Below, one piece after another: positions 1-64,000 of a stretch of 64,000 bases of DNA (positions are counted from its first letter, which is position 1; every line of letters starts with the position of its first letter). The DNA is from Mytilus edulis. Taxonomy: Eukaryota. The notes under the pieces were generated by a model. That model had not been told where the DNA came from. It did not search any database and saw nothing but the letters and a program-made list of their open reading frames with translations. Location of the stretch: positions 8,680,001 through 8,744,000 of the forward strand of contig NC_092353.1 in assembly GCF_963676685.1 (NCBI RefSeq). The letters are read 5' to 3'. The position numbers and the translations under genes are program-made.

Positions 1-593
1 GTTTAATCGTAAAGTTATTGACAGTAATTATAGTTGTTGTTGTTGCAGCAGATCCAGAAAGAACTGGAAAATATATGAACAAAAAAAAATTGAATATATT
101 AATATATCATTGAAATTATAAAAACATTTCTAAAAAGAGTTTGAAATAGTTACAGTAACAAAAGTATGACTAATATAACTAATTTAACCTATTGCAATTG
201 GCTGCACATGACAATTACTTCTTTCGTGGATAATAAATAGAATCACTATTTCATAATGCCAGTTTATAAAAAATGTCAAAAAACAAAAATATCGAAATCC
301 GAGGATAATTTTAAACGAATATCCCCTAATCAAATGGCAAAATCAAAAGCTCATATACATATAATTGACGGATAACAACTGTCATAGTCCTAACTAGGTA
401 CAGTCATACACTTGTATAGATAGCTATTTTTTCTGATTTGAAAGTGGCATAGAAGTATTTTATAAATGTTAGACTATGTCTTTAACTGCTGTATATGTAA
501 CTATATTTGCAATTTGAATTTGACTTTTCCAGTAGTGTATCTAAAATTATTACAATTTAAGAAAGCTGCCATATGATCAATTATAATGTTTAC

Positions 594-672
594 CTGTAAC
601 TGTAATTATATTCACAATCATATATGTACAAGATAATGTAAACACTGTGCACATTCTCTGCGGTAAAAACAT
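594..672 (-). CDS. possible signal-peptide exon of an unidentified gene running off the window start
   Basis: TTTTATTGCAG|ATG...ACAG|GTAAAC encodes MFLPQRMCTVFTLSCTYMIVNIITVT(G). I could not join it in phase to a downstream exon. Confidence 0.25.
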
Positions 673-804
673 CTGCAATAAAAATAATTCCATTTGTCAG
701 AGTGTTCAATTACACATGATGTTTCACGTTCTGATAATGAATTTTGTTTTTTTTATTTTACAAATGATTACCGCAAACAAAAGTTTCATTTTGCAGATGC
801 TTCT

Positions 805-1460
805 TTGATATACATTTCCAAACTTATTCGATATTCCAGAGCTTGAAGCTCCTATTCAGACTGGTAAAACGTCACCAGTGTCAAAGTGGATGAATCAGGG
901 GTATGTTAAAGAACGTCTCATCGCTTTCCTAAAACAAGTTCATCGAATAACCAAGACCTTGTTGATAAATATTTCGTATCAACTTAACAATTAATACATG
1001 ATGGTCTAGGTTTATAGATTATGTGCACTGAATTTGTTTATCATATTGATAACCTGGTATTTTTTTTTATTTTTTTTTATTTGTTCTATTATAAATAGTA
1101 CTTTCACTGTTTGGTCTGTTTTCAGTAATATCCTTTTGACGTGGCTCGGAACTTATACATCCCGTCAATGAGTTTGTATTTTCTTTCTCTATTTTCTGGT
1201 GTGCTTTGTATGTGTGACTTTCCGAGTTCCTTTGGTACATATTATGTGGCTATATACTTTTTTAACATCCCGTCATTATGTTGTTTGTTCTATTAAAAGG
1301 CTATTATTTTAATGTTCTATTATGACTTTAGAAAATACTTTGAACTACAAAATTCTTTTCCTTTTTGCTGGTGTGCTTTGAACGTGCTACTTTTTGTGTT
1401 TCTTTGGTACACATGACACAGTTTTGTACTGTTAACATTTTACCATATATGTAATTGTTC
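805..1460 (+). mobile_element. decayed Penelope-like RT 3' end (third family) with repetitive 3' UTR
   Basis: IYISKLIRYSRA...MNQGYVKERL...QDLVDKY remnants with stops and frameshifts, followed by GTGGCT..TACTT..ACATCCCGTCA repeats also seen inverted at 4780-5290 and 5690-5810. Confidence 0.65.
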
Positions 1461-4400
1461 TATTATAATTTCATTATAATGTTATATAGAAATATTCCAT
1501 CGGATGTAGTACCTACCGGTGCCTTTAATATTATTGCTATAGTATGTAAGAAGTTGACAGGTATTCAATCAAAAAATATAGGTGATATTTTAGGAATCAA
1601 ACTAAATGTTACCTTTGTTACAACGAAAACCAGTTAGATACATTTTAAGAATAAACAGATATCTGCTTATGTTCCTCATACCTTAAACTTATGAATAATC
1701 TTGTCTTTTCGTCAGTATTCTTTCTTTATTTTGTTTTATATATATATATAAAAAAAGGCTTTAATCAGTATAGATTAATTACGTAAGGTCGCCGAGATTC
1801 AAATTTCCTTTCTGTGAAAATGCGATTCTGTACATCTTTATTGTGCTAGCCTTAATTTCCTATAAAGCAAAATCGTTATAACAAGACAAATTTAAAAATA
1901 AAATTGCTAACCATATTAATTTTCAATTTAACAGAAGATGGCGCAGACCGATTTCACTCGGCATGTAATCAGATACGTTTACTTCGCCTGAAATATTATT
2001 GAAACCTAACATTTTATTCGAGATGGTCTATAATATGACCTAACTCAATATCAATCTGAGAAGTTTAAAACCAAGGACATATGATTAAACCTGCATAAAG
2101 ATTGCATATTTATCATATCAAGGTGTACTTACAGGTCAGAGATTAAAGTTTCAAAGGAAAAATGTCCTGTTTGAATGACACTTAATCGTATTTTTAATAT
2201 AGCATTAATTTAATATTTCTAAGAGAAAGAGAAAAAAAAACGTCCTGCTAAGAAGAAATTTCTTAACAATTTTATTTAACCTTCCTTCTGTTAGTGCAAT
2301 TTTACTTCACCTGTCACGAAAAATCTATTCAACAACAGATGCGAAACTTACTATGATACTTTATTTTTAAATCAATTTAAAAAATATATAAACCCTTATC
2401 AGTTATCTCCACAGTGAAAATTCCTGATATTTAGTTTTAAAGTTTTATATATACTTGTTTTTGTTATCATTCACTTATATCAATTAATACGTTATGCTCG
2501 TGCTAATCACTCTCTCGTGAATTCATGAGCATTGCAGGACCTTGATTTAGAATAAAACCTAAAAAAAAAACCTCTGACATGTTACTGTGCCCATTTACAG
2601 CCTCTCTGGCTATGGTATAAGTGGAAATCTTTAATTTAAAATTCTATTAGGGATATTTTTAATTCTTAATTTCTTCGGCATTTTGTATTTTAGTGCTTTA
2701 CTTCGTTCAATCCCCAACATGGATAAGTTTCCTGATACAATATATCTGTGTCATAACTCAGTAGCGCGACATGTGTGTTTTACATTACGTAAGGTAATTG
2801 ATATTTTTACGTTATCAGGTTTACATTGTTCATAAATATAAGAAGGCCATTTTAAAATCGCTTTCTATCACACGGGAGACATTGAGCCATGGTTTTGTAA
2901 TTCGAGATACTTTCCGATTCTCAATTGCTCGCCATCAACGACCGATTACAAACATTGGATCGAGACAGCATAATTATAGACATCAATACAAGAGAGCAGT
3001 TCACTTTAACTTTCATTCCTATCGATACAGCCGTAAAAACATCTCAACATTACAGTTCAAGATATAAACAATTGTTAGAGCTGTACATACACTGTCAATC
3101 GTTTTCGGTTGGTATGTGAGAGACAGAAACTAATATATAATCGAAACGTCTTTATTTCTGTCACACGTCGGCTTAAATTAATACTTAAATATTTGAATTT
3201 GTCCTTGTCAAATTAGCTAGACCGCTTAAAAGTCCGGAACCCTGTCACAACAGATATAACATTAACTATCAGAAAAACATAAGTGGTCTGGACGAAAATA
3301 AAGATGTGTACAAAATTCAGGAAAAAAGCATATTCTGATAGTATTAACAAGCACGAGTTAGTTTCCAATATGTTATACAAATGTGTTAAAATTATATTAC
3401 CCAATTTGAGGATTAAAATGGTTATTGTGTATTTTAGAAAATGCCCATATGTTTTTATGTATTTAGAAGATGTCCATATGTACTTTGAAATACGTTTAAC
3501 ACAGAGGTGCTTTTTTTTTTAAATTTAGTACAATCCTAAAAATTTTGTCGATAGCAGTATTGTCAATTTTTGGTTGATGTTTGATTAAGTTTTAAAAAAA
3601 AGGTTATGAAAACAGACATTTTCTAACATTTTTACGACAAAACGGTTTAGAAGTGTTAAGTAAATGACATGTTTGTGTTTATCAAAAAATCATTGTATGT
3701 TTCGTAGCGTTAGTTTATGCATTTGGAATTTATACTTCATTTTGATCGAATCATCGATTGTTTGTTTATGTGTGTAATATTTATATTAGTCTGCTTACCT
3801 TATTTTACTTTCTTTACGAATATCAAATATACACTTAACATCTTGGTCTTATTGATATGAACAATGACATATCATTTATATATTTTTAACGCACGTTATA
3901 AACCCTAAGTAGCATTTAAAATGACTAGATTTAAAATCAATATTGTCAGGTTTAACAAGGGATCAACGGATAGTTGAAAACAACTTTATAAACAAACAAT
4001 TTTTCAAATCTGTAATACTAAACCTTCCTGTATTATTATACAGTCAAAGTAAAATCAGTACATTGTTATAAGTTACCTGTTTATTACCTTGAAATTGTTT
4101 TTCTTCGTATTTTATTTATTTTATTTTCTAATTGCATGAGCGGGTCCAGGATTATTGAAAAGGATAAAATTCCCGGAAAAAAAGAAGAAATACTACGTGG
4201 GGGGCGAACAAATAATCGGTGAGTGCATGCTAGAAAATTCAAATAAATTAGAAAAATAAGGTTTTAAAAAATGACAATCAAAGTGCTATACAATATCCTG
4301 GATCCGATTATGACATTTTGAGTAGGCGTAGGTTAATTAGGCGGGTGACGATGACACTGTCGATGCACTACGGTTTGATCTTTATATGAGTTCATGCGAT

Positions 4401-4945
4401 TCCATTATATCTTTTTTCCCGTGTATCCTTGATTTGTAGTTTTTTTTTTTTTAAATATTTGAGACGTGGGCAGCGAAACAAAAATGTCGGAATGTGTACC
4501 TCTTTGTTTGTTAACTATTTTAATGGATGGATTGAACCGGGTTTTATAGCTTGCTAAACCTCTCACTAGTGTGGCAGACGCATCAAAGTCCATTAAATTG
4601 ACATCGATGCATAATCAAATTAAACATACTATAGTTGTCAATGTCTGTGTCATTTTGGTTATTTATTGAAAGTTGTCCCATTGGCAATCATACCACATCT
4701 TTTTTTTATATAATAGGTAAAAATGTTTAAAAAAAAAAAGCAGTAAACATTGTATTATAATCTTAATCACTAAAATATATATATATATATAACAAAGAAG
4801 CACAAAACGGCACTTAGACCAAGCATATTTGCAATAATTAAAGACAAGAATACACAAATTTAATATGGTACAATAACACAATGTTGTAATGTATAAATAC
4901 AGAGCCACGGCATATATGTTACAAAGACACTTAAAAAGGCATATA

Positions 4946-5125
4946 TTAGTTTTCTCGTTTGAATTGTTTTACATTGTCTTATCGGGGCCTATTATAGCTG
5001 ACTATGCGGTATGGGCTTTGTTTATTGTTGAAGGCCGTACGGTGACCTATAGTTGTTAATGTCTGTGTCATTTTGGTCTTTTTTGGATAGTTGTCTCATT
5101 GGCAATCATACCACATCTTCTTTTT
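4946..5125 (+). repeat. family A copy inserted at a TATA site inside an older repeat
   Basis: The flanking repeat resumes across it: AAAAAGGCATATA|insert|ATATATAGACAAAGCAC. Confidence 0.75.
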
Positions 5126-6074
5126 TATATATAGACAAAGCACATAGCAAAAAATGTAGGACAAGCAACAAACAAGTTTAACAACAGCACACAGAAATAT
5201 CATAATATATTATGAGAGGATATACAAGTACCACAGGTATCTTAATAATAATAAAAACAAACAAATATTTAACAAAGAAGCACAAAATTGGATAAATGAA
5301 AATTATCCTTTTCATTCATTGCTTTCTTATTTTTGAATTTTATTTTTGTATGTTAAATCCACTAATAAACCATTGAAAGATTTTCAGTCCTAAGACCGAA
5401 TGGTTAAACTCACATGACTCAAACGTAGAATCCAGCGTTTGGCATCAGAATGTAAACGTCAAACGGGTAGAAATAATTTTGTCGTTTAAAGTATGAAAAC
5501 AATATAGTCTATAGTTCTATAGACATATCCTCTGCAGAAGTTACATTTCGTTGTTGCCGCTTTTCTATATGCTTATTGTGTGTTCTTCGTAAAAAAAAAG
5601 TAGAGTCACGTTATTATATATTATAGAAACACAAAAAGTCAAATAGGAAAGAATTAGCAAATATTGCAGACCAGAATGCAAAAATTATAATAGAACAATA
5701 ACACAATAGCGGAATGTTCAAGCACAGAGCCACGTCATATGTATCAAAAACGTCACACTGACAATGCAAATATGAAGGACAATGACGGGATGCATAAGTA
5801 CATGTCTTCTTATTTCGAACACTTATATAAATAAAACATCGATTTTTTTGTGTAAGCTGGTATTCATATTAGCATACATCAAAAAGTGTACAAACATCAT
5901 CCACAAAACTAGTTAATAAAATAGACCACTTCAACCAACAAAAAGTAAGGATGGAAACAATAACAGACGATTACAAAGACCATAAAAACACATGTTTTAA
6001 TTAATCTTCATTATTTAAGTTTGCCTTTGGTCCCTTTTACTTAACTAATGCAAATATGTGCAGTGCCTATCTGA

Positions 6075-6705
6075 GCGTCGGTTGAAAACAAAACTTTACG
6101 ACAAACGAGATGATTTCAGCTTTCCAATTGTGAACTTTCCATTTCTAAGTAGCAACATTCCGGCAGCACCTGCATACGGGGTATATATCTCCCAATTGAT
6201 ACGATATTCCCGTGCTTGCATTTCCTATCATGATTTTCTTGATAGAGGTTTGCTGCTCACAAGGAAGCTATTAAACCAAGAGTTCCAAATGGTGAAATTG
6301 AAATCATCCCATCGTAAATTTTACGGACGCCATCACGAGTTGGTTGACCGTTATGTAATAACCGTTTCACAAATGATATCGGATATGTTCCTTACGTCGT
6401 AACTACAATCCCCTTCCCTTTCATGAATGTGACCTACCAAATTAGACTATTTACCGGATTTGTAATCACATAAGCAACACGACGGGTGCCACATGTGGAG
6501 CAGGATCTGCTTACCCTTCCGGAGCACCTGAGATCACCCCTAGTTTTTGGTGGGGTTCGTGTTGTTTATTCTTTAGTTTTCGATGTTGTGTCAGGTGTAC
6601 TATTGTTTTTCTGTTTGTCGTTTTCATTTTTAGCCATGGCGTTGTCAGTTTGTTTTAGATTTACGAGTTTGACTGTCCCTTTGGTATCTTTCGTCCCTCT
6701 TTTAT
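6075..6705 (+). mobile_element. 5'-truncated Penelope-like (Naiad-type) element 3' end, second family
   Basis: KTKLYDKRDDFSFPIVNFPFLSSNIPAAPAYGVYISQLIRYSRAC...KFYGRHHELVDRY is the PLE RT thumb/C-terminal region. The ORF stops at 6402 with no downstream endonuclease; the 3' UTR is structured. Confidence 0.85.
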
Positions 6706-8021
6706 ATTGTTTACTACTTGATTGATATTTTGAGAGTCGTATAAATGTGTTATAAACATTTCTTCACTATTTTAAGTCGATTCTAACACCATGGAATGTT
6801 AAGGTCTTTATGGTGTAATCTAATACATTATGGAATCATACTCTATCACTGATGTAGTCATTTACTCTCATAATCATTGAAAAAACACCAAAAACATCAG
6901 TTTTTTTTCTACTCCTAGGCTCAAATCATTGCTTGATATGTATTATATCAAATAATATCATATGCATAGTACCAGTAACTAGGGGGGGTTAAAGCTGCAG
7001 ATAAAAATATAAATGATGGATAATTCATAAATGAAATGAGATCTAATTGTTTTGTGTTTATTTTGTGTTTGCATCTTTGCTAATACTTTTTTTACTTTCG
7101 GTACTTTCTGTCCTGCTGCTTCAAAATATTAATACTGTTATATTATGTTAATCGTAGTACTAATTTATTGTAGGGCATGTAGAAAAAATCCGTCAATTCG
7201 GAACAAACTAAAACCTATTTAGTTTTATGCATACTAGCCCGGGTTCATAATAAAAACCAATATGACAACAAATCAATTTTCTCACATACCAAAAGTGTCG
7301 ATAAGGAGAGAGTCACCTTGGGGAAACCCGGAACATTAAAGATAAACATGTCTTAAGTAAACAATAAGAAATTTATTACTCTAGACTTGGTTTTTCAACG
7401 CTATTGATTTTGTATGTGTCTACAGATAACTTAGATATACAAATATGATGGGTATTGTAAATTATCCTACTTGCATTTGTGTTACTGTATGTTAACAAAT
7501 GTATTGTACGCTTTACATCGAGTGCACCTATGTTGTAGGGTAATCGATAAAAAAAGGTTCGGAGGCCTGAAAGGAATAGTTTGATGCTCATACACTATCT
7601 TCATTCCTAAATAGTCATGATAACTTCTCAACGATCATATATGTATATTCATGTAACTTCGCAACGATCATATATGCATCAAAACACAAACATGTTTATT
7701 TCACATTAATGAATGAATTATTACAAATTTGATCACTTATGATGTTGAATTAGACATGTCTGCTATTATAAAACTAAATATTCACTCGTCACGTAATTTT
7801 GAGCTCAAGTAAAAGAAAACAGTGGTAAAATTTACCAAAAAAATCCAACTATATATCACATTGAATACTTGTTTGCAGCCATACACGTACATTTAAACAA
7901 AATGAAATATGTGTGCGCATTGATAGTTAACAAATGTACCAGGCCTACGAAACGTCCAACAGCAGTGGCATCTACCCAGTGGTGTAACTAGTTATCAAAG
8001 GTACCAGGCTTATAATTGTAC

Positions 8022-8065
8022 ATGCTAGACGCGCGTTTCGTCTACACAACACTCATCAGTGGCGC
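8022..8065 (-). ncRNA. minimal hammerhead ribozyme, core intact but stems degraded, within a ~7990-8170 repeat
   Basis: Minus strand GCGCCA-CTGATGA-GTGT-TGTGT-AGAC-GAAA-CGCGCG-TC-TAGCAT. Confidence 0.65.
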
Positions 8066-11000
8066 TCAGATCAAACTATTTAGAAAGTCAAAAAAAGAAT
8101 AAAGTTGAAGAGCATTGAGGACCCAAAATTCCCAAAAATTGTGTCAAATACGGTTGAGGTAATGTATGCCTCATTCCTTTCAAAAACCTATAATGTTGTC
8201 AAATTTAACATAAGTTGATGTTTCATGTGAAGATGTGTTGTTGATCGTATCTATGTATGATTTGCTGATGTTTCAAATTTTTCATGCATGGCTAATGCGA
8301 CCGGACCTGGGTAAATGTTTATTTTATATCAGTGTTGTACTTCGCAGGAAGTTATGCTATTATAAATAAGAATCATCATAATATGAAAAGGATTCTGACA
8401 AATAAGTGAACGTTCGTTAGTTAAAAGAAAATGAATCACTTTCAGTCTTTTATGTTTAAATTCCTTCAATTCTAATCAACAATCAATTATTATCATTCTC
8501 ATTTGAGATGTTGTTAGAAGGAATGGCAGATACACTGAAGTCCTTTCACTTAATTATACATATTGTTCTTATAATAGCAAATGCACGTAGACGTTTTCCT
8601 AGCTTTTGTTTCTTCCTTTTATTGCACATATTCTGTTCATGTTGGTTTTCTTGACCGATGTTTATTTATTTCATTTTTCAAAGTTTTGTACGTTTTTTGT
8701 AGAATTGATTTTTTTTAAATTTTACACTGTATCAGATTCAAAACAGATTCTCTCTCGTGTCATGATGAATTAAAAAAAGGGGGAAAGGGAATGTGTGTGA
8801 GAGAGGGTTTAAAGTAGACGGATGCTCATTGGTCATTGTAGGAAAACAGTGAATCATGTCACTTCATTTCTATAATGTATTCTAATGAAAGTACCAGTAA
8901 CGTGTGTTCCAGACGTACTGACGTACTGTGAATTCTGTACAAATGAGAGAAAATAACATATATATTCGTCATTTTAAGATAGAATGGATATGATTTGCCA
9001 AATGGAATCGAATATGACAGAAAACGTCTGTACAGTCAAGATAAATATGACTCATGGCTGCAGTATTTAGTCACACTCAATGATTTTATCTTATTTTCAC
9101 TTTTCAACAAATGCAGAACAATTTTTATTCATGCACAATTTTAAATGTTTATTATTAAAGAGTAATTCAAATAACACTATTATAATTACAAATGAATTAG
9201 TATGTATTTGATTCGCTTTTCTTGATTTCCCATTACTAGGAAGAGTAAGTAAACTGAATAATTTAATAAATGAGGACACACATGCATTAATCTTTGCTTT
9301 TTTTAAGCAGGAAAACAAGTCCGATTATCCCTCGTCTCTTCTTTGTTAGAATTCATTCATTTGTTCTCTCTTCTCTTTTCATTACGCAAATTGTTATCAT
9401 TTTGGTTTTTCGTATCCACATAACAATGCATTTCAGTGTACATGATGTACAATACATAAAACTATGCCAATTATACTTGACCTTGTAGCTTGGAAACCCA
9501 TGGCAAAATCAAAAGCTCATACACATCTTACGAATAAAAAACAACAGTCATATTCACCACTTGGTACAGGAATTCCCTTATATAGAGATTGTGGATTAAA
9601 TCTTATTTGTGATCATGATATTTAACTAGATCGACACCCAAAGTAGGAATTTTCTTTGTTTGCTAATACGATTAAAATCTGCAGAAACATGTATCATGTT
9701 AACCATATTTATATGTTATTCTTGAGTGTTTATCACATTGTTTTGCCACAATGCGAAACATATCAATTCGGTAAGCCTATTGAGTTGTGAATTAAACTGA
9801 CGACCTTCCCTACTAGAATGTATCATTAATGTCAAACTAAAAGGATAGAGTTATAAAACTTTACCCTCTATCTTCTAAAAATAATATTTGTTTTATGATA
9901 GCTATAAATTCTACCTAGTACAATAAGAAGAGTTTCTGTTTGTTTGAATAAGACTCTCACATCTATTTTAATTGTGAAGGCGATAGTATCATATATTGTA
10001 ATGTTTAATTATATTTCTTAAATCATATCCAGGCTGGTTTATAGCACTGAATATAACTGATTTATAACATAGTTTCATGTCTTTACAACTTTCAAATTAA
10101 TAAAAGTATAATCACATTTATAATATTTTACCTATTTTGAGGTAAAGATACAAATAGTCATTATAAAATCTTTTGAGTAATTAAAATTAACGATCTATCC
10201 ACAATTTTGAATACCAGCTGGTGCCTTCAATCATTATAATATAAGTTATAAGGCAGTTTCATAAATCAAGAGTATTCCATCAAGATCATTAGAAATACTG
10301 CCGTGAAATAACATTATTCTCCACATAATTTGAAATTGTGAATAGTTGCAACATTTGCAATCCTACAGCATTTTCTTATTACATATCAACTGCTAATCTA
10401 TTTAGTTTCTGCGAAACGACTTTTAATATTGCAACTATTACTTCAAATATTACGAAACATTTGTAGAGAAGTCATTCAGGTATCCTTACCATAGTGCTTA
10501 AAATTATCAGAATTTTGATCTTTATATTCATAGAACCGTTTCGAAAAGTTTATTAACATAAATTTCATTGCACTTATGAACAAAATAGCCATAATTAAAA
10601 TGTGATACCAAAATAGGAATGATTTCTTTCAAACAAAAACATACGTTCATTTTATCAATACCGGGTTCGAATTTGATCATTTGACCTTAGTCGTTCTTTA
10701 TCTTACAGGAAAACAATATTTTTTTTATATTGGATGTCCAATGTTTATAACATAATTAACTGACATGATCTGATTTTCATTTTTCCGGTAGTAAATTTGT
10801 CAACTATCCAAAAACGAAATGTTTGAATACATCGGATATGTTTATTATAATTGTATAACTGAAAGTATTACATTACTGAAAATGATTGATTTGCTATATA
10901 AACAAATCTCGTCTTCAGAAATACTGTGAAACTGTTTACTCGTGTAATATTATTAGTCAGTATGCGGATTCTAAAAATCCTATGATACTTCAACCCTTTA

Positions 11001-11122
11001 CATCACCATTCCAATGTCAAATTGAAATAATTAACAATGCTTTTCAATATAAAAATGGTCGTAAAAGCTATAATTGTATTGCTTTGTGATACCATATGAC
11101 ATTTTTGTTAATAGTGATAAGT

Positions 11123-12922
11123 AGAGGCTCTAAAGAGCCTGTGTCGCTCACCTTGGTCTATGTGCATACATGTATTAAACAAAGGGCACAAATGAATTCA
11201 TGACAAAATTGTATTTTGGTGATGGTGATGTGTTTGAAGTTCTTACTTTACTGAACGTTCTTGCTTCTTACAATTATATCTATAATGAACTTTGCTCATT
11301 AGTAACAGAGAAAAATATTTGGTAAAAATTTACATAAATTTACCAAATTAATGAAAATTATTAAAAATTGACTATAAAGGGCAATAACTACTTAAGGGGT
11401 CAATTGACCATTTAGGTCATGTTGACTTATTTGTAGATCTTACTTTGATGAACATTATCGCTGTTTGCAGTTTATCGCTATCTATAATAGTATTCAAGAT
11501 AATAACCAAAAACAGCAAAATTTCTTTAAAATTACCAATTGGAGGGCAGCAACCCAACAACCAGTTGTCCAATTCATTTGAATATTTCAGGGCAGATATA
11601 TATTGACTTGATTAACAATTTAACTCCTTGTCAGATTTGCTCTAAATGATTTGGTTTCAGAGTTATAAGCCAAAATCTACATTTTACCCCTGTTCTATTT
11701 TTAGCCGTGGTGGCCATCTTGGTTGGATGGCCAGGTCATCGGACACATTTTTCAAACAAGATACCCCAAAGATGATTGTGGCCAAGTTTGAATTATTTGG
11801 CCCAGTAGTTTTAGAGGAGAAGATTTTTGTAAAAGATGACTAAGATTTACGAAAAATGGTTAAAAATTGACTATAAAGGGCAATAACTCCTAAAGGGGTC
11901 AACTGACCATTTTGGTCATGTTGACTTATTTGTAAATCTTACTTTGATGAACATTAGTGCTGTTTACAGTTTATCTCTACCTATAATAATATTCAAGATA
12001 ACCAAAAACAGCAAAATTTCCTCAAAATTACCAATTCAGGGGCAGCAACCCAACAACGTGTGGACCGATTCATCTGAAAATTTCAGGGCAGATAGATCTT
12101 GACCTGATAAACATTTTACGCCGTGTCAGATGTCCACTAAATGTTTTGGTTTTTGAGTTATAAGCCAAAAACTGCATTTTACCCCTATGTTCTATTTTAA
12201 GCCATGGGGGCCATCTTGGTTGGTTGACGGGGTCACGCCAAACATTTTTTAAACTAGATACCCCAAAGATGATTGTGGCCAAGTTTGAATTAATTTGGCC
12301 CAGTAGTTTCAGAGGAGAAGATTTTTGTAAAAGATGACTAAGATTTACGAAAAATGGTTAAAAATTGACTATAAAGGGCAATAACTCCTAAAGGGGTCAA
12401 CTGACCATTTTGGTCATGTTGACTAATTTGTAAATCGTACTTTGGTGAACATTATTGCTGTTTACAGTTTATCTCTATCTATAATAATATTCAAGATAAC
12501 CAAAAACAGCAAAATTTCCTCAAAATTACCAATTCAGGGGCAGCAACCCAACAACGTGTTGACCGATTCATCTGAAAATTTCAGGGCAGATAGATCTTGA
12601 CCCGATAAACATTGTCCGCCGTGTCAGATTTCCACTAAATGTTTTGATTTTTGAGTTATAAGCCAAAAACTGCATTTTACCCCTCTCTTCTATTTTAAGC
12701 CGTGGCAGCCATCTTGGTTGGTTGACCGGATCACGCCATACATTTTTCAAACAAATACCCCAATGATGATTGTGGCCAAGTTTGGTTCAATTTGGCCCAG
12801 TAGTTTCAGAGGAGAAGATTTTTATAAAAGCTAACGACGATGGACGACGGACGACGACGACGACAACGGACGCCAAGTGATGAGAACAGCTCACTTGGCC
12901 CTTTGGGCCAGGTGAGCTAAAA
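11123..12922. mobile_element. non-autonomous Helentron/HINE-like element with three ~498-bp internal tandem units
   Basis: End hairpin AGGCTCTAAAGAGCCT; sub-terminal inverted repeat GCTCACCT...AGGTGAGC; (GAC)n microsatellite; terminal palindrome AGCTCACTTGGCCC-TTT-GGGCCAGGTGAGCT; unit marker AAAAATTGACTATAAAGGGCAATAACT at ~11363, 11862 and 12360. Confidence 0.8.
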
Positions 12923-12974
12923 ATTGGTAGAACATGTAACACAGAGAAACTAGTGATTATTATGCTGGAGTTTG

Positions 12975-13420
12975 TTAATGACAATAATTATATTTGTTGA
13001 ATTTGGAGGTGGATTTCTGCAAGAATTTATCAGCATTCTATGGAAACAACTGTGTCCTTCTCCTTATTTTTATACGAGTTTGAGATACAGCAGACACTAG
13101 TTTAAAACAAGAAAATCAAAGAAGCCAAATCTTTTAATTTCAATTCAGACGCATTGATGAAGTTTTTTCCCATTAACAATCCAAACTTTTCTGATAAGGT
13201 TCCATTAATCTATATTTCCGAACTAAATCTCAAAGAAACAACAGACTACCTCTGCCACAAACGTTTTATACTTCTACCACCAATTTCACATAAGTGGTTA
13301 TCTCAGTGCTGGAATCTATGACAAACGATCAAGACGATTTTAATTTTGAAATTATACATTTCCACCGACCTCAACAACAATATCCCAACTTCACCTGCAT
13401 ATGGAATATACATTTCCGGA
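12975..13420 (+). mobile_element. decayed Penelope-like RT core fragment
   Basis: Frameshifted remnants IFVEFGG, (G)I.M.TNC, R.ID(D/E)V..INNP, EL.LKETT, IYDKR..DDFNFEII and NIPTSPAYGIYIS. Confidence 0.7.
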
Positions 13421-14946
13421 TTCTTGGAAGTAAACATAAAGTTATGAGCATGTCATTTGTAAGGCATTGCATCATTATTTCCATGGGTCTTTCGTTTGTT
13501 ATCATAAAAATTCTGTTGTATGCAATCAATGCATTTACAAAGATTAACAATCACAAAGCAAAGGTCTTGATTTATTAAAATCGAAATATCTATAATAAGC
13601 ATTATATGTCAAAGGATATGATAAAATAATAATTTTGAAGATGTCACAATTAGTGTTAATCTAATACAAAGGATATCGCTAAAAATATATAACTGTGATT
13701 GTTACAAAATATATTAGCATGCTAAGGTAACTAAACAATATGCAAGTAAATGTTACTTATCGAGGACAAAATTGATAACAAAAAAAGTTCCTTCTGTGAT
13801 AGATTGAACAATGAGTGTGTAAAACGTTCGTTTTATAGTCATGATGGTTAAAAATTACATTTCGAAATTGCTTTCCCTGACTTATTAAACGCATATTAGT
13901 CATAAGAATGATTATAGTTGAAAATATATAGGAGCCTACATTTCAGTGTTAATCGACTTTCTGTAATATTTGTTTTTCGTTTATTGTTTTGTACATAAAT
14001 CAGGCTATTATGATTCTTGTTTGAATTTTGTTTCATTTCACTGCAGCATCATAATGTATCTGGTTGTTGTAAGTTGTCTTATTAGCAGTCATACTACATG
14101 TACTAAGTCTTTTTTCTAATTCTTATATTACGATCAGCCCTTTTGTTCATAGAAATATTCACCATGTAAGCCACAATTATGAATTTCGTCGAGAAAAAAG
14201 TAAACAACGTTAGAAAAACATTCTTATTCACAAAAACAACAAAGCTTAAAGATCTTGAACTTCCAACTCTTAAACATATCTGTTTATATTTCTTTATTCA
14301 ATCAAATATTATAACACCAAAGTACATCTTGTAATTACTTACATTTTGTATAAAGTAAAGTAAATATAAATAAATGCTTGAGACAATTTAAGACGTTTGG
14401 CATCAAATACAATCATATAAAATACAGCCTATTTTAGAACATATATACTCTTTGTTCGAATTAAATATGTAACCTTACATGATTATTTGTTCACTTTCTC
14501 CATGTAATTGTGATTTTGTTTCTTGGCAACTAAAGGAATTATGTAACACCAAAATAAATGTATACAAATGTACAGGCATGTATAGTAATCAGACAGGTCA
14601 TTTTTCCTTTTAAGAGTTAAAAGATTGTAAAATGGGGACCAATACATGAAATGTAATCATAGTTGAGTTAAATTGTATATATAAAACTTAACAAAATATC
14701 AATTGTAATATGAACATATATAAATGATCTTAAGTTTGAATAATGCTGAAAACTAATTAAATTAAAATAACAACAATACCGAACTCCGAGGAAAACGTAT
14801 TCAAAATTCTTTACAAAGAATTTAAAAAGAAAAATTTAATATAGTTAACATTTTAACATGGGCAATTTTTCAAAACTTGTGAATTAAATTATCAAGGACA
14901 GACATGAAACATATAATAATACAATGAGGAATATATGTTTCATACA

Positions 14947-15380
14947 AAAATAGACAATTTGACTTTAAAAATACACCTGGTCAAGTTACCTATAAATTCA
15001 AATTTATTTGAAAGAACAAAATATCTTTTGTGATAAACATTATTGTATCAACATGCGTTACAATATTAACCTTGGAAGAACGTAAAATATTTGTTATTCG
15101 TGGCAATTTGGTAACCTTTTTAAAAAAAATAGAATTAAAATATAATTTGTACTGGTTATATGTTTCATAAAAAATTAGACAATTTGACTTTAAAAAATAC
15201 ATCAGTTACCTGGAAATTCTCATTTATTTGAAAGAAAAAAATATCTTTTTTGATACATAATATTGTATCAACATGCGTTACAATAATAACCATGAAAGAA
15301 CTTTAAAAATTTGTTATTCGTGGCAATTTGGAAACCTTTTAAAAAAAAATAGAATTAAAATATAATTTTTACTGATTATT
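14947..15380. repeat. ~225-bp tandem duplication in the BDH2 3' UTR region
   Basis: TAGACAATTTGACTTTAAAAA...TTGTATCAACATGCGTTACAATA...TAGAATTAAAATATAATTT occurs twice (14947-15160, 15172-15380). Confidence 0.85.
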
Positions 15381-15440
15381 TTGTTATCATTCTTTTTTTC
15401 GTATTTAAGAATTTTCTTGGATCCATCACAACATCTTCCA

Positions 15441-25160
<9,720 letters not shown>

Positions 25161-26312
25161 CTGAAAGTACAGTAATGGATGCGATTATTAGATAAAAATT
25201 CAGTGCTCTTAAAATAGTTCCAATAAAAGGTAGCTGTCACAGTAATTTTAGTTATTACAAGGACGTATATACGTCCTTTATTTTTATAACGACATTATAG
25301 AAATGTACATGAATAAACAAAATAGTAATCTAACACGAGATACAAAGTTTCAAGGAATTTAATCAGTAATATAGTAGGATATTACAGCACACACAACTAT
25401 AGAAATATTGAAAAAAAACTTCAAAGTCCAAAGAGTCTATTGTAGAATTTGTGCAAACTGGAATTCCTTACAGTCCTGACAATATGCACATATTGACTTT
25501 GTGATGCAACACTTTTGAAAGTTTCATTTTAAAAAAATCCATATTTGTTCAAGTAGGTCAGCAAAATATGATTTTTAACAACTTAACAAACATAAACTTA
25601 GTGGTAGATTTAGCTACCTGTATTTACCTATCTGTTTAATTAGTTTGATTGATTTGATAAGCATGCACTTTTGTTGTGATAATTGCTTGCACCTATTCCT
25701 AAAGGATGTTGGCATTGAAGGAATAAACAAAGTCAACACCCGACACATGTTCCTTGACGTATTTTGATTTATTGAATTACCTTAAAGTTAATAAATGACA
25801 TCAGAAAGGATAAAAAGATAATAATTAAGAATTAAACATGTTAAATGCTTCAAATTTGATTTTATTGAGATGTAAAAGTGTTGACCTAAGCACATTTCGC
25901 ATGAAGTACGGATGCAATGCGCTCAATTCAAAAAATAAATGTGGTTAAAGTTCAAGGCTTACACAGCCCTATAACAAAAGCATTAAATTCTCATAACTAC
26001 ATTTTTATGTTGCAAACAAGAAATACTGAGTTTGTTTTTATGCACTGTTTTAACGTTGTCTCTGAGTTAATTATTGTCAATTAAATACTATTCATTCATT
26101 CATATCTTTAATTCCTCATAAATGAGATTCAATGAACATACAATTAATAAATATAAGCAAACGTTACAACATAATTACACACAAATTATTAGTATAAGAG
26201 CAAAGTATAAGGTAAATACACAAAAGATGATATATAAATAATCTATAAAAGCAATATTTAAAGTATAACTGCAGTGACACATCATGTATTGACACATCGT
26301 GTATTGACACAT

Positions 26313-28390
26313 CTAATAACACTGTCTAAGAGATCGACTATATTCTGCTACACACTGAATAACATGTGCATGGCACAGCTTGAGAAATTGAACCGATTCA
26401 TCTATGCTTGAAAAAATTGTCAGTGGTTTTCGACCGAGTAACATTTGAAACAGGATTTCGTCGTCATACATGTTTAATTCACAGTAAAGCTGCACTGGAA
26501 AATTGTCACTTAAAATGTCCCACCAGACTTCTCGCTGTGCATTAGTACTTGGACAATTGCAACAAGCGTGTACATAAACATCTTTAAAATTCCTTGAACA
26601 TATATCACATATATCACTTGTTGTATTTGGTATTTCAGTTAGTAATTTAGTGATTAAAAAAGAATTTTTAATCTCATTAAAAGAATTTGAGTGTTTCCAA
26701 AATTCTGTAATTGTCACTGACGTATGAATATTCCTGAAACGTGTGAAGCTGTCATCTGAAATAACACGGTTTAACCAATTGTTTAACTGTATACTATCGA
26801 CTGCGCTATAAACAATAGACTTCCAAATTTGTTTTGTTGGAAATGTTCCATCTTCAATATAGTCAAGAAGGTAACTCATAAGTCCATACTGTTTTAAAAT
26901 GTCAACGATATCAGGAATAAATCCGTAGTGTTTCCTTTGAGAGTCTATAAAGAAAGTAAACAATCTGGTGAGAAATATTCTCTTAGAAATAGACGAAATG
27001 TCTAAAGTACACAGTTTTTGTAGGAAAATAAGTTTTTTGTTGTCTATATATCCTGTTATTGGATGAATACCAAGAATACTTTCGCACATATCAGATCGAG
27101 TCGACGTTTTCAAGTTGAGAATATGTTTCACTATAAAATGTTGAAACCGGTTTAAAGTAGCTTTATCATAAGATTTCATGTTATTCCACACCTCACACCC
27201 GTATAAAACACTGGGTAGTATCACAGTTTTATATAGTTTGAGTAACACACACGGGTTTGTTGCATTTGTCTTTATGCCATTCAACGCAAAGTATGCGTTT
27301 CTGCCTTTTCTGCAGGAACTTTCAGTTCTTTGATTTGATTTAAATCGATAGTTTAATTCTATACCTAAGTGTAGATAGTTATTTGCTATCGGAATACGTT
27401 CATTACCAATAAACCATGGAAAATTGACACTGATCTCTCTCGTATTCACAGAAAATTGAATGATACATGACTTATTTGCATTGAAGCGAAAACGCCATTT
27501 CTTTGAATATTGGTTACACACATTAAGCATACGTTGTAAGGATGCTGGAGATGTGGCAATACATGATATGTCATCTGCAAGAGCAGGTGCACAACAATTG
27601 ATATTGAAAATACCTGTATTTGGATTAAATTTTTCCAGATCACATATTAAATCATTTATAAATACTAAATACAATAAACCTGAGAGCACACCTCCTTGTC
27701 GTACACCTTCTAATACAGGGAAAAAACTTGATTGACATTGATTGACAATAACTGCACTTTTCGTATTATAATGACAGTCATTAATTAATAACCATAGTTT
27801 ACCATTTACACCAAGTTTAAACAGTTTGTACATTAAACCTATCCTCCATACCGTATCAAAAGCTTTCCTGCTATCAAGGAATGCTACAAAAATTTTACTA
27901 AATAATTCAATATTATGAAATATAGTTTCATGTAAATTAAAGGATGCAGTAAGACATCCGAGATATTTCTGAAAGCCTTGCTGCTGAGGGTTCGGAAAGA
28001 CACTTCCATCAAAGACATATAACAACAATCTTGACTTAATAACATGCTCAAACACTTTGAGAACACATGGAAGTAACGTGATTGGTCGGTAACTGTCCGG
28101 TGAGGTCTTCGGTTTATTGTTGCCTTTAAATAATGGAACAAGGAGACCTAGTTTCCATCCATTAGGGATACGACCTTTACTCACAACTAGATTGAATAAC
28201 GATGTTAAGCATCGGACTAAAGTATGTCCACCATACAACAGATGTTCATGTTGAATTTTGTCATGGCCACTAGCTTTTCTACGCTTCAAGAGTTTAATTA
28301 TACCATCGACTTCACTTTCTTTGATAATACCACCTGGTAAATACACGTTTTGTTCATAACAAGATTTTAATATTTTATTGTAATCAAGGT
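26313..28390 (-). pseudogene. RT plus C-terminal Cys/His region of outer LINE ORF2
   Basis: KASGHD, YRPITLL, FLDSRKAFD, GVRQGGVLS, ALADD, YLHLG and CDIC...HACCNC. Open for about 695 codons to the natural stop. Confidence 0.9.
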
Positions 28391-28656
28391 AAAATGATTA
28401 AATGATCGGATGTACTACTAACCGAACCCTCGCTAAGTATTTCATAAGACTTAAGCTGTCTATATATACTATCATTCATAAGAATATAATCAATCATTGA
28501 TGTCTTATTAATAAATGTATAATCTGGCCCTTTATACGCATGCGCCAGTTTGAATGGCAGTGAAAATTTTCGTTCTTGAAATATGATTTAAAAATGCGTA
28601 AAACTTGTGAATATGCAGCATTCGTTAATTTTTATTGGATTTAAATGTGATTAGTA

Positions 28657-29859
28657 ATGCCAAAAAAGACTGACAAAAAAATCAAACAGGACAAAAAGGA
28701 CAAAAAGGACAAAAAACGAAAGAGGGAAAAGGCTAAAGGAAACAATTCATCTGAAGGCTCGACAAGTGACAGTTCTTTGTTTACAAAAGGAAAGAAGAAA
28801 AAGTGTTCAGGTGACATAAAGGTTGACGAAAACAAGGTATTATTAACAGATACACTCAGCGAGGCATTCTCATGTCTTTACAACAACTCACCTACTATTA
28901 ATTACGATCAGAATACAAACATGAACAATTCGATTAATCAGGGATTTAGTCAATACACACCCATTCAATCAAGTACACCAAATTTCCAGTACCATGGCCA
29001 GCCCTACCAGTTTCAACAATTCCCCAGTCCACCACCGCCACCCCCACCCCTACCGCCTCATCTAGCAACAAACGGAATTGAGATGATACTTAATGAATTA
29101 TGTAAAAAAGTTGATGCGATGGAAACAAAACTCAACAAGCTAGACTGTATTGAAGAGCGATTAAACAAATACGAATCGAAATTTACTGCTGTTGATGTTG
29201 ATATGAAATCCTGCAAAGACAGAATAAGTACGCTTGAACATAGTGCCCAATTTATGTCCGATATAAAAGATGAACATCAAGCTATTAAAAAGAAACTTGA
29301 AAAGGTGTCTGAAAGTATAGAAACCTCAAAAACAGTAAACTTAAATGTGAAAAATAGACTTGTCGACGTTGAAAAACAAAACTTTAGTAATAATCTTCTG
29401 TTCTTTGCTATCGATGAACAAATGGAAATTACTGAAATGGATACCGGAATAAACGGGGCACAGGGTGATACCGAGGAGGCGAATGCGGCGGGAAAAAAAG
29501 AACCGGAAAATTGCATCAAAATTATTACAGATTTTCTCGAGACAAGGTTGAACATTAAAGATGCTAAAACGCGCATAAAACTCGAAAAAGCCTATAGACT
29601 TGGTAGGAAAAAGACGAATGCCGAAAAACCGAGACCAATAGTGGTAAAATTTGCTGAATTCGGTGATCGAGAAATGGTACGAAAAGCTTCGGGTCGCTTA
29701 AGACAAACAAGTTTTGGAATTAGTCCTCAGTATCCGACAGAGGTGTTACTAAAACGAAAGAAATTGATACCAGTGATGAAGGAAAAACGTAAAGAAAATA
29801 AAGAGGCATATCTAGTAGGGGATAAATTGTTCATTGAAGGAAAGTTGTGGAAGGAATAG
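28657..29859 (+). CDS. ORF1 protein of inner LINE (basic N-terminus, proline run, coiled coil, L1-like RRM/CTD)
   Basis: NNLLFFAI, AYRLG...PRPIVVKF, FGISPQYP...RKKL and AYLVGDKLFIEGK are typical of L1-type ORF1 RRM-CTD. Confidence 0.88.
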   Translation: MPKKTDKKIKQDKKDKKDKKRKREKAKGNNSSEGSTSDSSLFTKGKKKKCSGDIKVDENKVLLTDTLSEAFSCLYNNSPTINYDQNTNMNNSINQGFSQYTPIQSSTPNFQYHGQPYQFQQFPSPPPPPPPLPPHLATNGIEMILNELCKKVDAMETKLNKLDCIEERLNKYESKFTAVDVDMKSCKDRISTLEHSAQFMSDIKDEHQAIKKKLEKVSESIETSKTVNLNVKNRLVDVEKQNFSNNLLFFAIDEQMEITEMDTGINGAQGDTEEANAAGKKEPENCIKIITDFLETRLNIKDAKTRIKLEKAYRLGRKKTNAEKPRPIVVKFAEFGDREMVRKASGRLRQTSFGISPQYPTEVLLKRKKLIPVMKEKRKENKEAYLVGDKLFIEGKLWKE

Positions 29860-32800
29860 GAGTTTGCGGAGAATGGCTGTAGTACTGTTGAAAGTGGTAA
29901 ATGTAATAAATGTTCATTAAATGTGTGCTCATGGAATATCTCCAAAGGTCTGTTGCGGAAACTAAAAGACAAAGAATTCTTAACGGAAATAACAAATTGT
30001 GATATCGTATGCTTAAATGAGTGCTGGGTCAAATGCCCGACGGAATTTGAATTAAATGGTTATGATAAAAAGTTTGTTTATAGGGAAAAGTGCAACGGAG
30101 GAGGAGTAATTGTTTTCTATAGAAAGTGGTTAAATCCGTATATTGAAGTATTGAATTGTTGTGCTGATAGTATGATATGGTTAAAAATAAGCAATGTTAT
30201 TATGTTTGATAGTAAAGATTTGTACCTGTGTGCTATATATATGCCCCCTGATAATAATGTGTTTTACCGAAAGTATGACTTAGATGTCTTTGAAGTTTTG
30301 CAGGAACAAATAGAACATTACAGTGTATTAGGTAACATTGCAGTGATTGGTGATCTCAACGGAAGAATAGGTTTAGAAAATGACTTCATAATGCAAGACA
30401 ATTTAAATGTATTTAATTGCAATGAAACTGATTTACTTAATTATGAACCTGGTCTACCAAGTAAAAGAACAACAGAGGACATAAAGCCGGCTAATTCATT
30501 TGGTCGTAAAATTTTGAACTTATGTAAATCTTCTGGTATAAGAGTATGTAATGGTCGTTTTGGGAAAAAAAGTGAAACTTTTACATTTCAAAATAAGAAT
30601 GGATGTAGCATAATTGATTATTTGCTTTTATCTTGTGATTCATTTTCTATTGTTAATGATTTTGTCATTGGTGATTTTACTACTTTTTCATGTCATGCAC
30701 CGTTAAAAGTTGTATTTAAACTTAAAGGATTAACTTTAAATGAAATATGTACTTGTAAAACTGTAAAATATGATTGTTATAAATGGAATGAAGGGTTTAA
30801 AGATGACGTTAAAAGGGACCTTGCGGCAAATTCCGATAAAGTTAATGAACTGATGAATAGTTTATCCGACGAGCCAAGGAATATCGACGAAATTGTGAAC
30901 AATATTAATTCGTGTCTCTCCGGTATTGTCAATAAATATACAAAAACAGAAGTGACTAAAGTTTTAAAATGTGATTATTGTAACAGCTCGAAGCGAACTT
31001 ATAAACCTATACATATAGGGCAAGATAAACCGTGGATAAACGATGATTGCAAACAATTGTATATAGAATATAGACGCTCATTAAAACAATTTAACCAAAA
31101 TAAGTGTGAAGAAAATAGACTAATTTTAAATCTTGCTAAACAAAGATTTAAACGAAGCGAGAATAGTTTAAAAAGACGATATAAAAAACAGAGGGGAAAC
31201 ATGTTGAGTTCTATGAGAAAAAAGAATCCAAAGTACTTTTATCGAAAATTCAGGAAACGAAAAAAGGCCATACAAAGCAACATAAAGTTAAACGATTTTG
31301 TGACGCATTTTAAAAACTTAGTTTCTAAAGAAGAAATTGACGACGGACCGGAAGAAGAAGTCAACAATGAAGTCATTTATGACGAATTGGACCGACCTTT
31401 TACGGAGCAAGAAATTGATGTTTGTGTTAAAAAATTGAAAACTGAAAAAGCAACAGGCTATGACAATCTATTAAATGAATTTTTGAAGGAGTGTAAATTA
31501 GCCCTACTGCCACTGTTATGTAAACTTTTTAACGTAATACTTATTACAGGTTGGTTTCCAGAAATATGGGTCAAGAGTGTTTTAGTTCCGCTATTTAAAA
31601 AAGGTCCAGTTGATGAAACAAGAAATTACAGAGGAATTTCGCTTGTGTCTCATGTTGGGAAATTGTTTACTTCTGTCATTAATACAAGACTATTAAAGTG
31701 GTGCAAAGAATACAGTATATTGACTGATGCGCAGTTTGGATTTGTCCCTGGATATGGTACACACGACGCGATTTTTGCCCTTCATTCTATTGTATCAAAA
31801 AGTTTACGTAAAGGAAAACGTCTCTATTGTTGTTTTATTGATTTTGTCAAAGCCTTCGACAGTGTGTCACATTATGTTTTATGGCAAAAAATGTTAAAAT
31901 GTGGTATTAGTGGAAATTTACTGAATCTTATTAAATCAATGTATTCTAAGTTGAAAACTTGTGTTAAATTAGATGGTGAATTTTCAGATTTCTTTCATTG
32001 TAATGTTGGCCTAATGCAAGGCGAATCATTATCACCATTTTTATATGCAATTTATGTAAATGACATAGAAATTGAGTTAATTAAACAAGGAATAGAACCA
32101 TATGAAGTAAAATTGTTAAATCTTTATCTTTTTATGTATGCTGATGATACAGTTCTCTTCAGCGAAAGTATATCTGATTTACAAAAAATGATAGTCACTG
32201 TATATGATAGTTCATACAAGAATGGTCTTGACATTAATTTAAGAAAAACCAAAATAGTTGTTTTTCGTAACAAAGGTGTACTGAAAGAGAACGAAAAATG
32301 GTATTTGAATGGTAAAATGATAGAAATGTGTGATCAGTTTGTATATCTTGGTTTGTTATTAAACTATAACGGTACTTTTACTGTAACACAGAAAACACTA
32401 TCTGAACAGGGTAGAAAGGCTACATTTTGTTTATTGAGTAAAATTTATGATGATTGTTATAACACTGAGACTTTGATGTCCTTATTTGATACATATGTAA
32501 CAAGTATTGTGAATTATGGTTGTGAAATATGGGGTTTCCATAAGGGAGCAGATATAGAAACGCTTCATTTGTATTATCTAAAAAGAATTTTGAAAGTGAG
32601 AAAAACGACTGTAAACCACATGGTGTATTTTGAACTTGGGCGTTTACCATTGTATGTAAACAGATATGTAAGAATGATACGTTACTGGTTGAAGTTATTA
32701 GAATCTAATAATTGTATATTGAATAGTATTTATGAAGATATGTACGAATCTAGTTTTGTCAAACCGAATGATAAACTCAATTGGAGTTGTAAAATAAGAG

Positions 32801-33324
32801 ACATACTAAACAGGTATGGATTTAATGATATATGGTTAGCACAAAATGTTGGAAATAGTCAATTATTTTTGCATGAATTTAAAAAAAGAATTGTTGATAA
32901 TTATATAGCTGAAGCCTTGTCATTTTTTGAAAATACTTCAAAATGTAATTTATATCAATATATACATGATGGACATACTTTGCAATTTTATTTAAATCGA
33001 CCATTGAACAGTTTATACCAGTCATATGTAACTAAATATAGAATCAATTCACATTCACTTAATGTAGAAACTGGAAGATACTTTAATATTTCCAGAAATG
33101 AGCGTGTTTGTAATATGTGTAATAAGAAAGTAATCGAAGACGAATATCATTTTATATTAGAGTGTGATAAATATGTAAATGTCAGAAGTAAATATATTAA
33201 GATATATTATTATAGAAACCCATCTACCTTCAAATTAGTTCAATTACTATCTGTAAGAAATATTAAAGAATTAAATAATCTGGGTAAATACCTCTATGAG
33301 GCAGAGAAAATTCGTAACACTTGA
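29860..33324 (+). CDS. ORF2 of inner LINE: AP endonuclease + reverse transcriptase + CCHC knuckle
   Basis: SWNI, NECW, GDLNG, IIDY, NYRGISL, FIDFVKAFD, QGESLSP, YADD, YLG and CNMC..EDEYHFILEC. The frame is open from directly after the ORF1 TAG; there is no ATG before the endonuclease motifs. Confidence 0.92.
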   Translation, partial: EFAENGCSTVESGKCNKCSLNVCSWNISKGLLRKLKDKEFLTEITNCDIVCLNECWVKCPTEFELNGYDKKFVYREKCNGGGVIVFYRKWLNPYIEVLNCCADSMIWLKISNVIMFDSKDLYLCAIYMPPDNNVFYRKYDLDVFEVLQEQIEHYSVLGNIAVIGDLNGRIGLENDFIMQDNLNVFNCNETDLLNYEPGLPSKRTTEDIKPANSFGRKILNLCKSSGIRVCNGRFGKKSETFTFQNKNGCSIIDYLLLSCDSFSIVNDFVIGDFTTFSCHAPLKVVFKLKGLTLNEICTCKTVKYDCYKWNEGFKDDVKRDLAANSDKVNELMNSLSDEPRNIDEIVNNINSCLSGIVNKYTKTEVTKVLKCDYCNSSKRTYKPIHIGQDKPWINDDCKQLYIEYRRSLKQFNQNKCEENRLILNLAKQRFKRSENSLKRRYKKQRGNMLSSMRKKNPKYFYRKFRKRKKAIQSNIKLNDFVTHFKNLVSKEEIDDGPEEEVNNEVIYDELDRPFTEQEIDVCVKKLKTEKATGYDNLLNEFLKECKLALLPLLCKLFNVILITGWFPEIWVKSVLVPLFKKGPVDETRNYRGISLVSHVGKLFTSVINTRLLKWCKEYSILTDAQFGFVPGYGTHDAIFALHSIVSKSLRKGKRLYCCFIDFVKAFDSVSHYVLWQKMLKCGISGNLLNLIKSMYSKLKTCVKLDGEFSDFFHCNVGLMQGESLSPFLYAIYVNDIEIELIKQGIEPYEVKLLNLYLFMYADDTVLFSESISDLQKMIVTVYDSSYKNGLDINLRKTKIVVFRNKGVLKENEKWYLNGKMIEMCDQFVYLGLLLNYNGTFTVTQKTLSEQGRKATFCLLSKIYDDCYNTETLMSLFDTYVTSIVNYGCEIWGFHKGADIETLHLYYLKRILKVRKTTVNHMVYFELGRLPLYVNRYVRMIRYWLKLLESNNCILNSIYEDMYESSFVKPNDKLNWSCKIRDILNRYGFNDIWLAQNVGNSQLFLHEFKKRIVDNYIAEALSFFENTSKCNLYQYIHDGHTLQFYLNRPLNSLYQSYVTKYRINSHSLNVETGRYFNISRNERVCNMCNKKVIEDEYHFILECDKYVNVRSKYIKIYYYRNPSTFKLVQLLSVRNIKELNNLGKYLYEAEKIRNT

Positions 33325-33469
33325 TTTTGTTATGAACCTTTATTATCAATGTGAATTGTATGCCAAACTCCGCTATATATTAATGCTGTATATGTTTATG
33401 TAAACTGTATAATTTGTGTATGTATTTAATCCTATGAGCTGTATATTTGCTTACGGAATAAAGAATTAT

Positions 33470-34102
33470 ATGTTTAATTTTTCCACCTGAAAATAGCAAT
33501 TGATATCTTTTAACAAATTTTATTAGCTCCGCAGATTTGTTCTTGTTTGAACATATTTTATCTTTCTCAAGACAACTGGCATTTAAATCCCCTGCGATTA
33601 TAACATTGCCATAATTACTATAATGAGTATATAATGCATCTAATATATTAAGTTCTGTTCTATAGTTATCTACAGATTCATCAGATGGTAAATATGCCCC
33701 AAAAATAAATAATGACCCTGTAGATGGGGTTTTGATCTCAAGACCAACAATTCTTTCTGAGTTCGTATCATGAATTTCATTAATAGAAAATTGAAGTGTG
33801 CTCTTATACAGGATGGCAATACCACCTTTGCCATGATATGCGTTATAAAAATTAGGCAAGGAATCAGCTTTACATACACAATTATATCCTTGTTCAATAC
33901 TTGACAAATAATTTAAGGATCTGGTTTTAAGTTTATGTTCAGAGATAATACAAACATCACAATCAGTACTTCTTAATAAATTACTCAAACATACAGTAGA
34001 AGACATAATACCTCTTACATTCCATGCTAAAAGTTTTAGACTAGACATTATAAGAAACAAGGTAACCAAGGTAACAAGGGAAAATAATATTTGACACTGC
34101 AT
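33470..34102 (-). pseudogene. N-terminal AP-endonuclease part of outer LINE ORF2 (truncated by nested insertion)
   Basis: MSSLKLLAWNVRG, ISEH, GKGGIAIL, GAYLPS and IAGDLNA motifs. It stops before the IDY and SDH motifs; the last ~30 aa of the listed ORF are antisense inner-element sequence. Confidence 0.85.
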
Positions 34103-34114
34103 TTTGATTGTTTA

Positions 34115-35072
34115 TTATGAGTCTGGTTCATGATGAGCATCATCCGTAAAGCGTTGATTCCATTCACGGTTGCTTAACCATTTTCTACAATACACGCCTT
34201 TCGGCCAAAAGTTTTCTGTTTCAACAATTTCCGCACAGTTTTCTGCGATATTAAGCTTCGCAGATATCCGACGATCATTGTTCCTTGTGCTAAACAAACG
34301 TAAGTATGTCACATGTACATTTTTAGTTTCTAAGTAACTTAAAATTCCAGCTCGCGTAGATTTTGAGTCAATTCCTGACAAGTAATACCTAGCCGTTCTA
34401 TTCTTTGTAACACCCGTAAAAAAGTTTTCATTTGTCGTTTCAACATGGCTAGTGACTCCTTCAAGTCGAACAGGAATTTTATAAGTTATGTTTTCCGTAT
34501 TTGGTTTTGATATGTCTCTGTTTCCTTCGTTTTGCGTTTCGTGCGTCTTGTACGGTAAACCTGTAACATTATCCTTTTTCTATGTTTTGTTTACAAGTTA
34601 CGGGTGATCGACTTTCTGGTATTTCTATAGGTGATAACTGACCACTTCTCGTACTAGAGTGTATCTGTATACCGGTGGTATGCGGACTATCTGGGGTTCC
34701 CGGTGGGGTTACTTTAGAGGCATAAGATTGTTTTGAATTCCATTTCAACTCGCTAATATTCTTTTGTAGACTTACGCTTAATTTACTATGTCGCTCAAGT
34801 TCGGAGTCAAACCGTTTTACATTAGCTGTATACGAATTAAAGTCAAATTCACCAATAGCTTTGGATTGTTGGTTTATTAGCTTGTGGTTTGCGTCATACT
34901 GTGTAAATTTACGTTCACAATTGATTAGGTGTTGGTTTAATCGCTCATTCGTGCTCGAAAGTTCTGTTTTTAATTTGTCGTTTTCAGTTTTAATGTTTTT
35001 GATAATTCTTTTATTTTCGATTTCGTTTTTCTCTAATAGAACTACTATAAAAAGATAATCTTCGTTTTCCAT
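34115..35072 (-). pseudogene. ORF1 of outer LINE (coiled coil plus C-terminal RRM-like region), split by a 1-nt frameshift
   Basis: ORFs 35072-34569 and 34381-34115 join into one frame if one A is removed from the A-run at ~34575. The intervening frame is open (KDNVTGLPY...FFTGVTKNRTARYYLSGID). Confidence 0.75.
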
Positions 35073-36499
35073 TATCTAAATAAAAGACATCTGTTATCTT
35101 GGTTATCAAGTATTATAAAATAGGTTAGTAATTGACATAATTCTGCATGTAAATAAGGACAATGAACATGATGAAGTAAATAGTGCATGTCAAATGTACA
35201 TGCAGTTACTGTTTAAACATTTCGTTTACTTTAGACAGACGACTTGATTTTCGTTGCAAGTCTCCTACCGAATGATGCGACATGGAAATCATTTCGACAT
35301 GACTATACTTTTCCTCAATTTCTATATTTAAAACGATTTAAGCTGCTTTTATTCAGGATATATATAAGTTATGTAATTACGTTACATCTAAGGAACTTTA
35401 AAAGAATAAATAATTTTAGAATGTTAATACTTTTATCCAATTGAATAAATGTGACTGGCAACCAAATTATAATATATAAATTTGATATCATTATCCACTA
35501 AACTTTTTATCATATAATCAAGTTACACAAGCAGTGTACATTGTAATATTATTATATAACGTGTATATTGAACTGTTGATACGGTTTGACCTCTATTGTT
35601 TGTCTTAAGCTTATACTAAAATGAAGTAACTTATCATGCACGGACTCATGATATAATGTTAGGGAATTAGGAATCAGAAGACCATAATTTACCCCCAAAA
35701 TAAACGGTTGCAATTTTACCTCTCAAATATAAATTACTTTTTTAGTTCATGTTTAGTTGTACCTGGTTGGAATTCTTAGGTTTCAATACAAAAATAATAT
35801 AGCAAGCTGTAGATTAAAAATGTGACATGTACTTGCTTACATCTACTTCATTTTTTCTCTATAGTGGATATTTGTCTTATTGGTATCGTAGCACGTACAT
35901 TTCCTTATTTCTAAATTAAAACTTAGAAGTACCATACAAGGTTTAATGTGTATTGACAACATTGGCCTTGACTAACACCGAACAGCAAGCTATCATGGCT
36001 ATATAGATGCCCCCATAATGACTATAGTGTAAAACTATTCAAACGGGAATTCCAACAGTCTAGTCGAGTATTCAAAAAACGAGAAAGACTTATGAACCAC
36101 ATCAGCAAACGACAACCATTGAACATCATGTTCCTGACTTAGGACACTGCAAACAAATGCAGCGGGTTTAAACGTTTAAATAGGTACCAACCTTCACCCT
36201 TACCTGAAACCATAGTGTCAGTAACATCACAAAATAGAAAGACACATGTACATTAATAGGTGCCTAGCAGTCTTTATTTGTTTATTTTTTTTCATTCATC
36301 TTTGATCCATATTATATCCTTCATAAATGAAAAAAATATTTGAAAAGCATCTACCGGAATAAAGCGTGGGATCAAAGTAAAGTTTAACAATTAGGACGTG
36401 GCACATCAATGTTTGATTTCATGATGTTTCAGGGTGTTAGTTAATGTTAATTTGGTATCACGGTTTGGTGGGATAAAGGAAAAATGTTGTCATTTAGGT

Positions 36500-36922
36500 A
36501 TGAACTATACATGAACTTACTTTGTCGGCTACACTTAGTTTGGTCCAAGGTACTGTAGTAGTCACTATTCAAAACGAAAGTAGACACGCCCCCTTAAATA
36601 TGATATGATAAAAAGGATGATTTCAATTGTACTGCTCTTCCAATTCTTAAGGATATACATTGTTCAAATATTTTTCTGACTGATATAAATTCATATTTAT
36701 AAAGAATAACATATTGATTTGAATAATTTTTAGATATTCATATAAATCAATAACCCTCAAAAATCAAATATAAATATTCTATTCGAAATCTTTCCGGTAT
36801 TCATTCTATTTTTATAAATAACCCGGAAATATTTGAATTAACCTTTGCCTCACATGTCATTGTGATTGTCAGTGTCAGGACAGAACAACGTTTCAACTTT
36901 GTTTATACATCAAGGAAAACCA
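36500..36922. promoter_or_regulatory. PDXK promoter region, possibly bidirectional with BDH2
   Basis: Directly upstream of the PDXK ATG. Contains a CACGCCCCC GC-box (36585-36593), ETS-like CCGGAA motifs (36792 minus, 36823 plus) and a minus-strand AAA|GTAAGT donor at 36521/36520. Confidence 0.4.
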
Positions 36923-39900
36923 ATGGCGAACGAAGAATGTCGTGTATTGTCGATACAAAGTACTGTCGTGTTTGGTTACGTCGGAAACAAAAGTGCTTCA
37001 TTCCCATTACAGGTGAGGTAGATCTGGAATGGTGCAAAGTCAACCTTCACGGCTTCAGCTTGTCATTGCACATAGTCACCAGCTGCCCGGTCTACCCTTA
37101 GGACAGTCTGTCTGAACTGCTTACTTGATTCTGGCTGAAAACTGATACTTAGTTTTATGCTGTCAATATATCTCAAAAAAATATTTTAAAGCTTTTACAG
37201 CTTCCTACATTTTGACCAACCAGCACTTTAAATTTATATTACTTAATTAATAGAGTTGAAATTGGGTGTCACGTTTTCTTCTTTCACATAAAATCCATGA
37301 ATATTGTTTTATACCACAAAGGGATAATGACCAGCATAATTTATTATGTGTTTATTTGAAGATCTATTTGGGGGTTAAAATCGGGAAAAAAGCCAGTTCA
37401 GACCTAGTCCAAATAATTATGACGTCTGACTAAGCTTTTTTTTTCTGGGACGCCTTCCTACGACAGCATCCCAGAGTTTTGGTCTATTTTTCGAGTACTA
37501 TATATATTCAATAGGTCAACTATATTTGGTGTATGGAAATATTTTATGATCTATTATATGTCAGTCGCGCATGTTTTATTTGACCTTGACCTCATTTTCA
37601 CAGTTCATTGCTAAGTATAAAGTATTTGTGTTTTGGTCTGTTTTTCTTCATTTATAAGCAATAGGTCAACTATATTTGTTATATGGAAGAATTATTAGCT
37701 GTACATGCCTGCCTGGCATGGATTATCTGACCTTGACCTCATTTTCATGGTTCATTGATCAATGTTTTTAAGTATTTTTGGTCAATGTTGAGTTTATGTG
37801 ACATTTGTTATAAAGCTTTATATTTAGAACTATCAACATTATATCAATGATTAGTAAAGAAGGCGAGACATTATAGCATGTGCACTATTTTTTATTTTTT
37901 GCAGTACACCTAGAAAATAACAGACGACAGTCATAGCTTTAATTTGATTCGGCATATTGACAAACAAATGTATTGTAAGCACTAATGAGCTTTTCACCAA
38001 ATATAAAAACAAATGCAATGACAAATAAAACAAGGCATGCAACATTAAAATGAATAGTATAATTAAGCAGCACCACAATAACATTATATAAAAAAAATCC
38101 AATGTAAAGTTCATTTGTATAATTGGAGATTTACAAATACACTGTAACCATGGTAAAATTGAGAAAGGAAATGGTATCTTATATTATAGTTAGGTTAAAA
38201 ATTGAGAAGTTTTTTTCTTAAACATGTTAAACAATCTTCAAAGAATGAACTAAACCACTTTTCTATTTTTGCTTTTTACAGTTCTAAGAACTAATTATAT
38301 AAGCTATCCAAGTTGAATTATTATTAGACTTTTATTATTTTTCAAAACAACCTATTTTCAATATCCAGATAATAATGTTTTGTTCTGAAATTAAATAAAC
38401 CAATCTTCCAAAACAAACAGATAAGCCCAAATCGTCATGATAGTATATAACTATCTTCTCTGGTTTTTGTTGTAAAATAAACTAACTAAGCTTGACATAC
38501 ATTGCAGTTTCTGACATTTTTGTTTTTACTTGCAGCTCCTCGGTTTTGATGTTAGTACAATAAACTCAGTACAATTTTCTAACCACACAGGTAAAGTATG
38601 AATAAATTCATTAAACATTTATTTTATCAGAAAATCTAACAAATGGAAGAGGCAATAAGACCCTTATCTGGCATGTCTGGCCCAAACATAAGTACATATA
38701 CAAATTAAAAATTAATTATACACATACTTTATATGCCCATTTACGGGACATTTTATGGTATACCATGAGTGTTGACTGTCTATCTGTCAATCCCATGTCA
38801 ACATGTTTGACATTAACTCAGAAAGGATTTAACCAATATGCATTAAACTTTGGTGAATTGTTATAATATCTATTGATGTGAGCTTCCTTTTGTTTTTTAT
38901 GAATTTCAGATTTAACATAAAATTTTAGTGTTTTGGGGTTTTATTCATTTAAACATGTTAAAAAAAGGGTGATTTTCCAGTTTTCTGTCAATAACTCAAG
39001 AATGATTTCACCAAATTGCAAGGTGAATTTTGGTGAATTGTTTATATCTATTGACATGAGCTCCTATATGATTTTTATAAATTTTTGAATTTATATTTCA
39101 GAGTTACAGGGTTTTATTCACAAAAAGGGGGGGATTTTCCAGTTTCCAGACAATTACTAAAAAATGCTTTCAGCAGTTCTCATGAAACTTTGGTGAATTG
39201 TTTATATTAGTTGACGTAAGCTCCCTTTAGGAATTTATAAATAACAGGCTATTATTTGAACTTGAAATTATTTTTAATTATGGAATTTGCATAATTTCTT
39301 GTGTTTAAAATTTTTGATGAATTCCATGGTTATTTTGTATTATAATGTTTTGATCAGTGCATAACACTTTCCACACAATGTATTTTGTATAGATAGTGTT
39401 GTGCATGGCACAGTACATTCTATTGAAAATGTGCTATCTTCTTTGTAATAGAAAGTGTTGTGCGCAGCACAGAACATTATAATACAGAATAAACATGGAA
39501 TTCATTAAAAATTTCGAGCACAAGAAATTATGAAAATTCCATAATTAAAAATAATTCCAAGTTCAAATAATAGCCTGTTAAATTTTACTTTTCTGAGTGC
39601 TTTCAGCAGTTCTCATGAAACTTTGGTGCATTATTTATAGCTATTGATGTAATTTGCCTATGATTGACTTTCATAAATTTCAAATATGACATTGAGAAGA
39701 AATTGAATTTTATTTGTTTATAGTCGGACAACAGATTTACTAAGTATTGTGCAAGTTCAACAGCACAGTATTGCGCAACATCAAGAAATCTTTAATTATT
39801 CATATAACCAATTTCAAGTTCTTTGACTACATTTAATCAGAAACCTATAATATGTCAAATATTTAATTTCAATCCAAATTCAGACCTTTATCAAGCATGA

Positions 39901-42900
39901 ATATTGTTTCCATTTTTGTCCCAGCTGTTCAGGGTTGGACCTCTGCGGCAGTATCTATTTACCCTCAGCGAAGAAGCTTTTTTTTATTTACAACCTAAAC
40001 AATCATGTGCTGAAGTAAAGTACAGAAAATTTAAACAGGAAGTCCATTCTCAAAACAACACCATAAGGTGATAATTACAGTGATACGTACCACAAGTTGT
40101 GTGTTCAGACATTATAAGAAGTGATAAAAGACTTTCTCAAAATCTTCCGGTAATTTAACCCTTTCTGGACCCATTGTTTCAGTGTTTTATTGATGATGAT
40201 TTCAGTAGATGATTGGATAAGTTAATAGATCATTATCAGCTCTCTGAATCACTCCAATGTGCTAACCATGCTAACAGGTGTTTGAAAAATTGACATCTTT
40301 ATAATTGTATGACATAGAGATCCAGATTGTGGAAGGCACTCAAAAGGGATTTTAATGAAAAAGAAATTGAAAATCATCTAGAGAAACTGATTCTCTCACA
40401 TATTATTGGATTTATCTAAAGGAGCCTCAGACTTTGAAATTAAATAATTTACTTTTTCTATTAGATACATCAAATAACCATCTGGTACAAATGTTAGAAT
40501 CTATATTTCTTGTGTATCAATATCATGCTGTACTCAGAACATGCAATCCTTCCTGCAATGATCATTGATTTAATCCTTGTGAATAATGAAATATATATCA
40601 TATTACCATTTGTTATCCATATTTTGTATTAAACATGATAAAGGTGTACAAAAACTACTAGCACTTGAAGTGGTCTATTGAAACAGCACAGAAATCTGTT
40701 GACTGTAAATCAATCTTATTTTTTCAGGTTATGGAAAATTCAAAGGACAAGTTTTGAATGATGATGATGTTGAATGTTTATATGAAGGCCTCAAAGAAAA
40801 CAATATACATAACTTTACTCATTTACTGACAGGTAAAGTCTTCTTAAAATTTGGGGAAGGCTGCAAATGTAAACTGATTCTATGAAAATGTGATTGACAC
40901 ACAGAATTGAGCCTGAGAAAGCCTTTGTTTGTAATGTGTTATTATCCTCATATTATACAGAGACGTTTTTAGACTTATAATGGTTTAATAAGCTTTTGAT
41001 AAACATTACGTCAGAACATGAAAATCCAGTAGGATATTCAAACCAGAAAGTAATCTGTAAGTTAAGGCAAAGACACAGAATTGCTATTACAACCATAGAA
41101 ATATCATATTCATAGTGTGTAGAGATAAGGCCAAATAAAAATATATGTGTGGTTCCAGTTACCTGACAGAGCGTAGTTTAAAATCCTGACCCTAGAACAC
41201 TTTTTTTTATTTCTGAATAATAGATTTTCAAACAATCAAATTTTGAGGATTGTGAACTAAAATAATTAAATTCATAGATTTCTGTCATCTGAATTTCCAT
41301 CAGAAGTATGTGTTATGGCTAAAATGCAAGAATTCATAACAAAATGCAACAAAATCAACTAGAAACGTAAATGACTGTCTTTATTTTGCAACCAAACACT
41401 TTAAAAATGGCCGACTTCCAGTTAGGGGTGTGCATAATACCAGAAACAATAAACAACTTTCGAGTTCCATGCATTTCAGACAAAACTCTGGTTTTAGTGA
41501 ACATCATTCGTGCGTTTAAGGGCCTCGTCACATCTGTTCCAATGTTGAGAGAGTGGTTGGAAAACAATAATTATACTATATTGCAATAATTATTCGGCAA
41601 ATTAAATTCTCATAATTGACAATCAGCACTGCTATCATTATAGGGAATTGTGATTAAGTACTTACAAAACGAACATTATTTCTAGCTTATCCTGCACAAT
41701 GACGATCACTAAGACGCTTGATGAATGTTGATAGTGCAGTGATACAGGCAATCCCCTCTATATGGTAAATTTAAATGACATCATAAAGATGCGCATAATT
41801 GACGAGTTTTTTCTGGTGAAGGATGAACTCGAAAGTGGTCTTTTTCGGTAAGCACACAATTTTTTTCTGGATTTTGACAATCCAAAATAACAAATTTAGA
41901 AAAAAAATAAAAAATTGCTGACCTTAGCTGACCCTATTTTTTTAAAAGTATGTAACTAGAATCACACATATATTTTAATTTGGCTTTAGATAAACAATAA
42001 ACATTGATGCATTATAATTCTAGTCTTTAGTTCATCTTGTATAATTCTGTTCATTTAAAAGTAAATTTAAAATTGAGAATGGAAATGGGGAATGTGCCAA
42101 AGAGACAACAACCCGACCATAGAAAAAAACACAACAGCAGAAGGTCACCAACAGGTCTTCAATGTAGCGAAAAATTCCCGCAACCTGAGGCGTCCTTCAA
42201 CTGGCCCCTAAACAAATATATACTAGTTCAGTGATAATGAACGCCATACTAATTTCCAAATTGTACACAAGAAACCTGAACAAAACCAGACTTGACAGGG
42301 TAAAGCAAAAAGTAAAATAACAAAAGTACTGAACTTTGGGGAAAGTTAAAAAATAAAGTCTCTAATCAAATGGCAAAATCAAAAGATCAAACACGTCAAA
42401 AGAATGGATAACAACAAATTAGAACACATTAGAATTATGAAACTAAGAATCTATTTTTTTTTTATTTAGGGTATATCGGATCCAAATCATTCTTACAGAA
42501 GGTAGGAGATATTATAAAAGATATGAAGAAAACTAATCCTACACTGACATATGGCAAGTAATTATATTGATAATATTCTATTCTGTAGTCCAATATCTCT
42601 TTATTTTTAAATCAATGGTGGAGGATAGATCTTTTAGAGAAATATTCTTTGTTTATCATATCTATCTTTATGCTGGTCATATTTCCTTATTAATTCACAT
42701 ATATCTCACCAAATAAATGACATGACAATGTAAGTATCATTAGCCTGTAATTAAGAAGGTATTCTAATTAGAAATCTTCATTTTGATATAAAAAGACACA
42801 ATTTTTTTTTCATATTTATAAAAACATGTGTGTGAGGTCACAATGAATAATGAAACTTGCATTTCTGTTGTAATTGGAAGAAAGCTGGGGGTCTGAAATG

Positions 42901-45900
42901 ATATAACTGTGTGTGTTGCATGCTACATTTAAAAAAACATCTGAATAAAACAAGTATTAAATATACTTGTGTACTTTTAAAATATTTATAAAAAATAACT
43001 GGCATTCTTTAAAAACACCAGTGTTCATTCATACAGTTTTTGTTTTCAGTGTGTGATCCAGTAATGGGAGACAATGGTAAAATGGTAGGTTGTCATGGTA
43101 ACCACATTATGGTAATGTTATTAAGTTTTACTATATATAAACAGATGTGAATATAATCAGAGAAGAACATCTGAGACACTTCCACAGAAGGACATCGTGA
43201 GATGGTGTTTAAGTTTGAAAACAGTTTTAGTGCTTTGCATACAACAAGTATGTGTTATTTGCAAAAAATGGTTGTATGAGTCTTTTTATGAACATGATGA
43301 AACAGAAGTAAGTTTTTGTAAATCAAAAATTTCATATTAGCTTATTCAAAATGGAAATATAGAACCACAGAACTTTTTTTTTTATCTTTATGCTGAAATT
43401 AATGAATTGTAGACAATTCATGGTGATGATTGCTTTCAACATGATGGGTTTAAAGAACCAGATGTATAAAGTTGCATACATGATGCCCTATTTTAAGAGA
43501 AGAGAAAAAACATGCTTATATTTTTATAGACTAATGTATTACTTTATAGTATGTTCCAGAAGAGTTGTTACCTGTATATAAAGAGACAATTTTACCTCTA
43601 GCTGATATTATTACACCAAACCAGTACGAAGCTGAGTAAGTCATTTCAGTTGTCATTGTTTGTTAGGGTTCCTTTATTGAAGATGGAACCTAAAAGTATT
43701 TTGTAAGATTAAAGCAATGAATTAAAAAATGTTAAATGAATGAATGAATGAATGAATTCTTTATTTGCAAAGCAGTAGTTACATGCTATAGCAACACAAA
43801 TATATTTACATTGTGACACACAATAAACAACAGAGAACAATATAATAAGATATTACAATAGAAAAATTATCAACTTATTAGATGTGATCTAATCTGCCAG
43901 GTAGATTTTAAATAATTACATAATTTTCCAACTAAGGATCTAGATTTTGTTTGATACAGATACATAAGTTTTGTCCCATTTGGCCACGAACAGTAATAAT
44001 TTGGTAAAAACTGCAGCCGTACATGTCTATACACAGGACACACTAACGTAAAATGGTACTCATCTTCAACACTTTTCATATTACAGCAAGTATATAATCT
44101 GTTTTCTCTTAGTATATTTGTATAACGCCCCACCTCAACATTTAACTTCATAAAAATGTTGATATACATATTAAATATGTAAGGATATGCTGTATGATTG
44201 CTGATGAGACCAGCTAAACAACAGAGACATAATCATGTTTATATAGTGTATGTATGATTGCTAATGAGACCAGCTAAACAACAGAGACATAATCATGATT
44301 ATAAAGAGTATGTATGATTGCTTATGAGACCAGCTAAACAACTGAGACATAATCATGATTATATAGTGTATGTAAGATTGCTAATGAGACCAGCTAAACA
44401 ACTGAGACATAATCATGATTATATAGTGTATGTAAGATTGCTAATGAGACCAGCTAAACAACTGAGACATAATCATGATTATATAGTGTATGTAAGATTG
44501 CTAATGAGACCATCTAAACAACTGAGACATAATCATGATTATATAGTGTATGTAAGATTGCTAATGAGACCAGCTAAACAACTGAGACATAATCATGATT
44601 ATATAGTGTATGTAAGATTGCTGATGAGACCAGCTAAACAACTGAGATATAATCATGATTATATATTGTATGTAAGATTGCTAATGAGACCAGCTAAACA
44701 ACTGAGACATTTTCTTGATTATATAGTGTATGTAAGATTGCTAATGAGACCAGCTAAACAACTGAGACAAAATCATGATTATATCGTGTATGTAAGATTG
44801 CTGATGAGACCAGCTAAACAACTGAGACATAATCATGAATATATAGTGTATGTAAGATTGCTAATGAGACCAGCTAAACAACTGAGACATAATCATGATT
44901 ATATAGTGTATGTAAGGTTGCTAATGAGACCAGCTAAACAACTGAGACATAATCATGATTATATAGTGTTTGTAAGATTGCTAATGAGACCAGCTAAACA
45001 ACTGAGACATAATCATGATTATATAGTGTATGTAAGATTGCTAATGAGACCAGCTAAACAACTGAGACATAATCATGATTATATAGTGTTAGAAGCAATG
45101 GATAGTGTTTTGAAAAAAATTGTCCCATTCAATCTGCAGTCCAAAAGTAGTATCATGAGTATACAAAATATATATTTTGTTTATTATTTGATTTTTGTCA
45201 CATACAAATATGACGACCTGCTTCTATGTCTTCAACACACTTATTAATAATACACCAAAATCTTAACCATGTATGCAATAACTGTGTTTGCATTACTCCT
45301 TATTAAAAAGCTAGACATGTTAAACATTTATTTAAGCTGGTCAATTTAAAAGAATTAGATTATTAAAATCAAACTGATTGTTCTAGATCTTATTTTCATG
45401 CCATGAGATGTGATGAAAGGTAACAGAGCATTGAGTGTTCAAACAAATCCTGTTTCATTGTACTTTCAGTTCAAAGGACTGATAAAATTGAAACAAGTTG
45501 TGAATGCTTTATATAACATGTTAGTTTATCAGTTAACAGACACAAACAACAACAACAACAAGTAAAAAGTAATTGAAATACATTGAAAAACATAACAAAA
45601 CTAATTGTCAGATCTACAGGGTATGAATTATACTGATTAAATTTGTGCAAATTTGGGTTGTCTCCCTTTAACTCATCTCCAGTTAATTCCCCTTGAGTAA
45701 ATTTTGATAATATTAGATTGTAATTACTGTTCTGCTGGTTTAAAGATAAGAAGTATCGACTATTTCATATATAAGATGTGTCAAGTAAATGTTTGTTTCG
45801 GCTGTGAAACCTTCTATTTACAGATTGTTGACAGGGAGATCTATAAACAGTGAAGAAGAGGCCCTGCTGGCAATGGACGATCTCCACAACATGGGTCCAC

Positions 45901-47750
45901 AGACTGTTGTTATAAGTAGTAGTAACCTTGGTAGTAATGGTACCATAATGAGCTTAGCTAGCACAGTTAAAAGTAAGTTCTGGTAGCAGTCCAAGCTATT
46001 TTAAAGAATTTATTATTATTTTATTTATACTCAATATTTGTATACTTTTAAACATAGCACTTATAGTTGTTACATGCAGCTTTTTACCTTTTGCTGTAAA
46101 TTGTTGACTGAGCTCAAATTGACAATTTTCTTTTTTCAGATGGTTGTAAAGAAAAATTCAAGATAGAGTTTAAACTCCTACCAGCCATATTTGTAGGAAC
46201 CGGTGATTTATTTGCAGCATGCTTAATGGCCTGGATGCAGACAGATAAAAAGTTACAGGTAATCATAAACAAATAGATTAATTTTTTTAGTCCTACTCAA
46301 GTACAACCATGAAATAAGAGTTCACTGTCCAGGTAGAAAAAAATTCCTATTTTTAAAACCAGCGGTATTTAAAGTCAGGAGCTTTAGGGTCAGTAAGATA
46401 TTTTCAAATTAACTATATAACTGAAATGAAATGTCATAGAAGACATCCATATCTATTTTATGAGGGTGGTAAAGGGTATTGGTGCAATGTGTTTTGCCAT
46501 TTTTATTTCTTGTGCAGCAGTGAAAAATGTTCGCTATTCTCCTTGTTTCATGAAATCAGTTAAAAAATGATCAATGTGCAAGACATTTTTGGTTGTTCTT
46601 TCATCGTGAAATGGCAATGTGATTTTGCGTTCTTCCTTGCAGATACCCCCTTTTACGCCCCTCTTTTATAAATTGTAAATTGAACTACTAATTATTTAAT
46701 AGAGGTTTTCGTATGCCTTCTTCAAATTGGTAATGTTAAGAGTGGAATAGTACAGATTTGCATATCAATATTAAATCAGTTTATCAAGTTGCTACTGTAG
46801 AAAGTAATATTGTTTTATTGGAAAATTTCTATCTTGTACATGCTTTATATTTTATTTTTCAGGTAGCTTTAGAGAAAACTTTATCTACCTTACAAGCTGT
46901 GATTAAAAGAACACTAACATATGCTCAAGGTAATTAGTTTTAAAGATGTCAGATAGAATAGTCATTAATCAGTTTTTAACAAACATATTGGATATTTATT
47001 TATGTAACAATCATTAAAAGGAAACATTAATTACCCTAAATTAAGGACAGTACATTGAACCATATCAATGTGTTTCTGTGTGTATCATCAGGTTTTTGCC
47101 TTATTGACATATATACTCTATATGTTGTATTGTAATGTGAGTAACTGATTACATTTTAGTTCTGGATGACATTTGTTGTTTTTTTACTTTAAGATAACCT
47201 CCCTTAGATTAAAATTAAGATAAAATAATGAAATTATAATTATCGATTTTTCAGGCTTTTAAAGGCATTTCTATCTGAAATGTTAACAAAGTAAAACTTG
47301 CCATAGATGATATAAACTAGAAACAGGTTGACTTCTCTGTCAAAAGTATTGTTTACTAGATAAATTTTAATATGAATTAAGAGTATCTTTACATGATTAT
47401 TCTTCATGGGATGTAAAAGACCTCCATTGATTTTAGGGTCAACATCTTGAATATCAAGGTCACAGCAGTTATTGGTATATTGTAACTTGGCAAACTTTTA
47501 GATTTAAGATATGCCTTCACCCATATGGTCATATTTTACCAAAATATTAGGTCAATGATTCCCTTTTGTAATGAAACCTTTGACTTAAATAGGCTTTCAT
47601 ATTATAACATTAATCATATAATATTTATCTATTACAGAACAAGCAGGACCTGGTAACACACCAAACTCAGCACAGATGGAACTAAGACTAGTACATAGTA
47701 AAAAAGACATTGAGAGCCCTAACATTATCTATAAAGCTGTCCCACTTTGA
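36923..47750 (+). CDS. PDXK: pyridoxal kinase, 10 coding exons
   Basis: Exons: 36923-37012, 38536-38590, 40728-40832, 42470-42553, 43050-43084, 43550-43635, 45824-45972, 46140-46258, 46863-46929, 47638-47750. Motifs [58 protein letters not shown] and [13 protein letters not shown]. Phases are consistent; intron 4 has a GC donor. Confidence 0.95.
37440..37890. repeat. decayed HINE-like repeat in PDXK intron 1
   Basis: Two internal units (AATAGGTCAACTATATTTG...TGACCTTGACCTCATTTTCA) and an inverted CGCCTTC/GAAGGCG pair near the ends. Confidence 0.5.
39244..39578. mobile_element. MITE with long terminal inverted repeats and TA target duplication
   Basis: TA-ACAGGCTATTATTTGAACTTG...CAAGTTCAAATAATAGCCTGT-TA, with imperfect arms over 80 bp. 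It is inserted into an older ~170-bp tandem-repeat element (~38730-39700). Confidence 0.85.
41128..41986. mobile_element. non-autonomous DNA transposon with ~35-bp TIRs, TA-flanked (PDXK intron 3)
   Basis: TA-AGGCCAAATAAAAATATATGTGTGGTTCCAGTTAC ... GTAACTAGAATCACACATATATTTTAATTTGGCTT-TA (4 mismatches). Confidence 0.8.
42068..42273 (-). mobile_element. third, shorter 3'-terminal fragment of the same Penelope-like family (PDXK intron 3)
   Basis: Near-identical to 52625-52832 (AAATTGAGAATGGAAATGG...TTGTACACAAGAAAC). Confidence 0.85.
43735..44170 (-). mobile_element. 5'-truncated LINE 3' end in PDXK intron 6
   Basis: LNVEVGRY...[19 protein letters not shown] knuckle like the inner LINE ORF2 end, followed by AATAAAGAATT and a (CATT)n tail at 43757-43735. 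Confidence 0.85.
44190..45089. repeat. 60-bp minisatellite, about 15 near-identical units
   Basis: Unit GATTGCTAATGAGACCAGCTAAACAACTGAGACATAATCATGATTATATAGTGTATGTAA repeats in register with the 60-nt lines. Confidence 0.97.
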
Positions 47751-49624
47751 TGAAGGGCTATTGTTAGATATTTATTTATTGTTAAAACTAGTAATTCCAT
47801 TCCATCATCATAACACAAATACACATTCATAGCTTCCAAGGATTATTGACATAAAACCTCATTATTCCATAGAAAAGAATCTTTTTAAAATGCTAAGTCA
47901 GTTATGCAATAGTAGTGAGCAAATATGATCAAAACACCCTTTTTTTACAAAATCATATATGCATTTAGATTTCTGATGATGCTGATTTTATTCCCTTTTC
48001 TAACATTGTCTTAATTGAAATGAAGAAAAATAAATAGAAATTTTAATATCATATATGCTATAAGTTTAGTTGCAGATCTTTATTAATTTCCTTCCATATA
48101 ACATTTTCTGTGTCAGGGTTAGAGTTTCATTTAACCATTATAAATATAATGTTGTTGTTTTAAGAGAGGCACTAATTTCTCACAAAAAAATGTATTATAT
48201 GTCTTCCACTTTTCTTAATAAAATTTACAAGATTGGTGTAATGTTAAAACTAAATCAACAATGAACTAAAATGTATTTTTATTTTCTATCATACATTATT
48301 TAAGCTGTTATGTTTTACTTTGCTGCCTTTCTGTCAAACTGAACAAGTAGAAGGGGGTACTTTTGGTACAGACCTTACTGATTTTCTGTATAGATAAATA
48401 CCAATTTAGGCTTAGTTGAGGGCCACATTGGGGTGTTAGTCTGATCCAAAATTGGTCCATTTTTGTAAACATGACATGTGAAAATAGGAAATAAAGTTTG
48501 ACAGAACACATGAGAATACAAGCCCTATTATTACAATAATAAGCTGGGAACTATACTTTTTAATTTATTACAATAAACCAAAATTATATTTCATGAAAAC
48601 AAAACCAGTCTGGTTTTACTGGACAGACTCAAATTGATAAACTAAAATGATATTGTTATTGAAGTATAATTCAAATTATAAGGGTTTATTTTACAGAATT
48701 TACTCCCTTACTATTATTTACTTTTACAATTTATGATTTATTGAATATTTGTGACATTTTATGTTAGCGGAACAAAAAGATGCTGTTGATATATTTTTAT
48801 ATGAATAAATAATAATTGAATTCAAAATGTTTTGTGTTTTTCCATTTAATCTTCTGACTATCAATTGACCTGTATTTTATTTAAAAACAATATTGCAATC
48901 TGCAAAGAATAAGGATATTATTCATTTAAATAAATGGTAAAACAGAAAAAAAAAAGAAAAACAATGCATGGTTCAATAGGGCTCTGGAAATAAATAAATG
49001 ATTTATTTATGCAGTCTTTTCATAGGAAGTTTCCAAAAAGACAAAATTAGTTGCCTTCCAGTTGAGTGAGCAGAAATCATGACTGTAATATGCAAATGAT
49101 TGAAAATACATTTGTAGTCTCCTACACTTGTTGTCCGTATAGTATGAAGTCATACTGTCTGTCGACACCAAAACTATCAGACTACTAGTATATATGAGTA
49201 TATTGCTTGACCACGATTTTACCATTATTTTTCAAACTTGCCTGTTATCTATAAAAGCAAATAGACAGAAAGAAACAGTTAATAGCATGAATGTTCATAC
49301 CAACAAATTTTACAAATTAGTCATCATGATAGAAGTTGTCATTCGACTCCATATATGTGCAATTGGCCTTAAAAGGACAATCTTTGCCATTTTCATTTTG
49401 CAGATTAAAGAGTGTGTCCAATTTTAACTTTCTGGATTTTTAGTCCATACTATATTGACACTTTATATCGTTTCAATTCAATAACTGAACCCTTCTACAT
49501 TTTGTTTTCAAATTATAAAATGCTACTTCTGATGACGAAATGGAGGATATGTTCAGTCCTGACGATTTTTAACTATATTGTTTTAGAGTTATGGACCTTG
49601 ATCAATTGGAAAATGGCACTTTAT

Positions 49625-50040
49625 CACAAGGAAGCTATTAAACCAAGAGTTCCAAATGGTGAAGTTGAAATCATCCCCTCATAAATTTTACGGACGCCAT
49701 CACGAGTTGGTTGACCGTCATGGAATAACCGTTTCACAAATGATATAGGATATATTCCTTACGTCGTAACTACAATCCCCTTCTCTTTCATGAATGTGAC
49801 CTACTGAATTAGACTATTTACCGGATTTGTTATAACATGAGCAACACGACGGGTGCCACATGTGGAGCAGGATCTGCTTACCCTTCCGGAGCACCTGAGA
49901 TTACCCATAGTTTTTGGTGGGGTTCGTGTTGCTTATTCTATAGTCTTCTATGTTGTGTCATGGATACTGTTGTTTGTCTGTTTGTCATTTTTAGCCATGG
50001 CGTTGTCAGTTTATTTTCGATTTATTTTCGTCCCTCTTTT
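49625..50040 (+). mobile_element. shorter copy of the 6075-6705 Penelope-like family
   Basis: Near-identical to 6258-6705. A further decayed piece lies at ~55985-56080. Confidence 0.85.
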
Positions 50041-51088
50041 ATGTCGTTTGTATGAAATAAATTATGAACCATTTGACCAATGCATATGGTATTCAGATTT
50101 TATAATGTTGTTATTGGTGAATAATTGAAGGTCAAGTTCGATATTTATGAAAGTTACTTTTTCCTTCATAGAGTTATGGTTCTATGTATATTGAAAAATG
50201 GCACTTTATGTCCATTTTCGTGCAATGACAGAGAACCGTTCAACCTATGCTCTTATAATTTAAATATGATTAAACTGATGTAGAAATGATGGTCAAATTT
50301 GATATTATAAGTTATATGTCTCGCTACTGCCCTCTATGAATCGATTAGTAACCATATCCAGTTCTATTTGTTTAAGTTTCATTTGATAAAATGAAATACA
50401 CCAGCCTATAAAAGGACAATGAACGACGAAGGAATACAATAATTCATTTAGCATATCTCTCTTTATAGAATGGTCCCTAAAACCAGGTGGTTAAAATCAG
50501 TTGTCATCTTAAACTTCTACTTGGGATTATGCATTATACACTCTCAATATCACTTGACAGCCTTCGGCTTGTTAAAATTCTCACATTGATCGTCTTTAAA
50601 ATGACTTCAGATTTATCAACCTCAAGTTGTCCATTTCTACCATCGAATGAGAATTAAAAACGGATATACAAATCGACAACCTTTTTCTTGGCTAATGATA
50701 AGCATGATATAATTTCTCTCCTGGAGTTACTTTATCGCCCTTTCTTTTTTTATATAGAGTTCGAATTGTTAAGTCCTCAGTTGTTTGTTATGGTCAAGCT
50801 GATTAAAATAAATCATTTTCTCTAAATTCTCTGTTATCTTTGTTGGCCGTGGCGTAAACATGACAATTCATTCTGACAGAGCATACGATTTAAATCTGAT
50901 TGTTTGCTTGACCGTCTGCTCTTTATATATAAAGTTACATGTATGCATATCTTGTTTATTGGTTTGATGTTATATTTATTTAAGTTGCGTTTAAATTCAC
51001 AAGGTTGAAAAAAATAGATCCATTATTTGTATGTGGTCCTGTGAGTCTTACTCAATCGAATACACTTCTGATTTCAATCGGATTCTCT

Positions 51089-54000
51089 TCAAACTTCTCG
51101 CAGTTTACAGAGTTCAAAACTGTATTCTCGGTCCCTACAAAATAAAAAAAGATAATGTTAACACTGATGAATGAACTTAATTCCCTTAACATAAAAGTTG
51201 CATACGAAGCCATGATTTTGATTGGCCGAGGCATAGCAACGTTGTATTTTATTGAGTATTAAAGGATATATAAAAATGCGACATCTTTGATTGCACATGC
51301 CCTGCATGATAACATGAAACATTACATCGATAAGGTACACAATATGCTGGATTCAATTCGCAGTTTTAAGAAATTCAGAAGAAATGTAAGTAGAAGAATT
51401 GAAAGCTTCCCTTTGTAATTTAATAAGTTTGTATAATGTTCAGCGCTTTCTAAGTTGCTTTACTTGATAATTTAAGGTTTTTGTAACAAGTGTTATTTAA
51501 AATTATTTTTAAATGTTTTATGTTTGAAATTGAAAATAGTATTTCATTGAACAAAAACAATTTAAAAACCCCGTTCTGCCCCAGAATTATGGACTTTAAT
51601 ACACTAGCACTATAGTAAACTAAATAATGCTGTAACGACAATTGAAAGTTGAATCACAGTAATACTTTCCACCTTTCTCTCGGATGTCGGTTGTTCGTTA
51701 TAAAGAAGGGACATGGCAGATGCAGAAATACAAGACAGTGCGGATTGTCAAAGTAAGTGTTCACAGAACTCATACACATCCAACTTGTTTTGTTTTAAAC
51801 TATGAGTAATCAAATTGATATACATGACAAAATAACCAACTGGAGAGAACACCAGCATAACCAAAACAAATGTAATCAAATATGTTTTGATTTAAAAGAA
51901 TGATTAAAAGGATAGTTCCTACATGGTCTTGATTTATAAATGGTTTAATAGTAAAAGATGCTAGATATATGCCACGATTAAAACTTCTGATCTATATTTT
52001 GTTAATTTCAAACTAACTCATGTCTGTTATCATGGGTGCTGGTCACGCCTCTCATTACATAATTCAGTGGAACATCAACAGAGAAATAGGAATCCCAATT
52101 GGTATGCGATGTCTGGTAGCATTCTGTAACATCAAAACCTGCAACAATAGTAAATAGTTGTAAATAGATAATCATGGAAAACAAGAAAAACAAGAAAAAA
52201 TCGACGAATAAGTGAACAAAACATTGCACTAACACGACAAAAAAACCCTGGTTTAATGCAGATGTTTCACTAGTAATAACCATCGTGTTACTAATGAGAA
52301 TTATAATTATTTGACAAAAGAGTATTTTCCAATATTATATAAATGCCATTTTCTAGATTCAATCAATCGACATTGCAATCATTTGTTTCGGATCAGCATG
52401 TGTTCTCTACTCGTTATAATGGGTAGATAGGACATTGCATATAATACTTACATTTGTTCATTAACACTCCTGCGGTTCAGATATTTGATGAAGATTTTGT
52501 TTTATCTCCAAAGTAGTTTTGTATCCCTGTCTATGATACAAACAATACAATGACACAAACATAATATTTAAAAAATGTTTGTTGCAGATAATGAGCCTAT
52601 ATCTGCAGCCATTGAAAAGGACCATAAAATTGAGAATGGAAATGGAGAATGTGTTAAAGAGACAACAAACCGACCATAGAAAAAACAACGGCAGACGATC
52701 ACCAACAGGTCTTCAATGTAGCGAGAAATTCCCGCATCCCCCGGAGGCGTCCTTCAGCTGGCCCCTAAACAAATATATACTAGTTCAGTGATAATGAACG
52801 CCATACTAATTTCCAAATTGTACACAAGAAACTAAAATTAAAATAATACAAGACTAACAAAGGCCAGAGACTTCTGACTTGGGACAGGCGCAAAAATGCG
52901 GCGGGGTTAAACATGTTTATGAGATCTCAACCCTCCCCATATACCTCTAGCCAATGTAGAAAAGTAAACGCATAACAATACGCACATTAAAATTAGTTCA
53001 AGAGATGTCCGAGTTTGATGTCAGAAGATGTAACCAAAGAAAATAAACAAAATGACAATGATACATAAATAACAACAGACTACTAGCAGTTAACTGACAT
53101 GCCAGCTCCAGACTTCAATTAAACTGATTGAAATATTATGATTCCATCATATGAATATCAGGCACAATCCTTCCCGTTAGGGGTTTAGTATCATACCATC
53201 AAAAACAATATGAGAAGAACATAACCCGTGTCATGCCAACAACTGGTTTTTGAATAAATATGTTCAGTTCCGATGCAAGTGAATGAATCAATATTAACGC
53301 CAAAATATGCAATCTTTAATGACCTGACAACAGTATCGTAATTATATCCCTTCTTGAGAAGTCTATTTAAAGGTTTTGTTAGTTTCTGAGGTGAATACTG
53401 ACATTTTTGTGCTTTATAAAGAATATTTCCATAAAAAATTGGATGTGAAATACCTGAACGTATAAGAAGTTTGCATGTTGAGCTATATTTATGAATGATG
53501 TCCTTTACTTGTCTAAAGGAGAAACAACAAAAAGCAGTAAACCAACCACCTATTAAAATTGAATGGAAAACACTTACGATAGACAACAAACAACAACAAC
53601 TGACATACATCAGAATCAAAATTGGGACAAAATACAATGTGGCGGGGTTGACATTGTTTGCAAGAAAACTACTTGCTTGGTAGTAATCGATATATGTGTT
53701 CATTCTTACCGTCATGTTCACAGCAGTAGAAATCCCACCGTCTATCTTCACTTCCGTTATCATGGATACTTCTCATTCCATGTATATATCCATGGTATTT
53801 ACATTGAAAGGCAAAGAATTCATCAAACCCATTTACATAACCTGACAAAGGAATTGAAATATGATTAAGATTCATAATCGCCTAAAAGACATTTATTTTC
53901 TCGTGTCCGGTATGTGTTCACGCAAAATATTTTGTGGATACTGATCAACATTATATAAAATAGTATATTAGTATTGCTGAGATTTTTTTCTCCCGATGTT

Positions 54001-54811
54001 CATTTGCCTCTGTAAATATAAAAAAGAAGATGTGGTTTTGTTCAAAAAGTAAAATCACAAACAATCTGAACTCCGAGGAAAATTCAATCGGAAAGTCCCT
54101 AATGACATGGCAAAATCAAATGACAAAACACATCAAACGAATGGACAAGAACATTATGTTGCAATTTTGGTTAATAATAATCTTTACTAGTTCGGCATTG
54201 TATTGAAGTGTCATTCCATATCATTGTTATCAACAATGAAATAAACAAAAAAATATTTATAAGAAATGAATACTTATTTATTCAGTAATACTTTACATCA
54301 AGTATGAATTATATGTATTGTTTCCGAAACAAATCTTAAGTTTCCTCCGTTAACTTGTTTGTGATATACATTATCTTCCAGCTTTGAAACAGAAATGAAC
54401 ATAAGTTGGAATATTCTCAGACATATCAGACTAACAAAATATAAAGAATTAAATAAAATATTTAGATGCATAAATAATTTTATTTTGTAGTCCTCACTTT
54501 AATTCAGTTTTGTATCTCGCAATATGCACATGCAGTTGGAGCTTTTGATATTTTTTTTTATAAGGTAGGAATATGATTTTACGACTTTACAACCTACCAC
54601 TCCATTGACATCTAGACCCAATTCCAGTAGATATCCTGCAAATAATATCAAAAATTCTATCTTCGTGACGGTTATCATGCTGACTACGGATCCCAGATAC
54701 AGACTGATTGTTTGGGCAAATATACTCCAGTTTTCCATCATAACTATTCAACCAACAGTCGCATGTTGTGAATATGATGGCCAAAGTGACAAAGATAGCT
54801 TTGGTGTTCAT
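51089..54811 (-). CDS. dermatopontin / haemagglutinin-amoebocyte aggregation factor-like secreted protein, 4 coding exons, 170 aa
   Basis: Exons (minus) 54811-54598, 53841-53710, 52138-52018, 51134-51089; GT-AG; 513 nt. Signal peptide MNTKAIFVTLAIIFTTCDC, then three repeats of the dermatopontin motif S-x-H-D-N-x-x-E-D-R (SQHDNRHEDRIF, SIHDNGSEDRRW, STHDNRHEDREY) with conserved Cys and N-x-x-D. Confidence 0.9.
52625..53505 (-). mobile_element. second copy of the same Penelope-like 3' end, in intron 2 of the dermatopontin-like gene
   Basis: DIIHKYSSTCKLLIRSGISHPIFYGNILYKAQKCQYSPQKLTKPLNRL plus the same 3' UTR as 62945-63826. Confidence 0.8.
53147..53213 (-). promoter_or_regulatory. second copy of the SECIS-like element
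   Basis: Same helix II, AAA and apical helix as 63240-63306. The core reads TTGAT...TGAT, with the A before UGA changed to T. Confidence 0.65.
54045..54150. repeat. dispersed short repeat (family B)
   Basis: AAAATCACAA..CTGAACTCCGAGGAAAATTCAA..GGAAAGTCCCTAAT..ATGGCAAAATCAAA. Copies at 285-405, 9500-9600, 42310-42415 and inverted at 54990-55125. Confidence 0.7.
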
Positions 54812-56202
54812 CTTCTGAAATTAGAAAGTTGTTTATTGTATTCTCAAAATTAAGCTATTAACAGTGTTATTATTCAGATTAATTTAATGGTAGGTGGAAA
54901 CGATTTACATTGATCACTAATTGATTCTTCAGCTGAGTATGTTGATAGCCCCTTTATATCCCAGATAGTAATGGTCAGTAGTCGAAAGAAGCATTATTTC
55001 AGGAATAGTACAGTTATTGTCCATTCGTTTTATCATATGTTTTGTCATTTGATTTTGCTATTTGATTAGGGACTTTCCGTTTTACATTTTTCTCGGATTT
55101 CAGTATTTTTGTGATTTACATTTTACATCAATAACAATATATGTAGAAACCTGTCAAATGTTCCTTTGTGGACCGTTTGTCATTTACATGTACTATGTTT
55201 CTACTAAATACAAAACACTCTCTAGTCACATTTGAACTAAATCAGATCATTTAAATGATCTCTTATTTTGTTATCTCATCTCTAATAAATGTTTTCCATT
55301 TTCAAACCTTTCACTAAAACTGAGACGTGTTATTGTCAATAATTTTTATAATGAAATGATTGAGAAATGCCTTCGAGTGAACGTCGATATGTTTGAAAGT
55401 AGCATGGCTAACAATCTAGTGTAGTTAATGAACGGTATGTTGAATAGCTGTCTTTTGGTAGATTTTAATCATCAGTATATTTCCCTTCAAATCTTTTATT
55501 TATTTTAAGGAATAAGCTATCAAGATGTACAGAAGTACTGATGTACCTCCGAAAGGTGCATCTAAGCAATTATGTATATGATCGTTAACATTCTAGTTAT
55601 ATTAACAAATTAGCCAACGAAAATAGTGTATTTCCTATTTCAGCACAAGTTTTCTTCTCATAATACAGAGTAAAGTTTTACGACGGTGGGGCTACGTGTT
55701 TCGGGGCTAAGTGTAAGTATTTCCCACGAAGTGAAGCAATTGTCAGTCCAAATATCAAGATCTGGAAATGGCTACAATGAAAATGTACTATTCAGACGAG
55801 TTCTCTTCAGATATATATTTATTTTGTCAGTCGGTATAAATATTCATGATAATGATGTCAAAACAATTTAAGGGAGCATTTGAAATGTACTGTAATAAAA
55901 TTGATTAAGCATCAACAGCAAAGATTTCGCAAATGTATTCAAATCAAAAATCATGCAGCACACAGAAAAATTAATCCGTTTCACTGATGATATCGGATAT
56001 GTTCCTTACTACAGCAAGTCATAACTACAATCCAATTCCCTTTTCACTACGAATGTGACCTACCGAATTATACTATTTAAAATGTGTCTGTGCGCTTGTA
56101 GTACTAATCTGTTGTCAATATTCATATTTCCACTTCGTTGGAAGTGCCAATGAATTTGATAAAACAAAATCATCATAGATATCAGAATTGAAATTCAATA
56201 TT

Positions 56203-56247
56203 AACATCAGACGCTCAATTCGTCTACAAAAGACTCATCAGTGACGC
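56203..56247 (-). ncRNA. degenerate hammerhead (GAAA to GAAT)
   Basis: Minus strand GCGTCA-CTGATGA-GTCT-TTTGT-AGAC-GAAT-TGAGCG-TC-TGATGT. Confidence 0.55.
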
Positions 56248-56658
56248 TCGAATCAAAAAATGTTGAAGAGACCTGAGGACCCAAAAGAAGTGAGTGAGAT
56301 TTTATAACTGTGTTTTATTGATTTTGTTTTGCGATTTTGATACCGTAAACTGTCATTCGTCACCTTTCATGGAAACATATATAAGTTTATTTTTATCAAT
56401 GTTAATGCAACGTTTTCGAAATAAATGACTTTGTTTAAACATATGCAGTTATTATTTCAAAAACATAATATATTTGGTATGTGAATACCATAGTATGTGA
56501 TATTCTGTAGAAAATAATAACTTCATGAAAAAAGCAATATCGCAAAAAATGAAAATCAATAAAAAAAAAAATACCCACACCCATTTGATTTAAAGAATTG
56601 AACCGATAATATTCAGATGGTTAAAAATAATCAATTATATTGCACTAGATGCACTTAA

Positions 56659-57189
56659 GGGGGCTCGCGGGTCTAAGCTAAAAAAAATTAATTTAATATA
56701 GGATTTCTCCATATTTTTCTATAAATTAACTTTATCTTATACTTAATAGAAAAATGAAATAAAAAAATGGGATCACCGTTCATTTACGCTCACAATCCGC
56801 CTTCGAAAGATGCATACAATTTTGTTAATGTCCTTTTTTTTTGTTGAACTAATAGGAGAAATAGCGGTTATATCGAATCAAAAAAGAACTTAATTACAGA
56901 AATCGCTTAAATTTTACAATTATTTTGTTTATGTACAGCTTATTCGAAAACAGCAATAACAAATATAGGTAACCGATCAGTTAAAAAAGATATTTCAATT
57001 GTAATGCCAAAATGTTTTTTTCAATGATATCTACATTTTGAAAGTCACATGGGGCCAACACGAATTGATTTTTTGGAATGATTTTTGTACCATATGATAA
57101 AGTAACAACTACTTAAGGTAATAAATAAAATTTGTAATGAAAAAATAATGTTTAATTTTTTTCTGCAAATCTTATACCCGCGAGCCTCC
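56659..57189. mobile_element. non-autonomous DNA transposon with TTAA target duplication (Kolobok-like GG termini)
   Basis: TTAA-GGGGGCTCGCGGGTCTAAG ... CTTATACCCGCGAGCCTCC-TTAA. Confidence 0.85.
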
Positions 57190-59690
57190 TTAAGACTAAT
57201 TTTTGTGATAATTAAAATAATTGGGAAATAATCAGAAGTACCAAACTTCCTTATTTTTATAGCAATACAAACGTTTGAAGAACTTACGAGACTTATTGTT
57301 TCATTCTTTGACAACCATTTCGAATTTATAGAATAATAACATAAATATCATAATCATCAGATGAAATGTTAATTTATGACGACAATTGAACATATAAATA
57401 ATCCAATAAACCTGTAATAAATTGATATTTAAAATAAAAGTTGTCAAAACAAACAACGGAAAAAATATTGAATACTTATACCAATGAAGACATCAATTCA
57501 GTTCATTTACCTTCGTAAAAGTCGTGACAATCCAACCCTTTTCAGTAGATAAGATGAACAACGTTAGATAGTGTATATATACCACCATTCATATCTTTGA
57601 AACATGAGACATCAAATTATCTCGTTGTTTTTGAAATAAAGAAAATGTAATCTAATTCCGATAAAAATCTTGATTTTTTTTACATTTTTTTTATGTAATC
57701 AGAAATAGCCTTTTTGAATTCAGAGATATAAACGAATTGTCTGTAAAGTTAAAACATATATTCTCCATACCAATTTTACAATCTTTGACCTCGGATAAGG
57801 AAATTAACTGAAAAATTTGTAGAATTATTACTGATTGCGAGTTTGAGACTCTCTGTGTCTCGCATCTATTTCAGAATAATATCAGACTTTAACGCTAGAC
57901 CACTGTCCGACGTGAGTGTTTTTTTTAGACACGCACAAACATATTTTCCGAGCACATCTTACACTTTCTCGATGTTAGGGATTTAAATTAATGAGCGCTG
58001 CTTTCAGTATCAGAAGGCAAGGGGAGAGTAAGTTAGGCGTTTATTTCCCGTTGAATATGATACTTTGGAATGCAAACAAAAACCAATATAAATTAAAAAA
58101 AAATGACATATGACACTTTAATGTTAAGAATGTTAGTGTATGTGCTATAACGTTTATTACTGTTGTTATAATAACCAATCCCAGTCTTTCGGTCTATATT
58201 TAGACATACTAACTGTCTTTATCATATCATTGTTGATTAGTGCAGGTTTGTTTTGTAATCCCCAATGTACCAAGTACCCAAAGAATTTTATCTTGAATGC
58301 ATCGATAACATATGCAAACTTTAGATTAAATTACATACGATCTTCTTAAAAGGAGAAGATAATTGTCTGCATCCGGTATCTACAATGAACCACATGTACA
58401 AGGTAAGAAACAAAATGTTCCTTTCCTATAAGATATCAAGAAAAATTCTAAACATAAATAAGAAATAACAAACATTATGCAATGATTTAGCTTTTTTATG
58501 TTGTATCAAATGTACCGATAAAATCCAAGGTTTGCATATTTTTGGAATGATTTATTTTTTCAAATCCGATTAACTAGAATTTTTCCTTGAGCGTGCGTGT
58601 CGTTTTTTTGAAAAAAAAAAATTATTGGTGTGTATTTTTATGCTCTTTTTACATGTTTACACCGTTTTCCCCAATTTTTGTGTTTTTTGTTTGTCGGAAG
58701 AAACTCGTAGCGAAATCAAATATCAAACAATACATACATAGTGAAAGGTAGGTCCTATACACATAGCGTATAGTGTACCGCTGGCAGATTTGTGAGATTT
58801 ACTCTTAGTAAGATTGTTTGTGTTTTTTTATTTTAGATAGAGAAATTGCCTTTTGTGAAGTCATGTACAATTTATTCAATTTTTTTGAATAATTTTGATA
58901 AAAGAGGACAATTAAATCAATTTAAAGATATCTCTTACGAAAAAAAAAGAGGTCCCGTATTTAAGAGTGTTTTTATTATTTTCTTTGATAAAATGTTTTG
59001 ATGCGGGGAACCTGAATTGAGATTTGCAGTGACAACAATAATATAAAATATTTAGAGGAACGAGCATTCTAGGAAAACAATTTAGACGACAACAAAGTAG
59101 TCGACACCAAACGACTACCTTAGTTTTGAACATCTTAGATGAAAGATATAAAACAACAAAGATGAATTTCTCCTCCAAAACATGACATTCACACTTTTTT
59201 ATTTATAAAATACCGTGGCTATTAAGTATCAATGAAATATTTTGTACTGCAATGTTTACATGCTGTTTTTAAACAGTTAAACGGATTGTCTGTTTTTTCT
59301 CTCTATAATGGGTTCCGCTAATTCTAATATGTTTTAATTACAAACAAGTTATTTCATAGTAAACAACGAAAGAGGATGTAAATATAAGATAAGAAGTTTG
59401 CCACGTATGATGACTATCGATAATGTTGGAGTTTCTGGGAAAAAGGAATAACGCAGGTTCATTTCAGCAACAAACATTGAATCACACGGAAAACTGTTCA
59501 GATTGAAATGGTAAGAATCTCGATTATCTTTGATCCTCCTACTAAATCAACATAAAAAAATATTTATTTTATGTTTCTTATTTTAATTTATTTTTCAGGC
59601 ACTACCTACATTTCGTATATATCAGACCTCAACAAAATAACCAGTGAGCAATAGTGCTAATATCTTGACGATCTTAACAAATGATTAAAC

Positions 59691-62252
59691 ATGCCGACGT
59701 TAGTTTACCTTATCATATCTTTAATTGATGTAACGGCATATGCACATAACTGTCAAATAATAAGACAAGATAATCAAACAATTGCAGATTGCACCAGACT
59801 TAAATTTAAAGATGTTCCGACAGATTTACCATTAGATATAGCAGGTCTTGATCTGAGCTACAATCAAATATCGACTATTAAAAACAATGTCTTTGAATCT
59901 TTTTCAAATTTGACTACACTAACGATGGATTTTAACAATCTTCATACCTTATACGAAGATGCCTTTAAAGGTTTGAAACACTTACGATGGCTTTCAATGA
60001 ATCATAATCACCTTAACATATCGTCAAAAGTATTTGGCCTTGTTCTTAGACCGTTATTACGTCTACAACACTTAGATATCAGATATAATATAAATAAAAC
60101 GTTGAATAAAGAAAAACCTATGGTTTATCCCTACTTCGGAAATTTGTCATATTTAACCGATTTGTATATGGATCTTGCTGAAAAACCTTTCCTGAAGTTA
60201 TGTGGATTCCAAAAGTTAATGCAACTTAAGACCATAAAGTTTGCAAAATGTTATTTGAACCAGATGTCCAATACAACTTTATTAGATTTACCACGAACGA
60301 TAACTGCAATATTCTTCCACGAGTGTTTCGGTAGAATAACGATTGTAGAAGCAGATTTTTTGAAGCCTTTTCCTTCACTTCAAATATTGAGTATTGATGG
60401 AGCAGCTATACCATTAGGAGATGCTTTAAAACTTCTTTACCCTTTAATGCAGAAAAACATGACCTCTATCACTTTCAAAGGTATTGAACCTTGTATTCCA
60501 AAACCCGTGTTTATTACCTGTGAAATGGTTAAATATTTGCAACGCATTTGTGTAAAAACCCTTGTTATAGCGGAATGTAATATTGTAGGATACGAGGGAA
60601 AGTCTCTACTAACATTGGATTATCCTGAATGTCTACACAATGTTGTACTCTCAGGCAACCGATTTTCAATAGCACTAGGATCCCATTACGGGGATCTGGT
60701 AATATTCATGAAGAAAGCTATAAACATAAGATATTTTGATTTGTCGTATAATGCAATTAGTTTCAACAATATTGAATACTGCAATTTAAACGTGTTGGAA
60801 AACCCTTCTTATAGAAATGAAGTATATAGCAAAGGCTGCAAAATAAAAACTGGAACTGAAACTGGAATTGAAAATTACAACTCAGAATTGGTGAAAGCTC
60901 AAATAGTTAATGAATCAAAAGTAACAATTGCTTTGCCTGCAAAGCTCACTTTTCTACGAGTATCCCATTATATGACATCATATATTGAGACAGAACAAAA
61001 GTTAATTGTAACTAATGCCAGTAATCTTAGATATTTAGATTTCTCATATTGGCAGATTAAGCAGTTTCCTCAAATATATTCAGATGCTCCTTTTAATGTT
61101 AAATACATGGACATTTCTGGACTTAACGCAAGTATTCTAATTCATAAGACGTCAATACCTGTTTTTCAAAATGTCCAAACTGCAATTTTAAAAAATGCCA
61201 TGCTTAGTCTAACAACTGGTAAGAATGGCAAAGTTTTTCAACTATTTCCGGTCGTAGAAAAACTAGATATATCATACAACAACTTATGGTACCTAGATGA
61301 AGATGCCTTTGAAACAAACGTAAACTTGTCAAATGTCAATATAGCACACAATTTACTGCCAGCTATACCTATAGCAGTGATGAATTTGCCTCACTTAAGT
61401 AAACTGGATATAAGTTACAACCGCCTTCAAACAATCAATAAAACATTTAGAGATTGGATAGATGAGAAAAGTTATGGAGGAATATTTTATTTGTCGATAG
61501 AAGGAAACAGTCTTAAATGTACATGTGACACGTCAGATTTTATAATGTGGCTCTTCGGAACAAATGTCGTTTTTGATCGGGCCAATAAAAATTTCAGCTG
61601 CACATTGACAAATGGATCAGAAAGTAACACAGTGGTTGTATACAGACGATTTCATGAACTCTTTAGCAACTGCAATAGCAAAAGTTGGTTACGACTAGGA
61701 ATAGGGCTTCTTGTTGCATTTGTCATTTTCACTGTTCCACTTGCAGTAATATTTAATTTCCGATGGAAAATAACGTTTTGGATGTATCGAAACTTTAAAA
61801 GAGTCGTAGAAGACAGATTAGAAAGAAAATATAATCATGACATTTACTTGTCATATGCCGATGACATGCTTCAGTGGGTTCAAGGCGATTTTCTTCAGAG
61901 AATAGAGACATCGTGGCACATGAATGTATGCGTAGAAGACCGTGATTTCCAACTTGGAGTGCCGAAAGCAGATGAAATAGCAAATGCTATAGCTGGCAGC
62001 AAACATGTAATATTTATCATGTCTGAGTCGTACAAAGATAACGAGTGGAATAAATTTGTAATCGAAAGAGTCACGTTCGAAAAATGCAGAAATTACTTAC
62101 AAAAAATAATAATAGTAGTAAAACATGCTTCAGTTAATAGTGTTCCACACGAGTTAGACGGCATTCTTCAATATGTCACTATAATAAACTGGGCTGATAA
62201 CGAGACTGGCTGGGACAAACTGCGCATGTCATTGTTCACTGATTCCTTTTAA
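59691..62252 (+). CDS. Toll-like receptor (single cysteine cluster type; LRR-TM-TIR), intronless CDS, 853 aa
   Basis: Signal peptide, LRRNT, LxxLDLSxN repeats, LRRCT (GNSLKCTCD...C...C), TM helix LGIGLLVAFVIFTVPLAVIF, TIR domain (HDIYLSY, EDRDFQLG, IFIMSESY, WDKLR). Confidence 0.93.
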   Translation: MPTLVYLIISLIDVTAYAHNCQIIRQDNQTIADCTRLKFKDVPTDLPLDIAGLDLSYNQISTIKNNVFESFSNLTTLTMDFNNLHTLYEDAFKGLKHLRWLSMNHNHLNISSKVFGLVLRPLLRLQHLDIRYNINKTLNKEKPMVYPYFGNLSYLTDLYMDLAEKPFLKLCGFQKLMQLKTIKFAKCYLNQMSNTTLLDLPRTITAIFFHECFGRITIVEADFLKPFPSLQILSIDGAAIPLGDALKLLYPLMQKNMTSITFKGIEPCIPKPVFITCEMVKYLQRICVKTLVIAECNIVGYEGKSLLTLDYPECLHNVVLSGNRFSIALGSHYGDLVIFMKKAINIRYFDLSYNAISFNNIEYCNLNVLENPSYRNEVYSKGCKIKTGTETGIENYNSELVKAQIVNESKVTIALPAKLTFLRVSHYMTSYIETEQKLIVTNASNLRYLDFSYWQIKQFPQIYSDAPFNVKYMDISGLNASILIHKTSIPVFQNVQTAILKNAMLSLTTGKNGKVFQLFPVVEKLDISYNNLWYLDEDAFETNVNLSNVNIAHNLLPAIPIAVMNLPHLSKLDISYNRLQTINKTFRDWIDEKSYGGIFYLSIEGNSLKCTCDTSDFIMWLFGTNVVFDRANKNFSCTLTNGSESNTVVVYRRFHELFSNCNSKSWLRLGIGLLVAFVIFTVPLAVIFNFRWKITFWMYRNFKRVVEDRLERKYNHDIYLSYADDMLQWVQGDFLQRIETSWHMNVCVEDRDFQLGVPKADEIANAIAGSKHVIFIMSESYKDNEWNKFVIERVTFEKCRNYLQKIIIVVKHASVNSVPHELDGILQYVTIINWADNETGWDKLRMSLFTDSF

Positions 62253-62861
62253 TTGATGCAATAGTTATCAATGATTAGCATGCAAAAACAATTCTGATTA
62301 TACAGTATGTACATTAGCTATTAGGAAATTATTGAAAGATAAATCTTCGACTATTAATTGGTTTAAACATTGTCCATTATTCCTACTTTGATATTTAGTC
62401 TGTAAATGACATATTTACATGTAGGTGTAAATTCTTCGTGAAAAGATCCCAATCGGTCAAGTCGATCTACTATTCTAATCAGACAATAATGTTAGATATG
62501 AATTGTAATGAAACCCCCTAATTCAAGTGAGTACTTTTTAAACTATACATAAAGTAGTGTCCAATTTTCTGTTGTTTTATCTCTAAAGGAGATATTAATG
62601 TACATCATTTTGCAGACCACAACGACTTAGGCAAATAATAAAAAATCTGAAATGGTGTTACATACTTTAAAGGTGAAAAGTATCAAATAAAGTTAGCATA
62701 AGTACATAGTTGTATGCTTTATTAAGTATTTTTCGTGTTGTTGAAAGTTTCCATTTTTGTTTACGTTACCTTCGTCTGATGATGTGTCATTACCCAATCT
62801 AAACATAGTGCTTAAGTTGAACAAAAACTTATAGGTATCATTTTAAGAAATACTCTTTATG

Positions 62862-63826
62862 TATTACTGAACAATTATTACACCAGGGTTTTCGATATCA
62901 CAAACTAGTCAAAACACTTACTAAATTTTATCATCGGTATAAGGACATCATTCGTAAATATAGCTCAACATGCAGATTTCTTATACGTTCAGGTATTTCA
63001 CATCCAATTTTTTATGGAAATATTCTTTATAAAGCACAAATGTGTCAGTATTCACCTCAAAAACTAACAAAACCTTTGAATAGACTTATTAAGAAGGGAT
63101 ATAGTTACGATACTGTTGTCCGGTCATTAAAGATTGCATATTTTGGCGTTAATATTGATTCACTTATAGGGTCTTTGCATCGGAACTAAACACATTTATT
63201 CTAAAACCAGTTGTTGTTATGACACGGGTTATGTTCTTCTCATATATGTTATGATGGTATGATACTAAACCCCTAACGGGAAGGATTGTGCCTGATGTTC
63301 ATATGATGAAATCATAATCTTTCAGTCAGTTTAATTGAAGTCTGGAGCTGGCATGTCAGTTAACTGCTAGTAGTCTGTTGTTATTTATGTATTATTGTCA
63401 TTTTGTTTATTTTCTTTGGTTACATCTTCTGACATCAGACTCGGACTTCTCTTGAACTGAAATTTAATGTGCGTATTGTTATGCGTTTACTTTTATACAT
63501 TGGCTAGAGATATAGGGGGAGGGTTGAGATTTCATAAACATGTTTAACCCCGCCGCATTTTTGCGCCTGTCCCAAGTCAGGAGCCTCTGGCCTTTGTTAG
63601 TCTTGTATTATTTTAATTTTAGTTTCTTGTGTACAATTTGGAAATTAGTATGGCGTTCATTATCACTGAACTAGTATATATTTGTTTAGGGGCCAGCTGA
63701 AGGACGCCTCCGGGTGCAGGAATTTCTCGCTACATTGAAGACCTGTTGGTGACCTTCTGCTGTTGTTTTTTTCTATGGTCGGGTTGTTGTCTCTTTGGCA
63801 CATTCCCCATTTCCATTCTCAATTTT
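62862..63826 (+). mobile_element. 5'-truncated Penelope-like (Naiad-type) retroelement 3' end with SECIS-bearing 3' UTR
   Basis: Open frame 62863-63189 (ITEQLLHQGFRYHKLVKTLTKFYHRYKDII...GISHPIFYG...LHRN*) aligns by eye with the PLE RT thumb region at 6058-6402 (LTRKLLNQEFQMVKLKSSHRKFYGRH). No GIY-YIG domain follows. The ~640-nt 3' UTR is nearly identical to the reverse complement of 52625-53500. Confidence 0.8.
63240..63306 (+). promoter_or_regulatory. type II SECIS-like RNA element
   Basis: Helix I TCATAT/ATATGA; core ATGAT...TGAT; helix II GGTATGATACT/AGGATTGTGCC (10 of 11 positions pair, including GU); unpaired AAA 11 nt after the core; apical mini-helix CCC-CTAAC-GGG; 50 nt downstream of the element ORF stop. 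Confidence 0.8.
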
Positions 63827-64000
63827 ATCTGTAACTATAAACTCTGAACAATAACTTTATATTTGTTTAATATAACTTTAAGGAGTAACTATTTACACCA
63901 ATGTTGTATGATAACGTTCGTTAATTACTTTTTTAAGGAAATTTGTTCTGGAGACAGGATGTTTATGTTAAAGTTATAATATCTAAATATAAAAGTAATA

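Follow-up and report, generated by a model that had tools for sequence, protein, structure and literature searches.

The mode of ORF2 translation in LINEs and the return of ORF2p to its own RNA are long-standing open questions, and the experimentally tested cases, L1 and SART1, use reinitiation. In the available text of two reports (PMC5972666, PMC5009743), both elements are described as using an AUG and termination-reinitiation, with a 63-nt spacer in L1 and an overlapping stop-start in SART1. Consensus sequences of non-LTR Group 3 in Paramecium tetraurelia led to the suggestion that the ORF1 stop is read through, for which the portion available gives no test (Guerin et al. 2017, PMC5405496). 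As far as the accessible parts of the readthrough literature go, type III readthrough involves a UAG, a 3' G, and a structure from about +12 (PMC3542737, PMC13517186), and UAG-G alone is a weak readthrough context (PMC13517186). In the tombusvirus CIRV, readthrough requires pairing over ~3.5 kb between the elements PRTE and DRTE, according to the available text of Cimino et al. (2011, PMC3234231), where a simple dual-luciferase cassette did not work as a reporter. The published account of RTE-X elements does not, in the portion available, discuss ORF2 translation, an in-frame UAG, or long-range pairing (PMC10294476).

We analysed a 64,000-nucleotide stretch of Mytilus edulis DNA (the window), which contains a LINE whose ORF1 and ORF2 lie in a single reading frame interrupted by one UAG. 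The features are as follows, with coordinates in the window.

28536..33468, + strand: intact full-length RTE-X LINE of 4933 bp, delimited by an empty-site joint and sister copies and classed by an RT match
28657..29859, + strand: ORF1, 400 aa, L1 ORF1p type, stop included
29857..29860, + strand: UAG-G, predicted readthrough site, the stop being kept across families and copies
29860..29931, + strand: open linker of 24 codons with no in-frame ATG, preceding the endonuclease W
29860..33324, + strand: ORF2 frame, 1154 aa, same frame as ORF1
29866..29877, + strand: predicted 5' arm of a duplex, +10 to +21 counted from the U of UAG
33362..33373, + strand: predicted 3' arm of the duplex, in the 3' UTR, 40 nt downstream of the initial U of the ORF2 stop
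33430..33462, + strand: 3'-terminal hairpin (from folding) and AATAAA, then a short ATT-type tail

The LINE is bracketed by a 3-bp TAT duplication (28533-28535 and 33469-33471). An empty-site joint from 28532 to 33469 was seen in contigs of two runs; it may derive from a different copy of the outer LINE and is therefore no proof of insertion polymorphism. The start base is identical in a sister copy (L132), and the 3' end is common to three copies (L130 to L132). The RT stretch corresponds to M.edulis_333_LINE, with near-identity judged by eye, and the available text of Martelossi et al. (2023, PMC10294476) labels that element RTE/RTE-X in its tree, with 5 members; the RT tree of our own analysis was built without named clade references. 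Likewise, 5 places of family A were found in the mussel genome. The length of 4.93 kb agrees with the RTE-X mean of 4937 bp given in the accessible part of the same report (PMC10294476), and the RTE-X hallmarks are present: no LTRs, an ORF1 followed by an ORF2 that encodes both an APE endonuclease and an RT, and a short simple-repeat tail. Judged by its sequence, the element belongs to the RTE-X clade of non-LTR retrotransposons. A hairpin comparable to the terminal one is predicted directly 5' of AATAAA in all 21 families folded (a count made without a shuffle control) and is likely the RT recognition signal.

ORF1 has a basic N-terminus, a Pro/Gln tract, a coiled coil, an RRM, and a CTD. It matched L1 ORF1p 2YKO in a profile search (E=7e-8), and a model of its last 270 aa (pLDDT 84) had L1 ORF1p as its best Foldseek matches (E=2e-6). 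In ORF2, an APE endonuclease (~29926-30633; Pfam PF03372, E=7e-7) and an RT (~31600-32355; Pfam PF00078, E=4e-34) were identified, and a CCHC-like zinc-knuckle motif was read from the sequence at the C-terminus. The domain search detected no protease domain able to cut a fusion. Longer proteins with the ORF1 C-terminus were also searched for natural full-length fusions, and none was found, which is weak evidence.

The first-pass annotation of this locus had reported an ORF1 ending in GAA TAG, 21 open codons thereafter in frame with the endonuclease SWNI motif, and a first in-frame ATG about 80 codons inside the endonuclease; from these it had proposed either an ~1555-aa ORF1-ORF2 fusion made by programmed readthrough or, as the alternative, non-AUG reinitiation. 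Its reading of the junction was accurate. The TAG lies at 29857-29859, the quoted codons match the sequence, and the W of SWNI is encoded by codon 25 past the stop (29932). The frame is open for 1154 codons from 29860, so that ORF1, UAG, and ORF2 span 400+1+1154 = 1555 codons. Codon 105 (30172) is the earliest in-frame ATG; it lies 80 codons past the W and is also 3' of the catalytic residue at codon 54, which we take to be E43-like by L1 residue numbering.

That annotation had also proposed comparing genomic copies and related families, with a sense codon at the site or an ATG in the spacer of other copies as the outcome that would count against it. TAG, frame, and open spacer were all kept in this comparison. 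The junction codon is TAG at 116 of 118 distinct places in the mussel's own genome (drawn from 165 loci; 10 loci had no matchable junction), CAG and AAG each occur once, in single decayed copies, and TGG does not occur at these places. A private nonsense mutation or sequencing error was rejected. TAG is in frame in 27/27 family representatives, whose pairwise endonuclease identities are 18 to 95% (median, 32%), and the frame and the TAG persist while the ORF1 tail from CTD to stop varies from 5 to 52 codons and the linker from 12 to 32 codons, in whole codons throughout. ORF2's own stop varies among 23 families (TAA in 11, TGA in 6, and TAG in 6); since TAG terminates ORF2 in 6 of these, reassignment of TAG in the genetic code is unlikely. 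None of the 27 representatives has an in-frame ATG ahead of the endonuclease W. The first in-frame Met is 3' of the W-N motif in every family that has one and 3' of the E43-like residue in 25/27 families. There are also some exceptions: (i) L110 carries a private 8-nt duplication, its sister copies being in frame in 7/7 cases; (ii) L063 has a deletion spanning the stop; and (iii) a sense codon takes the place of the stop in two metagenome copies, both frameshifted: TGG in the decayed L149 and TAC in L138.

Conservation extends past the stop. Position +4 is G in 24/27 families and C or A in the other 3, and +5 is a purine in 26/27. Purines occupy +13, +14, and +15 in 26, 26, and 27 of the 27 families, respectively, while the residues encoded by codon 4 differ; the purine run from +13 to +16 is kept at the nucleotide level. 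The stem-loop or pseudoknot that the first-pass annotation had suggested looking for directly after the TAG was not found (z=0.32). No excess local folding was seen in any window around the junction (z<-2 in 0/27 families), and +13 to +16 had no consistent local partner, in scans by folding programs that do not model pseudoknots directly. A local hairpin or pseudoknot as the stimulator thus received no support from either the folding or the partner scans.

A distant partner was found by an unbiased scan of the whole element. The best partner of the 5' arm is 33362-33373 (-18.6 kcal/mol), and 0/1145 other 16-mers are as good; the arms are ~3.5 kb apart, and the duplex would begin ~7 to 8 nt past the stop. 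Compared with ~1140 of each family's own 16-mers, the cognate duplex ranks in the top 1% in 12/22 families and in the top 5% in 18/22, and against shuffled UTRs it reaches z<=-2 in 16/22, counts that are not independent because the families have a common ancestry. A family-swap permutation (p=5e-5) indicates that the pairing covaries across families, and the signal is maximal at offsets +5 to +11. Individual columns hold more than one type of pair; at +15, for example, in the fitted register, the pair is G-C in 11, A-U in 10, and G-U in 2 of 23 cases. Among held-out loci, the global best partner lay in the 3' region in 7 of 11 testable cases (0.29 expected by share), which amounts to 5/6 held-out families outside the first survey; the pairing also recurred in the metagenome family L136. 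It is weak or absent in families K, V, Z, and N and in the held-out family O. With a G/C-matched control, 11/23 families reach the top 5%. U-rich UTRs are biased toward G-U pairs. A within-group swap was significant in two groups (p=0.022 and 0.001) and nonsignificant in two (0.067 and 0.17). The sequences thus display covarying complementarity between the arms, which would form the duplex in the RNA.

The readthrough proposed in the first-pass annotation is supported by the invariant in-frame UAG, the G at +4, and the covarying duplex just downstream. The gammaretroviral comparison that it drew fits the UAG followed by G, but the stimulator appears to be the ~3.5-kb pairing to the 3' UTR, as in tombusviruses, and not a local pseudoknot. 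Sequence features of type III readthrough are present, namely, a UAG with a 3' G and a purine-rich spacer and an in-frame downstream ORF without a start; the 3' structure ~8 nt past the stop is represented by the predicted covarying duplex (+10/+11 to +21). We consider it probable that programmed UAG readthrough, stimulated by the predicted 3' UTR duplex, yields a 1555-aa ORF1-ORF2 fusion. The majority of ribosomes would terminate at the UAG and release ORF1p, whereas a minority, coming up against the duplex at their mRNA entry channel, would decode UAG as an amino acid, giving the fusion. As UAG-G is weak by itself, the model depends on the predicted duplex. We propose that the enzyme would be made only from full-length RNA, because the duplex partner is at the RNA 3' end, and the ribosome would open the duplex in passing, so that the tail becomes available for cis reverse transcription. 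For the animal LINE lineage as a whole, we lean slightly toward a reverse transcriptase made as a Gag-Pol-like ORF1-ORF2 fusion, with 3' UTR pairing as the switch for UAG readthrough. Such pairing could act as a full-length check and as a cis-preference switch coupling synthesis to 3'-end release for target-primed reverse transcription, and it would be convergent with that of tombusviruses.

Ribosomes could instead terminate at the UAG and restart just downstream independently of AUG, with the duplex or 3'-end looping positioning them and ORF2p made separately. In the available text, the L1 ORF2 start is described as AUG-independent (PMC5009743), and SART1 coupling is reported to require a downstream structure (PMC5972666). 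Restart at a set distance from the stop would likewise keep the frame, and several related families have an out-of-frame NTG at linker nucleotides 14 to 16. However, reinitiation does not predict an invariant UAG (27/27, versus 6/23 at ORF2's own stop), no near-cognate codon is conserved (5/27 families have none in frame in the linker), and the codon immediately 3' of the stop differs among families (GAG, GGA, GAA, GAC, GAT, GGG, GGT, GTC, CGG, CAG, or AAA). We regard such a restart as unlikely. It is more doubtful still that readthrough or reinitiation is real while the duplex serves another step, such as RNP assembly, cis preference, 3'-end protection, or priming of reverse transcription. 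The position of the 3' arm in the 3' UTR, ~60 nt from the terminal hairpin, and the weak pairing in several UAG-keeping families would fit such a role, but the 5' arm stays at +10 to +21 from the UAG while linker and ORF1 tail lengths vary, and this fixed distance ties it to the position of the ribosome at the stop.

Two further readings would remove the stop from the mRNA. TAG alone among the stops ends in AG, and exons preferentially start with G, so UAG/G could act as a 3' splice acceptor, with splicing linking an upstream AUG exon to ORF2. This is highly improbable: the 27 families have no upstream pyrimidine tract (23 to 45% pyrimidine), +4 is not G in 3 of them, and contigs from four runs, whose RNA status is a guess and which are uninformative on expression, are continuous across the site, with neither a joint nor a loose end. 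A DNA search with the post-stop sequence found ORF1 retained upstream in 13/13 junction-reaching family-L loci, and thus no spliced retrocopy was seen. (One 54-nt contig of depth 2, in which the sequence returns from 29905 to 29822, was discounted because it probably reflects a microhomology artefact.) We give least credence to A-to-I editing of UAG to UGG (Trp), as occurs at the amber/W site of hepatitis delta. UAG is the sole stop that one A-to-I edit opens, double-stranded RNA is predicted nearby, and L149 has TGG at the site, but L149 is frameshifted and decayed, and the duplex, which pairs +11 to +21, does not include the UAG, whose A is paired in 9/19 cases, the background level. Cis retrocopying of edited RNA would be expected to leave TGG, which is found at 0/118 genomic places, and no A>G change was seen at 29858 in the contigs of the four runs (RNA status again guessed). 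StopGo (2A) peptides have a DxExNPGP-like motif, and no NPG or ExNP match was found in the 27 junction regions. A search of viral contigs gave no matches.

For ORF2 translation, the invariant UAG and the 12-bp covarying duplex suggest an answer different from reinitiation, which a few compensatory mutations could test. If readthrough is confirmed, its long-range-stimulated form would extend from plant viruses to animal retroelements, many RTE-X copies with the in-frame stop would be intact, and their enzyme would be ~400 aa longer than annotated. The mussel LINE resembles L1 and SART1 in its bicistronic RNA and in an ORF1p of the L1 fold but differs from them in its one invariant stop and in having no ORF2-frame AUG at or near the stop (0/27 families). 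With the Paramecium Group 3 elements (PMC5405496) it shares ORF1 and ORF2 in one frame; these form a ciliate clade, for which the available text gives no signal or long-range pairing. As in MoMLV Gag-Pol, going by the available descriptions (PMC3542737, PMC13517186), there is a UAG-G, a structure at about +12, and a structural protein fused to an RT, the last two being predictions here; unlike MoMLV, the mussel LINE has no predicted compact local pseudoknot and no detected protease domain. CIRV belongs to a group with no common descent with this animal retrotransposon, and the mussel 5' arm, unlike its CIRV counterpart, is not carried on a large local stem-loop (z<-2 in 0/27 families). CIRV is nevertheless similar, in the text available (PMC3234231), in its UAG followed by G, in a polymerase made as the readthrough extension, in ~3.5-kb pairing to a 3'-terminal element (predicted in the mussel LINE), and in the quality-control and cis-preference logic that both may follow.

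The RTE-X LINE (family A) occupies positions 28536 to 33468 with a TAT duplication, as judged from sister copies and from contigs of two public runs that connect 28532 directly to 33469. It was inserted within the endonuclease of a second LINE on the minus strand, whose ORF2 is preceded by two TAA stops and has an ATG of its own. The RT of the inserted element is near-identical by eye to that of M.edulis_333_LINE in the alignment of PMC10294476, and the relevant table of that paper classes M.edulis_333_LINE as RTE-X. The features are as follows.

26313-35075, minus strand: older LINE, interrupted within its endonuclease by the RTE-X element
34569-35075 and 34115-34579, minus strand: ORF1-like frames of the older LINE
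33469-34111, resuming below 28535, minus strand: endonuclease of the older LINE
26313-28397, minus strand: RT frame of the older LINE
Residues 23-258 of the 29860-33324 frame, plus strand: APE endonuclease (Pfam)
Residues 581-832 of the 29860-33324 frame, plus strand: RT (Pfam)
29866-29877 and 33362-33373, plus strand: arms of the predicted duplex (partner scan)

ORF1 (28657 to 29859; 400 amino acids) ends in GAA TAG, and the frame from 29860 to 33324 is open for 1,154 codons in the frame of ORF1. The first in-frame ATG (30172) is codon 105 after the stop, 80 codons beyond the W of the SWNI motif and also downstream of the E43-like residue (L1 numbering) at codon 54; initiation at this AUG would thus leave ORF2p without the first part of its endonuclease. 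The first-pass annotation had described this junction exactly: the GAA TAG end, the shared open frame, and the late ATG. ORF1 is an L1-type ORF1p with a coiled coil, RRM, and CTD (profile match, E = 7e-8; structure model pLDDT, 84; Foldseek E = 2e-6).

The one-frame arrangement proved to be shared by other copies and families. Searching with DNA returned 25 matches, which fall into four subfamilies, and a junction-spanning protein search returned 169, of which the best 150 were listed; 80 regions were retrieved and 110 loci examined. The TAG is also present in frame at loci matched via ORF1 alone, so that any bias from using a query across the junction is limited. Counted by genomic place (165 loci, 10 of them without a matchable junction), the junction codon is TAG in 116 of 118 places, CAG in one, AAG in one, and TGG in none. 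Among the family representatives, 27 of 29 were parsed (~25 effective lineages, since I/I2 and W/W2 are near-duplicates), and in all 27 the TAG is in frame and no ATG of that frame lies between it and the endonuclease W. The two left out were family P, in which the motif parse failed and the TAG is present, and family AA, which has a private 8-nt duplication and sister copies in frame (7/7). Across the 27 families, the linker measures 12 to 32 codons, the ORF1 tail measures 5 to 52 codons, and pairwise endonuclease identity is 18 to 95% (median, 32%). The stop of ORF2 itself varies (TAA in 11, TGA in 6, and TAG in 6 of 23 families). The in-frame UAG junction is a real, clade-wide feature.

Metagenomes yielded 34 related loci; 21 of these extend to the start of the endonuclease, and parsing succeeded for 17. 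An ORF1-profile match was present in seven, five of which (L136, L137, L163, L143, and L146) have an in-frame TAG-G without Met; L143 and L146, being near-identical to families C and B, are not independent. The other two, both frameshifted copies, have a sense codon at the site (TGG in L149; TAC in L138, with a weak ORF1 match). L149 is a family K relative, and its TGG may be a mutation or a retrocopied edit. Among the relatives without an ORF1 match, a Met lies 5' of the endonuclease in nine, and the frame of one stays open up to the contig start. Since these relatives have Met and the outer LINE has its own ATG, the absence of an AUG goes together with the ORF1-UAG junction.

Some further observations concern the element ends and activity. 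The element starts with a GCATGCGC palindrome (28536 to 28545), an NRF1-like motif and possibly an internal promoter; a sister copy (L132) begins at the same base. A hairpin is predicted directly 5' of AATAAA at 33430 to 33462 and in the 3' ends of 21 families, with apparent compensatory changes between families; it is likely the RT recognition signal. The tails after AATAAA are family specific (ATT, ATTC, GAATT, and CTTGA types). Family L (L170 to L180) has at least 10 copies that are 99 to 100% identical over 300 nt, several of them open for ~1,530 codons across the TAG, and is therefore very young.

Positions are numbered below from the U of the UAG. The sequence context comprises G at +4 in 24 of 27 families and a purine at +13 (26/27), +14 (26/27), and +15 (27/27), though the amino acid of codon 4 varies. 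The local stem-loop or pseudoknot suggested by the first-pass annotation was not found on folding, which was ordinary after the UAG (z = 0.32 in the window element; z < -2 in 0/27 families in five windows). A whole-element scan for the best partner of +9 to +22 returned a recurrent site 3.4 to 3.5 kb 3', at or just past the ORF2 stop; the 3' arm of families W and AA falls within the last codons of ORF2. The predicted pairing spans +11 to +21, leaving the UAG outside.

The controls used 22 families and excluded O, Q, I2, and W2 (3' ends missing, rearranged, or duplicate) as well as T (locus without the C terminus). The cognate duplex ranked in the top 1% of a family's own ~1,140 16-mers in 12 families and in the top 5% in 18, and it reached z <= -2 against dinucleotide-shuffled UTRs in 16. 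Mean energy was -14.9 kcal/mol for cognate versus -10.3 for swapped arms (p = 5e-5), with peaks at offsets +5 to +11 only; swaps within groups of families gave p values of 0.022, 0.067, 0.001, and 0.17. A fitted ungapped register has several pair types per column (at +12: G-C 8, A-U 4, C-G 4, G-U 3, U-G 1, and U-A 1; n = 23), and 11 of 23 families passed a stricter G/C-matched control. The predicted pairing is weak in families K, V, Z, and N.

Because the query and the 3' region had been picked after seeing the data, 20 further loci were tested, nine of which were unscorable (junction not located in four, no stop in one, no 3' end in four). The global best partner fell in the 3' region in 7 of the 11 scored loci versus 0.29 expected by share, an expectation that leaves aside the U-richness of UTRs, which the shuffled-UTR test on the 22 families covers. 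Outside the control families, AB, AC, AA (2/3 copies), T, and Q passed and O failed; the 3' site of Q had already appeared in the first partner scan. Two S-like copies failed, and the metagenome family L136 passed (-20.2 versus -14.1 for the next best).

Several observations touch the duplex arms. An out-of-frame ATG at linker nt 14 to 16, inside the 5' arm, occurs in the window (29873 to 29875, opening a short frame only) and in families B, D, E, and J, with GTG or TTG in C, F, G, and H; it probably reflects the duplex sequence. A near-identical family A copy (L130; G000:C8) is a natural variant with one 3'-arm change that would disrupt a pair. In families C, D, E, H, and B, the 5' arm has another recurrent partner that pairs less strongly and lies within ORF2, ~+815 to +840 from the stop; it may compete with the 3' site or have arisen by chance.

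AUG-independent reinitiation after the UAG has precedents, as passages in the literature describe AUG-independent initiation in L1 and, in SART1, coupling aided by a structure. We regard it as unlikely here: it gives no reason for the UAG to be invariant, and in five families no near-cognate codon lies in frame. Splicing with UAG|G as the acceptor is very improbable: the site has no upstream pyrimidine tract, no spliced retrocopies were found, and the contigs have no joints there. A-to-I editing of the UAG, for which the TGG of L149 is the sole hint, appears the least probable, given the lack of TGG in the 118 genomic places and a predicted duplex that does not cover the A of the UAG; the contigs show no A>G. 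Both contig results are weak, as it is a guess that the runs are RNA and rare variants are lost from contigs.

We infer programmed readthrough, in which the majority of ribosomes would terminate at the UAG and yield ORF1p, and a few would read through to a 1,555-amino-acid fusion, which may co-assemble with ORF1p via its ORF1p-type coiled coil. The elongating ribosome would unzip the duplex, freeing the 3' end.

In the parts of the open-access literature covered (subscription papers and Repbase notes aside), no readthrough or long-range pairing was found for RTE-X or other animal LINEs. Passages of PMC5405496 suggest readthrough in Paramecium Group 3 and give neither a signal nor a test for it, and those of PMC11203168 hold nothing further on translation. 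As set out in passages of PMC3542737, type III readthrough takes a UAG with either G or a purine-rich octamer on its 3' side, together with a 3' structure; according to sections of PMC13517186, this context is weak by itself, the MoMLV structure begins at +12, and CIRV readthrough requires an interaction over >3.5 kb. Quality control and cis preference have been proposed for the CIRV pairing (in passages of PMC3234231). The anatomy of the mussel LINEs matches these systems in every point but the local stem-loop.

What the first reader, a model, noticed from the sequence alone, without database searches (positions are those of the whole stretch)
63240..63306. Canonical SECIS hairpin in the 3' UTR of a Penelope-like retroelement: a mobile selenocysteine-recoding cassette
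Seen: 50 nt after the TAA of the element's RT-like ORF the sequence folds as a textbook type II SECIS. It has helix I TCATAT/ATATGA, an AUGAU/UGAU quartet, an 11-bp helix II, unpaired AAA and an apical CCC/GGG helix. A second copy sits at 53147-53213 (minus) with an identical upper stem. Known: SECIS elements direct UGA-to-Sec recoding, and some Naiad-type Penelope-like elements (endonuclease N-terminal, RT C-terminal) have been reported as selenoproteins, so the class is not wholly new. Inference: the full-length parent encodes a Sec-containing retrotransposon protein with in-frame UGA codons, tying its mobility to selenium supply. Because insertions are 5'-truncated, the SECIS rather than the ORF is what gets scattered through the genome. 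No in-frame UGA is visible in the 109 codons retained here.
Basis: partly seen in the sequence, partly recalled or inferred. Interest (0 to 1): 0.9.

Follow-up and report, generated by a model that had tools for sequence, protein, structure and literature searches.

The report
SECIS hairpin of a selenoprotein-coding retrotransposon
The hairpin is a real selenocysteine-insertion (SECIS) signal left in a dead, truncated copy of a "Naiad" retrotransposon whose full copies need four UGA-selenocysteine codons; this kind of element was described in 2021, so this adds a new host and family, not a new principle.

Summary
Window 63241-63305 (+) has every sequence feature of a type II SECIS and hits Rfam SECIS_1 at 32.3 bits (cut-off 35; E 0.017 for the window).

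It lies 50 nt after the TAA of a 973-bp, 5'-truncated insertion (62856-63828). The family is young and high-copy. A second copy sits at 52623-53508 (-), with AUGA mutated to UUGA. A tail-only fragment sits at 42068-42275 (-).

Longer copies in the same genome encode an N-terminal GIY-YIG endonuclease and a C-terminal reverse transcriptase, the Naiad Penelope-like architecture. Their ORF of about 1002 codons has exactly four in-frame TGA. Each aligns to an invariant Cys in relatives.

I fetched 80 related loci from marine metagenomes. A hairpin with the same AUGA/AAA/GA core sits just after the stop in 16 of 18 family clusters with TGA at conserved Cys sites. It is absent from all 8 clusters without one. 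Its stems covary strongly.

The genome holds about 7,000 SECIS cores against about 580 5' ends. It also has tRNA-Sec genes.

Craig et al. 2021 described such elements in clams and spiders, so this is a new member of a known kind. The window copy itself is an inert relic. This scan had already flagged the same family on other pieces of this genome.

The parts
62856..63828 (+). Copy A: 5'-truncated insertion (973 bp) of the Sec-type Naiad family. It holds the last 108 codons, the 3' UTR with the SECIS, and the family's 3' terminus.
   Evidence: blastn against a full-length unit gives 97.5% identity over unit positions 6018-6990. It aligns with copy B.
62863..63189 (+). Remnant of the RT C-terminal reading frame (108 codons plus TAA at 63187-63189). 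No in-frame TGA is retained.
   Evidence: Translation. tblastn to related proteins gives 69% identity to P0002.
63241..63305 (+). Type II SECIS hairpin: helix I, AUGA 63251-63254, helix II 63256-63265/63283-63292, AAA 63267-63269, apical helix 63271-63273/63278-63280, UGAU 63293-63296.
   Evidence: Rfam SECIS_1 32.3 bits. Own model R1 70.5 bits. Coordinates checked.
52623..53508 (-). Copy B: older 5'-truncated insertion of the same family (93.9% identical to the unit).
53148..53212 (-). SECIS of copy B. The upper stem is identical, the quartet AUGA is mutated to UUGA, and the 5' internal loop is changed.
   Evidence: Rfam 22.7 bits. R1 62.5 bits.
42068..42275 (-). Copy C: the last 208 bp of the family's 3' tail only. 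It is truncated downstream of the SECIS and has no SECIS.
   Evidence: blastn 96.6% to unit positions 6784-6989.

Best explanation
The hairpin is the SECIS element of a selenoprotein-encoding Naiad-type Penelope-like retrotransposon.

In a full-length transcript (unit about 4.0 kb) one ORF of about 1002 codons encodes a GIY-YIG endonuclease followed by a reverse transcriptase. Four UGA codons replace conserved cysteines:
- the second Cys of the C-x4-C-x2-C finger;
- the two Cys just before the GIY-YIG motif;
- the Cys eight residues after the DKA motif.

The SECIS lies about 50 nt after the UAA. By analogy with host selenoprotein mRNAs, it would recruit SBP2, EFSec and Sec-tRNA so that these UGAs are read as selenocysteine rather than stop.

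Reverse transcription starts at the 3' end and often aborts. Most insertions are therefore 5'-truncated and keep the 3' UTR with the SECIS but not the coding part.

The window copy is such a truncated relic and does nothing at this locus.

Shown here: the anatomy, the TGA-for-Cys correspondence, conservation and covariation of the hairpin across families, the copy-number asymmetry, tRNA-Sec genes in the host, and the presence of element sequence in RNA libraries.

Inferred: actual Sec insertion, and any link to selenium supply.
For: (1) SECIS anatomy. Rfam SECIS_1 hits at 32.3 bits in the window and at 27-34 bits in 18 of 20 other copies in the genome.

(2) In-frame TGA.
- Six of six longer copies carry TGA at ADKAANNIIIV[TGA]RKFY.
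- Seven of 30 5'-complete copies read 818 codons to the end of the fetched DNA with no TAA or TAG and exactly four TGA, at codons 55, 86, 97 and 522.
- About 20 of the 74 copies scored with a relative's protein have a 905-aa open frame containing a single TGA.

(3) In an alignment of 15 families, all five columns that hold a TGA in any family contain only U or C.

(4) Conservation across families.
- Model R1 finds 35 hairpins in 81 sources, all on the coding strand. In loci with an intact ORF the hairpin lies within about 140 nt after the stop.
- On their alignment 90.4% of cells pair, against 38-50% when partners are slid. 17 of 18 pairs show changes on both sides, and 0 of 500 shuffles reach the observed score.
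- The AUGA, AAA and GA cores stay fixed.
- A sister family passes Rfam's cut-off at 38.8 bits.

(5) Association with TGA. Loci were clustered at 85% identity.
- By a lenient count of any in-frame TGA, 16 of 20 clusters with TGA have the hairpin and 0 of 6 without do (Fisher p = 9e-4).
- Counting only TGA at conserved Cys sites gives 16 of 18 against 0 of 8 (p = 3e-5). That reclassification of two clusters is my own reading.

(6) The host has five tRNA-Sec genes at 77-80 bits, against a cut-off of 47.

(7) RNA-seq reads from three libraries cover the whole element. None of the 40 best-supported differences falls on a TGA codon or on the SECIS. One library shows a 3- to 5-fold sense bias over the part specific to full-length copies.

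(8) The published Naiad selenoproteins have UGA at the same pre-GIY-YIG and DKA+8 cysteines and a SECIS after the stop (PMC8557442).
Against: - The window hairpin is below Rfam's gathering score (32.3 against 35), and nothing is reported at that threshold.
- Its folding energy is not exceptional (z = -1.36).
- No experiment shows Sec insertion.
- Read depth on both strands, rising 5' to 3' with copy number, fits passive read-through of dispersed copies as well as element-driven transcription.
- The Sec/SECIS association is not phylogenetically independent. All families with no in-frame TGA are the most distant ones (39-47% identity), so it may reflect one origin.
- Two Sec-type families (L073, L105) showed no hairpin in the 208-329 nt available.
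- For two others (L077, L103) the hairpin was found only by eye.
- Pfam and PDB sequence searches do not recognise the protein.
Confidence: 0.85

Rival explanations
1. The hairpin is mainly a 3'-UTR recognition structure for the element's own reverse transcriptase (a handle for target-primed reverse transcription). Its resemblance to a SECIS (kink-turn) would be secondary or coincidental.
For: It lies in the 3' UTR, is kept in every family checked, and has conserved stems. Retroelement RTs of the non-LTR type often recognise 3' stem-loops (general knowledge, not tested here).
Against: The invariant parts are exactly the SECIS core (AUGA, unpaired AAA, 3' GA) at SECIS spacing. The hairpin is absent from all related families that have no in-frame TGA. 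It lies 525 nt from the 3' terminus where priming would start. A dual role is not excluded.
Confidence: 0.05
2. The TGA codons are true stops or are leaky through ordinary read-through. On this view the family is non-autonomous or makes truncated products, and the SECIS-like hairpin is a fossil from an ancestor.
For: No protein evidence was obtained. Public gene calls for relatives split at the TGA: many hits are 430-490 aa pieces.
Against: The family has thousands of young copies at 93-98% identity. Frames are otherwise free of TAA and TAG over 818 or more codons. TGA sits only at invariant Cys columns. The Cys/Sec mosaic across families, with two to five Sec sites, implies repeated viable switches. 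The hairpin's stems covary, which indicates continuing selection.
Confidence: 0.07
3. The window copy has been exapted: its SECIS now serves a host transcript and turns a host UGA into Sec.
For: The sequence is identical to the family's commonest SECIS core, which has many exact matches in the genome. Craig et al. proposed this route for new selenoproteins (PMC8557442).
Against: The DNA upstream of the insertion (62400-62855) has stops in the element's frame and no open frame longer than 43 aa on either strand. The copy looks like any other neutral copy, at 97.5% identity to a full-length unit. No host gene with an in-frame TGA was found here.
Confidence: 0.02

Closest known systems
Naiad selenoprotein families Naiad_Mmer and Naiad_Scon (clams) and Naiad_Smim and Naiad_Sdum (spiders), Craig et al. 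2021, Mol Biol Evol 38:5005 (PMC8557442)
   Same: - Architecture: N-terminal GIY-YIG with Zn-finger-like motifs, CxC linker, GxKF/Y, DKA, C-terminal RT.
- Pseudo-LTR/tandem arrangement and 5' truncation.
- Several in-frame UGA at conserved Cys, including the Cys before GIY-YIG and the Cys eight residues after DKA.
- A SECIS after the stop codon.
   Different: - The host genome is different. Earlier notes of this scan call it a Mytilus mussel; I did not verify this. The paper discusses mussel Naiads but reports Sec only in two clams and two spiders.
- The SECIS here is type II with an apical helix; the paper reports type I.
- It lies 50 nt after the stop, against 1-21 nt in three of the four published families.
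- The four Sec sites combine a spider-type site (second Cys of CX2-5CxxC) with the clam-type sites.
Eukaryotic SECIS elements of host selenoprotein mRNAs (Rfam RF00031 SECIS_1)
   Same: AUGA/GA quartet, helix II of about 10 bp, unpaired AAA, apical helix, and a 3'-UTR position downstream of in-frame UGA.
   Different: It is carried by a mobile element at about 7,000 copies per genome. It scores just below Rfam's cut-off.
Canonical Penelope-like elements (Penelope/Poseidon, Neptune, Nematis)
   Same: A telomerase-related RT with a DKG-type motif, a GIY-YIG endonuclease, pseudo-LTRs, and 5'-truncated copies.
   Different: The domain order is permuted, with the endonuclease first. No hammerhead ribozyme lies inside the unit. 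It uses Sec codons.

Membership tests
Eukaryotic SECIS element | Non-Watson-Crick quartet: 5' (A/G)UGA opposite a 3' GA | tested here: met
   AUGA at 63251-63254 and UGAU at 63293-63296. They align to the model's AUGA and GA. They are invariant across 35 related hairpins apart from a few GUGA/UUGA variants.
Eukaryotic SECIS element | Helix II of about 9-12 bp between the quartet and an unpaired AA(A), with an apical loop or extra helix | tested here: met
   10-bp helix II with 9 standard pairs, AAA at 63267-63269, and a 3-bp apical helix. Across families helix II is 89% paired with all 10 pairs covarying, and the apical helix is 97% paired.
Eukaryotic SECIS element | Covariance-model score at or above Rfam's gathering score (RF00031, 35 bits) | tested here: not met
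   32.3 bits in the window and 27-34 bits in 18 other copies. A sister family reaches 38.8 bits. This is a curated cut-off, not a biological requirement.
Eukaryotic SECIS element | Lies in the 3' UTR of an mRNA with in-frame UGA at Cys-homologous sites | tested here: met
   It lies 50 nt after the TAA. The family ORF has four TGA at Cys columns. The window copy itself keeps none of them.
Eukaryotic SECIS element | Binds SBP2 and supports Sec insertion | not testable with these tools
   Needs a reporter, 75Se labelling or mass spectrometry.
Naiad clade of Penelope-like elements | N-terminal GIY-YIG endonuclease with a CX2-5CxxC finger and a CCHH-type finger | tested here: met
   The motifs C-HAKK-U-LT-C, DIT-U-KTNSIIYLLT-U-NKPGCGIQYVGETGR and R..EH align with Cys-type relatives. 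The evidence is at motif level only; Pfam gave no hit.
Naiad clade of Penelope-like elements | CxC motif, GxKF/Y motif, and DKA in place of DKG | tested here: met
   TPTSCNCS, SKGPKYRPP and VPADKAANN are present in natural copies, as listed for Naiads in PMC8557442.
Naiad clade of Penelope-like elements | C-terminal reverse transcriptase related to telomerase RT | tested here: inconclusive
   The YLDD and GIPMGTNCAP motifs are present. There were 3,979 homologues at E<=1e-10. No Pfam or PDB sequence hit was found. The AlphaFold model is poor (pLDDT 60.5). The top Foldseek hits are telomerase RTs, but at E = 0.3.
Naiad clade of Penelope-like elements | Pseudo-LTR/tandem arrangement and frequent 5' truncation | tested here: met
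   A partial copy of the 3' end lies directly upstream of a full-length unit. RNA and DNA read joints link the 3' end to that stretch. Three truncated copies in the window share one 3' terminus. The 3':5' ratio is 12:1.
Naiad clade of Penelope-like elements | No canonical hammerhead ribozyme inside the unit | tested here: met
   The Rfam scan of 20 copies found Hammerhead_1 hits only outside the element's borders. The hammerhead hit in the window, at 8022-8065, is unrelated to these copies.
Naiad clade of Penelope-like elements | Insertion-in-fingers domain between RT3(A) and RT4(B) | not tested
   No alignment with TERT or other PLE RTs was made.
Eukaryotic selenoprotein gene | The host has the Sec decoding machinery | tested here: met
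   Five tRNA-Sec genes at 77-80 bits, against a cut-off of 47. SBP2 and EFSec were not searched for.

The most novel reading that the evidence does not exclude
With about 7,000 intact-looking SECIS cores spread by 5'-truncated insertions, at least one copy in this genome may have landed in sense in a host 3' UTR. There it could have enabled a Cys-to-Sec switch and created a lineage-specific host selenoprotein. Craig et al. proposed this route, but it has never been shown. My evidence neither supports nor excludes it genome-wide. For the window copy it is unlikely.
Probability: 0.08. Interest if true: 0.8.

Novelty: new member of a known kind. Interest (0 to 1): 0.35.

Why it matters
Selenoprotein-encoding transposons are rare. 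In the library I searched, only one paper (2021) describes them, with four families.

This case shows a young family of thousands of copies in another bivalve genome. The metagenome relatives fetched here add three points:
- The trait looks much more widespread. There are at least 16 family clusters carrying both an in-frame TGA and the hairpin, with two to five Sec sites in a Cys/Sec mosaic.
- One of those sites, in the CxC motif, is not among the sites listed in the paper.
- The SECIS is under structural selection.

For annotation, gene callers split these ORFs at the UGA, and repeat libraries see mostly the 3' ends. It also gives a concrete pool of about 7,000 mobile SECIS copies in which to test whether transposons seed new host selenoproteins.

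Tried and rejected
Full ORFs therefore had to be read in two halves from different copies.
I could not fetch the contigs of the close Cys-type relatives P0002, P0003 and P0005.

**Searches that found nothing or were inconclusive**
- Rfam at the gathering threshold found nothing.
- Pfam found no family for the EN-linker or RT pieces, even at E up to 10.
- A profile search of PDB sequences gave nothing relevant.
- The structure model was weak. Foldseek gave only non-significant telomerase RT hits.
- The paper's supplements are not held.
- Literature searches found no later report of Sec-coding PLEs.

**Readings I rejected**
- An apparent -1 frameshift before the GIY-YIG motif in one full-length copy is a private 4-nt deletion. 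The other 29 copies are in frame.
- Two TGA seen in the wrong frame of that copy are not Sec codons.
- Conservation of TGA among copies in this genome is not evidence in itself, because the copies are 92-98% identical. I relied on open frames and on cross-family alignment instead.
- MAFFT misaligned helix I between families, so I realigned with a covariance model.

**Step not done**
See the referred steps.

Full report
**What is in the window**

The stretch 63241-63305 (+) reads as a SECIS hairpin. In order it has:
- helix I (CATAT/ATATG);
- a 5-nt internal loop;
- AUGA at 63251-63254;
- a 10-bp helix II, GGUAUGAUAC/GGAUUGUGCC, with nine standard pairs, three of them G-U;
- unpaired AAA at 63267-63269;
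- a 3-bp apical helix, CCC/GGG;
- the 3' UGAU at 63293-63296.

Rfam's SECIS_1 model aligns to it end to end at 32.3 bits. E is 6.9e-5 in a 251-nt search and 0.017 for the whole window. That is under the curated cut-off of 35, so the gathering-level scan is empty.

It has the same upper stem, but its quartet is UUGA and it scores 22.7 bits. These are the only two SECIS matches in 128 kb of both strands. The hairpin is not thermodynamically unusual (z = -1.36 and -1.90).

**What it belongs to**

The hairpin lies 50 nt after the TAA that ends a 108-codon frame.

blastn against a full-length unit from the same genome finds three 5'-truncated insertions in the window:
- 62856-63828 (+), 97.5% identical;
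- 52623-53508 (-), 93.9% identical;
- 42068-42275 (-), the tail only, with no SECIS.

All three end at the same 3' terminus, as expected from target-primed reverse transcription that aborts early.

The family is abundant in this 1.37-Gb genome.
- The 46-nt SECIS core occurs 7,317 times with up to 3 mismatches. The reversed control pattern occurs 0 times.
- At equal stringency (23-mers, up to 1 mismatch), the SECIS apex occurs 6,962 times and a marker in the endonuclease-coding 5' part 580 times.

So about 12 SECIS copies exist for each 5' end.

**The parent element**

One fetched locus holds a complete unit of about 4.0 kb. A partial copy of the unit's own 3' end lies directly upstream, which is the pseudo-LTR arrangement.

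That copy seemed to need a -1 frameshift just before the GIY-YIG motif. Alignment with 29 other copies showed that it carries a private 4-nt deletion. The family is in frame.

The frame was read from its ATG in the 5'-complete copies.
- Seven of 30 copies run 818 codons to the end of the fetched DNA without any TAA or TAG. They have exactly four TGA, at codons 55, 86, 97 and 522.
- Most of the other copies carry the same four TGA plus private defects.
- A protein search of the genome scored 74 copies. Nearly all have a single TGA in the matched region. About 20 have a 905-aa open frame, which is the distance from codon 98 to the natural stop.
- The C-terminal 434-480 codons are open in several 3' copies.

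The protein has the Naiad signature (features as listed in PMC8557442):
- C-HAKK-U-LT-C, a CX2-5CxxC finger;
- DIT-U-KTNSIIYLLT-U-NKPGCGIQYVGETGR, the GIY-YIG endonuclease;
- the CxC motif (SCNC);
- GPKY;
- DKA;
- the RT core motifs GIPMGTNCAP and YLDD.

Pfam and PDB sequence searches do not recognise it. A weak AlphaFold model (pLDDT 60.5) has telomerase RTs as its top Foldseek hits, but not significantly. RT membership therefore rests on motifs and on the published description.

**Do the TGA stand for selenocysteine?**

A scan of marine metagenome contigs with an alignment of relatives returned 80 loci at 39-99% identity.

At the position eight residues after DKA, about 35 loci have TGA and about 22 have TGT or TGC.

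I walked the frames in each locus and aligned 15 N-termini, with X standing for TGA. This shows five columns in which some family has TGA. Every one of these columns holds only U or C across all 15 families.

Families carry from two to five of these sites.
- The family in this window has four.
- Others also use the first Cys of the CxC motif. That site is not among those listed by Craig et al..
- Close relatives (77-82% identical proteins P0002, P0003, P0005) have Cys at DKA+8.
- Some loci with Cys at DKA+8 still have TGA at the CxC site.

Cys and Sec have therefore switched repeatedly.

**Is the hairpin a conserved SECIS?**

Rfam found SECIS_1 matches just after the ORF in 7 of 20 relatives tested. 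One of them is above the cut-off, at 38.8 bits.

I built a covariance model from seven of these hairpins. It found 35 matches in 308 kb, all on the coding strand. In loci with an intact ORF the match lies from directly at the stop to about 140 nt after it.

The AUGA, AAA and GA cores stay fixed while both stems change. On that alignment:
- 90.4% of cells form standard pairs, against 38-50% when the partners are slid by 1-3 columns;
- 17 of 18 pairs have changes on both sides;
- no shuffle out of 500 reaches the observed covariation score.

The alignment was fitted to the model, which favours pairing. The slid controls were made on the same alignment and are far lower.

Between the window family and its 82% relative alone, helix II changes at seven of ten pairs and remains fully paired.

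Two further Sec-type families have hairpins that I could recognise only by eye (L077, L103). Two showed none in the short flank available (L073, L105).

Loci were clustered at 85% identity.
- By a lenient count of any in-frame TGA, the hairpin is present in 16 of 20 clusters with TGA and in 0 of 6 without (Fisher p = 9e-4).
- Counting only TGA at the conserved Cys sites gives 16 of 18 against 0 of 8 (p = 3e-5). That reclassification is mine.

The clusters with no in-frame TGA are all the most distant ones. The association may therefore trace to a single origin and is not a set of independent events.

**Host and expression**

The genome has five tRNA-Sec genes at 77-80 bits, against a cut-off of 47.

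I laid reads from three transcriptome libraries, carrying the same species label as the best DNA holders, on a 99%-identical contig with the intact frame. They cover the whole element.
- Depth rises from about 5-50 in the 5' two-thirds to several hundred in the 3' tail. This mirrors copy number.
- Both strands are covered. Much of the signal may therefore be passive.
- One library shows a 3- to 5-fold excess of the orientation expected for sense RNA over the part specific to full-length copies.
- None of the 40 best-supported differences lies on a TGA codon or on the SECIS. A further 201 differences were not shown.
- Joints link the 3' end back to the upstream partial copy, which confirms the tandem structure.

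**Comparison with what is known**

Craig, Yushenova, Rodriguez and Arkhipova (2021, PMC8557442) described Naiads and reported four Sec-coding families, in two clams and two spiders.
- Each has three or four UGA at conserved Cys. In all four these include the Cys before GIY-YIG and the Cys eight residues after DKA.
- They report grade-A type I SECIS elements, 1-21 nt after the stop in three families.

The element here matches those defining features. It differs in these respects:
- the host;
- the SECIS type (type II);
- the distance from the stop (50 nt);
- the combination of Sec sites.

Literature searches found no later report of Sec-coding PLEs. Earlier notes of this scan had already flagged the same family on other pieces of this genome and call the host a Mytilus mussel. 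I did not verify the species.

**Limits**

- SECISearch3 is not among the tools.
- I built no consensus and named no copy as intact, under the scan's rule for such stretches in animal genomes.

**Verdict**

- The window copy is an inert relic of a selenoprotein-coding Naiad retrotransposon.
- It is a new member of a known kind.
- Sec insertion itself remains inferred.

Noticed in passing
L071, L077, L083, L094, L103, L108 (metagenome loci), 128 codons upstream of the DKA motif: A fifth conserved Sec site. In several related Naiad families, TGA replaces the first Cys of the Naiad-specific CxC motif (U-D-C or U-E-C). Craig et al. 2021 do not list this site. Families carry two to five Sec in a Cys/Sec mosaic.
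   Followed up: partly
L070, L075, L076, L112 (metagenome loci): These relatives have Cys at DKA+8 but still keep a well-paired SECIS. Where the contig reaches that far, they have a TGA at the CxC site. So Sec sites are lost and gained one at a time while the SECIS is kept.
   Followed up: partly
window 8022-8065 (-): Hammerhead ribozyme type I match at 29 bits (cut-off 34; E 0.005 for the window). It is not part of the Naiad copies. Similar sub-threshold hammerhead hits lie in the flanks of three other loci (L010, L015, L018).
   Followed up: no
window 6034-6387 (+): Fragment of a different Penelope-like/Naiad-like RT family, 47-60% identical to proteins P0036 and P0041. No SECIS match lies near it.
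   Followed up: no
window about 53720-53850 (-): A likely host exon directly upstream of copy B. It encodes ...GYIHGMRSIHDNGSEDRRWDFYCCEHDGK, which from memory resembles a dermatopontin-type repeat. Copy B would then lie in its intron or flank.
   Followed up: no
G000:C10:14401393-14442259 (-), same chromosome as the window: A tandem array of about 45 tRNA-like units spaced 895 bp apart. Each scores 45.9 bits against tRNA-Sec, just under the cut-off of 47. It is probably another long-arm tRNA, amplified in tandem.
   Followed up: no
runs X1, X3-X5: Fish-gut metatranscriptome assemblies hold over half of the element's sampled words. This presumably comes from ingested mussel tissue.
   Followed up: no
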